From positions 160,001 through 224,000 of IMG/VR virus record IMGVR_UViG_3300037851_000542: 64,000 nt of DNA, one strand, 5' to 3'. A program made the translations under genes and the position numbers. Of this stretch, positions 1 through 64,000 are shown one piece after another. The notes below the pieces were generated by a model. It was not told the origin of the DNA, ran no database searches, and worked only from the letters and a program-made list of their open reading frames with translations. The stretch comes from a virus. Taxonomy: Duplodnaviria > Caudoviricetes. Position 1 is the stretch's first letter. Every line of letters starts with the position of its first letter.

Positions 1-752
1 TGTGAATTCCTAGAAAACCACAAATACCCATTATAAGAAGATGCAGCAGAAACCTGTGACCATTTATTACTATTAGATTCTGCAATAATAGAACCAGTAA
101 ATTGGTCTATAATTATTAAAGACCCTCCATTAGGGTCTATGCCTGCAAAATTATTAAAGATATACATATTCTTTCTGTATATAACTTCGTCTCCCACTCC
201 AAAGGCATATAGTGTTGGTCTGTTTAATGTTATTGTATTACCTGAAATGCCTATTACAGTAAATGCCTCTCTTTTACCTAGGTTAGCAGTAGATGGACCT
301 AAGTAAATACTATCAAATATTGATATGTCTGTAACAGATGTTATATTTACAGTAGTAGCTCCTACAGATACTGGATTTTGTAAAACTGTATTATAAATAT
401 GTATTGCAAAAGCCTCTGATGAATAAGTCCTTGAAAAGGTATTATTTAAAATAATCTCATTTTGTGCGCCAAATAATTTTTGTAATAGAGTACCAGTAGA
501 GTTTAGTACCCACTTATTTATAAGAATACCAGTAGAAGTCTTACTTAAAGTGTAAAAGTAATAACCATCATACTCTAGTTCTAGTATTTCATTTTGTACG
601 TTAGTATCTATTGGTATTGTGTTTACAACACTTCCTCCGGGATTAGTTTTAACAATTAAGCTGTCAGAGGTGTGATCTATGGTGTATACTCTGCCAGAAT
701 CTGGACCATTTGATACATTTTGGTATAGAATATTTACGTTATCAAAAGCCAA
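1..752 (-). CDS. Virion/tail-associated protein, paralog of the 757..2043 product (runs off the window's left edge)
   Basis: Not in the ORF track. TTG start at 752-750 after AAGGGAG, open to base 3: MAFDNVNILYQ...ELEYDGYYFYTL...ILINKW...IYLGPST...YIFNN. These motifs match LEHDGRWFWTL, ILIKRW, LFLGPST and WIFNK in the neighbouring gene. Confidence 0.75.
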   Translation of the reverse strand, partial: MAFDNVNILYQNVSNGPDSGRVYTIDHTSDSLIVKTNPGGSVVNTIPIDTNVQNEILELEYDGYYFYTLSKTSTGILINKWVLNSTGTLLQKLFGAQNEIILNNTFSRTYSSEAFAIHIYNTVLQNPVSVGATTVNITSVTDISIFDSIYLGPSTANLGKREAFTVIGISGNTITLNRPTLYAFGVGDEVIYRKNMYIFNNFAGIDPNGGSLIIIDQFTGSIIAESNSNKWSQVSAASSYNGYLWFSRNS

Positions 753-756
753 GAGT

Positions 757-2043
757 CTAGGCTCCCTTAGTCTGAGCAGTAATAGTTACTAAAGCTGCTG
801 TATCTCCGGAAGTGTATAAGGTAGTAGTTACTCCACTGACTGTATTGCTAGTAGTAGGGCTTACAAACCCTGGAGTAGGTCCTGCTGTATGATCGTCAGA
901 AAACTGTACAGAGACAGTACCAACCGGCTGGTCAAACTGATCTCTTACAGTAGCTGTAATTGTAGAGGTAGACACAGCATCTGCACTAATTATAGCTGGG
1001 TCCGCAGTTAGAGAAATGCTTTGAGGTATTCTAGTCAGGGTACTTAATTGATAATTATATTGGGTTCCCCAGTCTTCTGTTGCAATAGTACCATTAGTAT
1101 TAAATGTAGCTTTCTGTTGTAGTCTAAACAGTGTATTATTTTGACTAGTTATTTCGTATACTGGTATTGTAGTGGTATTAACTTCTTGATTGTTTTGGGC
1201 GGCACTTTTAACATTATTTAAAAAATTAGAGTTTGTATCCTTGGTCTCTAAAAATAGTAAATTGGTTTCAACCATATAAACTAGATAATCTCTATTATCT
1301 TGTGGATCTTTTAAGTAATGAGCTGCTGTAGAAGATTTAAATTGTGTTCCTATGTCTCTTTGAACAACAGTTGGTAAGCTATCGTGAATATTAAAACTCA
1401 ATAATGCTCCATTGCCTCCGCTAGCAAAACTCTCATTCTGTCTATATTTATTAAATATCCAAATACGTTTAGACCAACAAAGATTGTCAGTTATATTATA
1501 AGTATATTGAAGGTTTGATGTTAAATTTACCTGGTTTCCAGGTCCTGTACTAGCTACTATAACTTGTTCAGTTCTTCCCTCAAATCCAGCAAAGGTAGAA
1601 GGTCCTAGAAATAATCTATTACCAGCCTCTATCCTATCAAAAGAGGATCCTGATACTAGGATATTATTATTTCCAGATGAAGCTACAGTTTGCAAGTCTG
1701 CGTGAAAATGTTCTACTGAAAAAGTACTTGTATCAAAAATAAAATTAGACAATCCACTGGACAATGTATAAGTTCTATCCAGTTGCAGTATAAAATCATC
1801 TATACCCCACCTTTTGATTAGTATAGACCCTGTATTAGTATTCTCTAAAGTCCAAAACCACCTTCCATCGTGCTCTAGGGCAGCTACTGAGTACTGTGTT
1901 GTAGAATCAAGTGCATAAGAGTATGCATTAGAACCGTCATCAGTCTTTTTATATAATACGTCTGCATTATCTGGAATATGATAAAAATAACCATCGACTC
2001 TGGTTACATTGGGTTTAGTTAGTCTTAGATTCTCTTTTGCCAT
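757..2043 (-). CDS. Tail-associated protein with C-terminal Big_1/invasin-like Ig domain
   Basis: 428 aa, beta-rich. C-terminus SISLTADPAIISADAVSTSTITATVRDQFDQPV...VQFS is a typical bacterial Ig-like (Big_1) pattern. Lies in the tail module. Confidence 0.6.
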   Translation of the reverse strand: MAKENLRLTKPNVTRVDGYFYHIPDNADVLYKKTDDGSNAYSYALDSTTQYSVAALEHDGRWFWTLENTNTGSILIKRWGIDDFILQLDRTYTLSSGLSNFIFDTSTFSVEHFHADLQTVASSGNNNILVSGSSFDRIEAGNRLFLGPSTFAGFEGRTEQVIVASTGPGNQVNLTSNLQYTYNITDNLCWSKRIWIFNKYRQNESFASGGNGALLSFNIHDSLPTVVQRDIGTQFKSSTAAHYLKDPQDNRDYLVYMVETNLLFLETKDTNSNFLNNVKSAAQNNQEVNTTTIPVYEITSQNNTLFRLQQKATFNTNGTIATEDWGTQYNYQLSTLTRIPQSISLTADPAIISADAVSTSTITATVRDQFDQPVGTVSVQFSDDHTAGPTPGFVSPTTSNTVSGVTTTLYTSGDTAALVTITAQTKGA

Positions 2044-2048
2044 GTAAA

Positions 2049-2708
2049 TTACTCAGTATATAAAGGCGTATATGGTATACTTACACTGGCATTTCCCCTT
2101 TGCCCTAATTGAAAGAATACTGCATTTCCAATACTAGTTACTTCTCCGTTTACTGACTCGTCTGCATTACCTATACCTGGAAATCCGGCATTTACTTGGA
2201 TATTTAAACCGTCTACTGCAGTTAGATTGTCAAATGTGACTCCTGTTATATTAGGCGATACGGCTTGTCCTGTGCTAACCCCTCTGAGCATTATAGGGGG
2301 ATTAAAGGACGCTGGCTGTCCTTGTACCTCTAAAATTGGTTTACTAACTAGTGTCCAACTTTGGGTTCCAAAACCATCAACTTCTTTGCTATAACTGTAG
2401 GACGTAACAAAAAAAGATCCTGCTATATTTCCTGGGTTGGAGCCTATACAGTTTCCTGGTGTGACGCTAAAATTAACAGTACTTGCATCTACACAAGATG
2501 TGCTTACCGGCAATGCTAAAGAATAACCCCTGCCCGATCCAGCATAATTAGTGACATTTATTTGCGTTTGAGTAGTTATTATTTTAAAGTACGGGTTAGG
2601 GCTACCTAGTACATAGTTAGATTGAATACTAGGTTGTTGTGATACAGAAACTGATAGTACTCCCTGAAGAGGGGAAACAAGTGTTGCAGTTCCGATTATA
2701 AATGCCAT
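2049..2708 (-). CDS. Putative minor tail protein
   Basis: 219 aa, Ser/Thr/Gly beta-rich, tail module context, preceded by a TGTACTAT motif. Confidence 0.45.
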   Translation of the reverse strand: MAFIIGTATLVSPLQGVLSVSVSQQPSIQSNYVLGSPNPYFKIITTQTQINVTNYAGSGRGYSLALPVSTSCVDASTVNFSVTPGNCIGSNPGNIAGSFFVTSYSYSKEVDGFGTQSWTLVSKPILEVQGQPASFNPPIMLRGVSTGQAVSPNITGVTFDNLTAVDGLNIQVNAGFPGIGNADESVNGEVTSIGNAVFFQLGQRGNASVSIPYTPLYTE

Positions 2709-2745
2709 ACCTTTAATTACCCTTCCATATAATCTTTTTAATTAT

Positions 2746-2753
2746 ATAGTACA
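2746..2753 (-). promoter_or_regulatory. Putative late promoter motif TGTACTAT
   Basis: Intergenic, 38 nt upstream of the 2708 start; one of nine intergenic TRTACTAT copies. Confidence 0.55.
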
Positions 2754-2754
2754 T

Positions 2755-2790
2755 AAGCATACGGGAAAGCCTAAGCCTTCCCGTATGCTT
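2755..2790 (-). terminator. Stem-loop, probable terminator of the 2830..4293 gene
   Basis: Minus strand AAGCATACGGGAAGGC-TTAG-GCTTTCCCGTATGCTT: 16-bp stem with one G-U pair; U tract is weak. Confidence 0.65.
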
Positions 2791-2792
2791 TG

Positions 2793-2821
2793 ATTACCAC
2801 TATTTATAAAATAGTGGTAAT
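2793..2821. repeat. 13-bp inverted repeat (second hairpin of a tandem pair)
   Basis: attaccactattt-ata-aaatagtggtaat. Confidence 0.8.
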
Positions 2822-2829
2822 TTACTTAA

Positions 2830-4293
2830 TTATGACCAGATTGAAAGAGGGGTTCTCTTCCAGCTATCTGTGCCAACTGCGATATATAGATAATCGTCTG
2901 ACCATCTAAGTTCTCCTTCTACACCAGAAGCAGATATTGAAGCAGGTTCTGCTCCAGAAGCTGTAGCTAGTCCGTTAGAGGCAGTAGTGAATCCAGTAAA
3001 TGTCTTATCTCCTGCTACACTTTGGTTTGTAGTAGTTTTAACAATACCACTTAGGGCTATTGTAACTTCGTTAGCACCTGCGCCTGAAGTAACTACAAAT
3101 AAGTCAGCATCAAAGTCAAATGTTTGAACCGCACCATTAACTGTTACGTTACCTTCTTGTACAATAACTGTAGCTGCAGATACTTGAGAATCTACATACT
3201 GCTTAGTTACTGCGTGTCCGGAAGCCGTAGGATCTGCGTGTAGAGTTAGGAATCCAGTCATTGTATCGCCAGAAACATTTACGAACTGTCCTTCAGCGAA
3301 ACCTGAGTAAGTTGCAATAGAGCTGGTTGTGAACGAGTTTGCTGTAGCAACTGCGTCTCCAGAAATAGTTACAATCTCAGTAGTGTCGATAAAGTGACCT
3401 TCAGCGAAACCTGAGTAAGTTGCAATAGAGCTGGTTGTGAACGAGTTTGCTGTAGCAACTGCGTCTCCAGAAATAGTTACAATCTCAGTAGTGTCGATAA
3501 AGTGACCTTCAGCGTATCCAGAGTAAGCTAGTAGATCAGCGCTGCTTGCTACACCTGTTAGGGTTATAACGGCTTCGCCTACACCAGAAGTTACGTTAAA
3601 GAATACTGCTCCAAAATCTAGTGAAGTTACAGAAGAGTTAACGCTTACGTTATCTTGTTGTACACCTAGAGTCAAGGAAGAAGCTAGATAACTAGAAGCT
3701 GCTAAAAGTTCAGAAGCATAAACAATATTATCAATAGCGTTGATAGTAGAACCGCTATCAGCTGTGAATCCAGTAGCCCAATGATCAGTGCTTTCATTCC
3801 AAAATAAAATAGAACCAGAAGAGGTTCCTCTTTCTACATAGAACCCTGCGTTAAGAGTAGGAGTTCCACTTGCATTTGTGTTTAGTCCAATAATGTTATC
3901 TTCAACCAATAGTGTTTCAGAAACAAGCAGACTTACGCCGCTTACTAGTGTAACGCTACCGTTAAATACGGTCTCCCCTTGGAAAGTTTTATTTCCAAAA
4001 ATCTCTTGGTTGGTGTTAGTGGTTACTAGTCCGGACACACCAACATTAGCTTCGCCTGTTGGAGATTCAGATACAGTTAAGTATTCACCAAAATCAATTG
4101 TACCAACGTTGAAAGTACCAGCGTCGTCTTTTTTAACAGAGAGTGGAGTAGAAGATCCACTGATTGTAAAAGCAGCGTTAGTTTTACTAACACTAATCCC
4201 ACCTGTTCCTGTAATTGTCAAATTGTCTTCTGTAAAGTTACCAGAAGCTACTCTATCTATACGTAGAGATCCGTCTGCTAATGTAATTGGCAT
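2830..4293 (-). CDS. Fibre-like virion protein
   Basis: 487 aa with common phage fibre motifs: NQEIFGNKTF / NQSVAGDKTF, VEDNIIGLN...ERG...WNE, SGDTMTG.LTL...HAVTKQYVD, and C-terminal G..GELRW.DDYLYI...WKR. Confidence 0.75.
   Translation of the reverse strand: MPITLADGSLRIDRVASGNFTEDNLTITGTGGISVSKTNAAFTISGSSTPLSVKKDDAGTFNVGTIDFGEYLTVSESPTGEANVGVSGLVTTNTNQEIFGNKTFQGETVFNGSVTLVSGVSLLVSETLLVEDNIIGLNTNASGTPTLNAGFYVERGTSSGSILFWNESTDHWATGFTADSGSTINAIDNIVYASELLAASSYLASSLTLGVQQDNVSVNSSVTSLDFGAVFFNVTSGVGEAVITLTGVASSADLLAYSGYAEGHFIDTTEIVTISGDAVATANSFTTSSIATYSGFAEGHFIDTTEIVTISGDAVATANSFTTSSIATYSGFAEGQFVNVSGDTMTGFLTLHADPTASGHAVTKQYVDSQVSAATVIVQEGNVTVNGAVQTFDFDADLFVVTSGAGANEVTIALSGIVKTTTNQSVAGDKTFTGFTTASNGLATASGAEPASISASGVEGELRWSDDYLYIAVGTDSWKRTPLSIWS
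3290..3514. repeat. Perfect in-frame 108-bp tandem repeat (2 copies plus 9 bp) inside the fibre gene
   Basis: Units start at 3290, 3398 and (partial) 3506. Encodes 36-aa EGHFIDTTEIVTISGDAVATANSFTTSSIATYSGFA twice. Confidence 0.95.
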
Positions 4294-4399
4294 CGTATTT
4301 ACCCCAAAATTTTATCTGTTTATAAACGTGATTGTTATTTAATTATATAATTAATCAAATATTTATTTTTTCATAATAAATATCCAACATACAAAGAGT

Positions 4400-4407
4400 A
4401 TAGTATA
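4400..4407 (-). promoter_or_regulatory. Putative late promoter motif TATACTAT
   Basis: Intergenic, about 107 nt upstream of the fibre gene start. Confidence 0.55.
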
Positions 4408-4459
4408 ATATAAGTCTTTATACAAGTTTTTATTTAATTAAATCATATATTTATATGAT

Positions 4460-4651
4460 TTAAATTAGAGGTGCTCCGCAAACTATACACTCTTTAGATG
4501 TATTTCTTGTAAAGCAAGTTTTACAGGTTCTTACTAAAGTACCTGCTGGTATTCTACTACTTTTTACAAAACTTTTAGGCAGAGGTACTGTATTATTTGT
4601 AGTACTTTCACCGTTGATAATTATTTTTTTATTTTTATTACAACAAGACAT
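4460..4651 (-). CDS. Small Cys-rich (zinc-ribbon-like) protein
   Basis: 63 aa with N-terminal CC and C-terminal CKTC...CIVC; good RBS (GAGGAGGT). Confidence 0.6.
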   Translation of the reverse strand: MSCCNKNKKIIINGESTTNNTVPLPKSFVKSSRIPAGTLVRTCKTCFTRNTSKECIVCGAPLI

Positions 4652-4668
4652 ATCTTACCTCCTCTTAA

Positions 4669-5283
4669 TTATTCTATTTCCCCTATCGCTGTAATCCTAT
4701 GATCGTAATAATCTGTACCAGATAAAGGCTCGCTTTGAATATTAATTATATAGCCATAAAAAGTGCTTGAACCTAATGGTAATGAAAAATGACCTATATC
4801 TCCAGATAATTTATTTTTGCTAGTAAGCACAAAACTTAAAGTGGCTAAACCTTGGTTATTTAAGGATACTGTTATGCTATTTGGATCTAATATATTATCT
4901 GGATTTTTATCGCTGCTTTTTTCAACACACTCGGTTTCCCCATCATCGCAGGGATTTGAATTGTTTCCAGTAATTGAATTTGTTTTTGGGGTTCCATTTG
5001 AACCGTCAGCATATTCTGTAGGCTTATATGCTATAGATGCACTAAATATTAAATCTCCATTCACATTACCTTGTGCTTTGAAGTCGGCGGATACATAAGC
5101 ATTGTCTTCAAAAGATCTTAAACACGCATCTTTTGAGAGCAGGACTTGTTCAGTAGCAGGACAGTTAAGTATTTCCTGAGTAGAATACCCAAAAGAATAT
5201 ACTACTAAACCATTAGCGCTAGCATTACCTTCACACATTTTAGGTAAAGGTTTTCCTATTCTATCTCTTCTTATGAATACCAT
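4669..5283 (-). CDS. Putative tail tip protein
   Basis: 204 aa beta-rich, immediately downstream of the hub genes. Confidence 0.4.
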   Translation of the reverse strand: MVFIRRDRIGKPLPKMCEGNASANGLVVYSFGYSTQEILNCPATEQVLLSKDACLRSFEDNAYVSADFKAQGNVNGDLIFSASIAYKPTEYADGSNGTPKTNSITGNNSNPCDDGETECVEKSSDKNPDNILDPNSITVSLNNQGLATLSFVLTSKNKLSGDIGHFSLPLGSSTFYGYIINIQSEPLSGTDYYDHRITAIGEIE

Positions 5284-5285
5284 CT

Positions 5286-6122
5286 TTAAAATCCAGCATC
5301 ATTTAAATTAAATATATCAGCAGCAGATACAATAGATGGTGAATTATTTATATTATCTACATTAATTCCACCGTTGGTACCATTACCTAGTCCGGCATTA
5401 TTTTTTGCGCCATTTTTAATAAATTGAAAATTATATGAAACAGTAGCAGGCTGAGTTGGAAAATTTACACTATAATTAAAACCTACTAGAAAACAACACC
5501 CAAAATTAAATACTGTATAAAAATTATCTTTAGATGGCATCTCTACAGAAATAGGACCTCCTGTGAATTTAAATGAACTTCCTACATCTACACCTAATCT
5601 AGTACCTAAAGAAATACCATTTATATTTTGTAATCTTCTTTCTTCTGTTGAGAATGCGACATTATCTATAGTTGCTACAGAGCCAATGTCTCCTGTAAAC
5701 TGTACACTAGCATTATCTTCTGGTATTAAATAAGTTGAATCACTAAAATAGTCTTGTTTTTGAATAACATTTTGAGAAGCCTGTATTGTACCTTCACACC
5801 TTATATTATTCCAAGGATCTTGTCCTGCGTTAAAAGCATAAGCAGTAAGAGTTATATTACCAATAATAGGACCTTTTATAGTTTTTTTACTGCTACTCCC
5901 AGAGCCACCGCCACTGCCACCGTTTGAACCGGGGCTAATTGAACCTACTGGTCCTGCAAAAACTTGATTTGGTGTAAAGCCTGCTTGTCCACCACCTCCT
6001 GATAATTTTCCACAATCACTAGTATCGACTGTTTTAAAGTTACCTCTAGTAGAGAGACTAATAGATATGACTCCTTCTATATTTCCACAATTTGCTGGCT
6101 CACATCTTATACAAAATGGCAT
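5286..6122 (-). CDS. Putative tail tip / distal-tail-like protein
   Basis: 278 aa, Gly-rich linker, Cys-rich N-terminus, tail tip context. Confidence 0.4.
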   Translation of the reverse strand: MPFCIRCEPANCGNIEGVISISLSTRGNFKTVDTSDCGKLSGGGGQAGFTPNQVFAGPVGSISPGSNGGSGGGSGSSSKKTIKGPIIGNITLTAYAFNAGQDPWNNIRCEGTIQASQNVIQKQDYFSDSTYLIPEDNASVQFTGDIGSVATIDNVAFSTEERRLQNINGISLGTRLGVDVGSSFKFTGGPISVEMPSKDNFYTVFNFGCCFLVGFNYSVNFPTQPATVSYNFQFIKNGAKNNAGLGNGTNGGINVDNINNSPSIVSAADIFNLNDAGF

Positions 6123-6131
6123 ATAATTTAA

Positions 6132-6139
6132 ATAGTATA
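6132..6139 (-). promoter_or_regulatory. Putative late promoter motif TATACTAT
   Basis: Sits in a 22-nt intergenic gap, 10 nt upstream of the 6122 ATG. Confidence 0.5.
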
Positions 6140-6144
6140 ATTAG

Positions 6145-6825
6145 TTACTTACTGGAAAAGACGGCAAAAGCAGGTCCTCCGCCCCTTTCGCTTAAATCCA
6201 ATTTTTCGTGAGTATGTAGACCCAAACCACCTCCTCCACCAGGCGGTCCAACTTTAGGCATAGGATCTGCTAAGGCTATTGTAGGGTGAATGCTACTTAT
6301 AGTGTTACTTTGACCTGCGGATAAAAGGTTATTCATTTCTCTAAAATTAGGACTATTAGATACCACACTAATCGGAGAAAAAGTTCTGTCAATATCGTAT
6401 AAACTCGGAGGATCGTCAAAACCTAGAAAAGCACGTTCTTCTATATTTGTTATCATAGCTATAGGACCTATGCCGTTTAATTTCTGTCTTCTAGTGATTC
6501 TTTTATTTCTGAGTTTATAAAGTTCATCTTCTGCGGTTATATTTAATATAACATTTCCTGCACAATCTCCCGATGCCGCCGAATTTATACTTACAATTAT
6601 TCCTCTAAAGACATTTTGAGATTGAAATCTAATTAGTATGCCACCTCCTGATAATCCTAGTGCTAACTTTTCTGTAGAATCTGAAATCTTTAAAGATACA
6701 CTTGCTTTGCTCACTTGTCCTCTTGATCTTTTTACACCTGCTGATAAAACATTAGGTGTAGATACTATCAGATCTCCAAGTTTTACTTCACATAATGCAG
6801 GTGTATATATAAAAGTATCTGCCAT
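6145..6825 (-). CDS. Baseplate hub-like (gp27/gpD N-domain-like) protein with C-terminal HxH
   Basis: Pattern ...VFRGIIVSI...VILNITAED.LYKL resembles hub N-terminal domains; ends with a Gly-rich linker and LHTHE. Confidence 0.5.
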   Translation of the reverse strand: MADTFIYTPALCEVKLGDLIVSTPNVLSAGVKRSRGQVSKASVSLKISDSTEKLALGLSGGGILIRFQSQNVFRGIIVSINSAASGDCAGNVILNITAEDELYKLRNKRITRRQKLNGIGPIAMITNIEERAFLGFDDPPSLYDIDRTFSPISVVSNSPNFREMNNLLSAGQSNTISSIHPTIALADPMPKVGPPGGGGGLGLHTHEKLDLSERGGGPAFAVFSSK

Positions 6826-6830
6826 ATATT

Positions 6831-8723
6831 TTATGTCTCAATGGGACTGTTTAATATCCTCACTTCCACACTATCTCCAGGGTATAATGGTCTAGTAAGT
6901 GTATTTAAAGCTTCCATCTGACCAAACCCATCGACTTGAACAATAAACTGACCTGCTGAATTATTTCCCGCAACTATTACACCCCTGCGTGTTAATGTTT
7001 CTGTTCTTTTAACATACTGGGAGTCATTAAAAGATTGTACTGAATAATACTTAGCTCCTGTAGTAATGCTAGTCGTAAAAGAGTTTTGATCTGAATATGT
7101 GTGTTCTATAGAAAGTACTACACTATTGTCTAGTAAATTTCCAGGCATTATTGTGTAACCACCTGTAGTATAAGTTTTAGTTATAGTTTTACCTTCTTGT
7201 TCTGAGTTTACAGAATCAAATAGTGCTCTAGAAAACTCTGCTGCGCCTGCTCCTTCAAATATAGGCAAAGTTATATCTATAATACTACCTTCCATAGAAT
7301 CTAAAACAGAATCTACCACTGTAGGATTTGTTTCTTCATCGTAAGGTCTAGGTACGTCAATTAATGTACCATTTACTGCTATGGAAAGTGGTTTTGATTG
7401 CACTACGATAGGAGTCATATAAATACCCTGAGTGGCTATAGCAGCAGCTTGTAAAAGAAGATTTGAATTTTCTGATTTTAGTGAAATAGAAGGTCTTTGG
7501 ACTGTATAACTAAAAAGTAGACTAGTTGCGAGTTCATATCCAAAACTAGTACCTAATCCTTCGACTAGATCAGCTGGAAAAGCTCCTATAGCAAAGGCAT
7601 CTCCGTTTAATGAGAGCCCTTCTCTTCCACCTCTAGTATTTACAGCTATTGCGTCGCTAAAACTCTCAACTCCAGGTCCACTGCTTCTAAAAGTATATAA
7701 ATTAGATCTTATAAGTGGGTCTAAAGCCCTTCTGGAAATATCATTGCCAGTGCCTCTTGCTATAAGTACCTGTACCGAACCGGGAGCCGATCCTGGCAGT
7801 AAGAACCAATTTTGTCCTCGTGATAATTCATTTAGTCCATACTCTGGCGCAAGTAATACAAAATAATCATTTTCTGTATAAGTGAAACCCGCTGTGATAC
7901 CTCCAGCTGCTATAATAGAAGGTCCGTCTTGGATATCAAGTATTGGTGCTCCAATTGCGGTAATTCCACCTATATCTACAATATTTGCGCCTGCAGATAT
8001 TGTCCTTTGCGAAGTAAAACCTCCAAGATAGTCTATATATAAATTTCTGGGAGTAGTGGCGCTTAGACTAAAACTAACACCTCCAGGTATGGGTGGCAGA
8101 TGCATCTGATACCCAATTAATGATTCCCAATCATCCCTTCTTACTGCGAATTGAAGTTGATTTTGAATTACTGAATCCTGGGGTGAATTATTAAATTCAA
8201 CCCACAAACTTTCATATAGATTAGATTGCTTATTCCAAGGTACTGGAAAACCACTTAATGGGTACTGTGGATGGATTCCCAGTGCTCCGTTTGTAGCGTT
8301 AACACTTGGCTTACTATACTTTATAGGTAATGGTTCTCTTCCTCTAACTACTACATAATCAGTTTTTGGAGAATTCTCGTCTGTAGCTTGTTCTGCTATA
8401 CACGTTCCGGTCATCTCAACTGTATCAAAACCTACTTTAACTGCCTGTATAGTACCATCTGGATCAGAGTACACTTCTGTTAAATTTAAAGGATCGGCTG
8501 CTAATAAAGATAACCTTAACATAGTAAAGGCATCTTGTGATTTTATATCATATCCTGCTAACCCGTGACCTTCGGTTACATTATGTGTAATGCCAAATTT
8601 ACTCAGAATAAAAGAAGCCAATGATGTTTTAGGTATTAAATTACCTTCAAAAGATACGTTGTTTGTACCCCAAGAAGGAAAAGATGAATTTTGTAATCCT
8701 GTAAAGTTGGATCCCTGTGCCAC
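6831..8723 (-). CDS. Tail hub / Tal-like protein with a possible C-terminal OB fold
   Basis: 630 aa directly after the tape measure. EVYSDPDGTI and DYVVVRG are hub-like; C-terminal RGVIV...FIVQVDG...LYPGDSVEV is OB-like. Confidence 0.5.
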   Translation of the reverse strand: MAQGSNFTGLQNSSFPSWGTNNVSFEGNLIPKTSLASFILSKFGITHNVTEGHGLAGYDIKSQDAFTMLRLSLLAADPLNLTEVYSDPDGTIQAVKVGFDTVEMTGTCIAEQATDENSPKTDYVVVRGREPLPIKYSKPSVNATNGALGIHPQYPLSGFPVPWNKQSNLYESLWVEFNNSPQDSVIQNQLQFAVRRDDWESLIGYQMHLPPIPGGVSFSLSATTPRNLYIDYLGGFTSQRTISAGANIVDIGGITAIGAPILDIQDGPSIIAAGGITAGFTYTENDYFVLLAPEYGLNELSRGQNWFLLPGSAPGSVQVLIARGTGNDISRRALDPLIRSNLYTFRSSGPGVESFSDAIAVNTRGGREGLSLNGDAFAIGAFPADLVEGLGTSFGYELATSLLFSYTVQRPSISLKSENSNLLLQAAAIATQGIYMTPIVVQSKPLSIAVNGTLIDVPRPYDEETNPTVVDSVLDSMEGSIIDITLPIFEGAGAAEFSRALFDSVNSEQEGKTITKTYTTGGYTIMPGNLLDNSVVLSIEHTYSDQNSFTTSITTGAKYYSVQSFNDSQYVKRTETLTRRGVIVAGNNSAGQFIVQVDGFGQMEALNTLTRPLYPGDSVEVRILNSPIET

Positions 8724-8729
8724 TTTCTA

Positions 8730-11700
8730 TTAGTATCCGTTAAAGTTTAATGCAGCTTGTGTAACCCTAGCCTGTACAGAATTAACCTGAGTTTCTACTT
8801 GATCTGCTTTTTGCTGTGCCAGTCCTGCTAATGATAAAGCTATTTTAGAATCGTTACTTGTACTTTCAATAGAAGATTTAACTAAATTTAGCTCTTGACT
8901 AACTGAATTAGTTTTTGAGTCTATTGCATTGATTCCACTGGTTATTTTAGCATCTAATTCAGATCTAATCAATTCTATTTTATCTTTGGTGTTATTTTCA
9001 ACGCCGTTTATTACATCACTTAATTCACCTAGCTTCTGCTCAGAACTAACTCTAATTACATTGGCTTGCTCTACTACTGCATCTATTGCTGGGGCAAGTA
9101 ATGCTTGTATTCTAGCTTCTATATCATTTAATTGTCCACCTGTTGTAGAGTTTGTTTTATTACTATTTAAAGCTTCTATTAGACTTGAGAAGCTAGACTT
9201 TAAATCGGATACTGACTCTTTAAAACTGTCTGAAAAAGAAGATGAAGCTCTTTCAACCCCATCTTTTACGGCAGTAGATATATCAGACACATTAGTTACT
9301 TCTAAACCCGTTTGAGTTTGTTTTGTTTGTGTTTGAATATTCTCATTAATATTTTTTAATTCTTTTCCTGTTCTATCCGAGCCACTTAAAGTACTGTCTG
9401 TAGACATAATTTTAGATAAATCTTTAACATTATTCATACTTCGTTCGTTACTGTACATAGCGTTTAAAGATATTTTATCTTCTTTGTTGACTTCATCCAA
9501 CCCACTTACATACTCTTGTCCTCCAAAAAGACTATTAAATAACCCAGAGTCTCTAGCTGAAGGCATTCCTAAGCTTTCTAATAACAAAGATGTGGGTGTA
9601 TTAGAAGTCAATTGACTCTTTAAAGCGTCTGTGGAAGTCTGATTACTTGCAATCTGCAAAGCAAACCTATCTGCTTCTGATTTTGGTGAAGGTACATTTG
9701 TACCAAGCATTGAATTTGAAAGACTTCTAAAAGTGTCATTATTAAATAATGGGGCTACCACATTAGTAATACCTGCAGAAGCGGAATTGAACGCATCGAC
9801 TGGGGCATCTACTAATCCAAGTGTGTTTAAAGCCTTTCCTGCAAACCCCAAACCTCTACTTAACATACCAATAGGTTTTGGTGAACTCTGTACTAAATTT
9901 TCTACTGATGTTAACCCTCCTGGTAATCTACTAGTAACATTAACAGGGGCTGTTAGAGCTTCAACTGTTGTAGGTACCGCTGAAGGATTTAATAAATGTT
10001 CTAAAGGTCGTCTATACTTAGCGTACTCGTTTGCTGATGATAGACTACTAGAAGAGGGTGAAGCATAACTTAATGGGTTTGTTATAACAGGCTCCACTGA
10101 ACTTAAAGTTTTTAAATAATCCGGAATATTTGCTTGAAAAGTAGGAAAAGGTATTTTACCTTGAGTCTTGGCTATGGCACTAGCCATGCCTCCTTCATTA
10201 CGTATTTTGTTAGCTACAGTAACATTAGGACTATTTAAATATTTTGAGTATTCATCTTGAAGTTTATAACCTTGAAACCCTATAGCACCTGCACCTAATC
10301 CAAAACCCGCTCCTGCTAATAAATCACTATTATTTATTTCATTTGGTAAAATTGCTTCTGCTATAGTTTTTGACAAGTTAGAAGTAGCTACAGAAGAAAG
10401 TCCACTAATTACATCTGTTTTAGAATTTTTTGAATCAGTATTATACTGCTTAGCATCTTCAAAGTTTGTAATTACTGGAGATCTTGACTCAGTTAACCCT
10501 TTATTATATTGTTTAGCATCTTCTAAATTTCTAATAATATTATCCTTAGGGGGTCTTAGATAATTGAGTTCCCCTTCTTGTTTATTTTTAAGATAATCCG
10601 GTAAGTTAATAGATTCGGAAATAAACTTAGAAGTCTCTGTTTCTGCTGCTACTTTATTTTTATTTATAACGTCAGCTGCGGATTTTACAAAATCAGACTT
10701 TACTAAAGGTTTAACAATATTATCATTCATATAACTTGATACTGATGAACCTATACTATTACTGATCTCCTTTATTTTATTATTAGATTGATCTGAATTT
10801 TTATTTACTCCTAGTTTGCCAAAAATTCCCTGTGCAAATCCGATTAAAGTATTAAAGTACCCCAGCATAGTTGTTGTATTTTGCTCTATCTTAGTTGCAG
10901 GAGTTACTAATGGTTCAAGGTTTTCTGCTTTTCTCTCTAATAATAAATCTTTTGCTTCTTGTGATCCAGAATTAGATAATGTTTTTAGAACTTCGTCTGG
11001 AGCACCTTTTAATATACCTTTCAAATCATCTTTATTAAAAACGGAGGATAATAAATTAGGTAATCTAGTTAATAATGAAGTAGAAGATTGTAGTAAATCA
11101 CCTCTAGGTCCTAAGAACATACTAGCTGGTTTTTTAGCTTCCTGTTCTATAGATGTTTGTATTGCTTTTAAACCTGAAACTGCTTTACTGTTTAATCCTC
11201 CTTGATTTAAAAGCTGATCTATTGCTCCATACTGTGAAGTTAAACTAGAAGTAAATTCATTTACCCTAGCGTTTCTAGTTTCTTCTTTTAAGCTCTTTCT
11301 TTCTCTAGTAGCTTGTATATCTAGTCCTTGGTTTCTAGTTCTAGCCTCATCTTGGGATATAGCTTCTAATCTCTTTCCGGACTCATCAAAGATTTTAATA
11401 ACCCCAGATTGTACGTCTGAAGAAGACAAAACTCTATTTAATTCTTTTTGTAAGTCTAAATTAGTTACTCCATTTAATCCTCTTTGCTGTCTTCTGCCTG
11501 TGGCATCCTCAGAAAATATAATAGGCGAATTTTGCCCTGCTATGGCATTTAAACCACTACCAACTCCTTCTTTTAGATTATTAAAAAATCCTGCTGTTTT
11601 TTGCTGTAATTTAAAGTTATCCGCTGCTTGTTGAGCACTTATTGTTAATTGCTGTAAAGCAATAGCACTTTTAGCAGCCTCTTCTAATGGCTTTAATTCT

Positions 11701-14700
11701 TTATTAATACTATCAACCTGTTCTTGAAACATAGAAGAGTCAGGTATTAAATTTAAAAGCTTATTTACTATTTTATCTTGGTCTTCTTTGGAGTTTCCTC
11801 CTTGAAGGATGTTTTTCTGCAAATCGCTCATTACAGCCTCTAACTCTCCGGTTCCGAGTCCGGGTTGATTTGAAGAGATCAGATTTGATAATGCGTCTAC
11901 ATTTATAGTTTTTAAAATATTAGTATCTGTACTTTTTAAAACATTATTTAAAGATAGTTTTATTGTATCTAACTCTAGTGCTGCGCTTTTTAGTTGAGAT
12001 TTAAAAGTTTGCAACTCTTCTACTTTTCCAAAAATTTTAGAAAATCTGTCTGTAGCTTGTTCTGGCGCAGATAGTTCTTTAAAACTTTTACCCAAAGTAA
12101 CTGCTAAGCTTCTTCCTCCAAATGCTCTAGATGAGTCTATAGCAGATGGCGAAAACATCTCGTCTAATTTATTTTTTATATCTATACTTTCCAAGTTAGA
12201 CGATAAAGAATCAATTGCTTTGTTAGCTCTACCTAGCGAATTTATAACTGAAGAAACTACTGATATTTGTTGTTGTTTTAATCTATCGTCTGAGGTTAAA
12301 CCTTCAGATTTAGTAGCTTGACGTTCGGCTAAGCTATTTACAAACTGCTGCAGCCTTTCATTAAAATTAACAATTCCATTTTCTCCCGTTTTGAAGGCTG
12401 CTGCTGAAGAATCACTGTAATCTTTTAATGACTTTGCTCCTTCAGATAACCCTTTTGGAACCTCGACTGCTTTTCCAGCTCCAAAACCGCCGAGTACAGT
12501 TTGTACACCCTCATCTACTTCATTTGCAAATACTTCGGATCCTGCAATTAATATATCTCCTGCTTTTTTTAATTTTTCTACTATAGCGTCGATGCCTGAT
12601 GTAAAAGTGACTCCTTTAAATACATCCGCAGGATTAGTACTGGCACTTTTAAGCACAAGTTTTCCGGATTCTGATACATCTACTGTAAACTGCTCTAAAA
12701 CTTCTCCAGTTTTACTTAATGTTTGAATTATAGAAGAACCCTTTCCTGTTTCTGATAAAATTTTATTCTTAAGGTCTTCCGTGTTGCCTGGTGATACTTT
12801 ATCTCCTGTTATTATGCCTGTAGTTTCATTAATTTGTCCTGTTTTAATTAAAGAAGACTTTCTAACTTCAAGTTGCGCTAATTGCATTTGACTTTGAAAA
12901 GCATTAAACAAGTCAGACTTACCACTATCGCTGTTTAAATTACCTTGGAATCCATTCCGTATACCTTGCCTTTTACTTATTTCTCTAATTGTTTGGCTAT
13001 TAACATCTGGGTTAGATATTAATGATATTTGTTTGATAAGATCAGCCTGTCCCGTTGTCCCTAATTGTTTTACAAAAATATCAAAATCTTTTTTAGCAGC
13101 CTCCGGTCCAGAACTTTTTCTAAAATTTTCAAAAGTATTTCCTATATTTTCTGTTACTTTTTCAAATCTTTTTATAGGATCCCTTATGCCTTCTCTTGCT
13201 GCTCTATTTTCCTCTATATTAACATTACCTCCTAGTATTGAGGAAACTTCCTGTGCTCCACTAGGCTTATACCCAAGCATTCTACCAATAAAACTAACTT
13301 GTCCTTTTGAAACTTTAGTAGCTTCGGAGATGGAAGTACTGGTTTTAAATGCCTGCTTTTCCAAATCCATTAATGTTTTTATTAAATCCTTTAAACCTTC
13401 TGGGTTACTTTTAGAAAAATCCTCCAGAGACTGCCCCTTAAAAGAAACATTATTAAGGTTATCAATTTTTAGATCTTTAATGTTTTTTAAGCTAGATTCT
13501 GGTATTTGTACAATTGCTGATCTTATACTTTCTATATTTCTTTTTTGTAAGGAATCTAATGCAGATAAGGCAGATTTTGATGGCGAAGCTTCCCTATCTA
13601 GCGCTGTTTTTCTAGACTGTAGATTATTAAACTCTCCGCCTAATTCGGTAAACTTAGCCAGACTAGCTGAACTTCTGGACTTTTCTCCTGTAACTCCTGT
13701 TCTTGTTAGGCGGTCTTGAGCTGTTTCTAGTGCCCTATTAAATCCGTAAAAAATAGTAGCTCCTGCGGCTAATGCGGCAAGTACTGGTACAAAGCCTGCT
13801 GCAAAAGTAGCAAGATACCCTGTACCTATTCCAAAGTAAGCAGTAATACCTGCAACAGCAGTAGATAAACCAGTAAAAACTGAAAATGCTTTTCCGGCAT
13901 TTACAATGCTGCTAACTAATCCTCCTAAACTACTTGCAATAAGTTTGACTGCCGTTCCAAGCAAAGCCCCCTCGACTACTAATGCCGTTGCAGAACCTAA
14001 GTTTATGCCCTGTGATCCTTTCTCTGTAACACCTGCACCTGTAATAGAATCGGCTATACTAGTTAAACCTCCAAGACCTGGTATTTTTACATTAGATAGG
14101 GAAGTTAGAGCTTGAACTAGCGAAGTTGTAACTTTTAAAGCATCTGTAATTGGAGTAGTGATACCATCAGATACGCTTAACGCTAATCCTTGAAATGCGG
14201 CGCTAGTACTTCCAACTTGCTTATATAAGCTGGACATTTGAATTGCATTTTTTTCTGTAGCATATCCTGAAGAATTCTGAGACTGAGCTACTACCTTGTT
14301 AACTTTAGAAAAATTATTCATTAAAGCTAAAAATTGGTTGGTAAATCTAGTTTCTGCTATTGTTTGAGCTATGTCTCTTCTTTTAGCATCAGTTAGTGTA
14401 GGATAAATATCAGCTATTTGCTGTAGTATATCAAAAGAGTTTTTAAAGTTACCTGATTCGTCTTTAGTGTTTATACCTACTTCTTTTAAAACCCCTTCTG
14501 TTTTAGGAGTATTTAAGTTAAGAAATATTCTTCTTTCTGCTGTACCGATTTGAGCACCGCCTGCACGTGTAGCTTCTTGGATTACTGTTGTAATCGCATT
14601 TAACTGATCAAATGATATACCTGCATTATTTGCTGCAACTGCTACTTTTTTTCCAGCATCTGCTAAATCTTTTGCTACTACAGCGTTTGCATCTTCTACT

Positions 14701-16358
14701 GCGGCAAACGAATCAATAAGCCTTATAGGTGCTTTTTCTAACTCAGGATAAGCCTTTAAAAAAGCAGTCATAGTTTCAGAAAGATCTTGTTGACCTAAGG
14801 TACTGACATTGGCACCTAAAGATACTGTCTTAGACCTTTGTTGTATTTCTGAAGCAGAAAGACCTTGTTGTGCAAAAATATTATAACCTTTAAGAACTTC
14901 TTGAACACTTTGTCCATACTCTACTGCTGTACTTATAGCTGATGTTTTTAACTGATCCAAAGTGGATTTATTTGTAGCTAAAACTCTATTAAGTTCTGTC
15001 ATCTGGGCATTAACTTCTGCTATTGTTTTAGCCCCTTGAGCAAAACTTCCAAAAACTGCTCCTAGTGCAGTACCAGCAACCGTAAACTTTAACATAGTTT
15101 TAGCAGTAGTTGCCAGTTCGCTAGAAAATTGTTTTAATGGTCCATTGTCTATAGATGGAGGTTTTGGAGGACCATCACCACCAGATCCTCCTGAACCTCC
15201 TCCAAAAAAAGAGCCAAGTCTTTCTTTAGACCCTGCATACCCTTCTTTAATTTGAGAGGTCATTCTTGAATCAAAATCTCTAAACCGCTGAAGCATACTT
15301 CTATTAGTTGAAACTTGATTAACAGGTTCATTAATTTCTGGCTTATCGGCTTGTGCTCCTAATTTAACTACACCTCTGAACCTTTCTTCTGGAACCATTC
15401 TAGTAGAAGTATTAATAGATGATTTTATTGCTTTTACATCTTCAGCTACAGTTCCAAATTTAACTAAACCCCTAGACCTGTCTTCCGGTGAGGCTCCAAA
15501 TGAAGATTTAAAGGTGCTATCCCCTGATGCAGAGTATAAGGATATTGGAGGTGCCTTTGTAACAGTCTTTATAGTCTGATTTATAGATGAGTCTTCCTTA
15601 AATATACCCCTACTTCTTGGTAGGGACATTAGTTCGCTTTGGCGTGCCTTTAAGCGATTCTCAAAACCTGACTGTTGTAACTTTAAATACTCATCCTGTT
15701 GTGCTAAAATTTTAGAACTTAGAGAGTTTATGCTTTTAGATTTATCTGTGCTAACGTTAGTTTGTGCTATATTTTGTAGATTTTGTTTTGCTTTACCTAA
15801 GGCTTCCTTGTCAGCCTGATCTACTTTCTCCTGATATGTTAATTGTTTTTTTGCAAAAGCGTTTGCGGTTTTTCTATTCTGCTCCTGTTGCTGTTGTTGT
15901 ATAGCCACTAACCTATTTTTAGAGTTTAAATCTTGGTCAATCTTTGTATTTTGGTTACTAAAAATACTAGGTGTTGGTTTGGGAGAGGTAAATATAGAAG
16001 AAGCTTGTACATTTTTTCTTGCTTCACTAAGTAATTGTTCAGGTCTTAGAGTTTTATTATTAGAAGTAACACCCGAAGCAGAAACTGACTTTTTTGCTAG
16101 CTGTTCAGAAGATTGCTTTATCTTACGTGTTGCGTCTTCAACCACTTTTTCAAAATTATTTATACTTGCACCTGCGCCGTTTATATCTTTATTTAGATTA
16201 GTGACACTCTGGATTATACTACCACCTTCAGTTTTAGTTGGGGTAGTACCTTTTCCTGTTGGTTTCTCCTGTGAACCATCAGGATTATTAACCAAATCCT
16301 TATTTCCTTTATCTTGTGCTTTAAAATTTACTAATACTTCTAAATCTATTGATACCAT
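8730..16358 (-). CDS. Tail tape measure protein
   Basis: 2,542 aa. Clear TP901-type/PhageMin_Tail core (MTELNRV...AVEYGQSVQEV...GISFDQLNAITT...IGTA...GINTKDESGNFK...ILQQIA); helical; follows the chaperone genes. Confidence 0.95.
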   Translation of the reverse strand: MVSIDLEVLVNFKAQDKGNKDLVNNPDGSQEKPTGKGTTPTKTEGGSIIQSVTNLNKDINGAGASINNFEKVVEDATRKIKQSSEQLAKKSVSASGVTSNNKTLRPEQLLSEARKNVQASSIFTSPKPTPSIFSNQNTKIDQDLNSKNRLVAIQQQQQEQNRKTANAFAKKQLTYQEKVDQADKEALGKAKQNLQNIAQTNVSTDKSKSINSLSSKILAQQDEYLKLQQSGFENRLKARQSELMSLPRSRGIFKEDSSINQTIKTVTKAPPISLYSASGDSTFKSSFGASPEDRSRGLVKFGTVAEDVKAIKSSINTSTRMVPEERFRGVVKLGAQADKPEINEPVNQVSTNRSMLQRFRDFDSRMTSQIKEGYAGSKERLGSFFGGGSGGSGGDGPPKPPSIDNGPLKQFSSELATTAKTMLKFTVAGTALGAVFGSFAQGAKTIAEVNAQMTELNRVLATNKSTLDQLKTSAISTAVEYGQSVQEVLKGYNIFAQQGLSASEIQQRSKTVSLGANVSTLGQQDLSETMTAFLKAYPELEKAPIRLIDSFAAVEDANAVVAKDLADAGKKVAVAANNAGISFDQLNAITTVIQEATRAGGAQIGTAERRIFLNLNTPKTEGVLKEVGINTKDESGNFKNSFDILQQIADIYPTLTDAKRRDIAQTIAETRFTNQFLALMNNFSKVNKVVAQSQNSSGYATEKNAIQMSSLYKQVGSTSAAFQGLALSVSDGITTPITDALKVTTSLVQALTSLSNVKIPGLGGLTSIADSITGAGVTEKGSQGINLGSATALVVEGALLGTAVKLIASSLGGLVSSIVNAGKAFSVFTGLSTAVAGITAYFGIGTGYLATFAAGFVPVLAALAAGATIFYGFNRALETAQDRLTRTGVTGEKSRSSASLAKFTELGGEFNNLQSRKTALDREASPSKSALSALDSLQKRNIESIRSAIVQIPESSLKNIKDLKIDNLNNVSFKGQSLEDFSKSNPEGLKDLIKTLMDLEKQAFKTSTSISEATKVSKGQVSFIGRMLGYKPSGAQEVSSILGGNVNIEENRAAREGIRDPIKRFEKVTENIGNTFENFRKSSGPEAAKKDFDIFVKQLGTTGQADLIKQISLISNPDVNSQTIREISKRQGIRNGFQGNLNSDSGKSDLFNAFQSQMQLAQLEVRKSSLIKTGQINETTGIITGDKVSPGNTEDLKNKILSETGKGSSIIQTLSKTGEVLEQFTVDVSESGKLVLKSASTNPADVFKGVTFTSGIDAIVEKLKKAGDILIAGSEVFANEVDEGVQTVLGGFGAGKAVEVPKGLSEGAKSLKDYSDSSAAAFKTGENGIVNFNERLQQFVNSLAERQATKSEGLTSDDRLKQQQISVVSSVINSLGRANKAIDSLSSNLESIDIKNKLDEMFSPSAIDSSRAFGGRSLAVTLGKSFKELSAPEQATDRFSKIFGKVEELQTFKSQLKSAALELDTIKLSLNNVLKSTDTNILKTINVDALSNLISSNQPGLGTGELEAVMSDLQKNILQGGNSKEDQDKIVNKLLNLIPDSSMFQEQVDSINKELKPLEEAAKSAIALQQLTISAQQAADNFKLQQKTAGFFNNLKEGVGSGLNAIAGQNSPIIFSEDATGRRQQRGLNGVTNLDLQKELNRVLSSSDVQSGVIKIFDESGKRLEAISQDEARTRNQGLDIQATRERKSLKEETRNARVNEFTSSLTSQYGAIDQLLNQGGLNSKAVSGLKAIQTSIEQEAKKPASMFLGPRGDLLQSSTSLLTRLPNLLSSVFNKDDLKGILKGAPDEVLKTLSNSGSQEAKDLLLERKAENLEPLVTPATKIEQNTTTMLGYFNTLIGFAQGIFGKLGVNKNSDQSNNKIKEISNSIGSSVSSYMNDNIVKPLVKSDFVKSAADVINKNKVAAETETSKFISESINLPDYLKNKQEGELNYLRPPKDNIIRNLEDAKQYNKGLTESRSPVITNFEDAKQYNTDSKNSKTDVISGLSSVATSNLSKTIAEAILPNEINNSDLLAGAGFGLGAGAIGFQGYKLQDEYSKYLNSPNVTVANKIRNEGGMASAIAKTQGKIPFPTFQANIPDYLKTLSSVEPVITNPLSYASPSSSSLSSANEYAKYRRPLEHLLNPSAVPTTVEALTAPVNVTSRLPGGLTSVENLVQSSPKPIGMLSRGLGFAGKALNTLGLVDAPVDAFNSASAGITNVVAPLFNNDTFRSLSNSMLGTNVPSPKSEADRFALQIASNQTSTDALKSQLTSNTPTSLLLESLGMPSARDSGLFNSLFGGQEYVSGLDEVNKEDKISLNAMYSNERSMNNVKDLSKIMSTDSTLSGSDRTGKELKNINENIQTQTKQTQTGLEVTNVSDISTAVKDGVERASSSFSDSFKESVSDLKSSFSSLIEALNSNKTNSTTGGQLNDIEARIQALLAPAIDAVVEQANVIRVSSEQKLGELSDVINGVENNTKDKIELIRSELDAKITSGINAIDSKTNSVSQELNLVKSSIESTSNDSKIALSLAGLAQQKADQVETQVNSVQARVTQAALNFNGY

Positions 16359-17338
16359 TAGTTTTTACCAGCCCCTGTTTTTAAAAGAGATGGATCACTG
16401 TATTGTCCTGTTTTATGTAACTTTAAATATCTTTTATCTGAAGCTGTAACTATCTGATGATCTTGGCTATCACTAAGTCTACTACTTTTATTTTGCGATA
16501 TAGTAGAAGCTTCAGCTTTTAAGTTTTTAATATAATTTTGTAAAAATACATCTAACTGATCATCGTCAGCTATAACATCTTCTTCGGGTCTATCGTGTAA
16601 AGGCATTTCATAAATATTATCATAATAAAATGACCAAGATATTAAATGAATTTGGGGTATAGAAAAATCGGCTGCTGGTTTCTCAAATAGACTAGTGCCT
16701 AGCTTTTGAGCTGCTAAAAATAAAGCTCTCCACTCGTTAGATCTAGCTATAGATCTAAGAGTCTTAGAATCAAACCCTTGTATAAATTCAAAAAAGATAA
16801 TCATATACTGATACAGATCATTATATGATATGCTTAAAAGATCGTCTACTGAATCCCATTTTAATTTATTTTCAGCAGTAAAAACACACTTAGATAGGAG
16901 ATATATATTTTTTTCCTCTCTGGCACTGAACTCAGCACTAAATTGGTTAGCACTTTCTTTTTTTGAAGTTAACTCCCTAATCTTTTTATTTATTTCGTTT
17001 AGTTTCTTTTGATCTTCTCTATATAGATTAGTATTAGGTATTCTTTTACTTAAAATAGTTTCATATGTTTTTTTCTTATTAATATTTGATTTCAACTCTT
17101 CTTCATCGTTTAGCGAAAAAACTGTGCGAAGTATGTTAGAGGGTATTGCACCCTCAGAAAAAAACCCCTGTGATAATAGATTAGCTGTAACTTTATCCTC
17201 TAAATAATTAGCAAAAGCTTTGTGCTCCCCAGAAGGTTGCACTAAAATAATAGGCTCTTCATTTATATCTAAAACTTTTTTACCTAATAATATTTCCGTA
17301 ATAATTTTATTACGTTGCTCTAAAGATATTTCTTCCAT
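16358..17338 (-). CDS. Tail assembly chaperone (second)
   Basis: 326-aa helical protein between tube and TMP; stop overlaps the TMP start (TAATG). Confidence 0.6.
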   Translation of the reverse strand: MEEISLEQRNKIITEILLGKKVLDINEEPIILVQPSGEHKAFANYLEDKVTANLLSQGFFSEGAIPSNILRTVFSLNDEEELKSNINKKKTYETILSKRIPNTNLYREDQKKLNEINKKIRELTSKKESANQFSAEFSAREEKNIYLLSKCVFTAENKLKWDSVDDLLSISYNDLYQYMIIFFEFIQGFDSKTLRSIARSNEWRALFLAAQKLGTSLFEKPAADFSIPQIHLISWSFYYDNIYEMPLHDRPEEDVIADDDQLDVFLQNYIKNLKAEASTISQNKSSRLSDSQDHQIVTASDKRYLKLHKTGQYSDPSLLKTGAGKN

Positions 17339-17343
17339 AGCTT

Positions 17344-18108
17344 TTAGGTTTTAGTTTTAGCTCCCTTTACTTTTTTAGCTTTTTTGGTTTCAACTTTAAC
17401 CTCAGCAACTGCTTTATCATCAATCTTTGCTAGATTCTCAGCTTCTATTTGATTGCTAACTTCAACAGCCTTATTATCCTCAAGTTCTTTATTTTCTTGT
17501 TTTAGTTTACCTGCTTTTTCAAAGGCAATAACCTCTGGCAATTTAGTATTCCACTCAGGATCTAAGTTATATTCATAACATATGACCTGATATTTGCAAG
17601 TTTCTACTAGATCATAGTCTTCTTCTTCTAGAAGTTCGTCTAAAGTAGCCCACACTGGTAAGTTGTTTTCCTTATAAATCATACCTTGTGTTAAATTTAA
17701 AATCCTTTCATCATCAGCAATTTGCTCAGCAGTATTAGATAATAAATTATTTACTATTTGATCTCTGGCTAAAAGTTCAGATCTGGATAAAGACAGCATT
17801 GCTGCCATTGTTTCTAGCTCTTCGGGTGTAAAAGCATCGTCGCTTGCCAGCTTTTCTTGTAATTCTGCGATAGTAGATAAAAGGCTTGATCGGTTACTTT
17901 CATATTCTATTATGAAAGATTCATTGCGGTCTTTTAGTTCTTTTTCTAGCTCGGCTCTTAGTAGTATTCCTTCCTTATAGGCGGATGTCCAAGCAAGTGT
18001 GTAGGCTTTTTTAACTTGCCTTGTAATTTTAGCTGAAGGTTTGACTAAGTTATATTTAGTCCCATTGTATTCAAAGCTTCTAATCGTGTTCATTTCGGTA
18101 ATCTCCAT
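17344..18108 (-). CDS. Tail assembly chaperone (first)
   Basis: 254-aa acidic helical protein in the canonical chaperone position. Confidence 0.6.
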   Translation of the reverse strand: MEITEMNTIRSFEYNGTKYNLVKPSAKITRQVKKAYTLAWTSAYKEGILLRAELEKELKDRNESFIIEYESNRSSLLSTIAELQEKLASDDAFTPEELETMAAMLSLSRSELLARDQIVNNLLSNTAEQIADDERILNLTQGMIYKENNLPVWATLDELLEEEDYDLVETCKYQVICYEYNLDPEWNTKLPEVIAFEKAGKLKQENKELEDNKAVEVSNQIEAENLAKIDDKAVAEVKVETKKAKKVKGAKTKT

Positions 18109-18358
18109 TCCTTTTATCCTTATATTGTATTTTAATTATATCCTCAGAGTAACTGGGGCTATAATCAACTATATAATTTTCCTCTATATCCTTTATGAGT
18201 CTTCTGGACATATCGCTAGTAATAGATAAAATCTGTTTTCTAAACAATTGCCATTTCTCATCAGAAACTACTAGTTCGGATGTATTTAATAGTTCCTTTT
18301 GAAGTCTCTTTACTTGATACTCCAAAGATTTTTGCAGTTTTTCTTTTCCTTTTTCCAT
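18080..18358 (-). CDS. Hypothetical protein
   Basis: 92-aa ORF, helical. Confidence 0.6.
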   Translation of the reverse strand: MEKGKEKLQKSLEYQVKRLQKELLNTSELVVSDEKWQLFRKQILSITSDMSRRLIKDIEENYIVDYSPSYSEDIIKIQYKDKRNGDYRNEHD

Positions 18359-18372
18359 GAGCCCCGATTTTA

Positions 18373-18403
18373 AAATTACAGGGACTTGCGGTCCCTGTAA
18401 TTT
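18373..18403 (-). terminator. Rho-independent terminator downstream of the tail tube gene
   Basis: aaattacagggac-ttgcg-gtccctgtaattt: perfect 13-bp stem, 52 nt past the stop codon. Confidence 0.8.
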
Positions 18404-18455
18404 AGTAGTTTAACTCATTTGTTAAGTAAAAACAAGTGCTTATTTGCCCAAGTTA

Positions 18456-20759
18456 TTACTCTCCTTGTGATTCAATTACCTTAGTTACGTATTCTATTCC
18501 AACTCTGCCTCGTATTGCTGTAAGCTGGTTAGTTCCTCTAAATGCAAAAGTTTGAGTTGCATTAGATCCTAGTGCCAAACTATAAGCTTCATCAGTAATA
18601 CGTAAGTTCTGAGCAATTATTGTTTTTAATGGGTACTCTGTCAAGCTACCGTCAGTACTGGTGTATTGACCTTTAATACCATCATTAAAGAACTCATCTC
18701 CAAACATATCAGGTGCGTTGACTTTTCTATCCAAGCCGTTACCACCAGCTTCTGTATCGTTTTGTTGATATACCATTATAACTACCGCAAGGTTATCTTT
18801 AGCAAACAAATCAGTAATATTGATGTCTGTTAAAGTGCCCTCTTCAAACTTACTCGATTTACCTGCAAATACTGCATAGTTCTTTAAATCACTGGCAGTA
18901 GTGTCAATTGACACTGTAAACTGAATAGGCAATGTTAATGTTCTTGTATAAGGGTTTAAGTGTCCTAGCTCCTTTAAAGCTTCTCTTGTAAGGTTAGCTG
19001 TAAAAGTAACATTTTGTAACCTGAGTGCCAGCTCATAGTCTCCAACAATAAACTCAGAAGTAGTAGTAGGCTCTACACTTACTTCTACTAATGAGGCGTT
19101 CGTAGGTGCTCCACTTAAAGTAGGAACCAATAGAGAGTTATTTAAAGTATTAACTCCTGTTATAGTTACAGTCTGTGAGGTAGGATTTAGTACTGTCACT
19201 GAAGATCCCACATAGTCAGATGTAACACTACACAAGCTGTCAACAAATACAGTTGTAGTTGTAGAAGACTGAGTAGATGACTCGTTTAATCTTAACGTAG
19301 ACCAGCTGGCTCCCCCTAGGGTAATAGTACCGTTATTAAAGTTTCCTGATATAGAATTAGATGCAGATACAATCTCTCTAGCAGGTCCTCCTGCTCCTGG
19401 TCCACTAGTTACTCTGAAGCCCAATCCTACAAACCTTGTTAGGTCAACTGACGATGCTATTGTGTTACTAAATGTTATAGAGTTTGCTCCAATCGTAGCT
19501 CCGGTTAGAGCACCGTTCAAAACTAGCTCTGGATCTACAAGATAAGCTTCAACCTGACCTTGCCTTACTGCGCCTACATCCTCAACATCTCTAGTTGGTA
19601 CTGGTGAGAAGTATTTACCTACAACGACTGTAGCGTCTGCTCCGGCAGGTCTGTCAACTGGAGCTTCCTCACCAAAGGCATTACCAGCGTACACAACAAA
19701 TACCCTGTCACCTGACAAATAGTTAGATCTTCCGGCAGGAAGAGCTGCTGCTAGTGTGGATGCCAATCCGTTAGAAAAATAACTTAATCTATTAGTAGCA
19801 GGATTATAAATAAAGTACTCTAATGCATTTGAAGGTATACAGTCGGCTGAGTCAAAAATTGGTACAAACTTTGACTCACCTACAGTTAATCCACCACCTC
19901 TAGCGAATGCCATTAGAATTGAAGGTCTTCCTACTTCGTTGGTTTTTAAAAACCCAAGATTTCCTTTTTCTAAAGTAGCTACTGTACTGATAACAGGTAA
20001 TGCCAATTGCAGGTAAGTTTTAGCAGCAAAAGTTGACGCTGATATCTCTAAAGAACCTGTTCCAACGTGCCATTCTTCCCAAGTTACAAATCTTGCTTCA
20101 TTTAATAGCCAAACTTTTTGTTCCGTCTCTCCTGCATAGTTTTCTGTAGAAATACCTTCTGATTGATAATTTAACTCTACTGAGTTAATGAAAACGTCTG
20201 AGAGATATTTTGTTGCTTCAATATCTTCGTTAGCAGTACCCAATGAACATTCTGCTTGCACTGGTGAGTAAATATCTACTCCCTTAGAAAGACCACATTC
20301 TCTACCAAAGTCAATTAGTTGCACTCCGTGATAATATTTTAGAGCAGAACCGCCAATAGAATCCTTGATCACTATATTAGCTATACCTGTACCAGAGGCA
20401 GCAGGCAATCCTGAAAATGCTGCAGCATCCAAATCCCCTAGGCTGACGTTAATGCTACCGCTTACTAAGCCATCAAAAGTAGTACCGTCAGATTGTCTAA
20501 TATTATGATTTAAATTTGTTAGTGGAACTTTGGCTAACGTGGCCATAGTGTAAATAGAGCCATAATCGTTACCGTCTAAAGTAACTGCAACTTCTGGGCT
20601 GTCGTCTACAACGTCCGTCAACTCCAACTGTCCAAGCTCAAAAACGTCTTCAGTATTAAATGTAGTACTTGAGCCGAAAGTTTGCACTCTATATAAAACT
20701 TGCCCCTCGGCAAATACCGATTGAGAAGCATAAATAATCCTATTTCTTTTATTTACCAT
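18456..20759 (-). CDS. Major tail tube protein with two tube-like domains
   Basis: 767 aa. RVQ...E...ELGQL...P.V.V.LD near the N-terminus is repeated as RLQ...E...ELGHL...P..FTVSID at about residue 580. Has its own promoter motif, strong RBS (AAGGAG) and terminator; located before chaperones and TMP. Confidence 0.75.
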   Translation of the reverse strand: MVNKRNRIIYASQSVFAEGQVLYRVQTFGSSTTFNTEDVFELGQLELTDVVDDSPEVAVTLDGNDYGSIYTMATLAKVPLTNLNHNIRQSDGTTFDGLVSGSINVSLGDLDAAAFSGLPAASGTGIANIVIKDSIGGSALKYYHGVQLIDFGRECGLSKGVDIYSPVQAECSLGTANEDIEATKYLSDVFINSVELNYQSEGISTENYAGETEQKVWLLNEARFVTWEEWHVGTGSLEISASTFAAKTYLQLALPVISTVATLEKGNLGFLKTNEVGRPSILMAFARGGGLTVGESKFVPIFDSADCIPSNALEYFIYNPATNRLSYFSNGLASTLAAALPAGRSNYLSGDRVFVVYAGNAFGEEAPVDRPAGADATVVVGKYFSPVPTRDVEDVGAVRQGQVEAYLVDPELVLNGALTGATIGANSITFSNTIASSVDLTRFVGLGFRVTSGPGAGGPAREIVSASNSISGNFNNGTITLGGASWSTLRLNESSTQSSTTTTVFVDSLCSVTSDYVGSSVTVLNPTSQTVTITGVNTLNNSLLVPTLSGAPTNASLVEVSVEPTTTSEFIVGDYELALRLQNVTFTANLTREALKELGHLNPYTRTLTLPIQFTVSIDTTASDLKNYAVFAGKSSKFEEGTLTDINITDLFAKDNLAVVIMVYQQNDTEAGGNGLDRKVNAPDMFGDEFFNDGIKGQYTSTDGSLTEYPLKTIIAQNLRITDEAYSLALGSNATQTFAFRGTNQLTAIRGRVGIEYVTKVIESQGE

Positions 20760-20826
20760 ATAAATATTACTCCTTGCAAGGGCAATTAAGATTCATTATT
20801 CAAAAAATAATGTTATTACCGAATCT

Positions 20827-20834
20827 ATAGTATA
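20827..20834 (-). promoter_or_regulatory. Putative late promoter motif TATACTAT
   Basis: Intergenic, 68 nt upstream of the tube gene. Confidence 0.6.
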
Positions 20835-20878
20835 AAAAATTGTAAATATATTTTTAGACTCATTAAGAATTTAAATGT

Positions 20879-21916
20879 TTAAATTGGATATATAATGGAA
20901 TCAAATCCTCCGACAGGAGGCTCCATATTGGTAAAACTACCAACTAGTTTAGGATCCCTATCAGAAAAAGTGCAAGTAGAAAAAGCTAGTGTACCTCTGT
21001 GCCTATGTAAGTCAGAACCCTTAGTCCTTGGATCATAGAATGATAGTTTCTTTAAGTCTTGTATATGTATTGTGTTACCATTTCCTGGATTTAAAGTTAA
21101 ATAAGTCTCATAATCAATTCCATTGCTACTTACAGTTTTAATAAAATCTTCATTTATTACGCCCCAATTTTTTAGCGGCATACCTGTTCTATTAAAATCA
21201 ATTACAGGTATTCTTTTATTATATAAATATTCTTGTAATTTGCTGGTAATCTCCATTAACTCTAGGTTATTGTTAGCATAAATATCTATTATAAAACTTC
21301 TCATATACTTAATTCCGGGACCAATTTGTAAAGCGTTTAAACTGCTTTCCATAGGAATTAATGCTACTATAGGCAACTCTGGGGGTTCCTCATTATTTGG
21401 GTACCCATCAATAAGGGATACCATATGAAACCTGTAATCTATTTTAGTTGGAACTAAACTTAATGCTCCATTTGGGGTTGTGGCTGACGGCCACTTAATT
21501 CTAGCGTTTTTATAATCAATTCTATAATAGTCCCTAGGTAAAGGTGCGTTAGTCTGATCTCTTACTATAATTAAATTAGATTCTCGGACTGAAGGTATAG
21601 ATAAAGTACTTCCTTTAAAAGGGGTAGTATTTAATGGTACGTATTGATTAGAGGTGCTGCTATAAATACTGCAAGAATTAGAACTATTAAGTTCAAAACT
21701 AAGAAGCCCTCTACCGTCTGTATTGACCAAGCCTGCGAAAGCAGAGTCTGGGTCTATAATAAAATAGTCGTTACGCTGCTGTCCGTTTATATCTGTTTTA
21801 GTATCATAAATTAAAGGAGATCCAGTTACTTCTTGTGAGAACTCATTAGCAAGCGGAACCTCTTTTAAGTAGGTAAATAACGATAAGTATTCTAAACTTT
21901 CTCTTCCTAGTGCCAT
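20879..21916 (-). CDS. Tail terminator / tail completion protein
   Basis: 345 aa just upstream of the tube; QIGPG...RSFIIDIYA...L.EI...L is terminator-like. Confidence 0.6.
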   Translation of the reverse strand: MALGRESLEYLSLFTYLKEVPLANEFSQEVTGSPLIYDTKTDINGQQRNDYFIIDPDSAFAGLVNTDGRGLLSFELNSSNSCSIYSSTSNQYVPLNTTPFKGSTLSIPSVRESNLIIVRDQTNAPLPRDYYRIDYKNARIKWPSATTPNGALSLVPTKIDYRFHMVSLIDGYPNNEEPPELPIVALIPMESSLNALQIGPGIKYMRSFIIDIYANNNLELMEITSKLQEYLYNKRIPVIDFNRTGMPLKNWGVINEDFIKTVSSNGIDYETYLTLNPGNGNTIHIQDLKKLSFYDPRTKGSDLHRHRGTLAFSTCTFSDRDPKLVGSFTNMEPPVGGFDSIIYPI

Positions 21917-22267
21917 CTATAGTAGTGGAAGTAATGCTAATACGACTAAGAGTACATTAGCACCTGCTGAATAATTTAATAAAGTTTTAGTGTCTTCATA
22001 TTTCTTTTTATAGACAATTAATTCTTGATTAGCTCTTATAAGGTCATTTGTTATTTTTATAATTCTTTTGTCCCTTATTTCTATTTCAGACTCAAGCTCT
22101 TTTATTAAAACTGTACAACGGGTTAATGATTGAATATCACTCTCAGAAGCCTGCAATAGGGCTAATATGCTGGAAGATTGCTTACTATTAAAACAGATAT
22201 CTTCGGCTCTGGCACTAGAGGTTAATATACATAATACTATTAAAAAAGTTTTAATTTTAAACATCAT
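21917..22267 (-). CDS. Spanin-like envelope protein (signal peptide, coiled coil, C-terminal hydrophobic segment)
   Basis: 116 aa. N-terminal signal ending ARA; C-terminus VLLVVLALLPLL. Confidence 0.4.
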   Translation of the reverse strand: MMFKIKTFLIVLCILTSSARAEDICFNSKQSSSILALLQASESDIQSLTRCTVLIKELESEIEIRDKRIIKITNDLIRANQELIVYKKKYEDTKTLLNYSAGANVLLVVLALLPLL

Positions 22268-22281
22268 ATATTTATAAGTTC

Positions 22282-22719
22282 TTAACTTGTAGCTTTTACC
22301 TTACTTCTTAAATCTTGTAATCTTTTTAATAAATATAGTATTTTATTGCGCTTTTCGGTTATTGTAAGCTTATCGGCATCTTTTAGATCTTCTTGAAACT
22401 GTCTGCTAGTGTCCTGCAGTTCCTTTTCAAATATTCTTATTGACTCTTTTAGGGCTTTGGTAGTTTCTAGTAATTTAAGATTTTCCTGTATTAATATACC
22501 GTTTTTTTCTTGAAGATACTTATTTTCAAGATAATAATAGGAGCTTATAGAAATAGACAGTAAGACTAAAAGTGTAATAACTACCTTATTTTTGTAGAGG
22601 AATTTAAATAATTCTACTAGTGTCGTACTGTTAACTATACTCACAGAGGGGACAATGACATCTGGTTCTTTTTTTAAAGAGTCTATTTTTACTTTTTTCT
22701 TTTGAACCATAACAATCAA
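22282..22719 (-). CDS. i-spanin-like protein (single TM plus coiled coil)
   Basis: 145 aa; TM VVITLLVLLSISISSYYYL followed by a long heptad region. Confidence 0.45.
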   Translation of the reverse strand: MIVMVQKKKVKIDSLKKEPDVIVPSVSIVNSTTLVELFKFLYKNKVVITLLVLLSISISSYYYLENKYLQEKNGILIQENLKLLETTKALKESIRIFEKELQDTSRQFQEDLKDADKLTITEKRNKILYLLKRLQDLRSKVKATS

Positions 22720-23144
22720 TCTTTATTCTGACCAAAGTTTTTGGGTAGAAACTTTTTTAACTCCTCTATTGAACTGTCACTTGTTTTAGCTTGCTTCAAT
22801 AATTCTTTATTTTCAGAACTATTGGTAAAATATTGCACCCCATTTAAAGCTATAATGCTGGTCAAAATAGCAGTAACTGACAGTCCAATGTGACTAACTG
22901 CGTCATCAAATAATACTTTCTGAGCATTTGTAATTATAGAGGTAGCTCCTTCTTTAGTAATAATACCTTTTAATAAAAGCACGCTAGCTGAATCAATTGT
23001 TAAGCTGTATAGATACATTAAAGATACCCATAGCCCTATAATTAAAAACACTACTGTAAAGAATGCTATAAATTTAAATGACAATAACATAGAGGTTATT
23101 TGAGACCACCAGCCTGACCAGTTAATAAAACTAAAGAAACTCAT
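22716..23144 (-). CDS. Holin-like membrane protein
   Basis: 142 aa, 2-3 hydrophobic segments, charged C-terminus, overlaps the spanin-like gene. Confidence 0.45.
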   Translation of the reverse strand: MSFFSFINWSGWWSQITSMLLSFKFIAFFTVVFLIIGLWVSLMYLYSLTIDSASVLLLKGIITKEGATSIITNAQKVLFDDAVSHIGLSVTAILTSIIALNGVQYFTNSSENKELLKQAKTSDSSIEELKKFLPKNFGQNKD

Positions 23145-23145
23145 T

Positions 23146-24084
23146 TTATGAAAGCGTCCTTAGCTGTTCTTCAAATATCTTAGCTCTGTCGTGATCTCTG
23201 TTATTTTGAGCAAGTACTTTTGCATTCTGCAAGATTCCCTTTTCTTTTATACTCTTTACAAGCTCTGCTAGTTCTTCTAAATCTGATGTCCTAATAAGAA
23301 CATCAAGTGTAACTTTCTTTGTAAAGTCGATAGGTGAGTAAGTCCTCTGAGCCTTTGCCTTTGCAGTGTCTTCGGACGCTACTTCTGTAGCAGCTAGTTC
23401 TACTGAAATATTAGGTTCAGACTGTTCTACAATAATTGAACTAACAGACTCTACTTTTTCATCATTAATCAATGGATTAAAAACATTGGCAGTATTATAT
23501 TGAGAGTAGACCTCTTCTTGTTTTGAAGTAGACTCTAGTGTTATAACTTTTTTTGATCCTTGTGTTGGATTAAATGCTCTAGATTCTGTAGTATATTTAT
23601 TAGTAGCTACTTCAGCAGTTTTAGCTATATCATCTCCTGACATAGTATTACTATTAGGTGTAGAATCTTTAATTTTCTCTGCGACTGTTTTGCTGCCGGT
23701 TAAAGATTTTTTATCTGACTTCGCAATAGATTCCGAATTTGATTTAACTAATTTAACCTGTCTAGTTAAATCTTCTAGTGCGGACTCAGCAGAAGCAGAT
23801 GTTTTAATAGAAGACTCTATTACTTCTATAGCACCTGTAGAATGGTTATTAATTTGGGAAACTTCAAATAATCTAGAGAAGTTATCTATTTTGTGAGATA
23901 GTAGCCAATTAACAAAGTTTTGGTCAGGGGCTAAAGGATTTGTACCTAAAGTTGAGCTAGCAGAATACTCAGACTTAAAAAGTTCAAAAAAATATTTTGT
24001 ATTTTTTGATGAGCCTGTGATCCACTCTGTTTTAAAAATATATGCTGGTCTATTGCCAATATATGTAACTTTTATCTCTGTCAT
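23146..24084 (-). CDS. Hypothetical protein (low-complexity centre, small helical C-domain)
   Basis: 312-aa ORF in the head-tail region. Confidence 0.6.
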   Translation of the reverse strand: MTEIKVTYIGNRPAYIFKTEWITGSSKNTKYFFELFKSEYSASSTLGTNPLAPDQNFVNWLLSHKIDNFSRLFEVSQINNHSTGAIEVIESSIKTSASAESALEDLTRQVKLVKSNSESIAKSDKKSLTGSKTVAEKIKDSTPNSNTMSGDDIAKTAEVATNKYTTESRAFNPTQGSKKVITLESTSKQEEVYSQYNTANVFNPLINDEKVESVSSIIVEQSEPNISVELAATEVASEDTAKAKAQRTYSPIDFTKKVTLDVLIRTSDLEELAELVKSIKEKGILQNAKVLAQNNRDHDRAKIFEEQLRTLS

Positions 24085-24428
24085 GCTTGGTACCTTACGT
24101 CTTTTACAGTATTAAAATGTCTATCGGAAAACCCGTGCAGATAATTACTAACCCTTTGCACTAATATACAAACTATGAAATAGTTTATAAAAAAATTGAC
24201 ATAGCCATTAGCTACTAGTTCTAAATTTAATGAAACATTAAATAAAGCATTTAATGCAAAAGCTGTCCAGAATGAGCAACAATAAGGACAGGATATAATT
24301 GTACCTAATATCATTAGTACTGAGTATCTATGGTTAATTAAATTTAATCTCAAGCCTTCAAATAAAAAAGACTTTGAAATTAATTCAACTAACGCTTCAT
24401 TTAAAATAATCATTATTAATATTAACAT
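24081..24428 (-). CDS. DUF1360-like membrane protein
   Basis: 115 aa hydrophobic with a CPYCCSFW motif. Confidence 0.55.
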   Translation of the reverse strand: MLILIMIILNEALVELISKSFLFEGLRLNLINHRYSVLMILGTIISCPYCCSFWTAFALNALFNVSLNLELVANGYVNFFINYFIVCILVQRVSNYLHGFSDRHFNTVKDVRYQA

Positions 24429-24464
24429 ACTTAAATACTATCACAAAACAGATTAGTAAGCAAA

Positions 24465-25244
24465 CTATTTCTTTTTTGTAAGTGTTGCCAAAAATAGCTT
24501 TTCGGCTTCCTTTAGGGCTAAATTAGCTATGTAATCTGCGGGTACACTTTCTGCTGCGTTTACAAGTTCAAAACCTAAGGGCTCTTTTAAATAAGATTGA
24601 GGATGTATATAATCATTTATATTTAACCCTAGCCCTGACAACTTCTCTGATAATCCTTTTTCCCTTTTAGGTGTTAAAATGTGTAAAACTCCTGTACCAA
24701 ATCTACCTAAGTTACCTTTACTATTATAATCTAGCGCATCCATCAGTTCAAGGTTCATCCAAAGCAGCTTATCACCGGACTTGTGATCCATTCCATCTAT
24801 AAAATAGGTAGCCCATTGTACTGGTCTATTACCATATTTATCTCCTCTGCTAGTTTTGCCAGTAAAGTCGTCACTTAATAGTAATAGGTGCATTTTATAA
24901 GGACCTTTCTTTCCTCTATACTTGTTTGCAGACTCTATAATGTTCTTTGCTACCTCGTCGGCAATACTTGCCCGATGAAAATCAAATCCTGTGCGATCTG
25001 TACTTTGAACTGCCGGAGCAGGATCAAAATATTTACTTTGCCATTCGATAAATACTTTAATTATAGCATTTGTATATAAGGATAACACTGCAGGACTACT
25101 CATTACATTAGGTAAAGCCTCACCATAGAATATATTAGAAAGTAGTTTTATTTTTTCTTGCTGTATTTCTTCTAATTTATCTTGTATTCTTTTATTAGCT
25201 TTATTTACAGACTCTTGTGTATACTTTTTTCTATTTTTTACCAC
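24465..25244 (-). CDS. Putative neck / tail completion protein
   Basis: 259 aa; position between head closure and tail genes. Confidence 0.4.
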   Translation of the reverse strand: MVKNRKKYTQESVNKANKRIQDKLEEIQQEKIKLLSNIFYGEALPNVMSSPAVLSLYTNAIIKVFIEWQSKYFDPAPAVQSTDRTGFDFHRASIADEVAKNIIESANKYRGKKGPYKMHLLLLSDDFTGKTSRGDKYGNRPVQWATYFIDGMDHKSGDKLLWMNLELMDALDYNSKGNLGRFGTGVLHILTPKREKGLSEKLSGLGLNINDYIHPQSYLKEPLGFELVNAAESVPADYIANLALKEAEKLFLATLTKKK

Positions 25245-25960
25245 GGTCCCTCGTCGCTAGGTATTATAGGCGGATTTATAGGTGTAGATATCTGAGACTG
25301 ATCTGAACTTCTCTCGTTAGGGGCTGTATTAATACGAGGGTCATCATTATATTTGGTTGTAGCGCTAGCTTTAACATCTTTTGCAATTAAGTATGCCTCT
25401 ACGAGATGATCTGCTCCTAGACCTTTAGGACGAGGTGCTATATGAAGTAAGCAATCAATTCCGTCTACAATTATACTTTTAGCGTCTCTAATTATGGGAT
25501 AATTACATTGAAAAGTTTTTATCCTGCATATTGGATCTCCTTCTCTACCTGCAGACGTCTCCTCAATTTTTTCTTTTGGGTTCCAAGTAACTAAGGCTTT
25601 TATGCAAATAGTATTAGGCGCTGTTAAATTTCCAGATCCAAAACATACTGGACAAATGCTTGTTTTTAATATTTTAGGATTCAAATCGCTAGGGTTATAT
25701 TGAACTCCAGAAACTGACAATATATTAAAAGGTTTAGGGTAAATTGTTCTTTGCTGGGGTGTGCCTGGAAATACGTTTAAAGGGCGCACAAAAGTCACAT
25801 CGTAAATATTACCAGAAACCTCCCTTACACTATCGTGTATACAATTAGGACAGTCTGTTATATAAGGATCTAAAACAATAGTGATATTTCTACCCATATC
25901 TTTTAGGTAACTGTCTATACCAGATTTAAATTCTTTTTTTAAAGATTTTGGTATTCTCAT
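25238..25960 (-). CDS. Head closure / neck protein with two CxxC motifs
   Basis: DCPNC and ICPVCFGSG, beta-rich C-half; follows the adaptor. Confidence 0.55.
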   Translation of the reverse strand: MRIPKSLKKEFKSGIDSYLKDMGRNITIVLDPYITDCPNCIHDSVREVSGNIYDVTFVRPLNVFPGTPQQRTIYPKPFNILSVSGVQYNPSDLNPKILKTSICPVCFGSGNLTAPNTICIKALVTWNPKEKIEETSAGREGDPICRIKTFQCNYPIIRDAKSIIVDGIDCLLHIAPRPKGLGADHLVEAYLIAKDVKASATTKYNDDPRINTAPNERSSDQSQISTPINPPIIPSDEGPW

Positions 25961-26608
25961 TTACTCTATTTTAAAGACAGGTAGACTTAACATACTACAC
26001 CTAGTTTTGGCTTCAAGTGCTGCCTTTAAAGATTTTCCAATACTATCTAACAGCTTAGCCAGTGCATCTGGTCTTCTACTTGCATCAAATCTACTATCAG
26101 AGTCCTCTAAATTAACAGCACTTTTTACGTACTCAGACATATCTTTAGTTAGTAAAGCATATGCCGTAGACAGTACTAATAAATCTGGTCCTAATTGTTC
26201 ATCGCTTAAATTGCACTGCGCCGTTAAATAGATCTTTGCGCTAGTATCATAGGTATTTAAAATATCTAAATCTGAGTTCCTGTAATGATTATAAATAACT
26301 ACTAAATGACTGTCATTAAATAAAACACCCGAAGTATTCGTAAATCTTATATATTTATCTCCAAGTACTTGTGCCCCGTAAGTACCACTAGTTGAAGTAT
26401 ACTCCACTCCATCTACATATATATTTATGGGATAACCTTTAGGTTCGTCTAATTCGTAAATGGTTCCATTGGCACTTACCCTAGAGCACCCACCAGCAGT
26501 AATAACATCATCAATAAAGACTTCTTCAGTATCTCCTATTAACTGTCTAATTTGAAATATAATTATTTCTTCTTCTGGAGAAAAAGATCCTTGAACTGGG
26601 TATATCAT
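25961..26608 (-). CDS. Head-tail adaptor protein
   Basis: IRQLIGDT motif and helical C-terminus typical of adaptors; downstream of the MCP. Confidence 0.6.
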   Translation of the reverse strand: MIYPVQGSFSPEEEIIIFQIRQLIGDTEEVFIDDVITAGGCSRVSANGTIYELDEPKGYPINIYVDGVEYTSTSGTYGAQVLGDKYIRFTNTSGVLFNDSHLVVIYNHYRNSDLDILNTYDTSAKIYLTAQCNLSDEQLGPDLLVLSTAYALLTKDMSEYVKSAVNLEDSDSRFDASRRPDALAKLLDSIGKSLKAALEAKTRCSMLSLPVFKIE

Positions 26609-26639
26609 TTATTAGCCTACCTTTATTTATACAAATAAG

Positions 26640-26647
26640 ATAGTATA
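26640..26647 (-). promoter_or_regulatory. Putative late promoter motif TATACTAT
   Basis: Intergenic, 32 nt upstream of the adaptor gene. Confidence 0.55.
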
Positions 26648-26652
26648 ATTAA

Positions 26653-27219
26653 CTATACATTAAAACGAGAGAATGATGCCCTTCTCCAACCATCTTGGAG
26701 TTTAATATATACGTGATTATCGTCAAATCTTAACTGACCTAGTTGCCCCACTGAATCTAATGTACCACTTGGAGGTACTAAACCACCGGATGGTATTACT
26801 AGCGAACCGCTTATTGTCAGTTTGTTTGTTACATATATGTCATTTGAGTCATTTTGTAAAACAGAGGATGCTACCCAGTTGGTACCATCATAACGCATAG
26901 TATCGTGCAAATTTCCGGTAGGCAAAGTACCTGAAAATGTTCCGGAAATTGTATTATTTCCAATTGGGAATAAAAAAGGAGTACCACTTGTAGTGGATCT
27001 TGTTATGTATAAAGTATTGTCGTCCTCATTAAAGGCTAGTACACCTTCCGGAGCTTCGGCTAGTAAATTTGGAAGAGTTCCAGATGTTAAAACAGGAACA
27101 TATCCTACTCTTCTACGACCTTGCCTACCTGTCTCTGCATAAGCATATCCAAGCCTGTCCGACCGTCTTAAGTCTGTATCTCTTTCTACTTTACCTTTTT
27201 CTTGTTTATTAGTACTCAC
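26653..27219 (-). CDS. Head fibre / decoration-like protein
   Basis: GTG start, 188 aa. Contains DTMRYDGTNWV; C-terminal GQLGQLRFDDNHVYI...WRR resembles the C-terminus of the 2830..4293 fibre. Confidence 0.55.
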   Translation of the reverse strand: MSTNKQEKGKVERDTDLRRSDRLGYAYAETGRQGRRRVGYVPVLTSGTLPNLLAEAPEGVLAFNEDDNTLYITRSTTSGTPFLFPIGNNTISGTFSGTLPTGNLHDTMRYDGTNWVASSVLQNDSNDIYVTNKLTISGSLVIPSGGLVPPSGTLDSVGQLGQLRFDDNHVYIKLQDGWRRASFSRFNV

Positions 27220-27375
27220 TTATGACAGACCTTATGATAAAAAAAGAAATATACTACAAAATAATATACCTATCCAATAGTAATATTAGTATACGATCTT
27301 AAAATTACAAAAGCAAGAGTTAGATATTAATTACTAACCTAGAAGGGTACCTTACTCTACATATATGGAAAATTA

Positions 27376-27427
27376 TATGCACCTAGTCTAGTGATTTTAA
27401 TAAGTTTATAAAATCGCTAGGTGTATA
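27376..27427. repeat. Imperfect long hairpin downstream of the MCP
   Basis: Outer stem tatgcacctag / ctaggtgtata (one G-U pair); inner stem gatttta / taaaatc. Confidence 0.55.
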
Positions 27428-27431
27428 GAAC

Positions 27432-27468
27432 AAATAAAAAAGGTGACCAGTAGCCACCTTTTTTATTT
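27432..27468 (-). terminator. Rho-independent terminator after the major capsid gene
   Basis: aaataaaaaaggtg...caccttttttattt; GC core with A/T tracts on both sides. Confidence 0.85.
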
Positions 27469-27494
27469 TTTTTAATTACATTACTAGGTTACTA

Positions 27495-28565
27495 TTATAG
27501 AGATCTATCAATAACACCCATAACTAGCATTCTAGGATCTAGTACAGCAATACCGTACTGTTGCCATCCATAGAAACCTTGCTTACCGTGTCTATGTAGA
27601 GTCTCGTCATCAAACAATTGTAGTTCTTGTTTAACAGGCATTACCAAAGAATCATTAACAGATAGATCAAATCCGAAGATTTGAGTTTCACCTGGGGTAA
27701 CTACTTGAAGGTTAGCATCAACAATATTAGCATTAGTTGGAGTATAGTCGTTGAAACTTCCACCAGCTCCTACTTTAAAAACACCGCCAGTAGAGGCATT
27801 TCCGTTAATATTATAAACACCTTGTGCTCCAAGTTGATGTACTTCGTGAAAAGTAACTCCCCACAGACTTCCCAAACCGCCTGCCTTGAAGATAACATTT
27901 CTTGACATATCGTCAATCTGTGATTCTGACCATTCTCTCATATCAGCCATATCTTCTGGTGACATATAAAGATCTGTCAAAGTTCTACGATTTCTCTTCA
28001 TTTTAGTCATCATACTGTTCAATAACTCTTTAGAGAAGAACCCTTCTGAAGCGCCGCCTGCAATTTCAACAATTGGAGCAGGTCTTGGTTTTAACAAACC
28101 TTTACCTGGGAACGCACTTGTTACTGAAGGTACAAGAACTCTCCAAGCAGACTCTTCTTCGTAATCAATCATTGCTCTTGCAGCTACTTTCATAGCTCTT
28201 TGTGCAATGTCAATACGTCCATCTCTAGCGTAGTCTAGAGCCCAATCAAAAGATGTTCCGACTTTAAAAATTGGAACAATAACTTCTTCTCCGGCTAGTT
28301 CGATAAAGTTCTGTGGAACTGCTCCAACCTTAGGAAGTACAAATACTGTACCTTCAAAGTCGTCTGCAATAGGGTAAGCAGCCTGTGCGCCAGGTGCTAG
28401 GTTTTCTACAGAAAAAAGTTGACGAGCTAAAGACATATCCTTTACATCCTGAAGGATCGGGACTGTTATAGCTTGCGCTACTGCTTTTCTAAGCTCTGGA
28501 TCAGCCCCTTGTGCTGCCGTTGCTTTTAAAAGCTCGATTAATTGATTTTTATTATCTATATCCAT
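27495..28565 (-). CDS. Major capsid protein (HK97 fold)
   Basis: 356 aa. ARQLFSVENLAPGAQAAYP, DIAQRAM..A.RAM...EE, LYMSPEDMAD, GFYGW.QYGIAVLDPR. Strong AGGAGG RBS and terminator; follows scaffold and decoration genes. Confidence 0.9.
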   Translation of the reverse strand: MDIDNKNQLIELLKATAAQGADPELRKAVAQAITVPILQDVKDMSLARQLFSVENLAPGAQAAYPIADDFEGTVFVLPKVGAVPQNFIELAGEEVIVPIFKVGTSFDWALDYARDGRIDIAQRAMKVAARAMIDYEEESAWRVLVPSVTSAFPGKGLLKPRPAPIVEIAGGASEGFFSKELLNSMMTKMKRNRRTLTDLYMSPEDMADMREWSESQIDDMSRNVIFKAGGLGSLWGVTFHEVHQLGAQGVYNINGNASTGGVFKVGAGGSFNDYTPTNANIVDANLQVVTPGETQIFGFDLSVNDSLVMPVKQELQLFDDETLHRHGKQGFYGWQQYGIAVLDPRMLVMGVIDRSL

Positions 28566-28582
28566 TTATAATTTTCCTCCTA

Positions 28583-29104
28583 TTACAACAACATTTTTAT
28601 AGCCAAAGGCTTTTGAGCAGATGCTTCTTCGTCCGTAAGAGGTTGAGTAGCAACTGCAATTACTTTAGCAGAGCCCCCTTCTTGAACTACCGATCCTGAA
28701 ACAGGAGTAGGTGTATTTACTAATTTTGAATTATCGTCGCTAACTGCAGCGTCAGTTAAACAGTAAAGTTTTGTTCCTGCGTCAATCCCTGCAGATCCAG
28801 AGTATTTGTAGTGAGTAGTCTCGAAAAGACCACCAGCTCCAATATATACAAGTACTGGGTCGCCTAGAAAAGCATCAACAGAACCTAATTCACCTGGGAA
28901 TAGAAAATTCTGTGGTAAACCAGGAATAGGAGATTTAACGTTATTGAACAGAATTCCGTAAGGAACTTGTCCGCTAGTAGTTATTTTTGCAATAGTGCCG
29001 TCGGCTTGGAGTTTAACAATAGATCCGCCTGCGGTAGCACCACTTGCAGCATCGTGATCATGAAGTGGATCTTCATTTACTGGAAGTCTTGGATTTAATA
29101 CCAT
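28583..29104 (-). CDS. Capsid decoration / cement protein
   Basis: 173 aa Gly-rich beta protein between scaffold and MCP (PYGIL, AGTKLY motifs). Confidence 0.65.
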   Translation of the reverse strand: MVLNPRLPVNEDPLHDHDAASGATAGGSIVKLQADGTIAKITTSGQVPYGILFNNVKSPIPGLPQNFLFPGELGSVDAFLGDPVLVYIGAGGLFETTHYKYSGSAGIDAGTKLYCLTDAAVSDDNSKLVNTPTPVSGSVVQEGGSAKVIAVATQPLTDEEASAQKPLAIKMLL

Positions 29105-29119
29105 AATATGTACCTACCT

Positions 29120-29872
29120 TTATTTATTTTTAAATGTATAAATACCTGTAAAAGCCTTTACTAAATCTAGTTCAGTTTTTACAGATGCTTGTTCTTTTAC
29201 AACAGATGAATCTACTTCACCTTCTTCAGCCAACTCTTCAATTACAACAGCTTTTTTAGAAATCTTTAAATTTTTTATAGCTCTTGAAACTAGGTCTTCA
29301 ACTTCTTCATCAGAAGCTGCTTGTTCTGGTTGATCATTACAGATTGAAGCGGCTACTTGAGCTGCATCAATTTGTGGGGTATTAATTTCAGATTTTTCAG
29401 CATAAGATAATTTTATGCTTTCAAAAATATCAACTAATTCTGTTTTATAGGACTCAAATTGCTCATTGGTCATTTCTGTTACTTTTTGAGCCTGCTCTCT
29501 TAGTCCGCCTTCACTGTTTCTTAATAGTTTTAGTTCTTCTAATTCAGACAACCTGTGATTTAAAATTTTAGCGTCTTCTATAAGTTTTAGTTCTTTTGCA
29601 TATTGGTTTTTTTGTTGTATTACCTCAGCAAGTTGGGCTTTTAGAGCCTCCATTTCAACTTTAACTTCTGCCAATTCCGCATTCTTCAATGTGGTTTCTT
29701 CCAAACTTAAAGAATGAAGCTCTTCGAGTTCAACTACTTGATCTGCCAATTCTTGCTTAATACTGGCTAGATCCTCCATTGCGGACTCCAAGCTTACGTG
29801 TTCTTCGTTTGGAGTTTTCTCCACTTCTGGTGTTTCTGTATTTTTCTTTGCCATTTCCAAAGAAACCTCCAT
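29120..29872 (-). CDS. Capsid scaffolding protein
   Basis: 250 aa, highly acidic coiled coil, between protease and MCP. Confidence 0.7.
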   Translation of the reverse strand: MEVSLEMAKKNTETPEVEKTPNEEHVSLESAMEDLASIKQELADQVVELEELHSLSLEETTLKNAELAEVKVEMEALKAQLAEVIQQKNQYAKELKLIEDAKILNHRLSELEELKLLRNSEGGLREQAQKVTEMTNEQFESYKTELVDIFESIKLSYAEKSEINTPQIDAAQVAASICNDQPEQAASDEEVEDLVSRAIKNLKISKKAVVIEELAEEGEVDSSVVKEQASVKTELDLVKAFTGIYTFKNK

Positions 29873-29956
29873 TATATATTGTTTAGTTTCGCTTTTAACT
29901 TATTTAATTCTTTAAAACATATAAATAACTGATATCTATACATTCCTATAAAGCCC

Positions 29957-29964
29957 ATAGTACA
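29957..29964 (-). promoter_or_regulatory. Putative late promoter motif TGTACTAT(GGG)
   Basis: Upstream of the scaffold-decoration-MCP operon; the 12-mer TTGTACTATGGG recurs at 41268-41279. Confidence 0.6.
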
Positions 29965-30022
29965 AATAATAAAATTTTTTAATACTTTAATATTTATATG
30001 GTTTTTATTTAAATTATTAAAT

Positions 30023-32200
30023 TTAACTTTCACGATCTTTAGTTAACCTGTTTCTAAAACTTTCAGTATTAATATTAAATTTGCTTGCAGCTCTTAAGAT
30101 ATTCACTGAAATTCTTGATCTTTCTTCTATACTTAACTCTTCTAATTTTAAGAAACTATACCTACTCATTGCTGCTAACACTTGTTCTCTAGAAGATAAT
30201 GGAAGAAGTTGTAATCTTGGTACTGCATACTCTGTATTAAATACCTCATTTGCTTTTAACTTAAATAATGCGTTCTTTTCAAACTCTTTTGTATTAATAC
30301 CGAATTTATCTGCAGCAACTATTAAATTTACAAATAATTCTTTTTTCTTAGAAAAAGATTTTATTTTTTTACAGATATTGTTGTATATAGCCATAGTGCT
30401 TTTAACATATTGATCTGTATGAAGAGGAAATTGACGCTCAGATTGGAGTCCGAAATCGCTACTTTTTAAACTTGCCCGTTCAGAGGCTGTCATAGGTTTA
30501 ACGTGTATAGGAAAATCCATATAAGGATTACTTATTTTTAGCGCTTTTTTTGGTTTAATTGGCGCTGAAGGAATATCAGTATCTTCTAAAGAAGGTGTAT
30601 CAATTGTAGTATCCACCATTGTATCTTTTGATAATTTATTACCTTTTATATCATTATTTGTTGTGCCCCTAAGATCATCAGTAGTCATATTATCGTAGTC
30701 TAGTTTATCATTTATGATCTGCTCCTCAGTCATTTGAGAGGGCATATCACCAGCGGATAATATTTCTATATTCTCATCAGATAATGGTGTACTTGGATTA
30801 AATGCAGTTGGTACTGTATAGTAATCATTTACATACCCCATTTTTGTCATTCTGGCATATTTATTTCTTAGGCAATCTTTATCTTGCGCGTTTGCTCCAA
30901 GTACTGTGCAAGGCTTATTAAACAAGCTGCACCAATGCGTGGCAATTAATTTACCCTGTTGAATACCTTTGTCTCTTTGGAATACATATTTTTTAAAATT
31001 TACACATAATCCTGCAGTACTATTATCTGGACCAAACCTAGACGCTAAAGCTGCGGCTTCTTTAGACCCACCTATAGATATTATCTCTTTTATAGATCCT
31101 GCATCTGAGGTTTTATATAATACTCCTTCAGCATTTTTAATATCACTTGCTGCGTTTGTAGCTGCAAAATTACTATTTAAACTTAGTATTGTATAGGCGT
31201 GCTCGTTGCCTGACTTTTTAGCTACTTCAGTTAAAAGTACTGCGGTTTTTTGTGCCTCATTATAATCAATAGTAAAGGAGTCTTTTATTAATTCAAAAGA
31301 ATCTTTAGAGTTTTTTGCTACCAAGTAACCATAACTACCAGTCTGTAGAATTGCGGAACTATCAAGATCTTCTGAAAGTGGGGAGTCTTGTACTTGTTCG
31401 TTTTGTAGGCTTACTGTGGCAGCCTCTTTATCCTCTAATAGGCTACTTTGATCTAGAAGATGCTCAGCACTGTTAGCTGCTTCTAGTATTATTGACCTAT
31501 CATTTGCTGGATTCTTTACTATACCGCACCCACAAAATTTGATATTCCTTAGGACTCTGGATACCATATGAGTACCTAAAGATTGACCACCTACTACCAA
31601 ATTTAAATGATTTAATATAGATTGATTAGTTTTTCCTATTAAATTGGTACCTAGATCCTCTTTTTTAATTATTTTACTTCCAATTTTTATATCAAAATCT
31701 GAATAATAACACTCCATAGATACTTTCCATTCACCTGCTGCTACTTCTTCTGCTATTTCTGGAAACCTATCTTTATATATTACTGCTACAATGCCAACAT
31801 CCATTTCTGATGAATCTAAGGAAGCTATCATTGTTGAATAATCTTCTGATTTTTCTTTTTTGCACTCTGCTTGTAGCTTATTGTATAAACTATCTATATC
31901 TAATACATCACCATTCTGATCAAAATACATACTAGAATAAATATGTCCTATAATTTTATCCTCTTTATGTTCTAGATCTAGAGCCTTTAAATTAATTGTA
32001 TCTTTAGCTAATACTAATTCAGAACCAAGAAAAGTAGCCATATTTTTATTAGTTCCAGTAGAAACTAAAATAGCTGACATAAATAATAGGTCTTTTTGAT
32101 CGTTCTCTGGTAAAGACAGCTTAGCTGCTATTTCTTTTTTTTGCTTAACTGTTAGATTACCTGGTAATAGAGTCGCCTCTAAATTAAATTTATGTTTCAT
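30023..32200 (-). CDS. Prohead protease with C-terminal accessory domains
   Basis: N-terminus has AILVSTGTNKN, LDLEH, WKVSMECYY and FCGCGIVKNPAN (caudoviral protease pattern). C-terminus carries two DUF6582-like repeats (FGL...QFPLH; YAVP..LLPL). Confidence 0.75.
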   Translation of the reverse strand: MKHKFNLEATLLPGNLTVKQKKEIAAKLSLPENDQKDLLFMSAILVSTGTNKNMATFLGSELVLAKDTINLKALDLEHKEDKIIGHIYSSMYFDQNGDVLDIDSLYNKLQAECKKEKSEDYSTMIASLDSSEMDVGIVAVIYKDRFPEIAEEVAAGEWKVSMECYYSDFDIKIGSKIIKKEDLGTNLIGKTNQSILNHLNLVVGGQSLGTHMVSRVLRNIKFCGCGIVKNPANDRSIILEAANSAEHLLDQSSLLEDKEAATVSLQNEQVQDSPLSEDLDSSAILQTGSYGYLVAKNSKDSFELIKDSFTIDYNEAQKTAVLLTEVAKKSGNEHAYTILSLNSNFAATNAASDIKNAEGVLYKTSDAGSIKEIISIGGSKEAAALASRFGPDNSTAGLCVNFKKYVFQRDKGIQQGKLIATHWCSLFNKPCTVLGANAQDKDCLRNKYARMTKMGYVNDYYTVPTAFNPSTPLSDENIEILSAGDMPSQMTEEQIINDKLDYDNMTTDDLRGTTNNDIKGNKLSKDTMVDTTIDTPSLEDTDIPSAPIKPKKALKISNPYMDFPIHVKPMTASERASLKSSDFGLQSERQFPLHTDQYVKSTMAIYNNICKKIKSFSKKKELFVNLIVAADKFGINTKEFEKNALFKLKANEVFNTEYAVPRLQLLPLSSREQVLAAMSRYSFLKLEELSIEERSRISVNILRAASKFNINTESFRNRLTKDRES

Positions 32201-32210
32201 AGTATAGCCT

Positions 32211-32798
32211 CTATTTTATATCTTTTTCTGTTAGACCTTTATCTCTTTCTGCCGGTGTTGGTTTGCCTATTTTATAATACAAAGATACTAACTTTTTTAT
32301 CATTTTTTCTTTTTGACCTGCTGGAAGAATTACTTTATTTCCCATAAAACCCTCGTGTAAAGCTGCCCAAGCATTTCCCATAAGTCCTATATCCGGCTTA
32401 CCATTTACCTTTACTTGAAGTTTCCATTTTGATTTTTTAGTTTTATCAGGAACAAAAAGAAAATCACTATAAATGTCAGATCTTGATAATTCAGTAAAAT
32501 TTAATACAGAGGAGTCTTCCATTGTCTCTTCGTCTTCATCTTCGCCCTCCTTAGTGTCCTCTAAGTACTGCCGTATTTGCATCATTTGGTTATTAGTGTC
32601 TTGTTGTATTTGATTATAAGACTCTCTTAATGAAGTAACTATGGATTGCATTTCAGCAACGTGATCCAGTATCATACTTATGTATTCTAAATCCTCAGAA
32701 TTATAAACATCCTGCACACAGACTGATAACTTGCTAAGTATAGCGTCTATAATAGTCTGATACGCTCTTAATTTTAATATAATTTCTTGTAAACTCAT
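32211..32798 (-). CDS. Head morphogenesis-associated protein (coiled coil plus DUF6582-like domain)
   Basis: C-terminal SKWKL...AWAAL..G..G..V.LP...KL..LY.K.G; lies between portal and protease. Confidence 0.45.
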   Translation of the reverse strand: MSLQEIILKLRAYQTIIDAILSKLSVCVQDVYNSEDLEYISMILDHVAEMQSIVTSLRESYNQIQQDTNNQMMQIRQYLEDTKEGEDEDEETMEDSSVLNFTELSRSDIYSDFLFVPDKTKKSKWKLQVKVNGKPDIGLMGNAWAALHEGFMGNKVILPAGQKEKMIKKLVSLYYKIGKPTPAERDKGLTEKDIK

Positions 32799-32838
32799 TT
32801 AGTTACTCCTATTATGTAAACATATAACATAAATAGTA

Positions 32839-34875
32839 CTATGCATCGTTTTCCATATTATTAAATATATAGTCTATTAATTCCTCTTTTGTCATATCAT
32901 CAAGGCTTGCTCTAGATACAGGTTGCTGCGAAGCTGCAGGGGGCTTAGTTTGCCTAGTTACTGTCTTTGCTGGGTTAACAGGAGCTTTAGGCATTGTAGG
33001 CTGTGACTTAGGTCTTCCGTCTGTTACATTAGTTTGTTGAAAGGGACTGCCTTGTATTCCTATACCTTCATTAATTAAAATTTGATGTTCTGCTCTCATT
33101 TTTTCTAATTCAGATTTAGGATCTAACCCTATTGCGAATTGCACTGTTTCTCTAGAGGCAATTTGCCTATCAGCTAGTTGCATCCAAGTAGCTTTGGTTA
33201 CCGCATCGGAATCTGTGGTAATTTTAGTATTTTTCCACCTAACTACTGGAAAAGTAGAAAACCCAGCTTGAATAGCTATATTTCTATACTCGGCATATAC
33301 CCAATTAGATACAATTTCTCGTGCAGCATCTATCTCACTTTGGAGGGCTTTAGATGATAAAATACCCGCTGCATTTGTAATAGTGTGTCCGTCTATCAAA
33401 GCTCTAGTTATACCTAATGCTGCAGTAATATCTAAATTAACTGGTTCATATTTTTTTAAACCAAGTATTTCTCCAATCTCAGGGTTGGTAATTTTCTCTA
33501 TATTTAATGCGTGATGCCATACTATTGTAAAAGCTTTTTGAGGTGTATCAAAAGCTTCAGCCATTGCCTCTAGTACTGAGAGGTCAGTTACAGGATTATC
33601 TTTATCCCCTACAGTGACTTTTAAAATTTGATTAAATATTCCATCTAAGGTGGCGTAATCTGCTTTTATTAACTCTTCTTTATAATCAAATGAATCAAAT
33701 GCTCTGGACCCTTTTGGCTTTGCATATATTTCAAAGTCGTTTTTTCTTAAGTATATGGTACTAATAAGATTATCTTTGTCTATGTAATCTTCTGCATTTT
33801 TAGCAGCTGCTCTAATTTTACTAGGAATTAACTTTAGTATTTCATTTTCTTTTTTACTGATCTTTCCTTCTTGCTTTCTTTCTTCTAAGTCTGCTATACC
33901 TTTAAGTGCTGAAGACTTTAATACAAGTGTTTCCCCGCCAAAAAATCCAGTACTCAGTATTTGGACCTGTTTAGGGTCCAGTATAGTGTATGACAGTGGA
34001 ATATTTGATACACTGGCGTTCTCTTGTTGAGCAGCTCTTGTTATAGCAGCCTCTATGTGTTTATCACTTACTAAGTGCCCTCTGTCAGCAAAATATTTAG
34101 ATATTAATTGTTTAGCTTTTTCTCTGGTTTTTGAGTTTGGCTCTTGTCCTGGTAAAGAACTTACATTGTTAGCATTCGGCTCATAAGCCCCAAGACCTGG
34201 CAATATATAGACGACAGAGTATTTAAATAGATTTTGAAATATTTTAACAATTACGCTTTGAAAATTAGTGTCTTGCGCCCAAGCATCATAGAATTGTTTT
34301 ATCTCTAGATCCGCTACTTCATTATGAAATCCTGTTGCTGAAAAATTAGATAAAATATCCAGTGTAGAGCCATAAATACCAGTTTTATAGTATTCGTCTT
34401 CGGATCTTTTATATAAATCTAAAGCCCCTTGAGAGTCTGGGGTATCTCTTCTAAGGTCTAGGTTAGTCTTATCTAGTTTGTCTCTATATCGTTGGTCTAA
34501 GGAGGCTGCTATTTCTAAGTTTGAATTAACTGAATCTACTGTATCGAATACTTTATTTAAATCCTTATTATTTTTCTTTGCCTCATCAATATCTTTTAAC
34601 CCTGCCAACTTTATCTTATTTATGGTCTCTTTAGTTCTTCTGCTGGCATATTTACCAAATAAAGAATTGGGATTAACATCATAGCTTTTAATTAGCTTCT
34701 TTACATTATTTTTGTCTAGGTTGAACAGTTCTCCAACTTTTTTATCTTTAATACCAACAGTAAAGGAATACTGACCTTGATCTACTTTTTTAAGATCACT
34801 AAAGGCTACCTTACCAGAAGATATACTATTAAGTCTATTTTGTATTTTTAATAAGCTATCTTCTTCTTTTACCAT
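32839..34875 (-). CDS. Portal protein
   Basis: 678 aa directly after TerL; ILKVTVGD..P, long helical region, Pro-rich tail. Confidence 0.8.
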   Translation of the reverse strand: MVKEEDSLLKIQNRLNSISSGKVAFSDLKKVDQGQYSFTVGIKDKKVGELFNLDKNNVKKLIKSYDVNPNSLFGKYASRRTKETINKIKLAGLKDIDEAKKNNKDLNKVFDTVDSVNSNLEIAASLDQRYRDKLDKTNLDLRRDTPDSQGALDLYKRSEDEYYKTGIYGSTLDILSNFSATGFHNEVADLEIKQFYDAWAQDTNFQSVIVKIFQNLFKYSVVYILPGLGAYEPNANNVSSLPGQEPNSKTREKAKQLISKYFADRGHLVSDKHIEAAITRAAQQENASVSNIPLSYTILDPKQVQILSTGFFGGETLVLKSSALKGIADLEERKQEGKISKKENEILKLIPSKIRAAAKNAEDYIDKDNLISTIYLRKNDFEIYAKPKGSRAFDSFDYKEELIKADYATLDGIFNQILKVTVGDKDNPVTDLSVLEAMAEAFDTPQKAFTIVWHHALNIEKITNPEIGEILGLKKYEPVNLDITAALGITRALIDGHTITNAAGILSSKALQSEIDAAREIVSNWVYAEYRNIAIQAGFSTFPVVRWKNTKITTDSDAVTKATWMQLADRQIASRETVQFAIGLDPKSELEKMRAEHQILINEGIGIQGSPFQQTNVTDGRPKSQPTMPKAPVNPAKTVTRQTKPPAASQQPVSRASLDDMTKEELIDYIFNNMENDA

Positions 34876-37372
34876 TTCTTCCTTTATTACCGTTTTTTAT
34901 AATTATACCGCCATTGGGAATAACAGTTTTAGATACCGTATTTAAATTTAAATTTAATTCCTCTGAAGACAGCGCAGATCTTGGCATTAGTTTACTATTG
35001 AATATAGTATTACCTGAAGATTTGTATTTAGCTCTTAAATCTGTCAGGTCCTCTGTCTTAATAATACCTTGACTTACTACCTTCCTTTCTTCTTCTATGT
35101 GTTTAAATGATAGTTCGTAGGCACAACTTCCTGCCAACATTAGAGCAGTATATAAATCTTTTCTTCTTACTTGAAGGTTTGCCTTATTTTCATACCCACG
35201 AGATCCTGCACTTTTTGGAAGATCGAATCTCAAGCTTCCTGATGCGTTAGGTGTTATTACTATGCTCGCCGCTTGATTTATCATTAATTGAACTAAGTCT
35301 ACGGTTTTTTTAGTGTCAGACTTCTTTACCGAAGTTTGAACCTCAGCTTCTATAGGGTTTGTAGAGTCCGGAAACAATAATGCCCTTTGTTCCAGTAGTG
35401 TTTTTGTATTATTATTTAACTCAGCCCATATGGTAGGGCTAAAGTCTACTAGTCTTAAAATTTTCATTCCGGATTGCTGGTGATTAGCATCTTCAGATAT
35501 AACTTTTAAAGAAGGTGACATACCAACAGATTGAGGATCTAATAAGTAATCCTTTAACGAGGTACCTCCTCCTCCCGCATCCATATAAATTTTAATAGGT
35601 CTAAACTTATTAATTAGCTCTAAAAGGTGTCGGGCTTGATCAGGAAAAGCGGTACTTTCTAATTGTGCTAAGTGTATTAAATGATTTGGGTACCCAAGTC
35701 GAATTACCACAATAGCTGTTGCATCCCTATCTCTGGCTACGTCCACTCCAAATATATACTGACTCTTACCGCTTGGATCTCCAATTTGAGTTGGAATAAC
35801 TGTCTTATCCCTACACCCATCTAGCAAACTCATTGGAAAAGCTCCTGCGCTATCACCTACCCATTCAGCGCACCACTCCGTTTTAAATACGTGATCTGGA
35901 TCGTTCTCCCGCGCAGCTTGTACAATTTCCTGAGAAAGAAAACCTTCAGGCAAGTAATGATAAGGAATAAAGTTTAAATTATATTTTTTATCTCCATTTT
36001 TTATATTCTTATAAAATGTACAAATTTCTTTCCACCAGTAATTAAATTGATAATAGCCTGAAGTTACTCCAATATAAGAGTTACCACTTATTAAGGAGCT
36101 TTCTGGTACTTTATCCCCATACTTCTCTCTAAGCTCTTTAATTCTTCTAACGTTTTCCATAGGATTGGAATCCGTAGACAGTATAGGTCTTATTGCTGAT
36201 CTAAATATATGCTCTGGGAGTTGGGCAATCTCATCGAGCAATATTAATTGGGCGCGTTCCCCTCTTATCTTACTTCCGTCATTTCCCACTGGTAATGCTT
36301 TTAAAATACTTGGTGGTTGTCTTCCCACTCTTCTAGTGGCGCAATATGCAGAGTCTGTTCTTATGCTGGGTCCTTTGGCATCTATGCATTCTTGCAGGAA
36401 AGGACTCTCGTGATATAACTTTTCAAACTCCGCAAATATTAATTTTGATTGCCTAAAGCTTGGAGCAAATACACATATGTTTGTACCTGGATAGAGCATC
36501 ATTCTAAGGGCTAAGTAAAGAGCAGAGAGAAATGTATTGTGTGTTACTATATAGTTATCTACTATATAAAGACCCTCTGGGTCTTCTATCATAATGCACC
36601 TACCTGGTTTGGATTCTATTGGAAGTACTTCTTTTATATATAAACCTGATATCTCATAGGAGTCTTTTAAAATAACATCTAAGTCTAAATTAGTGTCGTT
36701 TTCTCTTGTAAAAATAGAGCATACGTGACCTAGCGACCATAATTTTTTCTGAACCTCTAAGGCTAGATCTTTAGTTAAATTTTCATAATACCCTGAACAC
36801 AAATAAGAACAATTTAAAGATTTCTTTATAAACTCTTCTGTTTCTTTTTTATCTATCGTCGGTAAATCTCCGACTAAAGGTATATAAACATCTGCTCCAA
36901 ATTCAATAAGAGTTTTTATTTTTTCTGTTGTTAGAACCTTTTTATTAAACTCATTAAAGACTAACCATTGATGGTCCTTGCAAGCTTCAATTTCCCTGCC
37001 GTCTACAAATACTACTTTAAACATTACAGGGTTAGATTCGCAGGATATATTAACTATTTTTGATTTATTACCTTCTGGGGTAATAACCTCATCACCAATA
37101 TTTAGGGTATCAATTCTTTTAAATCCATCCGGAGTTAAAACATTAGTACTGTCCGATAATAGCTTTCCAAATCCCCGACTAGCAGTTAATACACAAAATC
37201 TACCATTCCACCAGTCTAGTAATACTTTTTGCTGAATAGCTGGTAAAGTTACTGGTTCACTTTGCCTTACTAATAGATGATTAGCTGCTATAATAGGGTT
37301 AGTCCTATAATAGGAAATTAGTCTTATAAAATCATCGCTGATTAGATTAGGATCTGGTTTTATTAAAATCAA
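34856..37372 (-). CDS. terL: Terminase large subunit, intein-containing
   Basis: Walker A SRGFGK|T split by an intein; Walker B LILLDE; RNase H-like nuclease FGVDVAR, IYMDAGGGG, KDLY. Confidence 0.95.
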   Translation of the reverse strand: MILIKPDPNLISDDFIRLISYYRTNPIIAANHLLVRQSEPVTLPAIQQKVLLDWWNGRFCVLTASRGFGKLLSDSTNVLTPDGFKRIDTLNIGDEVITPEGNKSKIVNISCESNPVMFKVVFVDGREIEACKDHQWLVFNEFNKKVLTTEKIKTLIEFGADVYIPLVGDLPTIDKKETEEFIKKSLNCSYLCSGYYENLTKDLALEVQKKLWSLGHVCSIFTRENDTNLDLDVILKDSYEISGLYIKEVLPIESKPGRCIMIEDPEGLYIVDNYIVTHNTFLSALYLALRMMLYPGTNICVFAPSFRQSKLIFAEFEKLYHESPFLQECIDAKGPSIRTDSAYCATRRVGRQPPSILKALPVGNDGSKIRGERAQLILLDEIAQLPEHIFRSAIRPILSTDSNPMENVRRIKELREKYGDKVPESSLISGNSYIGVTSGYYQFNYWWKEICTFYKNIKNGDKKYNLNFIPYHYLPEGFLSQEIVQAARENDPDHVFKTEWCAEWVGDSAGAFPMSLLDGCRDKTVIPTQIGDPSGKSQYIFGVDVARDRDATAIVVIRLGYPNHLIHLAQLESTAFPDQARHLLELINKFRPIKIYMDAGGGGTSLKDYLLDPQSVGMSPSLKVISEDANHQQSGMKILRLVDFSPTIWAELNNNTKTLLEQRALLFPDSTNPIEAEVQTSVKKSDTKKTVDLVQLMINQAASIVITPNASGSLRFDLPKSAGSRGYENKANLQVRRKDLYTALMLAGSCAYELSFKHIEEERKVVSQGIIKTEDLTDLRAKYKSSGNTIFNSKLMPRSALSSEELNLNLNTVSKTVIPNGGIIIKNGNKGRNGKRRR
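36536..37162 (-). mobile_element. Class 3 mini-intein (209 aa) in the TerL Walker A
   Basis: Residues 71-279. Starts LLSDSTNVLTPDG, ends IVTHN|T. Has the W (DHQW), C (GRCIMI) and T (VTHN) triplet; no intact LAGLIDADG motifs. Confidence 0.9.
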
Positions 37373-37379
37373 AGTTGAA

Positions 37380-38006
37380 TCACTCTAATACATTATCTTT
37401 TAATTTAGGTTCCATATACTCATCTAAGGACTGATATTTATCTAAGGTATCAGAATAATACTTTGCTAAGGCTTCAACTGCTTCGTTTATATCTATTTTT
37501 TTTACTTCATCTATTAGATCTAACATAGTTTTGGACTTAGTTAAATCTCTAGATTCCTTTCTATCCTTAGTTCTTATGTTTAAGTTTTCTTTTCTTTTTT
37601 CAATCTGTTTACTCATTTTATCAAAATGATCTAATAGGACTTTATTTTCATAATCCTTTTTATCAAAACTAGCATCATTTATCATTTTACACATCTCATC
37701 AAAAGAGATTACATCCCTATAAAGTTGTGCTATCTCTTCAACTTCAGTTGTTGTGACTGTTTCGGCTCCAAGGGTTATAATCATCTGGTCACATAACATT
37801 AAAAATCTATCTCTAGTCCCCATAGGTAAAGTTTCTTGAGGCACATAAAGAAAAATTACGCTTTCATTTATATAGTTATTTCTCATATGAAACTGAGAAT
37901 TTTTGGAAGTGTACCCCTGTTGTTGTATTACAGAGCTAGCACTTGGTAAGCCTAGTACTACAGGTTGTGATTGGGATTTAGGTGGTCTTCCTCTTTTTCC
38001 TGCCAC
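37380..38006 (-). CDS. Putative terminase small subunit
   Basis: 208 aa helical, immediately upstream of TerL; N-terminal KRGRPPK (AT-hook-like). Confidence 0.5.
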   Translation of the reverse strand: MAGKRGRPPKSQSQPVVLGLPSASSVIQQQGYTSKNSQFHMRNNYINESVIFLYVPQETLPMGTRDRFLMLCDQMIITLGAETVTTTEVEEIAQLYRDVISFDEMCKMINDASFDKKDYENKVLLDHFDKMSKQIEKRKENLNIRTKDRKESRDLTKSKTMLDLIDEVKKIDINEAVEALAKYYSDTLDKYQSLDEYMEPKLKDNVLE

Positions 38007-38344
38007 TAAGATTTACCCTCTCTTATTAGGTCTTCTAAAGTTTTAATATCTTCTTTTGATATGGTATTTAATTTACTACACTTACTGCAGATAATCATAC
38101 AAGTAGTTCTCTTTATGGATAGGTAGTTAGTACATTGATCAGTACTACATTTAATTTGACCTATAGATACAGAATTTATATTAGAACTTTTTGGTCCGGA
38201 GTTAAAATGGTTGTAGTATTCTCCAGTTTTAGGATCTGTTTTTCCAGCCTTATACTTATCATAAAACTCGCTGGCTTTTCTTACTTTTTCTTTATACTTT
38301 TTAGGTCCAATTTCTTGGAGTAGTTTTGGTTCCCTTACTGACAT
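38006..38344 (-). CDS. Zinc-finger hypothetical protein
   Basis: CSTDQC...CSKC. Confidence 0.55.
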   Translation of the reverse strand: MSVREPKLLQEIGPKKYKEKVRKASEFYDKYKAGKTDPKTGEYYNHFNSGPKSSNINSVSIGQIKCSTDQCTNYLSIKRTTCMIICSKCSKLNTISKEDIKTLEDLIREGKS

Positions 38345-38409
38345 AATTAAAAATATCTCCTAGATTTTTAGATTATATCAAAAATCTAGGATAATTGCAA
38401 CAAATACAA

Positions 38410-38643
38410 TTATTTAGACCTTACAGATCCTCTGCGAGCTTTTCTGCCTTTTTCATCTGATGGATATTCTTCTGGATCTATGTATACGTATTGTATCTGC
38501 CCTGAAGTAGCTGTGATTAAAGTCTTATTACCATCAATATATAGTTCAACATTACCAAGAGTTACTGGATCTGGTATGATCTTATCATCTCTAGGTTCTG
38601 CGTCCTTGATAGAAGGTTTATATATAAAAAAAGCTCTTCCCAT
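38410..38643 (-). CDS. Hypothetical protein
   Basis: 77-aa ORF with RBS (GAGG) and upstream TATACTAT. Confidence 0.6.
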   Translation of the reverse strand: MGRAFFIYKPSIKDAEPRDDKIIPDPVTLGNVELYIDGNKTLITATSGQIQYVYIDPEEYPSDEKGRKARRGSVRSK

Positions 38644-38678
38644 AACAAATTAGCCTCTTAATTTAGTATATTTTTAAA

Positions 38679-38686
38679 ATAGTATA
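38679..38686 (-). promoter_or_regulatory. Putative late promoter motif TATACTAT (head of the packaging operon)
   Basis: 36 nt upstream of 38643. A divergent near-match AATACTAT lies on the plus strand at 38699-38706. Confidence 0.55.
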
Positions 38687-38744
38687 AAATGTTAATTAAA
38701 TACTATAGATTTAATTATACATATCCAAGAGGTACTTACATAAA

Positions 38745-39389
38745 ATGGCAAAGAGACCTGTACAGCCTCAAACTACTACTGACTTTTCTTATTCCAGTTC
38801 ATACATAGATTTAATTAAAAACGGTCAAGTAGATCGAGTAAGGGTTAAATTTCCATTAACTACTGATCGCAGTCTCCAAGGAAACATACCATACACGGAT
38901 AAGACTCTACACAGATACTACGGAGGAGAGGTTCCAGAAATAGGAAGACCTAATAATGAAAAAGATCCAAAAAAGGGCGCTTTTAAATTAAGTGATCAGG
39001 AATTTAGATTTAAAAATAACAATCCTAATATAAAGAAAATAGGTAGATTAGAAATAGGTACTACTTCAGGCATAGAGCCTCTAACAGAAGAGGCTTTTAC
39101 TCCTGGTTTGCAACAAGGGTATCCTACAGATAACCCAGTTGAAGTTAATAGTAAGTATGAACCTAACCATAATGAAGCAGAGTTTGTAGTTATGGGGGCT
39201 ATGGATCCATCTAAATACTTACAAGAGAAGCATAAATATAAATACCCACTGGACCCTGACAAAACAACTTCTGATAATAGGATCAATTGGCAAACAAGTC
39301 CAGATTATATGACACCTACTTCCCCAAATACTAGATATCCTAATGGTGGGGCAATAAGAAGAACGAATCAATACACTAAACCAAAGTAA
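38745..39389 (+). CDS. Hypothetical Pro-rich protein, lone plus-strand gene in the minus block
   Basis: 214 aa, RBS GAGGT, no competing long ORF on the opposite strand. Confidence 0.75.
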   Translation: MAKRPVQPQTTTDFSYSSSYIDLIKNGQVDRVRVKFPLTTDRSLQGNIPYTDKTLHRYYGGEVPEIGRPNNEKDPKKGAFKLSDQEFRFKNNNPNIKKIGRLEIGTTSGIEPLTEEAFTPGLQQGYPTDNPVEVNSKYEPNHNEAEFVVMGAMDPSKYLQEKHKYKYPLDPDKTTSDNRINWQTSPDYMTPTSPNTRYPNGGAIRRTNQYTKPK

Positions 39390-39924
39390 TTATAGATTTT
39401 TTAAACTCTGAATGGGATCCGTTGTTTAGTATTTTAGCGTCAATGTCGTGGTAATTGTCCAGATCTAATTCACTAATGTGATTACTTCCTGTAAGTGCCT
39501 CAAAATTGGGTCTGACTATTTGTACAACTTCTACAGTGTGATTATTAATTTCTGCCCATTTTCTAGCAAATTGAATTTCTGATTTATACCTGCAGTCAGT
39601 TATACAAAATTTATCGTGACCTCCTGCAATTAAATCAACTATTGTCCTATTAAACGCATAAGATACCCAAGTATCAATATAGGCTTGTCTATGACCCTCT
39701 CCTAGTGTTTGTAGCATAAATCTTGGAGTAACATTGTATCTAGGATCTATTTCATCTTTTAAATTACTATGTAATTGCTCAGAGGATAAATCATACATTG
39801 ATCTGCAATGTTCTTTGAGTTTGTCTGCAAAAGCTACTCTTAAAAACCCGTACTCTTTTAAAAACAAAGCTGCGGTATCTTTACCTGACCTACTTTTTCC
39901 ACATAGAACAATTATTCTTGCCAT
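39376..39924 (-). CDS. Deoxynucleoside monophosphate kinase
   Basis: GKSRSGKDT P-loop, AFADKLKE, TPRFMLQTLG, ITDCRYKSE: typical phage dNMP kinase. Confidence 0.9.
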   Translation of the reverse strand: MARIIVLCGKSRSGKDTAALFLKEYGFLRVAFADKLKEHCRSMYDLSSEQLHSNLKDEIDPRYNVTPRFMLQTLGEGHRQAYIDTWVSYAFNRTIVDLIAGGHDKFCITDCRYKSEIQFARKWAEINNHTVEVVQIVRPNFEALTGSNHISELDLDNYHDIDAKILNNGSHSEFKKSIITLV

Positions 39925-39935
39925 TATCTACCTTA

Positions 39936-40166
39936 CTATTTATATGATTTAAGTGAAGTTAAAGCTTTATTTAAGGAACTTTCAAGTTCTTTTGTAACTT
40001 TAGAAATGCTTTTACTTTTAATACTATTATCTGGATTATCTGGAATCTCAGTTAAGTCTATTACCACTAGCTTTCTAGTATCGTCTTTTTTCACAGGAAT
40101 ATCAAAGGAGATCTGGGGATTAGTTTTTGATCCATTCCAATATCCTACTAATCTAACTTTGTCCAT
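39936..40166 (-). CDS. Hypothetical protein
   Basis: 76-aa ORF with RBS. Confidence 0.55.
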   Translation of the reverse strand: MDKVRLVGYWNGSKTNPQISFDIPVKKDDTRKLVVIDLTEIPDNPDNSIKSKSISKVTKELESSLNKALTSLKSYK

Positions 40167-40176
40167 CTAGTGCAAT

Positions 40177-40533
40177 TTAATTCTTGTTAATTATATTCTC
40201 GGACTGGTTAATAAGTTCTTCTAATTTAATTAGGTGCTCTATTAAAGTTGATTTTACTACCATATTATCTGTTTCTATAGTCCCTATAAGAACAGTAGAA
40301 ATGACCATAGACAGTATATCTTGATTTAATAATTTAAAATCCGGATTAGTAATGACTTGATCTTTTAAAGAATAATTGGTTATTAACTGGCTGGATACGT
40401 TTTGTATGCTATTAACTTTATCCATAATAAGGTTAACTACCTGTCCATCTTGCTGTTCCATATTAGAGCAAAGACATTTTAATTCACTTAGCAAAAGTGT
40501 TAACTTTATTTTTAAGAATTGCAGGTTTTCCAT
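40177..40533 (-). CDS. Hypothetical helical protein
   Basis: 118-aa ORF. Confidence 0.55.
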   Translation of the reverse strand: MENLQFLKIKLTLLLSELKCLCSNMEQQDGQVVNLIMDKVNSIQNVSSQLITNYSLKDQVITNPDFKLLNQDILSMVISTVLIGTIETDNMVVKSTLIEHLIKLEELINQSENIINKN

Positions 40534-40817
40534 TAAATTAGATGCTTTATATTAAAATATTTTATAGCAGTTTTACAGTCTTTATTACTAAATCCGTAGT
40601 TTTTTAGAGACTCTAGTAATTGAGTTTTAGTTTCCTTATATCTTCTTTTTACAGCCCAAGTTCTATAGTTTTTATACCTGTCTACTACTAAAACTGGCGT
40701 TAAATCTTCATAGCTTATTGGAACTATAATGTCTATATAAAAATCTATGTTATCTAACTTAGATAATCTGATCCTTTTTCCACAATTCATTTTAACAGTT
40801 ATAACATAAAAAAACAA
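40533..40817 (-). CDS. Hypothetical protein
   Basis: 94-aa ORF coupled to the next gene (TAATG). Confidence 0.5.
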   Translation of the reverse strand: MFFYVITVKMNCGKRIRLSKLDNIDFYIDIIVPISYEDLTPVLVVDRYKNYRTWAVKRRYKETKTQLLESLKNYGFSNKDCKTAIKYFNIKHLI

Positions 40818-40822
40818 ATAAA

Positions 40823-40852
40823 AAGCCTATACTAGGGGACTAGTATAGGCTT
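40823..40852 (-). terminator. Rho-independent terminator
   Basis: aagcctatactag-ggga-ctagtataggctt: 13-bp perfect stem, T tract on the minus strand. Confidence 0.85.
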
Positions 40853-40876
40853 AACCTGTCAAAATAGATTGTATTA

Positions 40877-41212
40877 CTACTTAACTATTGAACTAGGCTT
40901 AGTAGATACTGTGTTTGAAGTCGGAGCTGCTGGTTTCATCTTAGGTGCAGTAGTAACAGCAGTCTTCTGTAGCATTCCGCTACCTGAAGAAGTGCCTGTT
41001 CTAATTGCGCCTTGTGGATGACCTTGCATAACACTTGGCTTAGCGTACAACTGTCCGGCTGCAGCATCTGGATTATTAAAAGGCATATTATCAATACCGT
41101 TTAATAGTGCAGCTCCTGGAAGGGCTGCCAGATTATCTACATCTGTGCTGTTATCGCTGCCGTCTAGTGGTGCAAATGTACCTGGCTTGCGAGTTGGTTT
41201 TCCTACGAACAT
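40877..41212 (-). CDS. Small Pro/Gly/Ala/Thr-rich protein, monocistronic, probably late
   Basis: Track start 41227; ATG at 41212 has a GGAGG RBS (111 aa). Flanked by TGTACTAT and a terminator. Confidence 0.7.
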   Translation of the reverse strand: MFVGKPTRKPGTFAPLDGSDNSTDVDNLAALPGAALLNGIDNMPFNNPDAAAGQLYAKPSVMQGHPQGAIRTGTSSGSGMLQKTAVTTAPKMKPAAPTSNTVSTKPSSIVK

Positions 41213-41270
41213 ACTTAATTCCTCCAAAAAATAATTACGTAATATTTTTAGTTAAAAGCTTAAAATACCC

Positions 41271-41278
41271 ATAGTACA
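41271..41278 (-). promoter_or_regulatory. Putative late promoter motif TGTACTAT(GGG)
   Basis: Intergenic; same 12-mer as at the scaffold-MCP promoter. Confidence 0.6.
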
Positions 41279-41355
41279 ATTTATTTTTATTGTAATTTAA
41301 TCAAAATTAAGCCTTGCATTTCAATAATTAAATCTATATAATTACTTAAATAAAA

Positions 41356-42180
41356 CTAATCTATAGTTAAATTAACGGGTCCTTCTACTTTGCTTATAAA
41401 TACCTGGTTCTCATAATGAGAACTAGGTTTACTATTAGAAGTTTTAAATTGACTTACTCCGTCTGTTTTATAGTAAATAACTTCTGAGTCTTTATAAATT
41501 ACAACAGGCTCTATACAGAAACACATTCCTTCTTTTATAGGTACTCCTTTTTGAGGAAAACCACAACAAGGTACTATTGGACTTTCGTGTAAACTTAGTC
41601 CTATTCCGTGTCCAGTAAAAGCATTAAATGTTTTATACTTTTTACTTAGGATCATAGTTTTATTTATGGCATAACCTATGTCACCTATTGTAGGATCTTT
41701 TATGCTGCAAATACTATTAAAGGCATTATTAAAGGACTCAACAGAAATATCTATAATGCCCCGATGATTATTTATATCTTCTCCAACAATATAAGTTCTA
41801 GCACTGTCGGAACAGAAGCTATTATACTTAACCCCTATGTCTATGGATAAAACATCCCCATTCTCTAGCAGTCTATTATTAGGTAGCCCGTGAACTAAAT
41901 CTTCATTATTAGAGGTACACAAAGTAAATGGAAAAGGAGTAGCCTTAGGGTGATCCTTATAGTTTTTAAATAAAGGTTCTGCTTTATTTTTTATAATTAA
42001 ATCTTCAGCTATTTGATTTAACTCTAAAGTAGTGATTCCTATTTGAATAGATTTTTCTAGTTCTTTTCTTACACTAACTAAAATGTGAGCAGATTCTTTA
42101 AAATAAGGTAAACACTCTTCAGAATATATATGTGTACCATCACCTAAGATGCTGTAGGTTGGTTGAGCACCTGAAGACAT
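41356..42180 (-). CDS. map: Type I methionine aminopeptidase
   Basis: HGLP, IDIG, SDSART, GHGIG...HE.P, IEP, HYE: all metal and substrate residues present. Confidence 0.95.
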   Translation of the reverse strand: MSSGAQPTYSILGDGTHIYSEECLPYFKESAHILVSVRKELEKSIQIGITTLELNQIAEDLIIKNKAEPLFKNYKDHPKATPFPFTLCTSNNEDLVHGLPNNRLLENGDVLSIDIGVKYNSFCSDSARTYIVGEDINNHRGIIDISVESFNNAFNSICSIKDPTIGDIGYAINKTMILSKKYKTFNAFTGHGIGLSLHESPIVPCCGFPQKGVPIKEGMCFCIEPVVIYKDSEVIYYKTDGVSQFKTSNSKPSSHYENQVFISKVEGPVNLTID

Positions 42181-42199
42181 CTAGAATTCTTTTTAAAAA

Positions 42200-43252
42200 T
42201 TAAAGACCAGCTTGCTGGGCGATCAAACAACCTTCTGCTACTGCATTAAGCGGATCAGAAGCGTGCCTAACTTCTTTTACTTGAAAAGGTAGCCTATGGG
42301 CATTTCTATCGAACTCTTTTTTAAACTCTGATAGAAAATTAATAGCCTTTGATGTGCCACCTGATACTACAACTGTTATTGGTTCTTGGTACCTTGGAAC
42401 ACTATCTAAGGAGTTTACTTTTGTTACTATAGCTTCTACTGTATACTTAATTAAGTTCTGGTAATAAATTGCAATTGCCTGTTTGGTCCTATCTGATTGA
42501 GCTAAATCACTTATATCTACCCCTCCTTCTTTTACCAAAGTAACTAAAGCAGGAGTAATCTCACTATTCTTAGGATCTTGATCGTCATAACCTAGGGATA
42601 CTGCTACTGAGGTGTCAATGTAATCACCACCAATTGAAGTTGCAAAACTAGCCATCTCTTCAGCGTTAAATGCTAGACAGATGTTAGCCATACCTGCTCC
42701 AAAGGATACTGCCATACCTGTGTAGTTCTCCTCTCCTAGATTGGAAAGTACAATAGCAAAAGCTTCATTTATTGGAGAGCCCTCATAGCCTAACTGCTTG
42801 AGTATAGAATTAATAGCACTTGTGTGAAACACTTCATCAAACTTTGCATCAATCGGCGAAGCAGGCACGCTGTATACAACTTTTTCATTTGGAGTAACGG
42901 GCTCTCCAAGAAGTTCTCTTAAAAGTGCTGTAAACATTGGTAACGCTTTTGTCTCTTTTGGAGAGATAACCCCTTTAGCGAGAGGTCTCCTTAAAACCAT
43001 ATTTTTTACTACTGCTTGATTCAAACTCTCATCTCCAATCACTTGGATTGTACCGTCGTCCATTTCGAGGTAGTTAACTCCGGCGTCTTTGAAGCCTTTA
43101 ATCATAATGGTTTTAACAAGTGGGTTTGAAGGTCTCATTTCTAAAAAAGCATCCCTAACACTTTTTGTAGTTGTATTACCTTGTTCATCAACGCTAGCTA
43201 CAACTAGGAAACAGGTGCCTACATCTAGTCCCAAATTTGGCGTTCTAGTCAT
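42200..43252 (-). CDS. Actin-like ATPase (MreB/MamK-like)
   Basis: GLDVGT (phosphate 1), RRPLAKGVI, INEAFA, SFGAGMANI (phosphate 2), IGGDYID, VVVSGGTS (adenosine), DPLNAVAEG. Confidence 0.9.
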   Translation of the reverse strand: MTRTPNLGLDVGTCFLVVASVDEQGNTTTKSVRDAFLEMRPSNPLVKTIMIKGFKDAGVNYLEMDDGTIQVIGDESLNQAVVKNMVLRRPLAKGVISPKETKALPMFTALLRELLGEPVTPNEKVVYSVPASPIDAKFDEVFHTSAINSILKQLGYEGSPINEAFAIVLSNLGEENYTGMAVSFGAGMANICLAFNAEEMASFATSIGGDYIDTSVAVSLGYDDQDPKNSEITPALVTLVKEGGVDISDLAQSDRTKQAIAIYYQNLIKYTVEAIVTKVNSLDSVPRYQEPITVVVSGGTSKAINFLSEFKKEFDRNAHRLPFQVKEVRHASDPLNAVAEGCLIAQQAGL

Positions 43253-43841
43253 CTTCTTCTATACCTTCTTTTAGCTTCTTGAGTTTATTTAATTTATCTT
43301 GAATATTTGAACCAGATCTAGACTCTATAGTAACATTAGTTTTAATTTTATCCAAATCTTTTATATCACTTGGGTTTATAAACACGTTATCCATTACTAC
43401 ATTTAAATTATTTTTGGAGGCAACCTGAGTAACACTATCTGAAACTATTGTTACAGGTGTAGATGCTATGTTTTCTAGCTTTTTAGTTATTTCTGCTAGA
43501 ACAAGCATCATATCTTGACTGTTTGTAGTAGGAGGTGTATTAGTACCGTGTACCTGTGAAACTATCTCGTGTATCTTATTATAGTTAATTATATCAGCTT
43601 GTTGGTCTTTTAAATCATTATGAACAGATTTAGTTAACTGGTTTACTAGGAACCTTATTGCCATCCCTTGACCAACACTGTTGGACTTTTTTAAGTTAGC
43701 GCTTATTTTTTCTAGTATGTGACTGTATTTATATTCTTCTATAGTTTTTAACTCTATAGCCTTCTTTAGTTTTATAAGCACACTGACATCAATACCCAGT
43801 TTAACTAAAGATTCAATCAGCTCTTCAATATTTTGTCCCAT
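43245..43841 (-). CDS. Helical protein translationally coupled to the actin-like gene (candidate adaptor)
   Basis: 198 aa; 8-nt overlap with the actin start (GATGACTAG); C-terminal amphipathic IQDKLNKLKKLK. Confidence 0.6.
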   Translation of the reverse strand: MGQNIEELIESLVKLGIDVSVLIKLKKAIELKTIEEYKYSHILEKISANLKKSNSVGQGMAIRFLVNQLTKSVHNDLKDQQADIINYNKIHEIVSQVHGTNTPPTTNSQDMMLVLAEITKKLENIASTPVTIVSDSVTQVASKNNLNVVMDNVFINPSDIKDLDKIKTNVTIESRSGSNIQDKLNKLKKLKEGIEEDD

Positions 43842-44704
43842 TCCATTAATAATTTAAGTAATTTTATATCAAAACTACTTATTTCCTTATTTTTTAATAA
43901 ATCGTCAACCTTGGCATATAAGTCGCATAGATCACTTAAATCTATAGTATTTAAAAACTTATCCAAGCCATAAAAGGCAAAGTCTGGGTATTTCCAGTAT
44001 TTTCTAGTCTCTTCTTTATCTCTTGTAAATTTGTAAACTATTGTTGAGTAAAGCCTTTTAAGTACTAAAGGGAATACTACAAACTCATTATGGTTATAGA
44101 TAACTGACTGTACTAGTCCCATATCCCTATTACCTCTGGAAAAGAGGTTATCTAGAAATTTAAATATTAAAGTATTATCTGACACTTCGGGCAGTAAAGA
44201 TAGAGCTGTTTTTTCATCCACAATCTTTAGATAATTGGAGAATTTCTCTATTAATCTAAATAAGTCATTTCTTTTACTAATACCTGAATCTGTAAAGTAG
44301 CTTATATACTTATCGTGTAAGTTAAATTCATTAAACACATTAGTTATAAACTCTACTTTCTTTTTACCTTTTAACTCGGTTACACTTTTAATTTTAGATA
44401 TACTGTTCAAGGATTTGAAGAAGGAGGATTCTTTATTCAGGTTTTTAAATATCCAAACTAGATTGATATTCTTAGGGTACTTAAGTACAGATAATAACAT
44501 ATCGGAGTTTTTAGGCTCTATGTTATATATAACTAGGGTTTTTTTAGAAGGTATCAAAGTACTTTGATGTAACTTATAAAAACCCTCTAAGTCTAATAAA
44601 TCAAAGTTATGTATATCTAAGGTTTCAGTAGGATTATCTTGTTTATATAGAAACACAACATCTTCGTGGTCTTTAGTTGTGAATATATTTACTTTGTAGT
44701 CCAA
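43817..44704 (-). CDS. DNA polymerase III delta-like clamp loader subunit
   Basis: 295 aa; degenerate AAA-like with KTLVIYN, IFKFLDNLF and helical collar pattern; overlaps dnaX. Confidence 0.55.
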   Translation of the reverse strand: MDYKVNIFTTKDHEDVVFLYKQDNPTETLDIHNFDLLDLEGFYKLHQSTLIPSKKTLVIYNIEPKNSDMLLSVLKYPKNINLVWIFKNLNKESSFFKSLNSISKIKSVTELKGKKKVEFITNVFNEFNLHDKYISYFTDSGISKRNDLFRLIEKFSNYLKIVDEKTALSLLPEVSDNTLIFKFLDNLFSRGNRDMGLVQSVIYNHNEFVVFPLVLKRLYSTIVYKFTRDKEETRKYWKYPDFAFYGLDKFLNTIDLSDLCDLYAKVDDLLKNKEISSFDIKLLKLLMEWDKILKS

Positions 44705-45741
44705 CTCTTTATAATCTCTATTGATAGTCTTCTTAGTCTTTGTTCAGGAAAAGGTAGAAATTTTAGGTCTGAGTATACTTTTACCAGCTCATCATAAAGA
44801 AAGTCTAAATATCTTGCGCCGCTTTTTAAATTTGCTGGATTGGAAGGGTCTAATAGGTTATTTGATGTTAGAAACTCAGCTAAGTCTTTTGTTTGCCCAT
44901 TATAGTTTTTAGAACTCAAGTTAAATCTTAACTCTATTATAAATTTCTGTAACTGTAATATTGTGTCCAGTGGGTCAACTCCATCTGAACAAAAAAGGTC
45001 TACTGCCTCTACTAATTTATAAAAGTCCTTTAAAAAGCAACTTTTAATAAAATTATCTATAATTGAAAAGTCTAAAAATCCTATTATTTTAAGTATATCT
45101 TCTTCAGACTGGGCAAATGACTGCGCTGTTTTTATTTTCTGTAAGTCTACTATTGCATTTCTAAGAGAGCCTCTACTTTTATCAATAACGCTATGAAGCA
45201 GGTAATCACTTAATTTAATATTTTCAGTTACTGCTATTTCATTTAACTTTAGTATTAAGTCCTTATTAGGTATAGGTAAAAATTTATAATCAGCGCTTCT
45301 TGATTTTATAGAATCTGGTATTTTAGAAAAGTCTGAGGTTACAAATATAAAATAAACGTGGTCTGGGGTTTCTTCTACGGTTTTTAGTAGACCATCAAAG
45401 GCTTTATTTGGAATATTATGAGCTTCATCAAATATATAAGTCTTTATCAGCCCCTCAAATGCATAGTTTTTGACTTCGTTTTGAAGTCTCCTAGTAAAGT
45501 CAACATTTGCCTCTACCGTACAATCTTGTTCTAAGGTACCGGTATCACTTGGATTTAGAGTGCTGGCAATTATACGAGCTACTGATGTTTTACCTGTACC
45601 AAACCCACCGTGAAAGATTAAAGAGTGAGGAAGTTCATTATTTTTTAATTGATGACTAATAAGCTTTATAATATGATCTTGACCAACAATCCCTGAGAAA
45701 TCAGAAGGTCTATATTTATTATAGAGAGTACTTTCGGACAT
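44689..45741 (-). CDS. dnaX: DNA polymerase III gamma/tau-like clamp loader ATPase (gamma length)
   Basis: LYNKYRPSDF..IVGQDH, GGFGTGKTS.ARI, IFDEAH, AFDGLLKT.EE.P, IKSRS. Confidence 0.92.
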   Translation of the reverse strand: MSESTLYNKYRPSDFSGIVGQDHIIKLISHQLKNNELPHSLIFHGGFGTGKTSVARIIASTLNPSDTGTLEQDCTVEANVDFTRRLQNEVKNYAFEGLIKTYIFDEAHNIPNKAFDGLLKTVEETPDHVYFIFVTSDFSKIPDSIKSRSADYKFLPIPNKDLILKLNEIAVTENIKLSDYLLHSVIDKSRGSLRNAIVDLQKIKTAQSFAQSEEDILKIIGFLDFSIIDNFIKSCFLKDFYKLVEAVDLFCSDGVDPLDTILQLQKFIIELRFNLSSKNYNGQTKDLAEFLTSNNLLDPSNPANLKSGARYLDFLYDELVKVYSDLKFLPFPEQRLRRLSIEIIKSWTTK

Positions 45742-45748
45742 TAGTAGA

Positions 45749-45774
45749 TACCATTAAATTTTAACTTAATGGTA
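45749..45774. promoter_or_regulatory. 9-bp inverted repeat just upstream of dnaX
   Basis: taccattaa-N8-ttaatggta, 8 nt from the dnaX start codon. Confidence 0.4.
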
Positions 45775-45790
45775 CTATACCAAATTCAAC

Positions 45791-46246
45791 CTAATGCTGT
45801 AAAGAGTTAAAATGAAAAGACTCTAGAATATCTTCCTCGGTAAATTTAACTTTCTCTATTGGCTGCCCAGAAGAAATACAAAGTTCCCCTGCAACAGCCT
45901 GCCTTTGAGTATTTATATAATACAAGGCTATATAAGGCTCGTCTGGATCTACAAAAATAGATACTGACTCTATTTTTTTAACAATACAATCTGCTTTTAA
46001 AAACTGCTCGTAAAGTTCCTTTTTCATCGAGCTAAATTGCTCTGAGTCTTGAGTACTAACTCCATCTCCTATTAATTTCTGCAGTTTTCTAGCAACAAGG
46101 ATATCAATAAAATAACCACCAACACAAAAATAGATGGGTATATTATCTTGCTCGGAACATAAATCTATTAAATCTTTTAAATCAGTTAAAATCTGTGAAT
46201 ATGATTCTTTTGAGCTTAAGGTCTTTAAACTTAACCCGTTTTTCAT
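45791..46246 (-). CDS. Hypothetical protein
   Basis: 151-aa ORF. Confidence 0.6.
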   Translation of the reverse strand: MKNGLSLKTLSSKESYSQILTDLKDLIDLCSEQDNIPIYFCVGGYFIDILVARKLQKLIGDGVSTQDSEQFSSMKKELYEQFLKADCIVKKIESVSIFVDPDEPYIALYYINTQRQAVAGELCISSGQPIEKVKFTEEDILESFHFNSLQH

Positions 46247-46284
46247 TTGCCATACAACCCCGCACTATTAAGTGATGAATTGAA

Positions 46285-46521
46285 TTAGGCTAGCTTGTCT
46301 TCTATTACTTCTTGTTTTAATAACCTTGTATATGTATCAGGGGAATAACTCCAAGTGCCTTTTTGTTTATCTTTAACAAATACACACTTACAGTTATCCC
46401 CTGTACATTTGAACCATTTCATATTACCGTCCTTTATAGCAAGAGACCTATAATACTCAGGGTCTGACTCAGATAAAATTACTAAGTCGCAATCACAAAG
46501 AGGACAGCCTAACTTATTCAT
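46285..46521 (-). CDS. Zinc-ribbon hypothetical protein
   Basis: CPLC...CTGDNCKC. Confidence 0.6.
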   Translation of the reverse strand: MNKLGCPLCDCDLVILSESDPEYYRSLAIKDGNMKWFKCTGDNCKCVFVKDKQKGTWSYSPDTYTRLLKQEVIEDKLA

Positions 46522-46540
46522 ATTTTTAAAAAAAATATTA

Positions 46541-46771
46541 TTAAACTACTACCCAAGCCCCTGAAACTACGATTTTTAATTTAGCAGCTGTTAAATCATA
46601 AACTAGACTTCCATCTGGAAGTTTACTGGCATCTGGAAGATCAGCTGTAGCTTTTAAAGAGATAAGACCTATAGAGCGTCCGCCCTTACCGCCTTGACCG
46701 CGTGCAACACCACCAATAACATTTACATCAACTTCTTCTCTAACAAAAGGCTTTTCTTTAAAATTACTCAT
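46541..46771 (-). CDS. Small putative virion (fibre/decoration-like) protein
   Basis: ATG at 46771 with GAGGT RBS (track start 46813). LPDASKLPDGSLVYDLT..KL....GAW resembles fibre-associated repeats; TGTACTAT upstream. Confidence 0.5.
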   Translation of the reverse strand: MSNFKEKPFVREEVDVNVIGGVARGQGGKGGRSIGLISLKATADLPDASKLPDGSLVYDLTAAKLKIVVSGAWVVV

Positions 46772-46825
46772 ATTGTACACCTCAATTACTATGTATTTAA
46801 GTAGAACTACCAAACATTAGATTAA

Positions 46826-46833
46826 ATAGTACA
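46826..46833 (-). promoter_or_regulatory. Putative late promoter motif TGTACTAT
   Basis: Intergenic, 55 nt upstream of the 46771 ATG. Confidence 0.5.
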
Positions 46834-46846
46834 ACAATTGATAATT

Positions 46847-47074
46847 TTATTCCGACCTTTTGGATAACTCATAATCTATAGCTTCATTAACCTGAGATTT
46901 AAGTTCCAGTAATTGGCTACTTTCTAGAAAAGACAAGTGAAATATAGAGTTATTTATAAGTAAACTAGTACCTACCTTAATTACTTTCCCATTAATTTCC
47001 ATATAAGTTTCAGAATCCGCCCATTGAACTGCAAAATTATCTAAAACATTTGCTTTAATTATTTCTTCTGCCAT
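46847..47074 (-). CDS. Hypothetical protein
   Basis: 75-aa ORF with RBS (CAGGA). Confidence 0.55.
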   Translation of the reverse strand: MAEEIIKANVLDNFAVQWADSETYMEINGKVIKVGTSLLINNSIFHLSFLESSQLLELKSQVNEAIDYELSKRSE

Positions 47075-47087
47075 ATAATTCCTGTAA

Positions 47088-47474
47088 CTAAGAACAAAGG
47101 GTTATTTGAGATTGATGTACAAAATAAGCAATAAGTTCTTGCAGTGAGTACCTTCTAGCTTCTTCGTGTAGTATTATTTCACCATCTTGTCTTGTAACTA
47201 AAAATTCTGGATACTCAGCAGTGTCATCTACTCTTAGGTAAAAATTGAGAAGATTATTACATAAGTGAAGACCTATTGTACCATTTCCTTCTGATGTTAA
47301 ATATGGTTGATTATTTTCTGGAAAATACCCACAAATATCTCTGGCTAATTCAATATTAGAAGGTTTGATGATTTCAGCACTATAAAGGTCCCAACCTGTT
47401 TCTAAGTTACCAAGCGCAGCAAGAGCTTTTTCTACTCGCTCGTTAAGTTTGTATCTAATTTTAATCATAAACAA
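47088..47474 (-). CDS. Hypothetical protein
   Basis: 128-aa ORF; L..LETGWD.Y motif is common in small phage proteins. Confidence 0.55.
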   Translation of the reverse strand: MFMIKIRYKLNERVEKALAALGNLETGWDLYSAEIIKPSNIELARDICGYFPENNQPYLTSEGNGTIGLHLCNNLLNFYLRVDDTAEYPEFLVTRQDGEIILHEEARRYSLQELIAYFVHQSQITLCS

Positions 47475-47555
47475 ATAAATCTTAGAAGTGAAATTTGATT
47501 TCCAAATAATAGTTATGCTAAGATTGTATCAAATCTTTATATTAAAATCAATAGT

Positions 47556-49016
47556 ATGGACAAATTGCAAATAACTTTATCTAACCAGTACCCTGTTTGG
47601 TTTAATTTTATCCTTAGGGGGAAGAAACCAGCACTTCCTTGTTGTAATATAAATAACTATTTAGTAAAGATAGCATATGATTCTAAGTTCAGGGAAGAAG
47701 AAAATCTAAAAAGATTTAACGCAGGTAAAGAGCTTTATGAGTATAAGAAAGTTCAACCGGTTATAGATAGCCTTAATGAAAGAAACTTAAAGAATAAAAT
47801 AGGTGTTTTCTTCTTAGATATAGATACTTTACCTCCTACATTCCCTAATTTTAAAAATTTAAATAACTTTCTAGATCACCTACTACCAAGTGATAAGTTC
47901 ATAGTTGGTGCTAGCCCTAGTGGTAAAACTAAAATAATATTTACCTATTCAAGTAGTTATAACATAGGATCTGAGATAAGTAAGGCAGGTAATAAGGAAA
48001 TATTTAGAGATAATATTATTAATTTAATAAATACATACATTCCTGAGTATATAGCCCAATACGTAGATACTAGTGAAAGCGGATTCTACAAAGGGTTTAT
48101 AACAGAAGATCTGTATAACAAACTAAAGACTAGAATACAAAAACTAACACCAGTAAATAACAACACACCACACACATCATTAATATTATCTTATGGCAAG
48201 GTTCTCGATCACACCTCGGTGTGTGTGTATCCTCTTCCAGATCCAGATACTGCTTGCCCAGATATAAGTCACTTTGTTATTCCTGAAGTCTTTGAAGATT
48301 CATTGTTAGAGAACAGCCCTTATACACTAGAAGAAATAGAGGTATTAGGTAAAAGAGTTAAACAAAGGGACTTTAGATCAGCATTATCTAAACCTAGTAG
48401 GTTCACAAACTCTAAATTTAATTATTATACAGAGGATATATTACCTTTTGATATAAAACTAAGATCTAACCAAGTACTGCACGATAAGGTACTTAGAATA
48501 TTATTATCTACTCCAAAGTTAATAGTAGGGTTTGACTTATCAAAAGAGAAGTTAGCTCAACAAGTAGAGTTAATATTTGGCATAGAAGTCACAGGAACTG
48601 AAGAATATGATCCTTATTTAGAGTGCAATAGGATTAGAAAAGATAGACCTATAAGGACAGTTATAGATTATTTTATTAAAAAAGGCTTATTGGAATGCAT
48701 AGATCACACCTACAATACCAATAAAGCTAAAACATTTAGAGCTTCTGGTAAGTTACGTGAATATTTACTTTCTAAGTTTAAGTTTAAAGTAAAAAATATA
48801 CCTTCTGAAGTCCCAAAAGGTAAGTCTTTTAGCATAAATAAGATTCTATACAGTCTATGTAAGTCTAAAAGAAATCCAGAGGCGTATAGACAAATATCGG
48901 AGCAACAGTTATTATATACAAGTAAATATGTTCCCGATCAGTATAATAATAGAAAGAAACTCTATCATAAGAGTTACAACAATTTGCTTAAACTTTGTAA
49001 CATAAGTATTCAATGA
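47556..49016 (+). CDS. AEP/VirE-N (BT4734-like) primase-polymerase domain plus C-terminal winged helix
   Basis: VFFLDID, ASPSGKTK, YVD; C-terminal VIDYFIKKGLLECIDHTY...KAKTF is wHTH-like. Confidence 0.5.
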   Translation: MDKLQITLSNQYPVWFNFILRGKKPALPCCNINNYLVKIAYDSKFREEENLKRFNAGKELYEYKKVQPVIDSLNERNLKNKIGVFFLDIDTLPPTFPNFKNLNNFLDHLLPSDKFIVGASPSGKTKIIFTYSSSYNIGSEISKAGNKEIFRDNIINLINTYIPEYIAQYVDTSESGFYKGFITEDLYNKLKTRIQKLTPVNNNTPHTSLILSYGKVLDHTSVCVYPLPDPDTACPDISHFVIPEVFEDSLLENSPYTLEEIEVLGKRVKQRDFRSALSKPSRFTNSKFNYYTEDILPFDIKLRSNQVLHDKVLRILLSTPKLIVGFDLSKEKLAQQVELIFGIEVTGTEEYDPYLECNRIRKDRPIRTVIDYFIKKGLLECIDHTYNTNKAKTFRASGKLREYLLSKFKFKVKNIPSEVPKGKSFSINKILYSLCKSKRNPEAYRQISEQQLLYTSKYVPDQYNNRKKLYHKSYNNLLKLCNISIQ

Positions 49017-49720
49017 AATCTTTTATAATTAATTTTGACCATCCCTTAGTAGTTTTTGATACAGAAACTGGTGGTTTACAGTCTTATGACCAAGTTGATT
49101 TCAATTTCTTAGGCTCTGGTCTACCTGAGTTTTACTCAGTCGGGCAAGAGCTAACTGGTAGAGTTGTTAAACCAATGACTCCTATACTAGAAATCGGCGC
49201 AATAAAATATGATCCTAAAACCTTTGAAGAAATAAGCACATTTCATAGTTACCTAGGAAAAGAAGAGCACCAGACTTTCGATGAATACTTAAACTCTTGT
49301 GACAAAAAAGCTTTAGAGATTAATAAGTTAAGTACAAAAATAGATTTATTAGCTTCTGCAAAACCCGGAAGTTTAGTTATAACAGAGTTTATAGAGTGGG
49401 CTAAAGGTAATCACGGACAATTTATACCTGCCGGTCAAAATGTAAAGTTTGATATAGATATGTTACAAGGCTGGGCTAAAAAGTTTGGTATAAGTTCTGC
49501 TTTAGATTATAGAACTATTGGATATCCTGAGGATTTAAGGTACTACAGTAGATTTTATTTTTCATTGCCCCAGACACCTACGATACCTAATTATAAACTA
49601 AGTACAATTGCATCTGCACTAGGATTAAATACTGATAATGCTCACGAAGCTTTACCAGATGTAAGAATGACAGCAGAGTGCCTAAAAATAATATATAAAA
49701 GACTAGCAGAAAAAAGTTGA
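49013..49720 (+). CDS. DEDDh 3'-5' exonuclease (DnaQ-like)
   Basis: VVFDTETGG, GQNVKFD, HEALPDV. Confidence 0.9.
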   Translation: MKSFIINFDHPLVVFDTETGGLQSYDQVDFNFLGSGLPEFYSVGQELTGRVVKPMTPILEIGAIKYDPKTFEEISTFHSYLGKEEHQTFDEYLNSCDKKALEINKLSTKIDLLASAKPGSLVITEFIEWAKGNHGQFIPAGQNVKFDIDMLQGWAKKFGISSALDYRTIGYPEDLRYYSRFYFSLPQTPTIPNYKLSTIASALGLNTDNAHEALPDVRMTAECLKIIYKRLAEKS

Positions 49721-49807
49721 AAAAAGACTAAAGTAATTTTAATGGGATTCCGATACTACCTGAGAGAGATTTTATAAACGTATTTTAATTTTTATTCAGG
49801 AAAACGT

Positions 49808-51319
49808 ATGCTAGACAATTATAATGAAAAAGCTTTTAAGTTACTTGGTCTTGGTAATTCTTTTAAATTAGCGCACTTACCTTTTATTACCAGCAATGAT
49901 GTATTTGGAGTTTTAGCTCTAGAAGGTTCATCAGGAACTGGTAAAACTACACTAGTCGGAAGATTAGGTTTAGTAAACCAAAGGGCAACAGGCGGCGCTT
50001 ATGGTATTTACTCCGCAGATAAAGTACAGTACCAAGATTTTGTTGGTATTCCAGTACCTAACATTAAAGAAGGTAAAGTAGATATTCTAGAGATGGAGAA
50101 CGCCATTGCCACTAAAGAAGTACTGCTAATTGACGAGGCGAACAGGGCAGGATATGACGCACAAGAGAAGTTCCTACAGTTATTTTCAACCAGAATGATT
50201 GACGGACACAAAACTAAGTGTAGATATATCTATATCGCTATGAACCCTGTGCTATCAGAAGACGAGAACGATAATTATGAAGGTGTACAACCTTTAGACA
50301 AGGCTTACGGTGAAAGGGTTCAGGCTATCCTAACTATGCCTAGGTTTAATGATATGTCTAAGACCCACCAGATAGAAATTATGCAAAGCTGTTTTAATCA
50401 AACATCTTGGGCACCAACTGATGAGTTAGTTGAGGCACACAAGGCGTTTATTGCGGAAGCTCGTTCGCATTATAATGATTTAAAAACCACTGCAATGGAA
50501 TCGGTCTGCGAATACTTGCACAATTTTGCAGATTTACTACATTCTGAAAGTAAGAAATCAATAAAACTTGAAGCAAGAAGAATGCAATTCCTAATAGTAA
50601 ACATATTAGGTACACACGCTTTAAATTTGGTATTAAATAATAAAGCTACTTTGGTGACTTCTGCACTAGAAGCTTTAACTATAAGCTTCCCACAGAGACT
50701 TTGGGAACAGAAGATAGAGAATACTCAAATTAGTGTTGCTCACGATCAGTCTGCCCATTTACTAAAAGCTAAAATAACGTCATCTAAGGATAAATCTCAA
50801 AGTGTTAAATCTCTTTTAAGTAGTTTAAATCAAGACATTACTGAAGGAAAATCTAACACTGAAGACAGATCTAAGAGAATTAATCAAATGATTCCTGATG
50901 TAAGTACTGATGCTTTTGACCACTACATATTTGCTTTTGCAGTAGTCAGAGGATTAGAAGCTGCTGGACCAAACGAATTCATTAAAAATAATGAGGAAGA
51001 AAGACTTACTCGAATTGTTAATGAGATAAGAGACTCTAAATCATATAAGCAGGTTAAGAAGCTATCAGAAAAAGCTGTTAAGTCTGGTAAAAAAGCTCCT
51101 TTGCCAGAATGGTTAGATTCTGATTTAAACACTGATGATGTTGAAATATATAACAACAGTTACAGTGATGAAATCTCTTGGTTTGCTAACGGTCTTATAG
51201 ATAAGTTAAAAACACTTGGTCAGTATGATGACTTAACTTTTAAGTATAGAGATGTACTTAGTGAGTTCAATAGTATTAGAAGAGCGGTTATAAATTGTAT
51301 CCAGTCGTTGAATAGTTAA
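49808..51319 (+). CDS. MoxR-type AAA+ ATPase
   Basis: GSSGTGKT, LLIDEANRA, AMNP, LDKAYGER. Confidence 0.85.
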   Translation: MLDNYNEKAFKLLGLGNSFKLAHLPFITSNDVFGVLALEGSSGTGKTTLVGRLGLVNQRATGGAYGIYSADKVQYQDFVGIPVPNIKEGKVDILEMENAIATKEVLLIDEANRAGYDAQEKFLQLFSTRMIDGHKTKCRYIYIAMNPVLSEDENDNYEGVQPLDKAYGERVQAILTMPRFNDMSKTHQIEIMQSCFNQTSWAPTDELVEAHKAFIAEARSHYNDLKTTAMESVCEYLHNFADLLHSESKKSIKLEARRMQFLIVNILGTHALNLVLNNKATLVTSALEALTISFPQRLWEQKIENTQISVAHDQSAHLLKAKITSSKDKSQSVKSLLSSLNQDITEGKSNTEDRSKRINQMIPDVSTDAFDHYIFAFAVVRGLEAAGPNEFIKNNEEERLTRIVNEIRDSKSYKQVKKLSEKAVKSGKKAPLPEWLDSDLNTDDVEIYNNSYSDEISWFANGLIDKLKTLGQYDDLTFKYRDVLSEFNSIRRAVINCIQSLNS

Positions 51320-51359
51320 TTGGGTATAAATAAAAATAACTGTTTGTAAAAAATCTCTA

Positions 51360-51389
51360 AAGTATATCGGCGTATTTGCCGATATACTT
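51360..51389. repeat. 12-bp inverted repeat between the AAA and VWA genes (terminator/attenuator-like)
   Basis: aagtatatcggc-gtattt-gccgatatactt. Confidence 0.7.
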
Positions 51390-51423
51390 CTATAGAAGAT
51401 AAGATCTAATAGGAGTTAATTTA

Positions 51424-53034
51424 ATGTCTACTTATAAACTTCCACCTCTAGCCAGCGAATACCTAAAACACCTTATTAGTAAGTCTCCGGAAGACCTACC
51501 TTCTTTAAAGAAAATTGCTGGTATAGGCAGGGTCATTTATTCTGATAAAGAAAGTATGTCAGCTGCAGTAGCCAATACTCGACCTTACTCTCTTATATTT
51601 GGTCGTAAGTTTATGGAAGATAATATGAGAGACGACTACGATGCTGTTTTTATCCTATTTCACGAGTTGACACATCTAGTATTAGACCATTTTGCACAGG
51701 ATGTTCTTGGACTTTTTGAAGAAAAGGGACTATCCGGAGATAAGTTAAAGACTATATTTGCACAACACTGTACACATATAGTAGTAGATGCGCAGGTGAA
51801 CGCTACTTGTTACCATACACTAAGGGATGAAAAATACAATAACTTTCCAATTTCCTTTTATTCTTTTGAAAAGGTCTTAGCCAGGCACGCAGAAGCCTCG
51901 GCTAAAGCAATAGCAGCAGGACAAGAACCTCCAAAAGAGCCTACTGACAATATGCCATATTGCTTCCTTCATTCCAATGGGGAGAGCGAATGTCCAGACG
52001 ATAAGCTAAAGGAAGTACATAGAAAGCTCTACTCTGTTAAAGGTATAAGTAATTCCGAATTAATTGATGCTTTACTACCTTGGTTCCAAAAGAATGAAGA
52101 GAGTGTAAAAAATGCTATTCAACACTTAATTGGAAATCATAAAGATCTTATGGATGGGGATAGGACCTCTAATCCAAACGATCTGACAAAAGAAGAAAAA
52201 GAAATCCTAGATGCGATTGCTGACGCTATTGATCAGGGGCATAAAAACTCTAAGGACAAGAGCAAGGCAAAAGAAGCGGCAGGAAATAAAGAAGATCAGA
52301 AGCTGGATAAGGATTTAGCAAGAACAAAAAAGTTAGACGGAGATAAAGAAAATAAAGAAGAACAGAACTCTAAAGACTATACCTTAAATCAAAATCCAGT
52401 TAAATTGGCAGTAGCAAGATTAAAGCAAAGCCTAAAAACAAACGATTATATTAAAAAAGTACTAGTAAAGCAGTATAAACCTTCACCCTCTAGTAAACTA
52501 GCTAGAGCTATAGAAGCTTTCTATCCTCATACTCCCAGAAGGAGTGTTGTACCCAATTTTCACGATAGAAGAACTTCTTCTCTTTATTCTTGTGATATTT
52601 TACCAGTATTTCATAATGTACCTGGAAAAGGCGTTAAGAATTCTATAGCGTGTTATATTGATGTTTCTGGTTCTCAAGAACACGTTATACCTAAAGTAGT
52701 AGCAGCAGTACTTAGGTATAAGAAGCACGTAGGTAATGAAGTGTACTGTTTTTCTAATGTAGTATTAGATACTCACGTTAAAAAACTAGCTAAAGGTGAA
52801 ATTTTCACCACTGGTGGTACTGACTTTGACCCAGTAGCTGAACATATCCTAGAGAATAAGTTTAAAAGTATTATTATCCTAACTGATGGTTGTGCCCCAT
52901 TGTCTGAAGAGAATATATCTAAGCTAAAAGCTAGAAATGTTAAAATAACAGTAGGATGGACAGAAAAAAATATAACTAGAGCACCATTAGAGGCAGTGTC
53001 TAAAGATGAGTTTTGGCTTTTTGATGATAAATAA
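51424..53034 (+). CDS. Metallopeptidase-like (HExxH) plus VWA domain protein (DUF2201-like)
   Basis: FHELTH; YIDVSGS (MIDAS), GGTDF, IILTDG. Confidence 0.85.
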   Translation: MSTYKLPPLASEYLKHLISKSPEDLPSLKKIAGIGRVIYSDKESMSAAVANTRPYSLIFGRKFMEDNMRDDYDAVFILFHELTHLVLDHFAQDVLGLFEEKGLSGDKLKTIFAQHCTHIVVDAQVNATCYHTLRDEKYNNFPISFYSFEKVLARHAEASAKAIAAGQEPPKEPTDNMPYCFLHSNGESECPDDKLKEVHRKLYSVKGISNSELIDALLPWFQKNEESVKNAIQHLIGNHKDLMDGDRTSNPNDLTKEEKEILDAIADAIDQGHKNSKDKSKAKEAAGNKEDQKLDKDLARTKKLDGDKENKEEQNSKDYTLNQNPVKLAVARLKQSLKTNDYIKKVLVKQYKPSPSSKLARAIEAFYPHTPRRSVVPNFHDRRTSSLYSCDILPVFHNVPGKGVKNSIACYIDVSGSQEHVIPKVVAAVLRYKKHVGNEVYCFSNVVLDTHVKKLAKGEIFTTGGTDFDPVAEHILENKFKSIIILTDGCAPLSEENISKLKARNVKITVGWTEKNITRAPLEAVSKDEFWLFDDK

Positions 53035-53039
53035 GGTAT

Positions 53040-53402
53040 ATGGAAAAGTTACTTGAAACCATTTGTTTTAAGTCCATTTTGATGTTCTTAATGGTATGTC
53101 AATTACTGGATGGACTTTTAACTTTCGGCGGGTTAACCTTACTTAATCATAGACTAGACTTTGAAGGTAATATTTTAGTAAGATGTGTACTTAAATATTG
53201 CGGAGTAATAGAGGGATTAATATTAGTTAAAGCTATAGGTATATTAATTATTTATTTAGTAATACTAAATTTAGATTTAATAATTACCTCCATACCAAAA
53301 GCCAGATTCAACTTATTTAAAATATTATCTCTAATAATTTTGAGTATATATGTCCTTTATGCTATTATACCTTGGTTGCTGCTATTAACATTTGATTGGT
53401 GA
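53040..53402 (+). CDS. DUF5658-like membrane protein
   Basis: LLDGLLT.GGL...EGN.LV followed by TM segments. Confidence 0.55.
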   Translation: MEKLLETICFKSILMFLMVCQLLDGLLTFGGLTLLNHRLDFEGNILVRCVLKYCGVIEGLILVKAIGILIIYLVILNLDLIITSIPKARFNLFKILSLIILSIYVLYAIIPWLLLLTFDW

Positions 53403-53405
53403 TGT

Positions 53406-54206
53406 ATGTTAAAATATAATGTAGAAGATGATTACCTAGACCTTGTTGGACACGTAATTAATTCTGGAGAAGACAGAGCTGATCGTACTGGCACAGGAAC
53501 CAAAAGTATATTTGGTATGCATCTAAGACATAATATGAGAGAAGGTTTTCCACTACTCACTACTAAATATGTGTGGTTCAAAGGAGTAGTCTCTGAGTTG
53601 CTATGGTTTCTATCAGGATCTACAAATGTTCAAGACCTACATAAGGATAACAATCATATCTGGGACGAATGGGCAGATAAAGACGGCAACCTAGGCTTAA
53701 TCTATGGGCATCAGTGGCGCAATCTAAAAGTGGACCAGATACAAGCAACCATTGATGAGATAAAAATAAATCCCACATCAAGAAGATTAATAGTATCATC
53801 TTGGAATGTAGAGCAACTAGACCAGATGGCTCTCTATCCGTGCCATATTATGTTTCAGGTGTACATTAGAGAGTCTAAGTATCTAGATTTACAATTGTAT
53901 CAAAGATCTGCGGATTTAATGTTGGGGGTTCCATTTAATATTGCTTCCTATAGTTTGTTAATGATGATTTTGGCGCAAGTAACAGGTTATGAAGCCGGAG
54001 AGTTTATATACACTTTAGGGGATGTACACGTTTATAATAATCACATAGACCAAGCAAGGGTGCAATTAGCAAGAGATATTAAGGATGCCTTTCCTACAGT
54101 AGAAATTTTAAACCCCACAAAAGATATAAATAGTTTTAAATTAGAGGATTTTAAGTTGTGTAATTATACACATCAAGGTAAAATTGAGTTTCCAGTAGCT
54201 GTATAA
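53406..54206 (+). CDS. thyA: Thymidylate synthase
   Basis: DRTGTGT, FPLLTTK, SRRLIVSSWN, PCH, YQRSAD..LGVPFNIASY (dUMP-specifying Asn retained). Confidence 0.98.
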   Translation: MLKYNVEDDYLDLVGHVINSGEDRADRTGTGTKSIFGMHLRHNMREGFPLLTTKYVWFKGVVSELLWFLSGSTNVQDLHKDNNHIWDEWADKDGNLGLIYGHQWRNLKVDQIQATIDEIKINPTSRRLIVSSWNVEQLDQMALYPCHIMFQVYIRESKYLDLQLYQRSADLMLGVPFNIASYSLLMMILAQVTGYEAGEFIYTLGDVHVYNNHIDQARVQLARDIKDAFPTVEILNPTKDINSFKLEDFKLCNYTHQGKIEFPVAV

Positions 54207-54226
54207 TCTCTTTAGGTGCAAGATAA

Positions 54227-54932
54227 GTGTTTAATAAAATAAAAGATATATACGAAGATATTACATATAAACTAGATGACTTATATTATAAGTTAGCAAA
54301 TAAATATGTGATGAAATATAACAAACTACACATCCAAAGTTTACAGGATGACACCTATTATGATGATGATTCTATTTTACTGCACGCTAATTTTCAAGTA
54401 TTAGTTAATTTTGTAGAAAGTAATTATTACAGAGACTGGGAAAGAAAACAAAATTGGTTTGAAAGAAACATACCCTTCCCATTTAATCATTTTTTTGAAA
54501 ATAAGAGTAAAAAAATTGAGTATGGGATAAAAATGGTCGGCATCCTTACCTTTAGAGGATATTTTAGACGCTGATGGTAATACTTTAGAGTGGGGAAATA
54601 AATCACAAGCTCTATCAGCAAAGGAAGCGCTGGAATTATATGACTGGTGGGTGAATATAAGACCGAACAGGCAAGAGCCCGAAGAGTTATCTGGATGGAA
54701 TGCTTGGTGTGATTATGAAAAAGAAACTTATGGTCATCCTTGGAATAGGCATACAAAATTAGAATCGGGGGCTATAAGACTGACCAATAAAGAAGAATAT
54801 ATGTCAGAAGAGGATGTAAAAAAACACAAGCAGGTATTAAAATTAACTTGTGAAATAGAAGAAGCTCAGAACCAAGAAGATGAAGATATGTTAATAAGAT
54901 TAATTAAAATTAGAAGAACTCTTTGGACCTAA
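54227..54932 (+). pseudogene. Conserved phage hypothetical gene split by a +1 frameshift
   Basis: ORF 54227..54574 continues in the next frame from ATAAAAATGG (A5 at 54529-54533) into ELYDWW..IRP.R...EDEDMLIRLIKIRRTLWT. Confidence 0.7.
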
Positions 54933-55044
54933 CATACTATTGATTATCTTATAGCAATAGTTCTTAAAGCCTATTTAAATAAATAGGCAAGCTCTTACGC
55001 ATTTAATAAACTAGCAATTTGAAATAAATATCATTGGAGCCTTA

Positions 55045-56019
55045 ATGAACCTTACTAAAAAAAGAGTAGCATTTAAACCTTTCGAGTATCCTGAAGTTAC
55101 AAAATACAAAGATGCAATAAATCACAGTTATTGGTTAGTTAGCGAGTGGAATTTTATTAGTGATATTCAAGACTTTAATGTAAAATTAAATAATCAAGAG
55201 CGTAATGCAGTTAAAAATACTTTACTTGCTATATCCCAGATAGAAGTATCAGTTAAAAGATTCTGGACTAATTTAGGTAAATGGTTTCCTAAACCAGAAA
55301 TAGAGCAAGTCGGAGTTACTTTTGGTGAATCTGAAGTAAGACACGCAGATGCCTACTCACATTTGTTAGAAGTGCTGGGATTAAACGAAGACTTTGACCT
55401 GTTGTTGCAAAATCCTGTTATTCAAGGCAGAGTTCAATACTTAACTAAGTACCTTAAACAAGCAGCAGATACTGATACAGAAGAGTATACTTTAACATTA
55501 GCTTTATTTTCTATTTTTATTGAAAACGTAAGTTTATTTTCGCAATTTGCAATTATTAAATCATTTAGTAAACATAAAAATCTGCTAAAGGATATTGATA
55601 ATGTTGTGCAAGCCACACAACAAGAGGAATTAATCCACGCCCAGTTTGGAGTCTACTTACTAAAACAAATTAAAAAAGAATTTCCCAAATGGTTTGACGA
55701 AGATTTTTATAAGAAAATATATAGAGCAGCTAAAAAAGCTTACCTAGCCGAAGAAAAAATATTAGACTGGATATTTGAAGAAGGAGAACTCAGTTTTCTT
55801 TCTAAAGATGTCTTAAAAGAGTTTATTAAAGACAGAATCAATAAAAGTATAGTAGAATTAGAGGGCGAGCCTGTATTTGAAATTAATCAAGATTTGCTAA
55901 AACAATTAGAATGGTTTAATGAAGAGATTTATTCCCAAGTTAATAGCGACTTCTTCTATAAAAAACCTGTCACCTACAGTAAGAAAGTTCAATCAATTAA
56001 AGAAGAGGATTTATTTTAA
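55045..56019 (+). CDS. nrdB: Class I ribonucleotide reductase beta subunit (class Id-like)
   Basis: Ligands E67, E97/H100, FIE, EELIH; Y104; K71; C-terminal ...DFF...Y...DLF. Confidence 0.95.
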   Translation: MNLTKKRVAFKPFEYPEVTKYKDAINHSYWLVSEWNFISDIQDFNVKLNNQERNAVKNTLLAISQIEVSVKRFWTNLGKWFPKPEIEQVGVTFGESEVRHADAYSHLLEVLGLNEDFDLLLQNPVIQGRVQYLTKYLKQAADTDTEEYTLTLALFSIFIENVSLFSQFAIIKSFSKHKNLLKDIDNVVQATQQEELIHAQFGVYLLKQIKKEFPKWFDEDFYKKIYRAAKKAYLAEEKILDWIFEEGELSFLSKDVLKEFIKDRINKSIVELEGEPVFEINQDLLKQLEWFNEEIYSQVNSDFFYKKPVTYSKKVQSIKEEDLF

Positions 56020-58796
56020 TGTCGAAAGATTATGTTTGGTTAAATGAGTATTCACAACAATATTTGGAATCAGATTATTTAGTATCAGGACAGTCATTAG
56101 ATGAAAGAGTAGACGTTATATGTCAGACTATTGCAAAAATACTTGGAGATAAGCTCTCTATTGCCGATAAATTTAAAGAAAATTTAAAAAAAGGCTGGTA
56201 CTCTTTATCCACCCCTATATGGGCTAACTTTGGAACAGACAGAGGGCTTCCCATTAGTTGTTTTTCAAGTACTATTGAGGATAATATGGCGTCTATACTT
56301 TACACCAACGCTGAAGTTGGTATGATGACTAAGTATGGTGGCGGAACGGCAGCTTATTTTGGAGATCTAAGGGGTAGAGGTCACCCAATTAAGAATAATG
56401 GATATTCTTCTGGTGCTGTACATTTTATGCAAATGTTTGACTCTCAAATGAGCGTTATAAGCCAGGGATCTACTCGTCGTGGTAACTTCGCAGCTTATCT
56501 CCCCATAAATCATCCAGACATAATGGAATTTTTAAAAATAAAAAGCGAAGGGTTTTTAATTCAAGACCTTTCTTTTGGGGTATGTGTTGAGGACGAGTGG
56601 CTTCAATCAATGAAAGATGGGGACAAAGAAAAAAGAAAAATATGGGCAAAGGTGCTAGAAGTTAGAGCTAATGTTGGATACCCTTACATAATATTTACCG
56701 ATAATGTAAATAAAAATACAGCCGATGTTTACATTGACAAGGAGATGAAAATCACTCACTCAAATTTATGCATAGCTGGAGATCAAAGAGTGGTAACTTC
56801 TCTAGGTTATCTAACAGCAAAAGAGCTTTGTGAATTAGATATTCCTTTATCCTTATTTGATGGGGAAAAAGAAGTTAAATCTTCAAAAATGAAACTTAGA
56901 GAACACTCCGCAGATATATTTAAGATTACTTTAGAAAACGGTTTAGAACATAGAATAACTGGTTATCACCCTTTGCCAGTTTTAAATACTGCTACTAAGC
57001 AGATTTCTAAAACCTTGTGCCAAGATTTAAAAGTAGGAGATATAATTGCTATCCAAACTAACAAAGGTTTATTTGGAGAATTAGATATGCCTAAAGAAGC
57101 TTTTTTATTAGGGCTCTACCAAGGAGACGGTACTCAAACCAAAACAGATATAATGCTGGACCTCTGGGAAAATGATTTTGATCTAGAAAAAGAAATACAA
57201 GAAGCTTTTAATTATATTCATTTTAAATACAATTGTGATAATTACGGAGTTATTAATCAAACTGCCAGATTGGTTGGGACTAGAAGAAGAAATCCAGCTA
57301 CTTTTCATACATGTAACGCAGGACAGTCTAACGTAGCAAAAAAAAGATTAAGCTCTAGAACTTTAAAAAAAGCTCTAGATTTTAAAAAAGGAATAGTGCC
57401 AGACTGGATTTGGAAGTCTTCCGAGAAAACCCAATGGCAATACGTAAGGGGATTACTTTATTCAGACGGTACTTGCGGAATGTACAATGGTAAAGGTGAT
57501 TCGATTCAGGTTTCTCTAGCTAGTATTGATTTAACTTTTCTTAAAGATGTTCAGCTAATTTTTAATAATCTGGGATTGCAATCCTCTATTAGATTGTTGA
57601 GAAAATCAGGACAAAATCTACTACCCGATGGTAAAGGTGGAAAGAAATACTATCATACAAAGGACTGTTGGAGACTCATTGTTAGCAATAAAGCTTCCTG
57701 TATAGAGTTAGATTTAAATACGGGATTTTTAAAAAGAAAAAGCATTAACTTATCTAATAGAAAATACCGAGATAATACTAAAAAAGGTTATAAAATAAGT
57801 TCAATAATGTATGAAGGAAGAGAGCCTGTATATTGCCCTACTGTTGAGAGTGAAGATCATATATTTATCAGCCAAGGTTTCAAAACATTTAACTGTAGTG
57901 AGATCTTTTTGCCCACAAGTGCTACAGAGTCTTTTGTTTGTGATCTCTCTTCTATGAACTTACTCCATTATGATGATTGGAAAGATACAGATGCAGTAGA
58001 AGTTTTGATTTATGTTTTAGATGCAGTTATGGAAGAGTTCATAGAGAAGTCTAAAAACATTATGTTTATGGATCGGGCGCATAATTTTGCTAAAAATCAC
58101 AGAGCTTTAGGTCTAGGGGTACTAGGTTGGCACAGCTTACTACAAAGTAAAATGATACCATTTGAAAGTATGGAAGCTAAGTTATTAAATACTACAATTT
58201 TTAAGGGACTACAAAAGAAAACTCTTGAAGCCTCTCAATACTTAGCTACTATATACGGTGAGCCTAAATTATTAAAAGGGTACGGAAGAAGAAATTCTAC
58301 TACTATGGCTATTGCACCTACCAAAAGTTCTGCTTTTATATTAGGTCAAGTGTCAGAAGGTATTGAACCTCACAAGTCTAATTATTATATTAAAGATTTG
58401 GCTAAAGGAAAGTTTTCTATACGAAATGTTCATTTAAAAGATCTACTGGCATCTCTTCAAAGGGATACTTCGGAAGTTTGGGAATCTATCTTAAAAAATA
58501 AAGGTAGCGTTCAGCATTTAGATTTTCTAACTATTGAGCAAAAAAACGTATTTAAGACTTTTCAGGAAATCTCCCCGAGAGAAATTGTTATTCAAGCAGC
58601 ATCTAGACAAAAGTATATCGACCAAGGGCAGTCGTTAAATTTAATGATTAATCCTAAAACTCCAGTTAAAGATGTAAATGCTTTAATATTAGAAGCTTGG
58701 GAGTTAGGTGTAAAAGCTTTCTATTATCAGATCGGTATAAATGCTGCTCAAGAGCTTAGTCAAAATATTCTTACTTGCACTAGTTGCGAAAGTTAA
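56019..58796 (+). CDS. nrdA: Class I ribonucleotide reductase alpha subunit, no ATP cone, intein-containing
   Basis: GLPISCF, GGGT, RRG.FAAYL, SNL|CSE, AIAPT.SS, QGQSLN, FYY, terminal CTSCES. The extein is 550 aa. Confidence 0.96.
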   Translation: MSKDYVWLNEYSQQYLESDYLVSGQSLDERVDVICQTIAKILGDKLSIADKFKENLKKGWYSLSTPIWANFGTDRGLPISCFSSTIEDNMASILYTNAEVGMMTKYGGGTAAYFGDLRGRGHPIKNNGYSSGAVHFMQMFDSQMSVISQGSTRRGNFAAYLPINHPDIMEFLKIKSEGFLIQDLSFGVCVEDEWLQSMKDGDKEKRKIWAKVLEVRANVGYPYIIFTDNVNKNTADVYIDKEMKITHSNLCIAGDQRVVTSLGYLTAKELCELDIPLSLFDGEKEVKSSKMKLREHSADIFKITLENGLEHRITGYHPLPVLNTATKQISKTLCQDLKVGDIIAIQTNKGLFGELDMPKEAFLLGLYQGDGTQTKTDIMLDLWENDFDLEKEIQEAFNYIHFKYNCDNYGVINQTARLVGTRRRNPATFHTCNAGQSNVAKKRLSSRTLKKALDFKKGIVPDWIWKSSEKTQWQYVRGLLYSDGTCGMYNGKGDSIQVSLASIDLTFLKDVQLIFNNLGLQSSIRLLRKSGQNLLPDGKGGKKYYHTKDCWRLIVSNKASCIELDLNTGFLKRKSINLSNRKYRDNTKKGYKISSIMYEGREPVYCPTVESEDHIFISQGFKTFNCSEIFLPTSATESFVCDLSSMNLLHYDDWKDTDAVEVLIYVLDAVMEEFIEKSKNIMFMDRAHNFAKNHRALGLGVLGWHSLLQSKMIPFESMEAKLLNTTIFKGLQKKTLEASQYLATIYGEPKLLKGYGRRNSTTMAIAPTKSSAFILGQVSEGIEPHKSNYYIKDLAKGKFSIRNVHLKDLLASLQRDTSEVWESILKNKGSVQHLDFLTIEQKNVFKTFQEISPREIVIQAASRQKYIDQGQSLNLMINPKTPVKDVNALILEAWELGVKAFYYQIGINAAQELSQNILTCTSCES
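56769..57893 (+). mobile_element. Intein (375 aa) with LAGLIDADG homing endonuclease in nrdA
   Basis: CIAGDQRV...TGYH...LGLYQGDG...RGLLYSDG...VYCPTV...KTFN|C. Inserted just before the catalytic Cys of NLCSE. Confidence 0.95.
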
Positions 58797-58863
58797 GTAT
58801 ACTGAAGGCTGATACTCCTCTACATCTGAAAAACAGTTTATTATTAATAACCTAAAAGTACCT

Positions 58864-59544
58864 ATGCAAACTACTAATGATATTAAATCTAATAACCTAA
58901 AAGCCTATGAAAACATAGGTTTAGAGTATGAAAATTTTATACAAAGGACTAAATGGAGTATAGTTAGACCAAGTTTAACTAATCTGCTTGTTAATTTAGT
59001 AGAACGTAATACTAATAATGCTTTAGACTTAGGTTGTAATATTGGAAAAGAAAGTATTAGATTGCAATGTGACTTTGGTTTTGATGTAGAGGCTATAGAC
59101 TTTTCCGCCAATAATATAAAACTTGCAAAACAACATAAAGACTCGGATGAGGACTTCTATGACTTTATAGGTTTTCCTAATTTTAAAGTAGGGGACATAG
59201 AAACCTATATTCCTGAAAAAGATAATTATGAATTAATACAAATGATGTTTGTATTATTCCATATTGACAGACAAAGGCATTTTAATATTATAGACAAATA
59301 CCTAAACCTCTTGGACAAAAATGGTAAATTTATGTTAACTACCTCTATGGAAGTAGGAGGTACAGTAGAAACAGAATTCACAGAATTACCTAATTGGTTG
59401 GGTAAAGGCACTACTGAGTATAGTTACTTTAATAAAGATGTGTACATAGAAAGGTATAAAGATCATATTATTATGGAGTTTGGAGTTAATGTAGCCGAAA
59501 ACGGTCTTATGTATAAATTCAACCATTTAATACTAGGAAATTGA
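58864..59544 (+). CDS. Class I SAM-dependent methyltransferase
   Basis: ALDLGCNIG, VEAIDFS, VGDIE. Confidence 0.85.
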   Translation: MQTTNDIKSNNLKAYENIGLEYENFIQRTKWSIVRPSLTNLLVNLVERNTNNALDLGCNIGKESIRLQCDFGFDVEAIDFSANNIKLAKQHKDSDEDFYDFIGFPNFKVGDIETYIPEKDNYELIQMMFVLFHIDRQRHFNIIDKYLNLLDKNGKFMLTTSMEVGGTVETEFTELPNWLGKGTTEYSYFNKDVYIERYKDHIIMEFGVNVAENGLMYKFNHLILGN

Positions 59545-59777
59545 TTATGAGCGAAAAATCAAACATTGATAAAGTAATTACAGCTATACTCTTTACTTTA
59601 CTATTTTTGCTATTTATAGCAATAGATATCTGGATTTTAAAAAGTATATTTAATCTGATAAGTTATCATACCTTTTCTTCTGCTTTAAAGTTAAGTATGG
59701 GACAAGCATTCTTTCTATGGTTATTAGTCTTTTATCTAAGACTCACCACTCTTGCAATTCTAAAAAATAACAACTAG
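59541..59777 (+). CDS. Small membrane protein
   Basis: 78 aa, two hydrophobic segments. Confidence 0.55.
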   Translation: MIMSEKSNIDKVITAILFTLLFLLFIAIDIWILKSIFNLISYHTFSSALKLSMGQAFFLWLLVFYLRLTTLAILKNNN

Positions 59778-59785
59778 TTAATTAA

Positions 59786-60532
59786 ATGTTTTCTATACAC
59801 CCAGCTTTGCTAAAAAACTTAGATGCTAGTTTTATTAACAGTTTCATTGAAAACTATGAAACAGGTGTAGACATCCTATACTTTACTAAAAATAAATTTC
59901 AATTTAAAAACTTCTTTCATTTTGGTACGATAGCACAAGCTTTAAAGAAACCAGAGTGTTACTTTGAAGAAGATAAGTTTATTTATACAAACTACGCAGC
60001 TAACTGTAAAACAATAGAAAATTTTCTATTAAATAGGGACTACGACCTAGTACCTGCCTATAAAATTAATTTTACTGAAGATAAGATTCTACATATAAGA
60101 CCAAACTCTGGGTTAAAGCCTTTTGCTGGATTTCCTACTCACTCTTTTGTTGTTAAGTCCGAAATTGATTTTAGACAAATTGCTCCAGAAACACTATGTA
60201 TAATAAGTCCTTTTAAACTAATAAAAGAGATTGAAATAAGAGCTTGGTTTATTGAGGGTAGATTTGTAACTTACGGTGTATATGGATTTGGCTCCAGCGC
60301 CGTAGAAAAAATAGACCTTAGTGGTGATCTAAAAGAGCTAATTTCAATACTAGAGCAGTCTGGTGACCTAGATTACTTTGGATTAGGTTGTACAGTAGAT
60401 TTTGTATTAGATGTTAGATCTAATCAATGGAAAATAGTAGAATGTAATGGTTTAGCTACTTCTGGCTGGTATAATGGTATAGATGTTATGGCTTTAATGG
60501 CTACCTTAAACAGTCAGCTTAGTGGGTACTAA
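59786..60532 (+). CDS. ATP-grasp domain protein (R2K/DUF4343-like)
   Basis: HIRPNSGLKPFAG, EIEIRAWFIEG, VDF...WKIVECN...SGWY. Confidence 0.75.
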   Translation: MFSIHPALLKNLDASFINSFIENYETGVDILYFTKNKFQFKNFFHFGTIAQALKKPECYFEEDKFIYTNYAANCKTIENFLLNRDYDLVPAYKINFTEDKILHIRPNSGLKPFAGFPTHSFVVKSEIDFRQIAPETLCIISPFKLIKEIEIRAWFIEGRFVTYGVYGFGSSAVEKIDLSGDLKELISILEQSGDLDYFGLGCTVDFVLDVRSNQWKIVECNGLATSGWYNGIDVMALMATLNSQLSGY

Positions 60533-60878
60533 TTACTTTTGTTGCCGCAATTTTAAAAAAAAGATACCCAAGTCTGCAATACATATTGGGAAGAAAAGTT
60601 ACGGATGGTCTTTTTCTTTTAGAGCACACGAAGCGTGTGGGCTTGTTACCAGTAGTGCTTGGCTAAATTTTCTATATACAAATCCACAACTTACAATAGT
60701 GGATGAATATAACAATCCTATTTCTTACGGTCAATTTAAAGATTTAGTCAATAGCTCTTTATTAGAACCTAATAATCAATATTTATGGTCTTTAAAACGT
60801 GATTATCTAAACACTAGGGAAGAAACAGATTGGTTAGATGATTCTGGTTTTTGTATCACTTCAGTAGACTTTTCCTAA
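60522..60878 (+). CDS. Conserved phage hypothetical protein
   Basis: GTG start; MGTNY...HIGK.S.GW.F.F...IVDEY pattern. Confidence 0.65.
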   Translation: MGTNYFCCRNFKKKIPKSAIHIGKKSYGWSFSFRAHEACGLVTSSAWLNFLYTNPQLTIVDEYNNPISYGQFKDLVNSSLLEPNNQYLWSLKRDYLNTREETDWLDDSGFCITSVDFS

Positions 60879-60883
60879 TTTAA

Positions 60884-61309
60884 TTGTTATACTTGTTTAA
60901 ATGTTTAATTAATTTTATAGACTACATTGTAACCTATATGAAGAATATATACTATTTAGCTTGCCCTTATAGTAAAGGTACCGAACAAGTAAGGATAGAA
61001 AGATTTGATAAGGTAACAGAAGCTTGTTCTTTATTAACTAACCAAGGGTTCTGTATATTTTCACCTATTACCCATAGTCATCCTATGGTTAAGTACGGGG
61101 TACCTAGTTGCTGGGATTTCTGGAAGAAAGTAGATACATTGTTTATCTCAGTATTTACAGGATTAATAGTTTTACAGTTAGATGGCTGGTTAGAATCAGC
61201 AGGTGTACAGGAAGAAATACTTATAGCTGAGTCTATGGGTAAACCTGTAATATATGTAACACTGGAAGATATTAGAGCCGCTAAATTAAGTGGGGCATTG
61301 GCACCATGA
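60884..61309 (+). CDS. DUF1937 / nucleoside 2-deoxyribosyltransferase-like protein
   Basis: IYYLACPYS, FSPITHSH, LIVLQLDGW.ES.GV..EI..A...GKPV. Likely start is the ATG at 60938. Confidence 0.75.
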   Translation: MLYLFKCLINFIDYIVTYMKNIYYLACPYSKGTEQVRIERFDKVTEACSLLTNQGFCIFSPITHSHPMVKYGVPSCWDFWKKVDTLFISVFTGLIVLQLDGWLESAGVQEEILIAESMGKPVIYVTLEDIRAAKLSGALAP

Positions 61310-62118
61310 GCAAAATAATACTACATCCACGTAACCTGACATTATATATAATTATATCCTCAGTAGTATTGTTTATACTAGGTACTTTTATTACTTTTAA
61401 AGGTTTAGGCATAAGAGATCGAAATGAGTTTCCTTGGATGGGTTCTCTTACGAATTCAGATGTTAATAACTTTAAAAATAGGTTCTGCGGCGGATCATTA
61501 ATTGATGAGTACCACGTTATTACTGCAGCACACTGTGTTAATCCTAGAAACTCTAGTCCACTATTTTTTAGTATAGGTTCTCCAGAGTTGACTGAGGCAA
61601 AGACATTTATAGAAGTAGAGGAAATTATTGTACACGAAAAATATTCTCATAGGTTTTTAAACGATGATATTGCAATCTTAAAATTAAAAAAACCTTATAA
61701 ATTAAAATCTTACCCCAAATTACCTACCGAACAAGTTGTTAGTAATTTAAAGAAAGCCTTTATATTAGGTTGGGGTACCTTGGATAGAGAAAAAAATGTA
61801 CAGCCTAATCTATTAAAGTATATGCCTATAGATATTTGGGATCAAAGTGATTGTATAACTTCTATAGCAAGTCTATTATATAATCCTGTTAAAATGATAT
61901 GTGGTGGTATATTAGCATCTTACTCAAATGGCAAGGATGGGGAAAGTCCTTGTTATGGGGATTCTGGTGGTCCAATATTAACAAAAGCAGGAAAAGATTT
62001 TTATATAGTAGGGATTGTATCTTGGGGCACTGAGTGCTATAGTAATTTGACCCCACAGGTATTTACAAATGTATATTATCACAACGATTGGATAAAAGAT
62101 AAACTAGAAAATTCTTAA
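61306..62118 (+). CDS. S1A chymotrypsin-family serine protease with N-terminal TM/signal
   Basis: CGGSLI...TAAHC, DDIAILKL, GDSGGP, GIVSWG..C, P.VFTNV...DWI. Confidence 0.95.
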   Translation: MSKIILHPRNLTLYIIISSVVLFILGTFITFKGLGIRDRNEFPWMGSLTNSDVNNFKNRFCGGSLIDEYHVITAAHCVNPRNSSPLFFSIGSPELTEAKTFIEVEEIIVHEKYSHRFLNDDIAILKLKKPYKLKSYPKLPTEQVVSNLKKAFILGWGTLDREKNVQPNLLKYMPIDIWDQSDCITSIASLLYNPVKMICGGILASYSNGKDGESPCYGDSGGPILTKAGKDFYIVGIVSWGTECYSNLTPQVFTNVYYHNDWIKDKLENS

Positions 62119-62129
62119 AGGAAAAATAT

Positions 62130-62453
62130 ATGAATAATCAAAATGCACAACAAGAAGGGCGTACCTTAACAGCAGAAACTGCTACAATTAAGGATCTTAT
62201 TGAAGTAAATAATAGTCTGAAATTATCTTTCAATGAAAGTAGACCTAGATTAGAGGATGCACCACTTTTACTTGAAGCAGTAAAAATTCTTAACTTTGTA
62301 AATCTAGTTCTAGAAAGACTAGAAGCAGAGTCTAAAGATAAAACAGAACTTCCTGTAACCTCTCCTGTAACCTCTCCTGTTAACCATACAAGCTCTCAGC
62401 CTGCAAAAGAGGTAGTTAACCCTGTTGCATTTGTTAATAATGTATCACTCTAA
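62130..62453 (+). CDS. Hypothetical protein with PVTS repeat
   Basis: 107 aa; 12-bp repeat tcctgtaacctc x2.5 at 62351-62380. Confidence 0.65.
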   Translation: MNNQNAQQEGRTLTAETATIKDLIEVNNSLKLSFNESRPRLEDAPLLLEAVKILNFVNLVLERLEAESKDKTELPVTSPVTSPVNHTSSQPAKEVVNPVAFVNNVSL

Positions 62454-62465
62454 AGAAGATTTGAA

Positions 62466-63170
62466 ATGAGAAAATTTATTTTACTTTTAAAACTTTTGCT
62501 TGCTAGATTTCTTAGTCTTTTTATCGGAAAAAAGGAGGAAACTGAGGAATCCGAATCCGAATCCGAATTAGAAACTGATTCCGAGGTTGATTCCGAACTA
62601 AGCGAAGAGAATTTAGATGGAGAGAACAACTCAGATGAAACAGAGGGGTTAGATCCAGAAGCAGATAGTGACAGCGGTACTGAGTCTGTAGACGAGACAG
62701 TTGCAGATGAAGAACGTATCGCTGACGCCGGTGAAGCCTCTAGTTTAACAGACCCAAAGACTGACTTTAGAAATGCTAAAGTTTTGGCAGCACTTTGGAA
62801 ACCTAAACGTGATCACGGGCACGAAGCTGTAGTAGTATTCTGGTCAGATAACATCTCATATAAAGACTTAGTGCTTGAAGTTTTAAACCCTAAAGGTCAG
62901 CAGATCAAAGTTTTAGGTAAAAAAGACTTTGTACCCGCTTCTTATTATGTACGTGGTCACAATGTACACGGTAAATATGGGGGTATAAACTTTGCTTTGC
63001 CAGTCAGCTCTAACCAGTTACCCAAGAAGCTTATGTTGAAAGCTAAAGTAAAGAGTCCAGCTACTGGTAAGGTTAAATATGTTAAAATATTTAAGTTTGA
63101 TTCAATAACTGTATCAGATCCTAATAAGAGAGTAGAGGTGAATTACAAAACAAACAACTATAAAGGTTAA
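62466..63170 (+). CDS. Membrane-anchored/secreted protein with acidic linker
   Basis: N-terminal hydrophobic segment, ~70-aa E/D/S tract, basic beta-rich C-domain. Confidence 0.65.
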   Translation: MRKFILLLKLLLARFLSLFIGKKEETEESESESELETDSEVDSELSEENLDGENNSDETEGLDPEADSDSGTESVDETVADEERIADAGEASSLTDPKTDFRNAKVLAALWKPKRDHGHEAVVVFWSDNISYKDLVLEVLNPKGQQIKVLGKKDFVPASYYVRGHNVHGKYGGINFALPVSSNQLPKKLMLKAKVKSPATGKVKYVKIFKFDSITVSDPNKRVEVNYKTNNYKG

Positions 63171-63175
63171 ACACG

Positions 63176-63538
63176 TTGAAGTTTCCAGTTATAAAAAAAG
63201 GAGTTACAAGGTGGGTAATTGTTTGCCCTAAGAGAGCTTATAAAATCCCGTCACTTTATAGCTGGAAACACTTTTTGCAAGGATTATTAGCTAATATGCA
63301 AGAAGCTCAATGGAGTGGTTTTGATAAAAGACTTTGCCCCGTTATTTTTAAGCTACCACTGGGTTTTTTAGTTGTGATGCCAACAGTTGAACCAATTAAA
63401 ACAGAAGATTGTTACTTGCCGGACGATATGTATGACGCTCTTGTAAATCACGAAGATTACATATTACCTGTTGAAAATAAAACTAATTCTTTTGGTATTT
63501 TAAATGGAGAAATTGTAGCTATTGATTATGGATCTTAA
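63176..63538 (+). CDS. Conserved phage hypothetical protein (kinase-fold-like)
   Basis: G.TR.V.V...AYKIP...GL.AN.QE...ENK..SFG...IVAIDYG. Confidence 0.55.
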   Translation: MKFPVIKKGVTRWVIVCPKRAYKIPSLYSWKHFLQGLLANMQEAQWSGFDKRLCPVIFKLPLGFLVVMPTVEPIKTEDCYLPDDMYDALVNHEDYILPVENKTNSFGILNGEIVAIDYGS

Positions 63539-63560
63539 TTAGTTTAACTAAGTACCTTAA

Positions 63561-64000
63561 ATGACTACACTACTTAGATATCCAGGAGGTAAGCAGAAAT
63601 TAATTAAGCCTATATTAAACTTGATAGGACTAGACTTGTTAAAATCTACTAGATATGTAGAACCTTTTTTAGGTGGAGGTTCTATGGCTATTGAAATAGT
63701 TAAAAAATATCCTAATATAAATGAAATAGTTTTATCAGATATAGATGTAAACTTATGCGCTTTATGGAATTCGGTTATTAATAATAAAGAGAGTTTAAAA
63801 ACCCTTATTAAGGACTTTACCCCTACAGTAGAATCTTTTTTTAAATTTAAAGAAGATTTACAAACACCAGATATAGATCCTTTGCTAAGAGGGTTTAAAA
63901 AACTTGCAATTCATCAGATGTCCTATTCTGGTCTTGGGGAAAAAGCAGGAGGTCCTATAGGAGGTAAAGCTCAAAACTCTAAGTATTTAATTAACTGTAG
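63561..64000 (+). CDS. Dam-like (D12 class) DNA adenine methyltransferase, truncated by the window end
   Basis: Not in the track. ATG at 63561: LRYPGGKQKL...YVEPFLGGGSM...LSDID. Confidence 0.9.
   Translation, partial: MTTLLRYPGGKQKLIKPILNLIGLDLLKSTRYVEPFLGGGSMAIEIVKKYPNINEIVLSDIDVNLCALWNSVINNKESLKTLIKDFTPTVESFFKFKEDLQTPDIDPLLRGFKKLAIHQMSYSGLGEKAGGPIGGKAQNSKYLINC

Follow-up and report, generated by a model that had tools for sequence, protein, structure and literature searches.

Several actin-plus-adaptor machines are already known, e.g., ParMR, AlpAC, MamK-MamJ and MreB-RodZ, and the actin family treated here has a name in Pfam. Its prototype, volactin of Haloferax volcanii (VolA, HVO_2015), forms dynamic filaments in vivo with tips touching the membrane and affects cell shape (PMC10869688), and the haloarchaeal volA gene adjoins the gene for the 4-TM CdpA-like protein HVO_2016 (PMC12126565). 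Filaments also arise in E. coli from a MamK-like, planctomycete-related actin (bioRxiv 10.1101/817700), which may or may not be of the volactin family. Among viral systems, prophage CGP3 requires AlpC/AlpA to replicate its DNA efficiently (PMC4446434, PMC5539076), and the PhuZ/TubZ tubulin spindles of jumbo phages are credited with positioning replication or assembly (review: PMC8314001).

The window, a stretch of 64,000 nucleotides (positions 160,001 to 224,000 of IMGVR_UViG_3300037851_000542), comes from a tailed phage genome of ~260 kb with 33% GC and 801 ORFs. It encodes an actin-like ATPase and a partner protein within a chain of overlapping genes, given here from the downstream to the upstream end:

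41356-42180, minus strand: M24 methionine-aminopeptidase-like gene, directly downstream of the actin gene (PF00557, 7.9e-38)
42200-43252, minus strand: volactin-family actin-like ATPase, 350 aa (PF25216, AF2 model, conserved motifs)
43245-43841, minus strand: partner or adaptor, 198 aa, with an N-terminal four-helix bundle, a disordered linker and a C-terminal actin-binding module, all predicted (8-nt overlap with the actin gene, AF2)
43260-43409, minus strand: partner residues ~145-194, the C-terminal module with the "vFvNP" block, a short strand and the terminal L.KLK.LK helix (hhalign, module HMM)
43542-43841, minus strand: partner residues 1-100, the N-terminal helical bundle, presumably the part that specifies the cargo or site (AF2)
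43817-44704, minus strand: 295-aa ORF, overlapping both of its neighbours, the clamp-loader and partner genes
44689-45741, minus strand: dnaX-like AAA+ clamp-loader subunit, 350 aa, first gene of the chain (PF13177, phrog_5846, TIGR02397)

An earlier note on this DNA had placed the two ORFs here, with the actin start overlapping the partner stop, and this arrangement holds: the upstream partner ends in GAT GAC TAG, inside which the actin start ATG ACT AGA is nested (8 nt). The partner start overlaps the 295-aa ORF by 25 nt, the latter overlaps the clamp-loader gene by 16 nt, and no minus-strand terminator was found inside the four-gene chain. The dnaX-like label of the overlap-linked clamp-loader gene was borne out by matches to PF13177 (1.3e-19), TIGR02397 (1.3e-61) and phrog_5846 (2.4e-56), while the label "holA-like" found no backing for the 295-aa ORF, which gave no match to the families of Pfam, PHROGs and NCBIfam or to the sequences of the PDB. 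In L002 and L003, the nearest IMG/VR relatives, this ORF (cluster 81) accompanies the clamp-loader and partner genes; the M24 gene (cluster 43), a neighbour conserved in the clade of this phage, lies 3' of the actin in the same two and nearby in L018 and L041. No tandem or iterated centromere-like repeats were found around the operon (~38-49 kb of the window), as had been noted before, and no tubulin genes in the whole phage genome.

Judged by its sequence, the 350-aa protein is an actin-fold ATPase of the volactin family (PF25216) and not an MreB, MamK or ParM. It matches the Pfam model "Volactin" at 3.4e-62 with 211.2 bits, against a gathering cut-off of 35 bits, with the same result in the genome scan, and the match is full-length (residues 7-345 on profile positions 3-320/321), which places it in the same Pfam family as VolA. 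The AF2 model has a pLDDT of 92.6 and a pTM of 0.90. The nearest solved structures, by sequence profile as well as by fold, are MamK, MreB and BeeR at 15-19% identity; a profile of 25 family members reached MamK (8e-7) and MreB (2e-5) among PDB sequences, with no match to ParM at E<=0.01. The MreB model PF06723 gave no match at E<=0.1, the NCBIfam MamK model NF040964 gave 25.8 bits, below its curated cut-off of 400, and PHROGs holds no family for the protein. In the tree, a long and supported branch divides the volactin family from the MreB of Planctomycetota, and the same Planctomycetota genomes hold a separate true MreB (about 420 bits). The description of the protein as MreB/MamK-like and not ParM-like is thus right in that it stands closer to MreB and MamK than to ParM, but its family is Volactin, which is widespread in Planctomycetota, and it is not an actin of the MreB or MamK type.

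The actin-fold motifs reported earlier are all present (D10-G12-T13, E163, G185/G187, G209-D210..D213, G298-G299) and conserved in 165 family members from phages, metagenomes and Planctomycetota/Omnitrophota. Asp10, Glu163 and the phosphate-1 and GG adenosine motifs are retained, the ATP-binding motifs being invariant across these members. Ser183 does replace the phosphate-2 Asp, as had been observed, and the next acidic residue is replaced by Asn190 where MreB has D...D/E; both are, however, invariant in the 165 members and hence a trait of the family, not a peculiarity of this phage. Since both phosphate-2 acidic residues of MreB/Hsp70 are substituted, the nucleotide chemistry may differ. 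MamK and MreB are actin-like filaments that act with membrane-linked partners (MamJ and RodZ); the window's actin differs from both by its low identity and its S...N phosphate-2 signature.

The partner is predicted by AF2 to be all-helical, with helices at residues 5-98 (pLDDT about 85-90, and 77-91 over residues 1-85), disorder at 127-152 and a terminal helix at 180-191 spanning IQDKLNKLKKLK, in line with the helical 198-aa protein with a C-terminal helix described before. It has no family in Pfam, PHROGs or NCBIfam, no DNA-binding family was found in Pfam or NCBIfam, and no TM segment was found in it. Only two relatives turned up among 5.8 billion proteins, and both of their contigs also encode close actin homologues. 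The N-terminal bundle gave only matches at noise level, i.e., a best structural match of Z 8.2 in VIA-align, within the noise for helical bundles, and Atlas feature scores <=0.80 with TM <=0.36.

The last ~45 residues of the partner consist of the "vFvNP" block, a strand and the terminal "L.KLK.LK" helix, and this module also ends proteins that are otherwise unrelated and whose genes lie immediately 5' of volactin-family actin genes. Alignments by hhalign between such partner families, always C-terminus to C-terminus, gave P=2.2e-4, 1.1e-5 and 2.1e-4, the values for the window's module against other partner families being P=2.2e-4 and 1.1e-5. An HMM of the module run over the 801 ORFs of the genome matched the partner alone (E=3.2e-10; next best 0.2). 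The argument rests on these two lines, and the enrichment of a terminal-helix regular expression at cluster level (Fisher P 1.4e-5) is descriptive only because the expression was designed after the sequences had been seen.

Complex prediction with the partner module and the actin reached a score of 0.75, against 0.17 for the best of three controls. Of 80 solved complexes, 58 came up to the mark, as did 2 of 110 mismatched pairs, counts that are only rough here because our own alignments were used; that of the partner was shallow, with five rows. At least 80% of contacts agreed between runs, and the partner pLDDT was at least 58. The predicted interface (partner residues 160-194) coincides with the conserved module, the modelled helix 180-194 contacting actin residues 169-177 and 332-348. 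The predicted interface residues of the actin have an entropy of 2.04 versus an all-position average of 1.63, a baseline that is not surface-only, and show no conservation enrichment. The score may partly reflect the prediction model's memory of solved actin-peptide complexes, e.g., ParM-ParR. The complex check proposed in the earlier note came out in favour of the helix, and the prediction supports binding of the module to the actin. The helix is predicted to lie in the IA/IIA cleft, as established for ParR on ParM; this cleft would correspond to the hydrophobic one in which actin binds its targets and to the pocket of ParM that receives ParR.

Volactin-family actins are encoded by phages on more than 560 IMG/VR contigs, and in most of the 80 IMG/VR loci sampled, the next gene upstream of the actin has the same orientation and ends in the C-terminal module. 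Fifty-three of these upstream partners form one family of ~100 aa, 75% of them with a TM-like N-terminus, and the net charge, -0.7 on the N-terminal side of the TM segment and +0.8 on its C-terminal side, corresponds to an N-out/C-in topology. Most phage partners are thus small and membrane-anchored, and their genes adjoin the actin gene as the membrane-protein gene adjoins volA, whereas the partner in the window carries a predicted soluble four-helix bundle; its actin further differs from VolA in being phage-encoded, at 33% GC, among replication genes. The pair also occurs in LR745208, a published huge phage; LR756511 has an actin 31% identical, with no recognisable module upstream.

The surroundings of the pair vary. 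In about 28 of the 80 phage loci a clamp loader precedes the actin by two to four genes, and replication-gene linkage occurs in four phage clades and is absent from others, where the pair sits among virion, tail, tail-fibre and glycosyltransferase genes. In L002 and L003, one or two extra genes separate the partner from the actin, the partner homologue staying beside the 295-aa ORF and the clamp loader; the inserts resemble mobile or unrelated small genes, one being a C5-methyltransferase-like fragment. The sole universal link among the loci is that between adaptor and actin. The proposed tie to replication accordingly stands for this genome, where the pair is overlap-linked to the clamp loader, but is lineage-specific.

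Cellular homologues were found by a profile scan of genome contigs with a seven-row actin alignment, as chromosomal genes of Planctomycetota and Omnitrophota encoding actins 37-43% identical to that of the window. PF25216 occurs in 76 of 201 sampled Planctomycetota genomes, and the cellular actins form a single clade of the tree, apart from the phage clade of the window. The adaptor-actin pair is present in 43 of 80 cellular loci, mostly on Planctomycetota chromosomes, where the gene upstream of the actin ends in the same C-terminal module in most sampled loci. The cellular system thus shares with the phage one the actin family, the Ser183/Asn190 signature and the module of the upstream gene, while the cellular partners, of 200-700 aa, combine a conserved N-domain with a long coiled coil. 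Homology of this N-domain with the bundle of the window's partner was rejected (hhalign P=0.35). As the pair is syntenic in phage relatives and in Planctomycetota, the loss of synteny that the earlier note had named as counter-evidence does not apply, and the partner's C-terminal helix emerges from the hhalign comparisons, the Planctomycetota loci and the complex prediction as a conserved element with a predicted actin contact.

We consider it probable (about 0.62) that the locus encodes a tethering system of a volactin-type filament-forming actin and its adaptor, made together with the replication machinery and organising phage DNA or its sites in the cell. The actin most likely polymerises into filaments, as its family would suggest. 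The adaptor would be a two-part protein, with its last ~45 residues as a portable actin-binding module, the short strand of which may pair with the actin edge strand 27-32 in subdomain IA/IB, while the terminal amphipathic helix would enter the cleft between the helix after Glu163 (169-177) and the C-terminal helix (332-348). The N-terminal part would set the site of filament attachment: in most phages a single N-out/C-in TM helix would tether the filaments to the membrane, and in the clade of the window a soluble four-helix bundle probably takes its place. From the translational coupling of the pair to the clamp-loader genes we infer co-production with the replication machinery and a role in organising phage DNA or sites of replication or assembly.

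The proteins could instead form a DNA segregation system of the ParMRC/AlpAC type, in which the partner is a centromere-binding protein and insertional polymerisation pushes or positions genomes. ParM-ParR-parC of R1 and AlpC-AlpA-alpS of CGP3 likewise combine an actin-like ATPase with an adjoining adaptor gene, the latter being a precedent that is carried by a phage and tied to the replication of its DNA (PMC4446434, PMC5539076). The coupling to clamp-loader genes and the predicted seat of the helix in the equivalent of the ParR site of ParM fit as well, yet the adaptor gene here comes first and the actin second, and among PDB sequences no ParM matched the actin at E<=0.01. Neither an RHH, an HTH nor any other DNA-binding family was found in the partner in Pfam and NCBIfam; its N-terminus is modelled as a plain four-helix bundle with generic structural matches, and there is no iteron or centromere-like array near the operon. 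Moreover, most homologous adaptors, at ~100 aa and membrane-anchored, leave no room for a DNA-binding domain. Since most partners are membrane-anchored and apparently not DNA-binding, segregation of the ParR/centromere type, to which the earlier note had likened the pair, is not indicated, and we regard it as improbable. The partner might also be an accessory of the clamp loader or replisome that adjoins the actin by accident, the actin acting alone or with host factors. Its overlap with the 295-aa ORF, and its position in L002 and L003 beside this ORF and the clamp loader with the actin one or two genes away, agree with such a role, but the inserts there look mobile or unrelated, the module also precedes the actin where a clamp loader is absent, including Planctomycetota chromosomes, and the complex prediction places exactly the shared module on the actin. 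An accidental neighbourhood is thus quite unlikely.

The tethering system could also act on the host, with actin and adaptor remodelling its shape, division or envelope and not phage components. The family prototype determines cell shape (PMC10869688), the cellular homologues are chromosomal in Planctomycetota and Omnitrophota, most phage adaptors are membrane-anchored, and in some clades the pair lies near glycosyltransferase genes. Nothing specific speaks against a takeover of the host, but it would leave unexplained the soluble adaptor and the clamp-loader coupling of this phage, and we hold it to be unlikely; its molecular mechanism could be the same, differing solely in the cellular target. 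A non-polymerising actin-fold ATPase of chaperone-like or regulatory function, with the partner as substrate or regulator, would suit the replacement of both phosphate-2 acidic residues (Ser183, Asn190). It appears very improbable, as the prototype forms filaments (PMC10869688), the folds closest to that of the actin are those of MamK, MreB and BeeR, which form filaments, and not those of Hsp70 or sugar kinases, and Glu163, phosphate-1 and adenosine motifs are all kept.

No paper on phage-encoded members of the family, on the conserved adaptor module or on the pair shared with Planctomycetota was found in the searchable literature. The recurrence of the pair, on hundreds of contigs from phages and on chromosomes of Planctomycetota, points to a widespread, little-described actin-plus-adaptor module; of the distinct, poorly described system proposed before, the actin family was already named in Pfam, and it is the phage members, the module and the sharing of the pair with Planctomycetota that are new to that literature. 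With odds that we put slightly short of even, the ~45-residue peptide of strand and L.KLK.LK helix could be a universal coupler to volactin cytoskeletons in jumbo and huge phages, Planctomycetota, Omnitrophota and possibly haloarchaea, bearing interchangeable N-termini (TM helix, coiled coil or helical bundle) and giving phages their own actin counterpart of the PhuZ spindle. Both would be phage-encoded cytoskeletal polymers of large phages, a polymer being conjectural for the window, from different protein superfamilies. If the module binds as predicted, a short peptide with three conserved leucines and a defined cleft would offer a simple way to test a whole class of cytoskeletons, prokaryotic as well as viral; it would explain how volactin-type filaments are anchored, and large phages free of tubulin could carry an actin-based organiser of their own.

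A second class of adaptor, proposed for members of ~250 aa encoded downstream of the actin ("cluster 1"), was discarded, as these proteins are secreted trypsin-like proteases; they had joined the cluster only through a fused ORF call in L048 and L055.

The 350-aa protein belongs to the volactin family: its full length aligns to Pfam PF25216 'Volactin' (3.4e-62; 211 bits, cut-off 35 bits); no further Pfam family was found at E<=0.1, no PHROG family applied, and the NCBIfam MamK model gave 25.8 bits, below its cut-off of 400. The actin fold is predicted confidently by AlphaFold2 (25-sequence alignment, pLDDT 92.6, pTM 0.90). The solved sequences nearest by profile are those of MamK (8e-7), MreB (2e-5) and BeeR (3e-3), with ParM absent among the matches, and the same three proteins take the top Foldseek ranks at 15-19% identity. 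The earlier description of the protein as MreB/MamK-like rather than ParM-like is thus right as a resemblance only, since profile and fold searches favour MamK, MreB and BeeR while Pfam assigns it to volactin. No variation is seen at the phosphate-1 residues Asp10-Gly12-Thr13, at Glu163, in the GGD..D block or in the adenosine GG, and the phosphate-2 loop reads S-F-G-A-G...N versus D-I-G-x-G...D/E in MamK and MreB. The serine noted earlier in place of the usual phosphate-2 aspartate is indeed present (Ser183), and together with Asn190 it is invariant in 165/165 aligned members (71 from phages, 16 from metagenomes and 78 from cellular genomes), so that this loop is a trait of the volactin family and no local oddity.

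The virus record in which the window spans bases 160001-224000 (259,994 bp, estimated ~95% complete, GC ~33%) is that of a tailed jumbo phage, with genes for a 2542-aa tape-measure protein, a large terminase and a ribonucleotide reductase; no tubulin gene was found across the whole genome. The actin gene closes a chain of four minus-strand ORFs that overlap head to tail, with no minus-strand terminator-like site within the chain.

Genes of the overlapping chain and the gene directly 3' of it (window positions)
44689-45741, minus strand, dnaX-like clamp loader
43817-44704, minus strand, 295-aa ORF
43245-43841, minus strand, 198-aa ORF, the partner
42200-43252, minus strand, 350-aa ORF, the volactin-family actin
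41356-42180, minus strand, M24 methionine aminopeptidase, directly 3' of actin

At the 8-nt junction the partner reads GAT GAC TAG and the actin reads ATG ACT AGA. This overlap coupling is not conserved, because one or two small genes sit between partner and actin in L002 and L003, the nearest IMG/VR relatives, which retain the order clamp loader, 295-aa ORF, partner. The inserts (L002:7619-7993, L003:7187-7964) encode a ~125-aa family, and that of L003 also a C5-methyltransferase-like fragment ending '..NSVPV..'. Within the window's clade the aminopeptidase keeps its position after actin, and in two other phage loci, L018 and L041, it is found close by.

No Pfam, PHROGs or NCBIfam family matched the 198-aa partner, and only two relatives were found in a 5.8-billion-protein collection (81% and 41% identity), both on contigs that also hold close actin homologues. 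Modelled alone, it has an N-terminal four-helix bundle (residues 5-98, pLDDT ~85-90) with generic structural matches only (best Z 8.2), a disordered stretch (127-152) and a C-terminus of low confidence that includes a helix (180-191). ORFs were called and clustered in 80 IMG/VR loci, in 53 of which one ~100-aa family is the co-oriented gene directly upstream of actin. This family combines a hydrophobic N-terminal segment (TM-like in 75%) with a conserved C-terminal block, and the net charges before (-0.7) and after (+0.8) the segment indicate an N-out/C-in topology. The remaining upstream genes, the window's partner included, have unrelated N-terminal parts and end alike, in a 'vFv(D/N)P' block followed ~20-30 residues on by a terminal 'L.KLK.LK' helix. 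In profile-profile comparison the window's partner family was matched to the TM-anchored family over 51 columns (P=2.2e-4) and to a 200-290-aa family over 75 columns (P=1.1e-5), and a further family aligned at P=2.1e-4; all of these alignments join C-terminus to C-terminus. A module HMM built without the window's partner or its 81% relative, with three less similar proteins of the partner's own family among its sequences, found the partner as sole ORF in the whole genome (E=3.2e-10, residues 145-191; runner-up E=0.2 among 801 six-frame ORFs). An HMM of the TM family only matched the partner weakly over the same residues (E=0.31 among 1457 ORFs). Because of these alignments and module matches, the adaptor C-termini appear to be homologous across the upstream families. 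The published huge phage LR745208 also has an overlapping 207-aa ORF with a similar ending upstream of actin; no such ending was seen upstream of actin in the more distant LR756511.

When the actin was modelled with partner residues 135-198, the complex scored 0.75 and the best of three controls 0.17; the mark applied is one that 58 of 80 solved complexes reach, against 2 of 110 mismatched pairs, rates that are only rough here because our own alignments were used. Three runs had at least 80% of contacts in common, with partner pLDDT of at least 58. The predicted interface spans partner residues 160-194, of which 165-177 follow actin strand 27-32 and also make contact with 58-65 and 108-114, and helix 180-194 touches actin 21-27, 169-177, 196-197 and 332-348. 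In the alignment Glu163 is the counterpart of the actin fold's catalytic Glu/Gln, which would place residues 169-177 and the C-terminal helix of the modelled actin at the hydrophobic cleft for target binding that lies between subdomains IA and IIA, the site where ParR binds ParM and where many actin-binding proteins attach. Solved actin-peptide complexes exist, and the model's exposure to them may account for some of the score; conservation at the predicted interface positions is no higher than at the average position.

The most economical reading of the pair is a filament-plus-adaptor system, in which the volactin-type actin would polymerise, the C-terminal module of the adaptor would dock in the actin cleft, and the adaptor's N-terminal part would set the attachment site of the filament or filament end. 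For most phages that site would be the membrane; for the window's clade it would be a soluble target co-produced with the clamp loader. The neighbourhood of the archaeal prototype likewise points to membrane attachment (PMC12126565). The pair resembles ParM-ParR and AlpC-AlpA in logic (PMC4446434, PMC5539076) but differs from them in family, gene order and centromere, and probably also in DNA-binding domain. The actin family is already named and widespread in cells, and actin-adaptor machines are a known kind; in the literature searched we found no paper on phage volactin members, the shared adaptor module or its occurrence in Planctomycetota.

The tie to replication genes proposed in the earlier note holds for four phage clades, the window's among them, where the pair lies among replication and nucleotide-metabolism genes: beside a clamp loader (in the window's clade and in a large clade whose actins are ~330 aa); between gp32, RecA/UvsX and dUTPase upstream and FEN, DnaB-like helicase and RNR downstream; with GMP reductase, endonuclease and Pol III alpha; or with ClpP and dNMP kinase. 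It fails in other phage clades, where the neighbours are virion-structural, tail-fibre, glycosyltransferase and sugar-epimerase genes. Because the neighbouring genes differ between clades, adaptor-actin is the sole universal association. In one large phage clade (L043, L048, L050-L055, L065, L068-L072, L077-L079) an HNH endonuclease, a secreted trypsin-like serine protease with signal peptide and a subtilisin-like S8 protease follow actin 1-3 genes downstream, an unusual cargo beside a replication block.

Actin relatives number at least 459 in the 5.8-billion-protein collection, many on 100-470 kb contigs, and more than 560 IMG/VR viral contigs encode a volactin-family actin; the GenBank phage collection holds only two carriers of a homologue, both of them huge uncultured phages (485 kb and 595 kb). 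There are 522 matching cellular-genome loci, and the best 80 of these are nearly all from Planctomycetota and Omnitrophota (37-43% identity, median GC 63%), including a 9.2-Mb chromosome and a 4.1-Mb contig. Of 201 Planctomycetota genomes sampled, 76 score above the PF25216 cut-off (up to 302 bits) and also carry a separate true MreB (~420 bits); some of these cellular genomes have two tandem volactin-family genes. In a quick maximum-likelihood tree, with cellular rows from the best 80 matches only and archaeal volactin left out, a long supported branch parts the family from MreB, the 77 cellular rows form a single clade (support 100), and the phage rows fall into at least five deep clades, the window's comprising 10 rows (support 100).

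In Planctomycetota, an ORF of 180 aa or more that finishes with the terminal helix lies upstream of actin in 43 of the 80 loci, and the endings, read directly, match the phage module (e.g., '..LF....ESN(V/I/L)..V.VK....A.GV...LAKLK.LQ'). These partners combine a conserved N-domain with a long coiled coil and a linker rich in Gly; the N-domain shows no relation to that of the window's partner (P=0.35), and no cellular partner has a Pfam family. The N-domain consensus is '..STS.VSL.DL.KKG.KQVKVLN...I..LI.EAV..' (cellular loci L082-L161; genome contigs G012:C116:7696-10036, G120:C10:12495-14946, G018:C137:3928-6271), and the coiled coil after it is very variable in length. In Omnitrophota a ~200-aa module carrier sits ~1.5 kb downstream of actin instead, and the upstream gene has a different conserved coiled-coil tail, '..SLDEIRLMLADTRARAREHYYK' (L105, L106, L119, L122, L124, L135, L136, L153; ~7400-8200).

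Two large genes elsewhere in the window match their families in separated pieces.

56019-58796, plus strand, RNR large subunit, 925 aa (family match split into ~5-200 and ~590-924)
34856-37372, minus strand, large terminase, 838 aa (terminase profiles match 60-155 and 279-667)

The split match suggests that the RNR subunit bears a ~400-aa insertion, e.g., an intein or other inserted domain, and the terminase may likewise carry an inserted element. A 108-bp tandem repeat at 3290-3527 (2.2 copies, 97% identity) falls within a 487-aa ORF (2830-4293, minus strand) for which there is no PHROG. The 12-mer TTAAATCTATAG occurs nine times in the window with one mismatch allowed (2.2 expected; 0 of 100 shuffles reached nine), at 38703-38714, 43936-43947 and seven other sites; two exact copies, separated by 5.2 kb, make up a perfect inverted pair of 19 nt, and the 12-mer is a possible regulatory or promoter motif of the phage.
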